Of a stretch of 14,354 bases of DNA, positions 1 through 14,354 are shown one piece after another. Position 1 is the first letter of the stretch, and the number at the start of each line of letters is the position of its first letter. Below the pieces are notes generated by a model that had not been told where the DNA came from, searched no databases, and saw only the letters and a list, made by a program, of their open reading frames with translations. The DNA is from Salinispira sp. GTDB taxonomy: Bacteria > Spirochaetota > Spirochaetia > DSM-27196 > Salinispiraceae. The DNA lies in NCBI GenBank assembly GCA_965226555.1, contig CBDDDG010000003.1, forward strand, positions 1 to 14,354. Direction: 5' to 3'. A program made the position numbers and the translations under genes.

Positions 1-210
1 TGCGCTGACAACGAGATCGCAGTGAAGGTTCTTTTTTCCTGCAATGTAGCTGGGGTTTTCAATGCGGATTTTTTCCATGTCCAGCTTGGCAAGCGTTGTA
101 TCCTCACAGAACAGCCGCAGCAGGTCGGGAATCAGCCGGGGGGTTCTGTAGTAGGCGATCTTGAAGGCTATGTCGTGGATGTGGCCTGTGCTCTGGGATG
201 ATTTTTTCAT
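1..210 (-). CDS. Rpn/YhgA-like recombination-promoting nuclease / putative transposase (PD-(D/E)XK family), N-terminal part; runs off the window edge
   Basis: Not in the ORF track; translated by hand from ATG at 210: MKKSSQSTGHIHDIAFKIAYYRTPRLIPDLLRLFCEDTTLAKLDMEKIRIENPSYIAGKKNLHCDLVVSA. The HDxxFK start, LDxxxIxIExxSY and xDLV segments follow the Rpn family pattern. AGGAGG RBS lies 7 nt upstream. Confidence 0.75.
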   Translation of the reverse strand, partial: MKKSSQSTGHIHDIAFKIAYYRTPRLIPDLLRLFCEDTTLAKLDMEKIRIENPSYIAGKKNLHCDLVVSA

Positions 211-446
211 AAACATTCCTCCTACATCTGTGACGGGTAAAATGTCATTCTTGACTATGTATTTTGAAAGAATTTGAAAAGAAATTGAAAGAATGTTGTG
301 AATTTTTTTCAGGGAGACAGGAATGGGGAGGGGGCTGGTATGCTCTGTGTCGATATATTTTCCGCTCATACCATATAGACGGGTAAAATATGAATGGTGA
401 ATATGGGAAATTTTTTCAAAAAGTTTTATTATTTTGGGATATTACA

Positions 447-496
447 AAGTTTTGCTTTGCAAAATTGTGCTTGCACAATTTCCAGTAGCAAAACTT
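447..496. repeat. 50-bp imperfect palindrome, copy 1 (central TT)
   Basis: AAGTTTTGCT-TTGCA-AAATTGTGC-TT-GCACAATTT-CCAGT-AGCAAAACTT, symmetric about 471/472. Positions 461-496 match 2696-2731 except the two central bases. Confidence 0.9.
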
Positions 497-568
497 CTAT
501 AAAATAGGAGAATGATAAGCACAAAGAAAGCATTCCAAATGGGATATTAACCTGATCCCGAAGCATGG

Positions 569-612
569 CGACCAGCCCCGGATGCACAAACCTCCGACCA
601 GCCCGGACGCAT
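569..612. repeat. Short imperfect direct repeat CGACCAGCCC(C)GGAYGCA x2
   Basis: cgaccagccccggatgca at 569-586 and cgaccagcccggacgca at 596-612. Confidence 0.6.
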
Positions 613-748
613 CGCCAGGCCGAGCGGCAAAGTACTGTTCAAGAAAATCTGCGGTATTCTTTGCTGTGTTCTGTTCTCGGCGCGCGTAAAAATTGTTTAA
701 CATTTCGCGCCCCTCGCGGGCAGGGAGGTGGTGCACTTATGGTTGAAT

Positions 749-946
749 TCACCCTGTTGGATATTTGAAGCTTGCCGAACTAACGAATATATGTTTCTGA
801 TACTGTGGATTTTCCTTCTTTACCAGAGATTTATCGAACTGCACCTTGCCGTTGTAATGCCAAGGCGGATCGGCATAAATAATGTCATATTTCATACTCG
901 GAAGAGGCGGATACGGAAATCCATCTACCAATAACGTATTTTCCAT
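749..946 (-). pseudogene. Truncated MT-A70-family N6-adenine methyltransferase (N-terminal 65 aa only)
   Basis: KYDIIYADPPWHY catalytic motif followed by SASFKYPT, then a stop. None of the three frames downstream gives the expected LFMW/WGF continuation. GAGGA RBS upstream. Confidence 0.8.
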
Positions 947-995
947 ACAATATTCCTCTTCGAGAAGTGTGGCAGTTTTCTGAGAAACCTTTGCA

Positions 996-1032
996 TAAAA
1001 ACGGCGTGAGGGCGCACTCAGCCCCCATGCCT
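996..1032 (-). terminator. Probable intrinsic terminator of the lipoprotein gene
   Basis: Minus strand GGCATGGGGGC-TGAGTGC-GCCCTCACGCC-GTTTTT: an 11-bp stem with one mismatch and one G-U pair, followed by a U tract, about 20 nt after the stop codon. Confidence 0.6.
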
Positions 1033-1051
1033 GCCTGAGTTGAATTGCAAC

Positions 1052-2612
1052 TCATTGATAGGCAATAATCTCGTTATACCATGACGGAAAGGCTACAGCG
1101 TTCGGTTGTCCGCTGCCCACCTTGGACCTCAAAAACATATTGGTGACCGTTACTATATATTCATCATTTGCTGCATCGGTGTCACCCATATTATCTATGC
1201 CGCCATTTTCAAGCGTCCAATGATCCTTCCACTCCTCAAGATCCTGATTGAATGCGGTTGTATCACTGAACATAGATGTCATATCCGTTACCGAGCTGAC
1301 ATCCCAGCCGGAGATATCACCATTGAATGTGCTTGCAATAGTGAACATAGATGTCATATCCGTTACCGAACTGACATCCCAGCGTGAGATATCGCCATTG
1401 AATGTGCCTTTGTTACTGAATATACCTATCATATCTGTTACTGCGGTGGTAATAATGTAGTTGAAATTGCCAGTATCGCCCCAGTTTGATATCCCCGCAT
1501 TTACCGCTGTTTTCAGTTCAGCGTTAGTGGTAGGACTCTCAGTAACAAAGAAATATTCGGCAAACAGGATGGCATCTCCGGTTCCAGTACCATATACCAC
1601 ATATGTTCCTGCCGTTGTCTCCGCGCTAACCGTAAGCGTAATAAGTCCGCTGCTCGAATCGACAATCGGCGGGGTGACTCCAACGGGCGTAGCTGCGGAG
1701 GTGACCTTCGTAATGTCTCCATCAACGACCGTGATATTGCTTGCCCCCACCGTGGTCAAAGAAATGCTGAGCTCAGTGGCAATTTCAGGGGCAAGAGGGT
1801 TATCAATATCAGCCGGAACAATTGCGCTCGCTGACTCGCCCGCGGGAAGCTGCGTTGCAAAAAGCAACATTGCGGATGCAGACCATTCGCCCGCGCCTTG
1901 CGCGTTGACAGCGCGTACCTGTAGTTGGTAGTTGGCGCCGTCTGCCGTAATGCTGTGGATTGTGTAGGGAGAGTACGATGAGAAGGAAAAATGACAGACT
2001 TCTGCCTGCCCCTCGCTGTTTTCGCAGGCAATGCCGGAGCTAATGATCGTCCATGGCTCCGTGTCATCTGCGCGATATCGCAGCTCATACCCGGTAATGG
2101 GGCTGCCGCCATTATCGGTTGGCGCAGTCCATGTGGCAATGAGTAACCCATTGCCTGCTTCAAAGGTTGGAGCAGCTATTGTACCCGGCGCGGCAGGGGG
2201 CGCAGTTGGCGGCGCAATAGGTGTTGCCGTGGCAGATGCCGACCAGCCGCCGGTGCCCTGCGCGTTGACGGCGCGCACCTGCACGGCATAATTCATGCCG
2301 TTTGTCAGCTCGGTAATGGTGTGGCTTGTGGTAATACCGGTGTTAATCTCCATCCAGCTCTCGCTGCCGTCTTCCCGATAACGCAGGTGATATTCAGTAA
2401 TATCGTTGTTCGTGTTGTTCTCCCCCCACCCCCAATTCCATGTAGCAGGATCAACCCACGATGCGGTAAGCTGTTCGCTCCCCGCTGTGAGAGTTGGAGC
2501 AGACATGGTTGGCGGCGTAGTTATCATTGGACATCCAGAAATCAACGCAATAGCTATTGCGCAGAATGCGACAAGGGCTACCCCCCCCCCAACTGTATGA
2601 CGTAATTTTCAT
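1052..2612 (-). CDS. Surface lipoprotein with two fibronectin type III domains and BspA/DUF285-type repeats; frameshifted at a G10 tract in the signal peptide
   Basis: Two FN3 domains (LTASW...YHLRYR...YAVQVRAVNAQGTGGWS; LIATW...YELRYR...YQLQVRAVNAQGAGEWS) and C-terminal FNGDISxWDVSSVTDMTSMF repeats. AAGGAGG RBS precedes ATG at 2612. With G9 the frame reads MKITSYSWGGVALVAFCAIAIALISG-C (signal peptide and lipobox) and joins ORF 1052..2545, giving 519 aa. Confidence 0.85.
1245..1443 (-). repeat. 75-bp coding tandem repeat (25-aa DUF285/BspA unit), about 2.5 copies
   Basis: tgaacatagatgtcatatccgttaccga... starts at 1267 and 1342, with a degenerate third start at 1417. Confidence 0.9.
2581..2590 (-). 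repeat. Poly-G10 tract in codons 8-11 of the lipoprotein
   Basis: Ten consecutive C on the plus strand. G9 or G12 would be in frame; G10 is out of frame. Confidence 0.9.
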
Positions 2613-2690
2613 TATTTTGCCTCCTTGGCTAATAATTGTTTTGCCTCAGAAAAAATCTGACGGCTTTCACCATTGTTTCCGAGATTGTTG

Positions 2691-2731
2691 TTTGGAAAAT
2701 TGTGCAAGCACAATTTCCAGTAGCAAAACTT
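2691..2731. repeat. Palindrome copy 2 (central AA)
   Basis: TTTGGAAAATTGTGC-AA-GCACAATTTCCAGTAGCAAAACTT, 38/41 identical to 456-496. A degenerate related hairpin, GAAACTGTGC-GTCAA-GCGCAATTTC, follows at about 2750-2774. Confidence 0.9.
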
Positions 2732-2787
2732 TGGTATAGTAACAGTTGAGAAACTGTGCGTCAAGCGCAATTTCAATCTTATTGAAG

Positions 2788-2816
2788 ATTATACCTGATC
2801 ATAGTCTCTTTTGCAA
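2788..2816 (-). promoter_or_regulatory. Sigma70-type promoter for the lipoprotein gene
   Basis: Minus strand TTGCAA-17 nt-TATAAT, about 175 nt upstream of the ATG at 2612. Confidence 0.7.
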
Positions 2817-2897
2817 GCAAAATGAGCATAGCCCAAGTCTACCGACATTATTCTGTCAAAACCCCGTCAAAAAATTTGTTGGGGAAGTTCTGCAATC

Positions 2898-2926
2898 TTT
2901 ACACATCGCATATCATCTACTATACT
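2898..2926 (+). promoter_or_regulatory. Sigma70-type promoter for the fucose operon
   Basis: TTTACA-17 nt-TATACT, 60 nt upstream of the fucI ATG. Confidence 0.65.
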
Positions 2927-2985
2927 TCTGCTATTGTCTGCAAGAACCCAGAAAAACCGCTGCGGACAGTGAAGGAGAACAGCAC

Positions 2986-4788
2986 ATGAAAATAAACAGC
3001 GCATATCATACAGGAAAAAAACGCTACGCTGCTGCTGCGCCAAAGGTCGGTATACGGCCGACTATTGATGGAAGACTCGGCGGAGTTCGGGAATCGCTTG
3101 AAGATCAGGTAATGGGAATGGCGCAACGGGCTGCCGAACTTATATCTTTCTCTCTCAAACACCCCGATGGAAGCTCCGTGGAGTGTATTGTTTCCGATTC
3201 CGCAATTGGCGGAGCGGCCGAAGCCGCAGTCTGCGAAGAAAAATTTGAACGGGAAGGGGTCGGACTCAGCCTCACGGTAACCCCCTGCTGGTGCTACGGA
3301 TCGGAAACCATGGATACCCACCCGAGCCGTCCCAAGGCCGTGTGGGGTCTGAACGGCACCGAACGCCCGGGAGCTGTGTATCTTGCAGCAGTGCTTGCAG
3401 GGCATGCGCAGAAGGGACTTCCGGCCTTCGGCATTTATGGTAAAGACGTTCAGGATTCCGATGATACAACAATTCCCGACGATGTTGCGGAGAAAATTCT
3501 CCGTTTTACCCGGGCAGGGCTCGCAACTGCCTGGATGCGGGGGAAAAGTTATTTGTCCATTGGAGCTGTGAGCATGGGAATTGCCGGTTCCATTGTGCAG
3601 GAAGATTTTTTCCAGACCTGGTTAGGTATGCGGAATGAATATGTGGATATGAGCGAAGTTAACCGGCGGGTAAGCGGGGGCATTTTTGACACGGGCGAAT
3701 ATGCCGTTGCCCGCGAGTGGGTACGTAAAAACTGCCGGATGGGAACCGATCCAAATCCGCAACCCTATTCAGATGAGGAACTCTCCGCTGCCATGGACTA
3801 TTCGGTAAAAATGGCGCTGGTCTGCCGTGATCTCATGGTTGGCAACGAAAAGCTCATAAAACTGGGCTTTGGCGAAGAGGCCCTGGGGCACAACGCTCTT
3901 GCAGCCGGCTTTCAGGGGCAACGCGCCTGGACCGATTACCTGCCGAATGGCGATTTCATGGAAGCCATTCTCAATACCGGCTTCGACTGGAACGGCTTCC
4001 GCCAACCCTACATTATGGCCACTGAAAACGATAGTTTGAATGCTGCCAGCATGCTTTTCGGGCACCTTCTCACCAACACTTCCCAACTCTTTTCAGATGT
4101 ACGCACCTACTGGAGTCCCAATGCCGTACAGAAAGCCGCCGGATATACCCCCAGCGGCAGGGCGCGGCAGGGTTTTATCCATCTCATTAATTCCGGCCCA
4201 ACAGCCCTCGATGCTACCGGAAAGCAGCGCAGCGCAGACGGCAGCCCCGTCATGAAACCCTTCTGGGAAGTTACGGCAGACGAAGCCGCAGCCTGCCTCG
4301 AAGCTACCCGCTGGTGTCCGTCCATCCGCGAATACTTTCCCGGCGGCGGATTCTCAACAGACTTCCTCACTGAAGGCGATATACCGGTAACCATGTGGAG
4401 GATCAACCTCATTAAAGGACTTGGTCCGCACATTCAAATTGCTGAAGGGTACACAATCGCATTACCCGAGAAGGTACATGACATTCTGGATGCCCGCACA
4501 AACCCCACCTGGCCGACAACCTGGTTTGTCCCCACCCTCACGGGCGAAGGGCAATTTACCGGTGTGTATGAGGTGATGGCGGCATGGGGCGCGAACCATG
4601 GGGCAATAAGCTGCGGACATATCGGGGCAGACCTCATTACTCTTGCTTCTATTTTACGCATTCCGGTGAGCATGCATAATGTTTCCGCAGACAGGATATT
4701 CCGCCCTGCCGTATGGAAGGCCTTCGGGCAGGAAGCGGAAGGCGCCGATTACCGCGCCTGCAAAAACTTTGGCCCCCTGTATACCTAA
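2986..4788 (+). CDS. fucI: L-fucose isomerase
   Basis: [60 protein letters not shown] and WGANHG motifs. The start is moved from 2746 to ATG 2986, which follows an AAGGAG RBS (600 aa). Confidence 0.97.
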
Positions 4789-4863
4789 CCTGTATACCTG
4801 AATGGCTATGAGAAGCGAGTTTTTATCAATGCAAAAGTTTCTACGTGATATAAAGGAGCAACC

Positions 4864-5433
4864 ATGCTAAAAGGCATACATCCTATTCTTTCTCCAGATG
4901 CCCTTCATGCCATTGCATCAATGGGACATGGAGATGAACTCCTTATCGCAGACGGAAATTATCCTGCTGCGGCAAAGGCAAAAAGATTGATCCGCTTTGA
5001 TGGGCACCCAATATCGCTCATTCTCGCGGGTCTTCTCGATCTTTTCCCCCTCGATTCTTTTATCGCACAGCCCATTATTCTTATGGACGTACCGGAGGAT
5101 GTTGAAAACCCGCCGGTCTGGGAAGAATACCGGAATATAATTACGAAAAAAGATGTACTTTTTTCCCGCTCAAACGCGCCGACTCCGGCTCCGGCAACCG
5201 CATCGGCGTTGACAAACGCGCCGACTCCGGCTCCGGCAGCCGCGCCGACTCCGGCAGCCGCTCTGGCAACAACGGGACGTTCCTGGGAAAACTCCGTGGA
5301 ACATCTTGAACGCTTTGCATTTTATAAACGGGCAGATAATTGCTTTGCCGTTTTCGCAAGCGGGGAAACAGCGCTTTATGCCAATATCATTCTGAAAAAG
5401 GGTGTTCTGAAAAAGGAAGATCTGGCACTGTGA
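4864..5433 (+). CDS. fucU: RbsD/FucU family L-fucose mutarotase with an Ala/Pro/Thr-rich insertion
   Basis: MLKGIHPILSP, MGHGDELLIADGNYP, ERFAFY and GETALYANIILKKGV motifs. AAGGAG RBS. Directly follows fucI. Confidence 0.92.
   Translation: MLKGIHPILSPDALHAIASMGHGDELLIADGNYPAAAKAKRLIRFDGHPISLILAGLLDLFPLDSFIAQPIILMDVPEDVENPPVWEEYRNIITKKDVLFSRSNAPTPAPATASALTNAPTPAPAAAPTPAAALATTGRSWENSVEHLERFAFYKRADNCFAVFASGETALYANIILKKGVLKKEDLAL
5171..5270 (+). repeat. In-frame 42-bp tandem repeat with sub-repeats inside fucU
   Basis: caaacgcgccgactccggctccggca at 5171 and 5213, plus a further gcgccgactccggcagccgc. Encodes NAPTPAPATASALTNAPTPAPAAAPTPAAALA. Confidence 0.88.
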
Positions 5434-6905
5434 AGTATATTGCGGTCGATCTGGGAGCGGGCAGCGGGAGGATTGTGGCAGGCACCCCCGCCTCGGAACC
5501 CCTCACCCCCGATCCGCTCAACTCCGATCCGCCTCCCGCCTCAGGCGGGGCAGACGATGGGCTGGACATTCTCTACCGCTTCACAACACCCTCGGTGGTT
5601 CTCCCCACGGGCATACACTGGGACATTGCCGCTATTTTCAATAACATAAAAAAGGGTCTCCGCGCGGCATTTCTGAAGTACGGCGATGAAATAGTCAGTA
5701 TTTCCGTAGATAGTTGGGGTGTCGATTATGGACTACTCGATGCTGGCTCCGAGCTTATTGGCCTTCCCTACCATTACCGCGACCAGCGAACCGATACTAT
5801 CATGGATGGGGTCTTTTCCATTATCTCCGAGCGGGATATCTACGAACGCACCGGCATACAGTTCATGCAGCTTAACACCCTGTTCCAACAGATCGCCTTT
5901 ATGAAATCTCACCCTGATCTGTTTTCCTGCGCCCGCTCCTATCTTTCCATTCCTGATCTGATCATCTACTGGCTCTGCGGGGAAATGACAAACGAACGCA
6001 CACATGCTTCAACAACCCAACTTTTTAGCCCGCACCAAAATACCTGGGATCGTGAGCTCATGGATATTCTCAAGCTGCCGAAAACTATTTTCCGGGAGAT
6101 AGTACCCTCAGGAACCCCGCTTGCACCGCTCCTCCCGCAGGTTCAGCAGGAAGTTGGGGCACCTGCTTCAGTACAGGTCATTGCCGGTGCCGGGCACGAT
6201 ACACAGGCAGCATCTTTCACCGTACCTGCCAGCGCAGACACCGCCTTCCTCAGCTGCGGAACCTGGTCGGTCATGGGTATTGAAAGCAGTACGGCCATCA
6301 TCAGCGACACGGGCTTTGCCTATTCGGCCTCAAACGAGGCAAGCGCGCGCGGCGGCTACAATCTTCTGAAAAACCTGCTCGGACTCTGGCTCCTGCAGGA
6401 ATGTAAGGCCGAGTGGGACGCCGAACACAGGGTTAGCGCAGCGGGCACAGGATCTGCAGCTCGTGCGGCTGGAACGGCGGGCGCCGCAGAATCCGATTAT
6501 GCAAAACTTATAGAACAGGCGCGCTGCGCAGATGCTCCCGAGAAGCTGATTGATGTCAACAATGATATATTTCTGAAATCGCGGCATCAGGCAGGTTCCA
6601 TGCAGGAACGAATCAACCGGCATCTTTCAGAGAAGGGCGCGCAGCCCTGTACCGAGCGCAGCCAGATAGTGCGGGTGATCATCGAAAGCCTCGCCGAACT
6701 GTACCGGAAGACCCTCAATGAACTTGAAGAAATAAGCGGACGGAAAATAACACGGCTCCACATTATCGGCGGCGGCGCGCAGAATGATCTTCTCTGTGAA
6801 CGCACCACAGAGCTGAGCGGACGGGAAGTTATTGTTGGGAATCCTGAAGCCACCGCCATCGGAAATATCAGCATTCAGCAGCAGACAATGCAGAAACTGG
6901 AATGA
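5430..6905 (+). CDS. FGGY-family rhamnulokinase-like sugar kinase, probably acting as L-fuculokinase
   Basis: AVDLGAGSGR, DSWGVDYGLLD, YRDQRT, GHDTQAA, FLSCGTWS, GGGAQN and EATAIGN motifs. The GTG start at 5430 overlaps the fucU stop (GTGA). Substrate is inferred from operon context. Confidence 0.9.
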   Translation: MKYIAVDLGAGSGRIVAGTPASEPLTPDPLNSDPPPASGGADDGLDILYRFTTPSVVLPTGIHWDIAAIFNNIKKGLRAAFLKYGDEIVSISVDSWGVDYGLLDAGSELIGLPYHYRDQRTDTIMDGVFSIISERDIYERTGIQFMQLNTLFQQIAFMKSHPDLFSCARSYLSIPDLIIYWLCGEMTNERTHASTTQLFSPHQNTWDRELMDILKLPKTIFREIVPSGTPLAPLLPQVQQEVGAPASVQVIAGAGHDTQAASFTVPASADTAFLSCGTWSVMGIESSTAIISDTGFAYSASNEASARGGYNLLKNLLGLWLLQECKAEWDAEHRVSAAGTGSAARAAGTAGAAESDYAKLIEQARCADAPEKLIDVNNDIFLKSRHQAGSMQERINRHLSEKGAQPCTERSQIVRVIIESLAELYRKTLNELEEISGRKITRLHIIGGGAQNDLLCERTTELSGREVIVGNPEATAIGNISIQQQTMQKLE

Positions 6906-6926
6906 CTCTCCGACAGGAAAATAAGC

Positions 6927-8030
6927 TCACTTTATGGTTTTTGCATTACGACAATGTACTTCAGTAAGCCCTATTTGATACGAAGTGTAATTGATATCGG
7001 GCTGCCCCTGACGAGCATAATATGAAGAAAAACGCGCTAATACATCCTTTACAAACGAAGGTGAAATCTGAATTGAAGGCGCTTCGAATTGCTCATCAAT
7101 CTTTTCCTTTGGCAGTGTTGACAATTTTCTGAAATTCAAAAATCCGCCAGTGAAGGAATTAGTCTTAGGCAACCAGTGATAATATGCCGTATTGTTATTT
7201 CTGAATGCTTTTTCGAGTTCTTTTTTTGAGGGTTCGTTGGGAAATACCGTTTTACATGAATCTATTTCAGCAATGAGTATTCTATCTGTTTTAATACCGT
7301 TTTCGCCTCTTATTACAAGGTCGCAGGCCGGAGTCAAAACAACAAAGTAGTTTTCCTCTGTTTTCGATTTGATAATGCTGCCAGTGCGGATGCGGTTTGT
7401 ATGGGGTGGCGCCAAGTACATTTCTTCCGGGAAGTATCGATCTTCATCATTATCAAGAAGTTGAAGAAGGTGATTTAACGTATACCGAAGTAATGCTCTT
7501 TCTGTACGGAATGGATCAGTTTTACCGTAGACCACCCATATACCTTTCTGAGGAAGCAGATTTTTCAGAAATACCGTATTCAGCGCCTTTTCAATTTCAC
7601 CACGGCCTCCCATAATTTTCGTTAATCCGGTATTATAAATTTCCCAGAGCAGATCAAATATATGAACATATTCCGACCCAGGCTCTCCTTTCTTTAATAC
7701 TAATTCCCTGAGCAAATTACTCGATTCAACTGCATTAGGTGTACCAGTTAATATAACAACCGGAATTCGGAAACACGCATCTTCTATTTCCCTCACAACC
7801 TTATTTCCCGCATCCTTTTCATCTTCATTGCCGAGATTCAGATCGATAATAGCCCCATCGTATGTATTATTTAACTTATCGAAAGCGTCTGCCAAAGTTT
7901 TGCATGGCGTCAATTCAATATTCTTATTCTTATGTTCATCATTGTAACGGTCTATTGAATCCTCGCAGGTTTTAACATCTTCGTCATTATCTTCTACAAG
8001 CAGTAATTTGAAAGTACTCACCTCAGTCAT
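6927..8030 (-). CDS. Response regulator: N-terminal receiver domain, helical linker and uncharacterised C-terminal effector domain
   Basis: LLLVEDN acidic pocket, AIID63LNL phospho-acceptor, VILTG and LKKG give an intact receiver. The likely start is ATG 8030 (or GTG 8021), overlapping the kinase stop, rather than 8192. No HTH output domain is recognisable. Confidence 0.85.
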   Translation of the reverse strand: MTEVSTFKLLLVEDNDEDVKTCEDSIDRYNDEHKNKNIELTPCKTLADAFDKLNNTYDGAIIDLNLGNEDEKDAGNKVVREIEDACFRIPVVILTGTPNAVESSNLLRELVLKKGEPGSEYVHIFDLLWEIYNTGLTKIMGGRGEIEKALNTVFLKNLLPQKGIWVVYGKTDPFRTERALLRYTLNHLLQLLDNDEDRYFPEEMYLAPPHTNRIRTGSIIKSKTEENYFVVLTPACDLVIRGENGIKTDRILIAEIDSCKTVFPNEPSKKELEKAFRNNNTAYYHWLPKTNSFTGGFLNFRKLSTLPKEKIDEQFEAPSIQISPSFVKDVLARFSSYYARQGQPDINYTSYQIGLTEVHCRNAKTIK

Positions 8031-10188
8031 TCTCCATAATCGGTTGAAGTCTGAACCACACACCCTGCTCAGACTCAAGAGCTTTAAGCTCCATGCCATT
8101 TCGCATCGCAGCTTCTCCGGCAATTGCCAGTCCGAGTCCTGTTCCTGATGGTTTTGTGGAAAATTGAGGTTCAAAGATAACCTCACTGTCAATCAGAAAT
8201 TGTTCAATACCCGGTCCGGTATCACGATAGTCGATATGCAGAAGAGAATTATCGTCAGTTACAAGATCAATGATAATGTTCTTATCGCTTGTGCTTTTTT
8301 CATTCATCCAATACATACTGTTATCAACAAGGTTTGTGAAAATCGCATAGATGTCCTGCTGCCAAGCGGATAACTCAAAATTATCGGAACCGTTTACACT
8401 CACCGTTATGTTCTGAGCCTTCATTTCTTCTTCAAAAACTGACAAACTACCCAGAATAGTATCTTTCAGTAACAGCTGTTTCCTGGCAGAACGTTTCCCG
8501 GCTGCTAGGGGGTCAAGTCTGCTGAACAACTTCACAAAAACCTCCGCATTACTGCCAACTCCCTCAACTATGGGCATGCTTTTCTCCAATGTATTCCGCT
8601 CACCCGTTTCTCTGAATAATTTATACCAGTATTGAAGATTCGGAATCTGATTACGGAAAAAATTCAAAGGACGTCTGCCTTCATGAAGAATGACGTTTAT
8701 TATTTTTCCCAGAGTAGCCTGCCCCTGATAAATTGCAACTGCTTGGCGGATTTCATCAACAATTTTATTTCTATTTTCCGCATCCCGATTAATAATATCT
8801 GTGACTGTATTAATGGTTTCAGTATTAACGCCGCCTTTGGTAAGTGTAGATTTGACATTTTTTTTCAAACCGTCATATGCAAACATTTTCTCAAACTCAC
8901 GTTCAATTTTCGAAACAGGCCTACCTAATCCGGCTTTCTGCCTGAATTCAAAACGCCGACTTTCAAGCAGGGTAATTACGTCTTGTGTAATTTTTTTCAA
9001 CTTAGTAAAGGCGTCATTTTCACGGAGCCCATCTCGCGCGCTTTTTTCTATTAATCCGGACAGTTTTTCCGACTGTATCTCCACATATCCAATAACCTGA
9101 TTGCTGCCAATTCTTAGCGAAGGGTTCTGAACACGTTGCTCATTCAGTTTCAGCCAATCAAACTCAGCATCACCAAGAGGACGAATACGAAAACCGTTCC
9201 GATAAACGCCAATTCCGTTATATTCGTTAAGGAGCTGTCTCGCCTCCAGTTTTCCCACATAGTTTCCTGATTCATCTTTGAGACCTCTGGCAATAAGAGA
9301 TTCAATGGCTTCCTTTTCACGGTCATAAACACGAATATCAAAAACCAGATCGCCGCATCCGGTTGGACCATCATTATCAAACGGGATTTTCTCCTCTGTT
9401 GTGTTTCGGGCTTTCTGTAATCCATATTCCAGAACACCTCTGCCATCCGCATGTATTCTCCCCATTATTCTATAGTCAAATAACTCGAAAATGGGATATG
9501 GTTCTATGGTCTCGTCAATATCCTGAACTTTGGGAAATCCGCGTATCTTCATATGTATGCGAAAATCATCAGCGGTCTGCTGATCATTGGAAGAGATACT
9601 CACAGGAGGTACAAGCTTCTTAAGCTCAAACCGCAGTTTATTGAATTGTTTCTGATCCCATTCGGAAATGAGTTTCCTGCTGCCGGATATAATTAATCGT
9701 GTGCCGGATGCTTCATTGACATCAGAAGTTTCAATTAATATTTCCACATCATCCAGATACTGAGCAGCCTCAAATGCCTGCCATTCGACCAGAACCGTGG
9801 TTTTCTTTCCTCCGGACGTTACGGTCTCAAGCAACAGATCCTCACCTAATAGTGAAGCAGCATATCGGCCAATTCCCTTACGCCCCTGCATGGTTCTCCC
9901 CGAAGGGCTTTTGTTTTGGTCAAGCTTGTATCGGGTAGATGGCACCATCCACTTGCCGGCAACATCATCCCGCGACATGCCATGCCCATGGTCGCTTATC
10001 GTAATAGTATATGTCTGATCTGTCTTTGCGGAGAAATCAATACATACATCAGGAGAATCGGCATCGTAGGCATTCTTTACCAGCTCCACAACAGCAGCAT
10101 AAGAATCTTGTATGAGGTCTCGGCCAATAGTCAAAATATGTCTGCCGGCCGGCCTTATTCTATATGATCCGCTCATATTCACTGCCAT
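8023..10188 (-). CDS. MORC/MutL-like GHKL ATPase fused to a C-terminal histidine kinase (HisKA-like plus HATPase_c); soluble
   Basis: N-terminal GHKL motifs ELVKNAYDA, DHGHGM, GRKGIGR and GTRL. Middle domain VYRNGFRIRPLG...IGYV...SARDGL. H-box ILH502EGRRPL, N-box NLVDNS, G1 DTGPGI, F/G2 IFEPQFSTKPSGTGLGLAIA. No hydrophobic transmembrane stretch. Confidence 0.9.
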   Translation of the reverse strand: MAVNMSGSYRIRPAGRHILTIGRDLIQDSYAAVVELVKNAYDADSPDVCIDFSAKTDQTYTITISDHGHGMSRDDVAGKWMVPSTRYKLDQNKSPSGRTMQGRKGIGRYAASLLGEDLLLETVTSGGKKTTVLVEWQAFEAAQYLDDVEILIETSDVNEASGTRLIISGSRKLISEWDQKQFNKLRFELKKLVPPVSISSNDQQTADDFRIHMKIRGFPKVQDIDETIEPYPIFELFDYRIMGRIHADGRGVLEYGLQKARNTTEEKIPFDNDGPTGCGDLVFDIRVYDREKEAIESLIARGLKDESGNYVGKLEARQLLNEYNGIGVYRNGFRIRPLGDAEFDWLKLNEQRVQNPSLRIGSNQVIGYVEIQSEKLSGLIEKSARDGLRENDAFTKLKKITQDVITLLESRRFEFRQKAGLGRPVSKIEREFEKMFAYDGLKKNVKSTLTKGGVNTETINTVTDIINRDAENRNKIVDEIRQAVAIYQGQATLGKIINVILHEGRRPLNFFRNQIPNLQYWYKLFRETGERNTLEKSMPIVEGVGSNAEVFVKLFSRLDPLAAGKRSARKQLLLKDTILGSLSVFEEEMKAQNITVSVNGSDNFELSAWQQDIYAIFTNLVDNSMYWMNEKSTSDKNIIIDLVTDDNSLLHIDYRDTGPGIEQFLIDSEVIFEPQFSTKPSGTGLGLAIAGEAAMRNGMELKALESEQGVWFRLQPIMEND

Positions 10189-11441
10189 ACCTCCATCAAT
10201 TTATTTGCAATCTTCCCTGCCAACAGAACCGGTACAGCATTCCCTATTTGCCTGAAAGCTGGTGTTCTTTTCGGTGGTCCTACAGAACTCTCAAAGAAAT
10301 AATCGTCAGGAAATGTCTGCAATCGCGCTGCCTCCCGCGGCGTAATTGATCGGTTCTGTTGAATATCAGGATGAATATAATAATGCCCATCACGCGCAAT
10401 ATGCGCAACAACAGTATGAGAATATGGCAAATTAGAAGCAACCACCTTAAAACGGTCAAGAAAAGAATTGCAGTTATTATGAGTTTTTAGCCGTTTCGGC
10501 AGGGAATTATAATTAAGCCGAGTTTTTCCAGTGTTCCAGCGTTCAACAACCAGATGATAAATTTCACGATCCTGATCTGTATGGGGTCTTGCCTGGTGCC
10601 ATGTTACCGGAAGAGTTTCATTCCTAATTTCTGCATTATGCTGCCATGTCCCTTCATATTTTTTTGTTTGGCAGGGGCCGGCACCGCCTTCTCCTGCAAC
10701 AATTTCCGGAAGATCACAAAGAGCATCATCCACTGTTGCCTTCGAATTCCATTTTTCAGGTTCCGGATAAAAACCGGCGGAATTACCCCGCCTCCCTACA
10801 AGAATGATTCTTTTACGTCTTTGCAAGACCCCGTATTCTTCCGCGGAGAGGGTTCTGTATTCTGTCTCATACCCGCATTTCTGAAAAAGCTCTCTCATTT
10901 TGTCAAAATAGAATTGATCATCAGAATCTTTTGCGGAAAGTAACCCTGTTACATTTTCAAATACAAAATATGAAGGTTGATATCGCCTGAGAAACTCTGC
11001 GTAATGAATATACAAATAGTTTCTTTTATCGCCTTTCATATTATTGCGGTCACGAGACCTGCCGACAAGAGAATATGCCTGACAGGGAGGTCCCCCGATA
11101 ATAAGGTCAAGTTTCTGATCTCTCAACATCGCATCGACTTTCCGAAATATTTCTGATAATGATTTTTCGTTGATCTCCGCATGTATTACAGATTCAATCA
11201 CTCTGTCCGGAATCTGATTATAGAATTCCGAACGTGTCAGTTGATCATTCAGATAATCAGCATATATATCTATTCTGTCGTGCCTTTTCAGCCAGTGATA
11301 TGCCATTCGGGTTCGCAGAGTAAAACAAGCTGCGCTGTCCAATTCAACATGGGCTATCGGTTCAAAACCGGCGCGTATGAACCCTTCGGATAAACCACCA
11401 GCCCCAGCAAACAGATCAATATACTTCAGAGATTTCTTCAT
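10179..11441 (-). CDS. DNA (cytosine-5)-methyltransferase
   Basis: Motif I DLFAGAGG, IV GGPPCQAYS, VI FENVTGL, VIII QRRKRI, IX RSITPREAARLQTFPD and X RQIGNAVP. GGAG RBS. The 3' end overlaps the ATPase/kinase start. Confidence 0.96.
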   Translation of the reverse strand: MKKSLKYIDLFAGAGGLSEGFIRAGFEPIAHVELDSAACFTLRTRMAYHWLKRHDRIDIYADYLNDQLTRSEFYNQIPDRVIESVIHAEINEKSLSEIFRKVDAMLRDQKLDLIIGGPPCQAYSLVGRSRDRNNMKGDKRNYLYIHYAEFLRRYQPSYFVFENVTGLLSAKDSDDQFYFDKMRELFQKCGYETEYRTLSAEEYGVLQRRKRIILVGRRGNSAGFYPEPEKWNSKATVDDALCDLPEIVAGEGGAGPCQTKKYEGTWQHNAEIRNETLPVTWHQARPHTDQDREIYHLVVERWNTGKTRLNYNSLPKRLKTHNNCNSFLDRFKVVASNLPYSHTVVAHIARDGHYYIHPDIQQNRSITPREAARLQTFPDDYFFESSVGPPKRTPAFRQIGNAVPVLLAGKIANKLMEVWQ

Positions 11442-11478
11442 ATCTTGCTCCGTTCACGAAGGACATTGAACCAATGCC

Positions 11479-11487
11479 ATAGTATCA
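11479..11487 (-). promoter_or_regulatory. Possible extended -10 promoter for the methyltransferase operon
   Basis: Minus strand TGa-TACTAT about 40 nt upstream of the ATG at 11441. No matching -35. Confidence 0.35.
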
Positions 11488-11575
11488 AAACAATATAACA
11501 GGAATACACTTTCGAAGGAACAAACAGGTAGCCAGTACTACCCATGTAATGCTTTTTCCGACCTGCAATACCTGT

Positions 11576-13027
11576 TCAACATGGCAACAAACCATTCGAA
11601 TAAGCAGCCCGCTGAAGCCGATCTCGCAGCGCCGCAGTGTCTGTTGCCGCTATCTCCGCTGCCCCCCCAATGTCCGTTGCCGCTATCTCCGCTGCCCCCC
11701 CAGTGTCCGCCGCTATCTCCGCGGTCTCCGGCGGCAGCCATGCCAGAATTACTGAAGCAGCAGAGCGATCTATCGCCGAGCAGCCCCCGATCGCAGCGCC
11801 ACCTTCTATCGTAGCGTCGCCCCCGATCGCCGCGCCGCCTTCTATCGTAGCGCCGCCTTCTATCGCCGAGCGGTCTATCTCATAAAAAATCCGGTACAAA
11901 TTCCGCGCATAATCTGCCGTACTTTTTATCCGAATTATCTGTCTCCTGCTCCTGCCGACAGCAGACTCGGCAACATCATGCATATCCCTCAGATTATTCG
12001 GATATCCCCGTTGTACAGCCTCATGGACTGACCGCTGTACTGCCGTCTTCTTTTCCGATCTATTTTGCGAATAATCGCTGCTGTGAAAGTTCACGGTGAA
12101 TGCAGGATCGGGGACAATGAGCCAGACCTGCCCCTTCCCTTCGGCCGCGCTCAGGGCATTCCAAAGTTCATCAACATTCTGATACAACTTCAGCGGGGTG
12201 CGGGGCGCGTAATGGCGGTAGCGGGTGCCCGGAGCGGGGACATGATCGGCGGGGATAGGACCGGTGGGCGCGGTCAGGGGAGCGGTTTTTTCGAGCTGCC
12301 GGAGACCAGAGCTCTTCAGCGCGCGGTTGATCATCGCAGAGCTAATGCTGCCCGGCCGCAAAATGCGCGGGCATCCCTGACTGCCGCAGTAGACAATGGT
12401 CGATTCCAGTCCCAGCTCGCAGGATGGGCCTTCGATGATGGCGGCAACGTTTCCGTTCATTTCATGCCAGGCCATGTCGAAGGTTGTCGGACTCGGGCGG
12501 CCGGAACGGTTAGCCGAGGGAGCGGCGATGCCCGCGTCCGCGCCGGCAATAAGCGCTTGGGCGATGGATGATGACGGAATGCGCAGCGCAATGGTATTGT
12601 GTCCCGCAGCGGCGGCAGGAGCCCTGTGTGGCCGGCGATTCACGATGAGCGTGAGGGGACCCGGGCTGAAGGCTTCGAAAAGGCAGCAGGCGATATCCGG
12701 CATATCCGCAGCATAATCGGCAGCCATCCTCCGATCCGCAACATGAACAATGAGCGGATTATCCGCAGGACGCCCCTTCACCCTAAATATTTTTTGCACC
12801 GCGGCATCATCATCTGCCATAGCACCGAGACCATAGACCGTTTCAGTTGGGAATATAACAAGTTCACCTTCACGCAGAAGCTGCCCCGCTCTTTCAAGAT
12901 CATCGGCAGTGAGGCGGAGGGTCGTCTGCGCTGCTCCGCCAGCGGTGCCCGCATTGGCAACGGTGCCCGCATTGGCAGCGCCAGCGGCGGTGCCGCCAGC
13001 ATCAGGTGTGAATGAAGATTTTTCCAT
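11576..13027 (-). CDS. sua5: L-threonylcarbamoyladenylate synthase (Sua5-type TsaC) with several low-complexity insertions
   Basis: FPTETVYGLGA, KGRPADNPLIVH, PGPLTLI, APSANRSGRPSPT, GLESTIV, ILRPG and the Sua5 linker PGTRYRHYAP, with a C-terminal YARNLYRIF...LRDRLQRAA. ATG 13027 is preferred to TTG 13033. Confidence 0.93.
   Translation of the reverse strand: MEKSSFTPDAGGTAAGAANAGTVANAGTAGGAAQTTLRLTADDLERAGQLLREGELVIFPTETVYGLGAMADDDAAVQKIFRVKGRPADNPLIVHVADRRMAADYAADMPDIACCLFEAFSPGPLTLIVNRRPHRAPAAAAGHNTIALRIPSSSIAQALIAGADAGIAAPSANRSGRPSPTTFDMAWHEMNGNVAAIIEGPSCELGLESTIVYCGSQGCPRILRPGSISSAMINRALKSSGLRQLEKTAPLTAPTGPIPADHVPAPGTRYRHYAPRTPLKLYQNVDELWNALSAAEGKGQVWLIVPDPAFTVNFHSSDYSQNRSEKKTAVQRSVHEAVQRGYPNNLRDMHDVAESAVGRSRRQIIRIKSTADYARNLYRIFYEIDRSAIEGGATIEGGAAIGGDATIEGGAAIGGCSAIDRSAASVILAWLPPETAEIAADTGGAAEIAATDIGGAAEIAATDTAALRDRLQRAAYSNGLLPC
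11636..11722 (-). repeat. 33-bp in-frame tandem repeat in sua5 (about 2.6 copies)
   Basis: artgtcygttgccgctatctccgctgccccccc units start at 11636 and 11669, with a partial unit at 11702. Encodes GGAAEIAATD[IT]. Confidence 0.9.
11780..11870 (-). repeat. 18-bp in-frame tandem repeat in sua5 (about 5 copies)
   Basis: Encodes AIEGGA-TIEGGA-AIGGDA-TIEGGA-AIGGCS. Repeated gccgccttctatcg and cccccgatcgc words. Confidence 0.88.
12941..12998 (-). repeat. 18-bp in-frame repeat in the N-terminal extension of sua5
   Basis: cggtgcccgcattggca occurs twice with an 18-bp period. Encodes ANAGTV-ANAGTA within a G/A/T-rich leader. Confidence 0.85.
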
Positions 13028-13313
13028 TTTCAACCTTTACCTCATAGGTTTTGAGGTTTTCGGTTGCGGGGAGATCAATAACCGCGCCGTTTCTAATGTC
13101 AAAACGGCTGCCGTGCTTTTCGCAGAACACCTTTCCGTCCATGACAATTCCCTGACACAGCGGGCTATGCTCATGGGAGCATGAACCCTGCGTGCAATAC
13201 ACGCCATCTTCCAGTTTGAAGAGGGTATATCGGCGCCGTCCGACAATGACTTCACGGGAAATGTTGAAACTGTCAATGGAAGCAACTTCCTTCCACCCAT
13301 GGTTTTTTTGCAA
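13002..13313 (-). CDS. Rieske-type [2Fe-2S] ferredoxin (Suf-associated)
   Basis: CSH...CEKHGSRFDIRNG Rieske ligands and LPATENLKTYEVKVENG. The start is uncertain: TTG 13313, or ATG 13323 if the A7 run at 13303-13309 is miscalled. Confidence 0.9.
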   Translation of the reverse strand: MQKNHGWKEVASIDSFNISREVIVGRRRYTLFKLEDGVYCTQGSCSHEHSPLCQGIVMDGKVFCEKHGSRFDIRNGAVIDLPATENLKTYEVKVENGKIFIHT

Positions 13314-13330
13314 GAAGTCCCATGCCCGTT

Positions 13331-14354
13331 CTATCGGCTCCCCTGCAAACGGCGCTGGATTCTGGTGCGGACATTGGTCTGCACCTTCTCGGGTAATTCG
13401 TCTATCAGCTCTTCAAAATAGCCGAGAATGAGCATCTGTTCAGCATCATCCCGGGAAAACCCACGGCACTGAAAATAATATATCTGTTCTTCATTGATCT
13501 TTCCGCTTGTTGAACCATGGGAACACTTTACATCGTTCGTATTAATATTGAGGCTGGGGATGCTGTCGGACTTTGCCTCATCGCTTACAAGCAGATTATT
13601 ATTGGTGAGATAGGCATCGGTACCTGTTGCCTCATGGCTCACTTCGATAAGTCCTTGGAAGATTGTTTCCGCCTCATCGCCGATAACGCCTTTGTAAAAA
13701 GTACGGCTGTCCGCATGATCCGCCGCATGTCGCTGAACTGTCCGCATATCAACATGTTGATCATTGTCTGCGAAGTAGAGACCATTGAGCCTGAGTTCAC
13801 TTCCACTTCCCGCAAGTTCAACCTCTACTCGGTTTTTTATAAAACCACCGCCAAGTATGCCTTCAAAATGGCTTAGTCGGGAATCTCGTTCCATCCGCGC
13901 AGCAGCCTGATAGAATCCGACAACCTCTTCACTGCTCTCCTGAATGACCGAAACATTCAGCGCCGCCCCGGGCCCAGATCGTAAAATGCGGCAAAATTCT
14001 GCACATGACCTTCCATGCCCTTCAAGCGAAGATACACTGTTCCCTCGCTCATCTCATCGGCAAGAACAATGAGCGCCGCATGACGGCTAATATCTTCCCC
14101 AAGACTATGCCAGCAAAGTTCATGTATCTCGGCGCTGTTTTTTCCCTCCGGAACATCCCGCTCCGCCCCGGCAGCTTCTTTCCCGGCAGCGCCTGCGGAG
14201 GAATACGCGAGGGAGCAGAAATATGGAGTACAAAAATATCTTCCGCGAGGGCAAGATTCCAGAGAATAAGACGGTTTGCCGCAGTATCCCGCACATGCTC
14301 CAGATGTCTGAATACCCGATCCAGAAGCTCTGCCGAAATGAGCGGGGCTCCTTC
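13331..14354 (-). CDS. sufD: SufD-like Fe-S cluster assembly protein, 5' end outside the window; two frameshifts in this sequence
   Basis: C-terminal IFQGLIEV, TDAYLTNNNLL, SIPSLNINTNDVKCSHGSTSG and YYFQCRGF motifs. Upstream, plausible protein continues in two other frames (HAALIVLADEMSEGTVYLRL...YDLGPG and NRLILWNLALAEDIFVLHI), with shifts near 13966-13969 and around 14170-14225. Confidence 0.85.

Follow-up and report, generated by a model that had tools for sequence, protein, structure and literature searches.

A window of 14,354 nucleotides of Salinispira sp. DNA, the whole stretch analysed here, contains a cassette of three tightly packed genes, all on the minus strand (6927..11441), which encode a C5 cytosine DNA methylase, a protein that joins a GHKL ATPase to a histidine kinase, and a receiver-effector protein. 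We give about even credence to the reading that this is a mobile restriction-modification (R-M)-like defence cassette, with the restriction enzyme replaced by a phosphorelay and a toxin-fold effector. The gene layout has already been described; the new part is the toxin-shaped output, and its predicted structure suggests an anti-phage system switched by phosphorylation rather than by loss of an antitoxin. When kinase-receiver-methylase modules were described in 2021 no output could be assigned to them, and none has been since. The MazF/CcdB fold supplies a concrete effector candidate that makes this open family of more than 1,000 clusters directly testable: it points to specific residues for mutation and to two activities, RNase or protein poison, that can be assayed.

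Architecture of the three-gene cassette

The three-gene layout of the original prediction, with overlaps at 10179-10188 and 8023-8030, was confirmed in the sequence. The gap upstream of the methylase gene (11442..11575, minus strand), which lies after sua5, is too short for a controller gene. The ATG is preceded there by a purine-rich sequence resembling a ribosome-binding site, and a sigma-70 promoter scan, which overall fell below chance (7 found versus 11.3 expected), gave no match in this gap. The window contains neither an HTH/XRE controller nor a separate HNH nuclease, and no antitoxin gene adjoins the receiver gene, which is flanked by the kinase gene and a convergent FGGY kinase gene. 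The latter is part of a fucose-type sugar operon that converges on the cassette (L-fucose isomerase, RbsD/FucU mutarotase and FGGY kinase; 2746-6905). The window also encodes, at 1052-2545, a protein that has a DUF285 domain as well as fibronectin-III repeats. On the other side, the 3' end of sua5 (11632-11865) features 18-nt and 33-nt low-complexity coding repeats whose length varies among related strains.

The methylase (420 aa, 10179..11441, minus strand; PF00145, E 9e-58) has its catalytic Cys120 codon at 11082-11084, and its catalytic motifs are kept in 47/47 homologues. No other C5 methylase was found in the genome of the window (G000) beyond that of the cassette; many N6/N4 methylase matches and several type I/III R-M loci are located on its contigs C1, C10-C12, C14, C18, C21, C22, C24 and C25.

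The second protein (721 aa, 8023..10188, minus strand; the start may be the GTG at 10182) combines a paraMORC-like GHKL ATPase and a histidine kinase in one soluble polypeptide; HATPase_c_3, His box and HATPase_c are all present, and there is no membrane helix. Its N-terminal GHKL domain (residues about 20-170, 9679..10131, minus strand; HATPase_c_3, E 3.3e-17) has intact ATP motifs, with key residues E35, N39, D66, G102-K104 and T163, and matches the BbrUII/HgiDII restriction-enzyme model over residues 22-178 (E 2.9e-17; profile match 98%). Matches to restriction endonuclease models were confined to this head and no cognate endonuclease is present in the window, as originally predicted. The middle domain (residues 230-420, 8929..9501, minus strand) is the most conserved segment of the kinase (0.73), comprising about 190 residues where the S5 domain sits in paraMORC proteins, and by analogy with that architecture is presumed to be an S5-like transducer or DNA-contact region; its profile match to the BbrUII-family middle region was not significant (0.5%). 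The GHKL head agrees with the proposed MORC-like ATPase; for the middle domain, an S5 or DNA-binding function found no confirmation in the profile comparison. Kinase models span residues 468-715, including the H-box His502 in an HE motif (codon 8683..8685, minus strand), which is kept in 66/66 homologues, and the catalytic ATP-binding domain (8044..8361, minus strand; HATPase_c, E 8.5e-19), where N619, N623, D656, G658/660 and G682/684/686 are invariant. Both predicted GHKL ATP sites and His502 are therefore intact and conserved.

The receiver-effector (367 aa, 6927..8030, minus strand) consists of a receiver domain, a helical linker and a predicted MazF/CcdB-fold domain. In the receiver domain (residues 5-135, 7626..8018, minus strand), D14, D63 (codon 7842-7844), T95 and K114 are present; D63 is conserved and no HTH was found in the protein, in agreement with the predicted intact phosphoacceptor and lack of a DNA-binding output domain. 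The two-helix linker (residues 136-195, 7446..7625, minus strand; conservation 0.65), with helices modelled at 145-171 and 173-193, is followed by an acidic PEE motif and then by the C-terminal domain (6975..7445, minus strand; core residues 212-342), which is predicted to form a MazF/PemK/CcdB/Kid-type barrel. Structural modelling supports a MazF/CcdB toxin fold for this tail (best Foldseek E 1.1e-3, identity 9-16%); a shared fold by itself shows no function. The Pfam PemK and CcdB domains had no match in the tail, and a comparison of the tail profile with the PemK and CcdB profiles gave no signal, as did its positive control, PemK against CcdB.

G217, P234 and C236 of the tail are invariant and D237, H285, R333 and R340-Q-G-Q-P nearly so; the most conserved positions (T216/G217, C236-D237-L238 and R340-G342) may fall where CcdB grips gyrase, judging from the ends of the structural matches and by eye. 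A canonical MazF/PemK RNase site is not supported: judged by eye, neither the column of the catalytic Arg that precedes strand 2 nor that of the Thr following strand 3 is conserved. In the PemK-consensus register, also set by eye with reference residues from PMC10893535, column 227 is variable and column 257 is E, D or Q. The tail further differs from the MazF/PemK/Kid, CcdB and ToxN toxins in being fused to a receiver without an antitoxin gene. A literature search found no report of a MazF/CcdB fold for these receivers and no test of this gene trio. One database protein (P0191, 571 aa) joins the first part of the methylase to the last part of the receiver, which fits a deletion across a cassette or a misassembly.

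Gene neighbourhoods and distribution of relatives

A neighbourhood scan confirmed 132 loci, from which the best 80 were used for counts. Among these, the kinase adjoins the receiver in 73 of the 76 loci with enough upstream DNA, and a methylase of the same family is encoded upstream in 51/65, with another C5 methylase nearby in 5/65 and none in 9/65. Distances in the methylase tree are best tracked by the GHKL/middle region of the kinase (Spearman 0.76), a correlation that reflects shared ancestry and is not an independent test.

No Vsr gene was found beside the window methylase. Across the 60 loci with flanks on both sides (from the best 80 of 132), tblastn detected Vsr in 38/52 loci with any C5 methylase and in 0/8 without one; by methylase state, it accompanies 34/42 full-length, 1/5 partial and 3/5 other C5 methylases, while ORF clustering gave a lower count (31/60 loci). 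Vsr repairs deaminated 5mC (PMC8011034), and its company with the methylase suggests that methylation of host DNA does take place. The usual unit has four genes, of which the window copy is a vsr-less minority form, such that the absence of Vsr noted in the original prediction applies to this copy and not to the family. Downstream of vsr, the two closest relatives (L001, 8141-10163; L002, 11563-13585) have two genes, encoding proteins of 179 and 461-491 aa with no Pfam or PADLOC match.

Type I/III R-M genes were found in 25/46 wide loci, and 15/46 had no recurrent R-M or nuclease cluster, with the reservation that the Pfam scan of neighbours covered 93 of 1,126 called genes and that rare or singleton (cognate) nucleases may be missed. 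An HTH gene is located upstream of the methylase in 4/43 loci. Kinase and receiver occur without a nearby C5 methylase in 8 of the 60 loci with flanks on both sides; the proteins are full length with all tested key residues kept in seven of these eight, and seven of the eight are from Poribacteria and may therefore reflect few events. In four poribacterial loci (L032, 4690-14181; L041; L045; L057), a type I operon contains hsdM/S, a SEFIR-TIR gene, the kinase, the receiver and hsdR, with no C5 methylase. In L068 the pair directly follows a type I operon, and in L020 and L039 its neighbours are type III genes. In a recurrent HNH variant, a shortened methylase is followed by an HNH_2 nuclease gene (L034, 6451-7811; L051, 6757-7829; L014, 113-1002; L067, 8869-10020) directly before the kinase or a receiver remnant, an arrangement nearer to the Ambrosia gene set discussed below.

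The cassette differs in composition from its surroundings, with a GC content of 41.8% versus 55-59% for flanking genes and a third-position GC of 35-40% versus 57-59%; GC this low occurs in 122 of 1,986 windows across the genome. The receiver was found in none of 98 other genomes of the same order. Its relatives number 1,349 at 90% clustering, the tail by itself has 1,052 at 50% clustering, and the best 80 of 132 loci are spread over many bacterial phyla and one archaeon. The receiver was also found on 46 plasmid records, 42 of them predicted conjugative; 41 of the 46 are Campylobacter records of few near-identical types. The one Campylobacter pTet-type conjugative plasmid that was inspected (L092, 3810-8240) carries the kinase, the receiver and a convergent dcm. 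Together, these sequence comparisons support a mobile, conserved, R-M-associated unit with intact His-to-Asp relay residues.

Relationship to described systems

The architecture is not novel: a methylase-kinase-receiver layout is already evident in two reports. The 2021 study of Bellieny-Rabelo, Pretorius and Moleleki (PMC8011034) describes soluble HATPase_c_3 + His-box + HATPase_c kinases beside receivers in 644 regions, with a C5 methylase upstream and often Vsr downstream; the study reports no known domain beyond the receiver and no tests, and proposes a regulatory role. The cassette shares with these HEF_HK (PF19191)/Response_reg_2 (PF19192) elements, as there described, the kinase architecture, the adjacent receiver and the upstream C5 methylase, and at family level the best 80 of our 132 loci fit that description (methylase 51/65, Vsr 34/42), although the window copy lacks Vsr and its type of receiver is about 360 aa long versus about 600 aa for Response_reg_2.

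PF19192 had no match in the window receiver or 21 relatives; the model itself works, with 5/201 genomes over the cut-off, and misses a genome (G179) that carries the window's receiver type. PF19191 likewise had no match in the window kinase or nine relatives, a model run without a positive control. Nevertheless, the tails of the two receiver types are homologous: comparison of the cassette tail with the PF19192-protein tail gave a profile probability of 97% (E 7e-11). The score of 68 exceeded the highest value, 49.5, from 60 block shuffles; 25/97 proteins passed E<1e-3 at an assumed database size of 1e6, and TG, CD and R-x-G motifs are common to both. Published Response_reg_2 proteins of about 550-640 aa (L128-L132, P0374-P0475) end in a domain homologous to the cassette tail. 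Since the tails are homologous though the Pfam models miss them, the cassette is a sister branch of HEF_HK/Response_reg_2, and this homology makes it probable that the toxin fold is also that of the published family, whose members with homologous tails include Response_reg_2 proteins of E. coli, Salmonella and Acinetobacter.

The second report concerns Ambrosia (AbrR/A/B/C/D; van den Berg et al., bioRxiv 10.1101/2025.09.30.679545), an anti-phage system that also combines a methylase, a HATPase histidine kinase and a receiver in one cluster; its defence requires the receiver Asp, and its methylation did not protect phage. By its gene descriptions, Ambrosia is set apart by an XRE controller, an N6-adenine methylase, a REC-wHTH receiver and a separate HNH nuclease, in contrast to the C5 methylase, MazF/CcdB-fold tail and lack of controller and nuclease in the cassette. 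ParaMORC GHKL ATPases of R-M systems have been placed in methylase/Vsr neighbourhoods with a proposed control of a C-terminal output (Iyer et al. 2008, PMC2292703); the group also includes the GHKL-Shedu protein VcSduA (PMC12137116) and restriction enzymes of the BbrUII/HgiDII family. On these accounts, the cassette kinase has the N-terminal GHKL ATPase and methylase/Vsr setting in common with paraMORC proteins, but carries a histidine kinase as C-terminal output in place of their nuclease or TIR domain, and its significant similarity to BbrUII/HgiDII-family enzymes is limited to the GHKL domain. PADLOC, a check suggested in the original prediction, matched the methylase best and over its full length to DrmMII of DISARM class 2 (PDLC02649, E 1.9e-168); there was no match to DrmA, DrmB, DrmC or DrmE among the three cassette proteins, and flanking genes are housekeeping or sugar genes.

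Proposed mechanism and competing explanations

In the defence cassette that we propose, the methylase would mark host DNA at a C5 site, while the GHKL clamp would bind either the methylase or DNA and activate the fused kinase when it meets DNA that is unmarked or foreign, or an R-M enzyme that has been disabled. Phosphoryl transfer from His502 to Asp63 would then rearrange or dimerise the receiver and free the toxin-fold domain, which could stop growth or phage replication through CcdB-like protein binding or by cleaving RNA at a non-canonical active site (C236/D237/H285/R340). An antitoxin gene would not be needed because phosphorylation is the proposed switch. More tentatively, the cassette and, by homology, the whole HEF_HK/Response_reg_2 group might form an immune class in which a MORC-like clamp reads self-methylation and, via His-to-Asp phosphorylation, switches on a MazF/CcdB-fold toxin that has no antitoxin; gated by phosphorylation, this effector may poison a topoisomerase or another protein, or it may have a new Cys-Asp-Arg catalytic site. 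If true, R-M self-marking, two-component signalling and toxin-antitoxin toxins would be linked, with phosphorylation in the antitoxin's place, and the cassette would provide a small prokaryotic model for MORC-type ATPases reading DNA methylation.

Several observations speak against a defence cassette, including the 9-16% identity of the tail, the best Foldseek E of 1.1e-3, the non-conserved MazF Arg/Thr, the unconfirmed S5/DNA-binding role of the middle domain and the 8/60 loci without a nearby C5 methylase, as well as, in Ambrosia, the unprotective methylation and the description of the receiver as a wHTH regulator. The methylase-less loci, which keep kinase and receiver, and the Ambrosia methylation result also argue against self/non-self sensing in particular. 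The predicted marking of self DNA agrees with the restriction of Vsr to loci with a C5 methylase (38/52 versus 0/8). The Ambrosia methylation result also fits a guard module, in which the kinase would monitor a host methylase or R-M complex of any type and fire the effector when a phage inhibits it, with methylation status not being the signal. PrrC guards type Ic R-M in this way and fires on phage inhibition. The pair does occur inside type I operons without a C5 methylase (L032, L041, L045, L057), behind one (L068) and beside type III genes (L020, L039), and the partner methylase is swapped in 5/65 of the best 80 of 132 loci. We nonetheless regard a guard module as fairly unlikely, given that the same methylase family is still coupled in 51/65 loci of that set, that methylase tree distances follow the GHKL/middle region best (subject to the shared ancestry noted above) and that all four type I insertions are in Poribacteria.

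A regulatory two-component system, whose tail would be a non-toxic nucleic-acid- or protein-binding domain controlling the methylase or nearby R-M genes, is favoured by both PMC8011034 and the Ambrosia preprint. Non-conservation of the MazF catalytic residues and the absence of an antitoxin gene from the window are compatible with such a role, and with HTH controllers upstream in only 4/43 loci, regulation could come from the relay. However, the receiver has no HTH, 15/46 wide loci and the window offer no recurrent R-M or nuclease cluster to regulate, and an invariant Cys-Asp...Arg surface would be unusual for a plain regulator, so that we consider this explanation unlikely. Selfish addiction, in which loss of the cassette would dilute the methylase and leave host DNA unmarked, setting off the kinase and a lethal effector, with phage defence as a side effect, appears distinctly improbable. 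Its toxin fold is typical of plasmid addiction (CcdB, Kid), and both the 46 plasmid records, 42 predicted conjugative, and the scatter of the best 80 of 132 loci over many bacterial phyla and one archaeon agree with it, but 41 of these plasmid records come from Campylobacter and fall into a few near-identical types, and loci with no methylase or only part of one keep an intact relay, which the addiction model would expect to be lethal.

Follow-up and report, generated by a model that had tools for sequence, protein, structure and literature searches.

A kinase and receiver pair encoded in one operon with a DNA methyltransferase raises the question of what its phosphorelay switches. Pairs of HEF_HK (PF19191) and Response_reg_2 (PF19192) proteins beside C5 methylases were described by Bellieny-Rabelo et al. 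2021 (PMC8011034), and methylase-linked cassettes of MORC-type kinases and receivers have been known since that year with no identified output; the accessible text of that study gives no further known domain for the receiver proteins, nor does it assign them an output. We analyzed a window of 14,354 nucleotides (the whole stretch of DNA under study) from Salinispira sp., in which a methylase, a kinase and a receiver fused to a C-terminal domain are encoded together (Table 1).

The cassette and its surroundings

The three genes form an operon on the minus strand, in the order methylase, kinase and receiver-effector, and lie between sua5 and a convergent gene for an FGGY sugar kinase. The methylase gene adjoins the kinase gene on the start side, the two overlapping by 10 bp, and the receiver-effector ATG at 8030 overlaps the kinase stop (8 bp shared). 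The top PADLOC model for the methylase (10179-11441) is DISARM DrmMII (E 2e-168). The GC content of the island is 0.418 compared with 0.531 and 0.552 in the flanks, and a profile search finds the C-terminal domain in 0 of 40 related genomes, so the island probably arrived by lateral transfer. No nuclease or Vsr gene is present within the 14,354-nt window, and neither Vsr nor PemK/PF02452 genes were found in the organism's own genome (assembly 93.5% complete). The methylase of the window is without a Vsr partner in the assembly, compared with Vsr in 44/80 related loci.

Table 1. Features of the cassette in the 14,354-nt window.
Feature	Position	Strand	Basis or conservation
C5 cytosine DNA methyltransferase, 420 aa, operon gene 1	10179..11441	-	Pfam PF00145, E 9e-58
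Soluble paraMORC-like GHKL ATPase fused to histidine kinase, 721 aa	8023..10188	-	Pfam, residue conservation
Receiver-effector protein, 367 aa (receiver, helical linker, barrel)	6927..8030	-	ORF, model, relatives
Receiver domain, residues 5-135; E13, D14, D63 (7842-7844), T95, K114	7626..8018	-	Structure matches, conservation
Two-helix linker, residues 144-193; conserved W165, E177, R182, H187	7452..7601	-	Model secondary structure, conservation
Predicted MazF/CcdB-fold barrel, residues ~212-345, short beta1-beta2 hairpin	6996..7397	-	Predicted model, Foldseek, VIA
Cys236-Asp237, motif right after strand 2	7320..7325	-	C 126/126, D 124/126
Arg340-Gln341-Gly342, terminal helix end	7005..7013	-	R and G 126/126

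Elsewhere in the window, the product of a gene at 1052-2545 (minus strand) is of surface type and combines DUF285 (BspA-like) repeats with two fibronectin III domains, and short frames at the left end (497-946, minus strand) resemble a fragmented methyltransferase with a YADPPW motif, presumably of the MT-A70 type. Sua5 (11576-13033, minus strand) and the FGGY kinase (5340-6905, plus strand) contain low-complexity Ala/Gly/Pro-rich insertions that are atypical for such enzymes; the product of 4864-5433 (plus strand), which we take to be fucose-mutarotase-like, carries low-complexity Ala/Gly/Pro-rich repeat insertions, also atypical for an enzyme.

The receiver-effector protein and its phosphorelay

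A preliminary description of this DNA had likened the C-terminal domain to the PemK/MazF barrel on the strength of a series of short motifs. All of them lie in the minus-strand ORF 6927-8030, at residues 214-345 of 367: IRTGSII (214-220), YFVVLTPACDL (228-238), ILIAEI (251-256), YYHWLP (283-288), GGFLNFRKLSTL (295-306) and IQISP...RQGQPD (320-345). The gene is real and conserved: a search at E ≤ 0.001 finds 1,349 related proteins, and at 50% identity there are 1,412 clusters. The 367-aa protein has no Pfam or PADLOC match, and its NCBIfam receiver matches are sub-threshold only.

The receiver matches known receiver domains by structure (Z up to 15.4), and Foldseek agrees. In a set of 126 diverse relatives at 32-50% identity, D63, named in the preliminary description, occupies the receiver aspartate position and is invariant (126/126); E13 is kept as well, and D14 is conserved in 99%, T95 in 87% (S 11%) and K114 in 74% (R 23%). 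The kinase contains the Pfam domains HATPase_c_3 (residues 31-143) and HATPase_c (611-714), and its His502-Glu503 (codon 8683-8685) and N, G1, F and G2 boxes are at least 95% conserved among 67 sequences. To judge from these alignments, the phosphorelay that a phosphorylation-gated output presupposes appears intact, the kinase His and ATP-lid boxes and the receiver Asp, Thr and Lys all being conserved.

Predicted fold of the output domain

In the full-length model (pLDDT 85.5), the receiver (5-135) is followed by two helices (144-193) and then by a beta-rich domain. Because receiver matches filled the fold searches made with the full-length model, we modelled the barrel on its own (residues 200-350, 68 sequences; pLDDT 91.2, pTM 0.87). 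All 31 Foldseek matches listed for the barrel model are toxins of toxin-antitoxin systems (MazF/PemK/CcdB/ToxN group; 8-15% identity), with CptN (E 1e-4) ranked ahead of E. coli MazF (E 8.5e-4), and its best viral match is a PemK protein; YdcE and rows titled only 'toxin' are assumed here to be MazF/PemK proteins. In a VIA comparison with 48,161 chains, the 15 best matches are MazF, PemK, Kid, CcdB and type III toxins (Z 10.6-5.4), with MazF at Z 10.6 (3.1 A, 104 residues), MazF-mt3 at Z 10.6, CcdB at Z 10.0 (2.6 A, 95/95 residues), Kid at Z 9.2, CptN at Z 8.2 and three type III toxins at Z 6.2-5.4. Unrelated SH3-like folds start at Z 4.0, below the 5.4 of the toxin group.

The toxin-like topology predicted for the barrel is not due to chance, and in the model MazF and CcdB are tied as its nearest structures. 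The proposed PemK/MazF-like barrel is thus upheld as a predicted fold: the top Foldseek and VIA matches are MazF/PemK/CcdB-type toxins. A transcription-factor output, against which the preliminary description had also spoken, was rejected because a helix-turn-helix is absent from the model and from the matches listed.

Sequence comparisons give no family name. Pfam, PADLOC and NCBIfam hold no family for the barrel domain or its stand-alone relative, PF02452 matches 0/68 barrel sequences with PF01845 also unmatched, and sequence searches of solved structures returned receiver domains or noise only. ESM Atlas matches are unnamed clusters only (118-199 aa, at 0.89-0.91). When the barrel profile was compared with 28 PemK and with 7 closely related CcdB sequences, no significant alignment resulted (0.1-0.5% probability), so the case for homology to the MazF/PemK/CcdB toxins is a structural one only.

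With MazF/PemK/Kid (PF02452) the domain shares a predicted SH3-like barrel with a terminal helix (Z 8.5-10.6, rmsd 2.6-3.6 A, 92-105 residues). It differs from them in its 9-16% identity, its lack of a Pfam match, a helical insertion, the fusion to a receiver and an operon with no MazE-like antitoxin gene. The type III toxins CptN, ToxN and AbiQ match in fold at Z 5.4-8.2, and what lies upstream of the barrel gene is the overlapping kinase gene.

Conserved residues mark a site other than that of MazF

The preliminary description had gone on to suggest a MazF-type endoribonuclease, and this part is not supported: the catalytic Arg and Thr are not conserved at the equivalent places, and the conservation lies on a different face. 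The catalytic residues of EcMazF/PemK are Arg29/Arg25 and Thr52/Thr48 in the accessible text of PMC8887465 and PMC11394972. By equivalences with MazF and CcdB drawn from secondary structure, VIA ranges and a profile alignment below significance (probability 0.5%), not from coordinates, the Arg-Pro before strand 2 occurs in 2/126 barrel relatives and 0/55 stand-alone proteins (described below), positions 227-228 being variable. Among 28 PemK-family controls, 27 have the Arg, and the Thr position holds T in 23 and S in 4. The Thr-equivalent D257 is E in 62, D in 28, Q in 11 and K in 4 of 126 relatives, with Glu or Asp in 90, and the beta1-beta2 loop is ~9 residues shorter in the barrel than in MazF/PemK.

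We weighed an endoribonuclease whose catalytic residues have been relocated, for example to K247, H285 and R301, as between Kid and MazF. Judged by title or protein family, all but one of the 15 leading structural matches are RNase toxins, and the top Foldseek match is CptN. Catalytic residues do vary in this family, Kid using Arg73, His17 and Asp75 (accessible text of PMC8887465), and in the near family H285 (116/126), K247 (89/126) and R301 (97/126) are conserved. The sister families (Response_reg_2 and stand-alone) nevertheless keep neither H285 nor R301, the strongest conservation lies elsewhere, and the domain lacks the Arg/Thr pair as well as the long beta1-beta2 loop, which makes this reading improbable.

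The invariant barrel residues in the 126 relatives are G217, P234, C236, D237 (124/126), R340, G342 and P344. By VIA ranges, residue 341 of the barrel model aligns with CcdB residue 101, placing R340-Q341 level with the CcdB C-terminus. The gyrase-contacting residues of CcdB include S22, I24, N95, W99, G100 and I101, which line one groove (accessible text of PMC5062330). The invariant segments of the barrel correspond in the model to these gyrase-contacting segments, so the conservation would mark a CcdB-type face and not an RNase site. The terminal helix of MazF-mt3 is hydrogen-bonded at its end to Ser32/Tyr35 of the partner subunit (accessible text of PMC11394972); because that helix end contacts the partner's segment, the Cys-Asp and Arg-x-Gly segments of the barrel can meet across a dimer. 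The Asp237-Arg340 pair could simply staple the dimer, and the invariant residues may be structural.

The likeness to CcdB (PF01845) brings forward a second alternative, in which the barrel is a non-catalytic protein-binding module whose CcdB-like groove, on phosphorylation, binds and switches a partner or poisons a host enzyme as CcdB poisons gyrase. Within the cassette, that partner would be the MORC ATPase or the methylase; outside it, an HNH or type I/III restriction enzyme nearby or, in the stand-alone form, a helicase. CcdB, a non-enzymatic binder, is one of the joint nearest structures, and the alignment covers it from end to end (Z 10.0, 95/95); it too is without the MazF catalytic pair, and the conserved barrel residues map onto its binding face. 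The barrel nonetheless has Arg-Gln-Gly-Gln-Pro in place of the terminal Trp-Gly-Ile of CcdB, its RQGQPD chain runs past CcdB residue 101, and it differs further in an invariant Cys, in the lack of CcdA and in giving no sequence signal (hhalign 0.3%). Cys-Asp and Arg-x-Gly also persist with unrelated partners at 13-21% identity, and the cassette of the window contains no nuclease to switch. We regard a pure binding role as rather unlikely.

Sister families of the barrel

The barrel profile gave three strong and three weak matches (E about 1e-3) in 301 genomes, and 3/3 weak matches lie in frames carrying Pfam Response_reg_2, a domain above cut-off in just 9 of the 301. The Response_reg_2 C-terminal domain aligns to the barrel (hhalign 96%, E 3e-9), and of the 9 proteins, one is incomplete because its contig stops, while the other 8 carry G-x-I, C-D and R-x-G at their ends (C-D 8/8, R 7/8, G 8/8). 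HEF_HK/Response_reg_2 loci resemble the present cassette in combining a methylase, a GHKL-DHp-HATPase kinase with His-Glu and a receiver gene in one operon, often with Vsr, and in a C-terminal domain homologous to the barrel. They differ in that their receiver proteins have ~600 aa compared with 367 aa here, and in that the kinase and receiver protein of the window miss PF19191/PF19192 at E ≤ 0.1. By the common C-terminal domain, the 367-aa protein belongs to a shorter sister family of Response_reg_2.

A broader barrel profile matched in 15/401 genomes, and one match is a 258-aa protein without a receiver. The family of this protein aligns over the whole barrel (90% in a first comparison; 96.8%, E 2e-10, 153 columns in a later one). 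It keeps the G, C-D and R-x-G motifs in 35/35 and then 55/55 distinct sequences, a set found and filtered partly by those motifs. Cys-Asp and Arg-x-Gly are thus kept across sister families at 13-21% identity.

The stand-alone barrel gene is followed by a gene for a ~760-aa UvrD-like helicase in 65/73 loci by cluster count (64 in maps), several of the 73 being near-duplicates; for the other 9 loci, 7 end at a contig edge and 2 have a truncated barrel gene. Plasmids also carry the pair: there are 79 matching records, of which 71 come from Escherichia; in the one inspected, the helicase lies 1 bp downstream. The cassette, which has no methylase, is a strong candidate for an undescribed two-gene defence system, as far as gene content and sequence indicate. 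Examples are L163:6514-9571, L169-L240 and L241:4010-7052, with a barrel protein of 260-320 aa and a helicase with Walker A. The pair often stands beside integrases and occurs on E. coli pColV-type plasmids.

Gene content of related loci

Among the 80 best of 132 genomic loci, many on truncated contigs, the receiver-effector gene has a kinase partner in 74, a methylase in 56, Vsr in 44 and an HNH gene in 5. Type I/III restriction genes are frequent neighbours in the same 80 loci, one cluster being confirmed by Pfam; some of these labels are presumptive and follow from characteristic motifs. Neither a constant restriction nuclease of the cassette nor a conserved small antitoxin-like gene was found across the 80. 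A relative is present in 46 plasmid records, of which 41 are Campylobacter. On Campylobacter pTet conjugative plasmids (L166:3810-8240; 41 records match), the kinase and receiver genes are accompanied by a convergent dcm. At the DNA level, the Yersinia receiver gene had no match in E. coli genomes.

Some loci depart from the usual arrangement. The kinase is broken and the receiver gene intact in L003 (frameshift) and L078 (insertion), where assembly error is possible; this combination fits an unphosphorylated form that is harmless and a switch turned on by phosphorylation. L029 was rejected as a kinase-broken locus, the stop lying upstream of the start and a 723-aa frame being present, and the receiver of L073, thought broken, proved intact. 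Open, motif-intact barrels without receiver or kinase occur at L059:3045-3731 and, in a complete genome, at L067:7998-8681; these remnants argue against a freely toxic barrel, unless they are unexpressed or monomeric.

Other genes take up positions near the kinase. A ~250-aa HNH_2 nuclease gene lies just upstream of the kinase or nearby in L014, L015, L034, L051 and L067, in some of which it stands where an intact methylase is expected. In L032, L041, L045 and L057, all within type I restriction clusters, a ~500-aa TIR/SEFIR gene directly upstream of the kinase replaces the methylase.

These counts bear on a third alternative, a selfish or regulatory methylation module with no anti-phage toxicity, in which the barrel is merely a dimerisation domain. 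Methylase (56/80) and Vsr (44/80) are indeed regular companions in the 80 best loci, receiver-less remnants are tolerated, and signalling to R-M systems is what the 2021 paper proposes in its accessible text (PMC8011034). A bare dimerisation domain would, however, leave the phosphorelay with no output, and the same barrel occurs in the separate two-gene helicase cassette with no methylase. We consider this reading improbable as well.

Comparison with phosphorelay defence systems

Two anti-phage systems use related logic. In the accessible text on Ambrosia (bioRxiv 10.1101/2025.09.30.679545, van den Berg et al.), a kinase of the same type is described, defence needs the receiver Asp and a separate HNH nuclease, and the receiver protein AbrC is reported with a winged helix. 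Ambrosia likewise places a methylase, a HATPase kinase and a receiver in one anti-phage operon. It differs, on the same text, in having five genes, including an N6-adenine methylase, an XRE regulator and the HNH nuclease, compared with three here, a C5 methylase and no nuclease; the winged helix of AbrC has no counterpart in the present cassette. HNH genes are also common beside Response_reg_2 genes (accessible text of PMC8011034). Together with the HNH requirement of Ambrosia and the loci in type I/III restriction clusters, this suggests that the barrel may be an adaptor, as the protein-binding alternative would have it.

In Detocs (Rousset et al., bioRxiv 10.1101/2023.01.24.525353), a receiver fused to a toxic enzyme defends against phage, according to the accessible text. 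By analogy, the present cassette would share its logic of a kinase acting on a receiver-fused effector. The systems differ in components: as described there, Detocs has a TPR sensor, PNP or other effectors, a buffer receiver DtcB and no methylase, whereas the present cassette has a MORC-like GHKL sensor, one receiver gene, no DtcB-like buffer and an output of predicted MazF/CcdB fold. By their defining features, the protein and its cassette are not members of Detocs, Ambrosia, PemK or CcdB.

Proposed mechanism and meaning

In the preliminary description the domain was to supply the missing effector of the island, and the cassette in the window indeed holds no other effector candidate. On the structural model, the output end is likely an uncharacterised, switchable anti-phage effector and not an ordinary gene regulator. 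The context is defence-like, as suggested by the low GC of the island, its domain in 0/40 related genomes, the 46 plasmid records, the lack of a nuclease in the window and HNH in only 5/80 loci. We propose tentatively, at a little short of an even chance, that the modelled barrel serves a mobile defence cassette of methylase, kinase and receiver as its toxic effector, gated by phosphorylation and acting via Cys-Asp and Arg-x-Gly and not via the MazF residues.

Under this proposal, the MORC-like ATPase would sense a phage product or else foreign DNA, self DNA being marked by the methylase, and phosphate would pass from His502 to Asp63. Receiver domains dimerise, and dimerisation here would pair two barrels as a MazF/CcdB-type dimer, in which Cys236-Asp237 from one barrel could join Arg340 from its partner in a composite site within the equivalent of CcdB's gyrase groove. 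We take the Cys-Asp/Arg triad as catalytic because it is unchanged while the partners change (kinase vs helicase); the chemistry would most likely involve a Cys nucleophile with an Arg-bound phosphate. The target may be a nucleic acid, a nucleotide or a DNA-processing protein, with growth arrest as the outcome, and the activated barrel would harm the infected cell or the invading DNA.

A broader version is less likely than not: a cysteine-based, so far undescribed enzymatic branch of the MazF/CcdB superfamily may be the common effector of two or more widespread families of anti-phage systems, the MORC-kinase/receiver and barrel-UvrD ones, the receiver form standing by methylases and switched from His to Asp, and the helicase form residing on integrative elements and E. 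coli plasmids.

A search within openly accessible papers turned up no account of the barrel domain or of the helicase pair. With the output now assigned to a predicted MazF/CcdB fold, the residues of its site named and a receiver-less helicase form found, the proposal is testable by point mutants. If true, it would be the first use of this fold under phosphorylation control instead of an antitoxin, within the literature searched, and if the site is catalytic, it would add a third activity to a fold known from RNA cleavage and gyrase poisoning.
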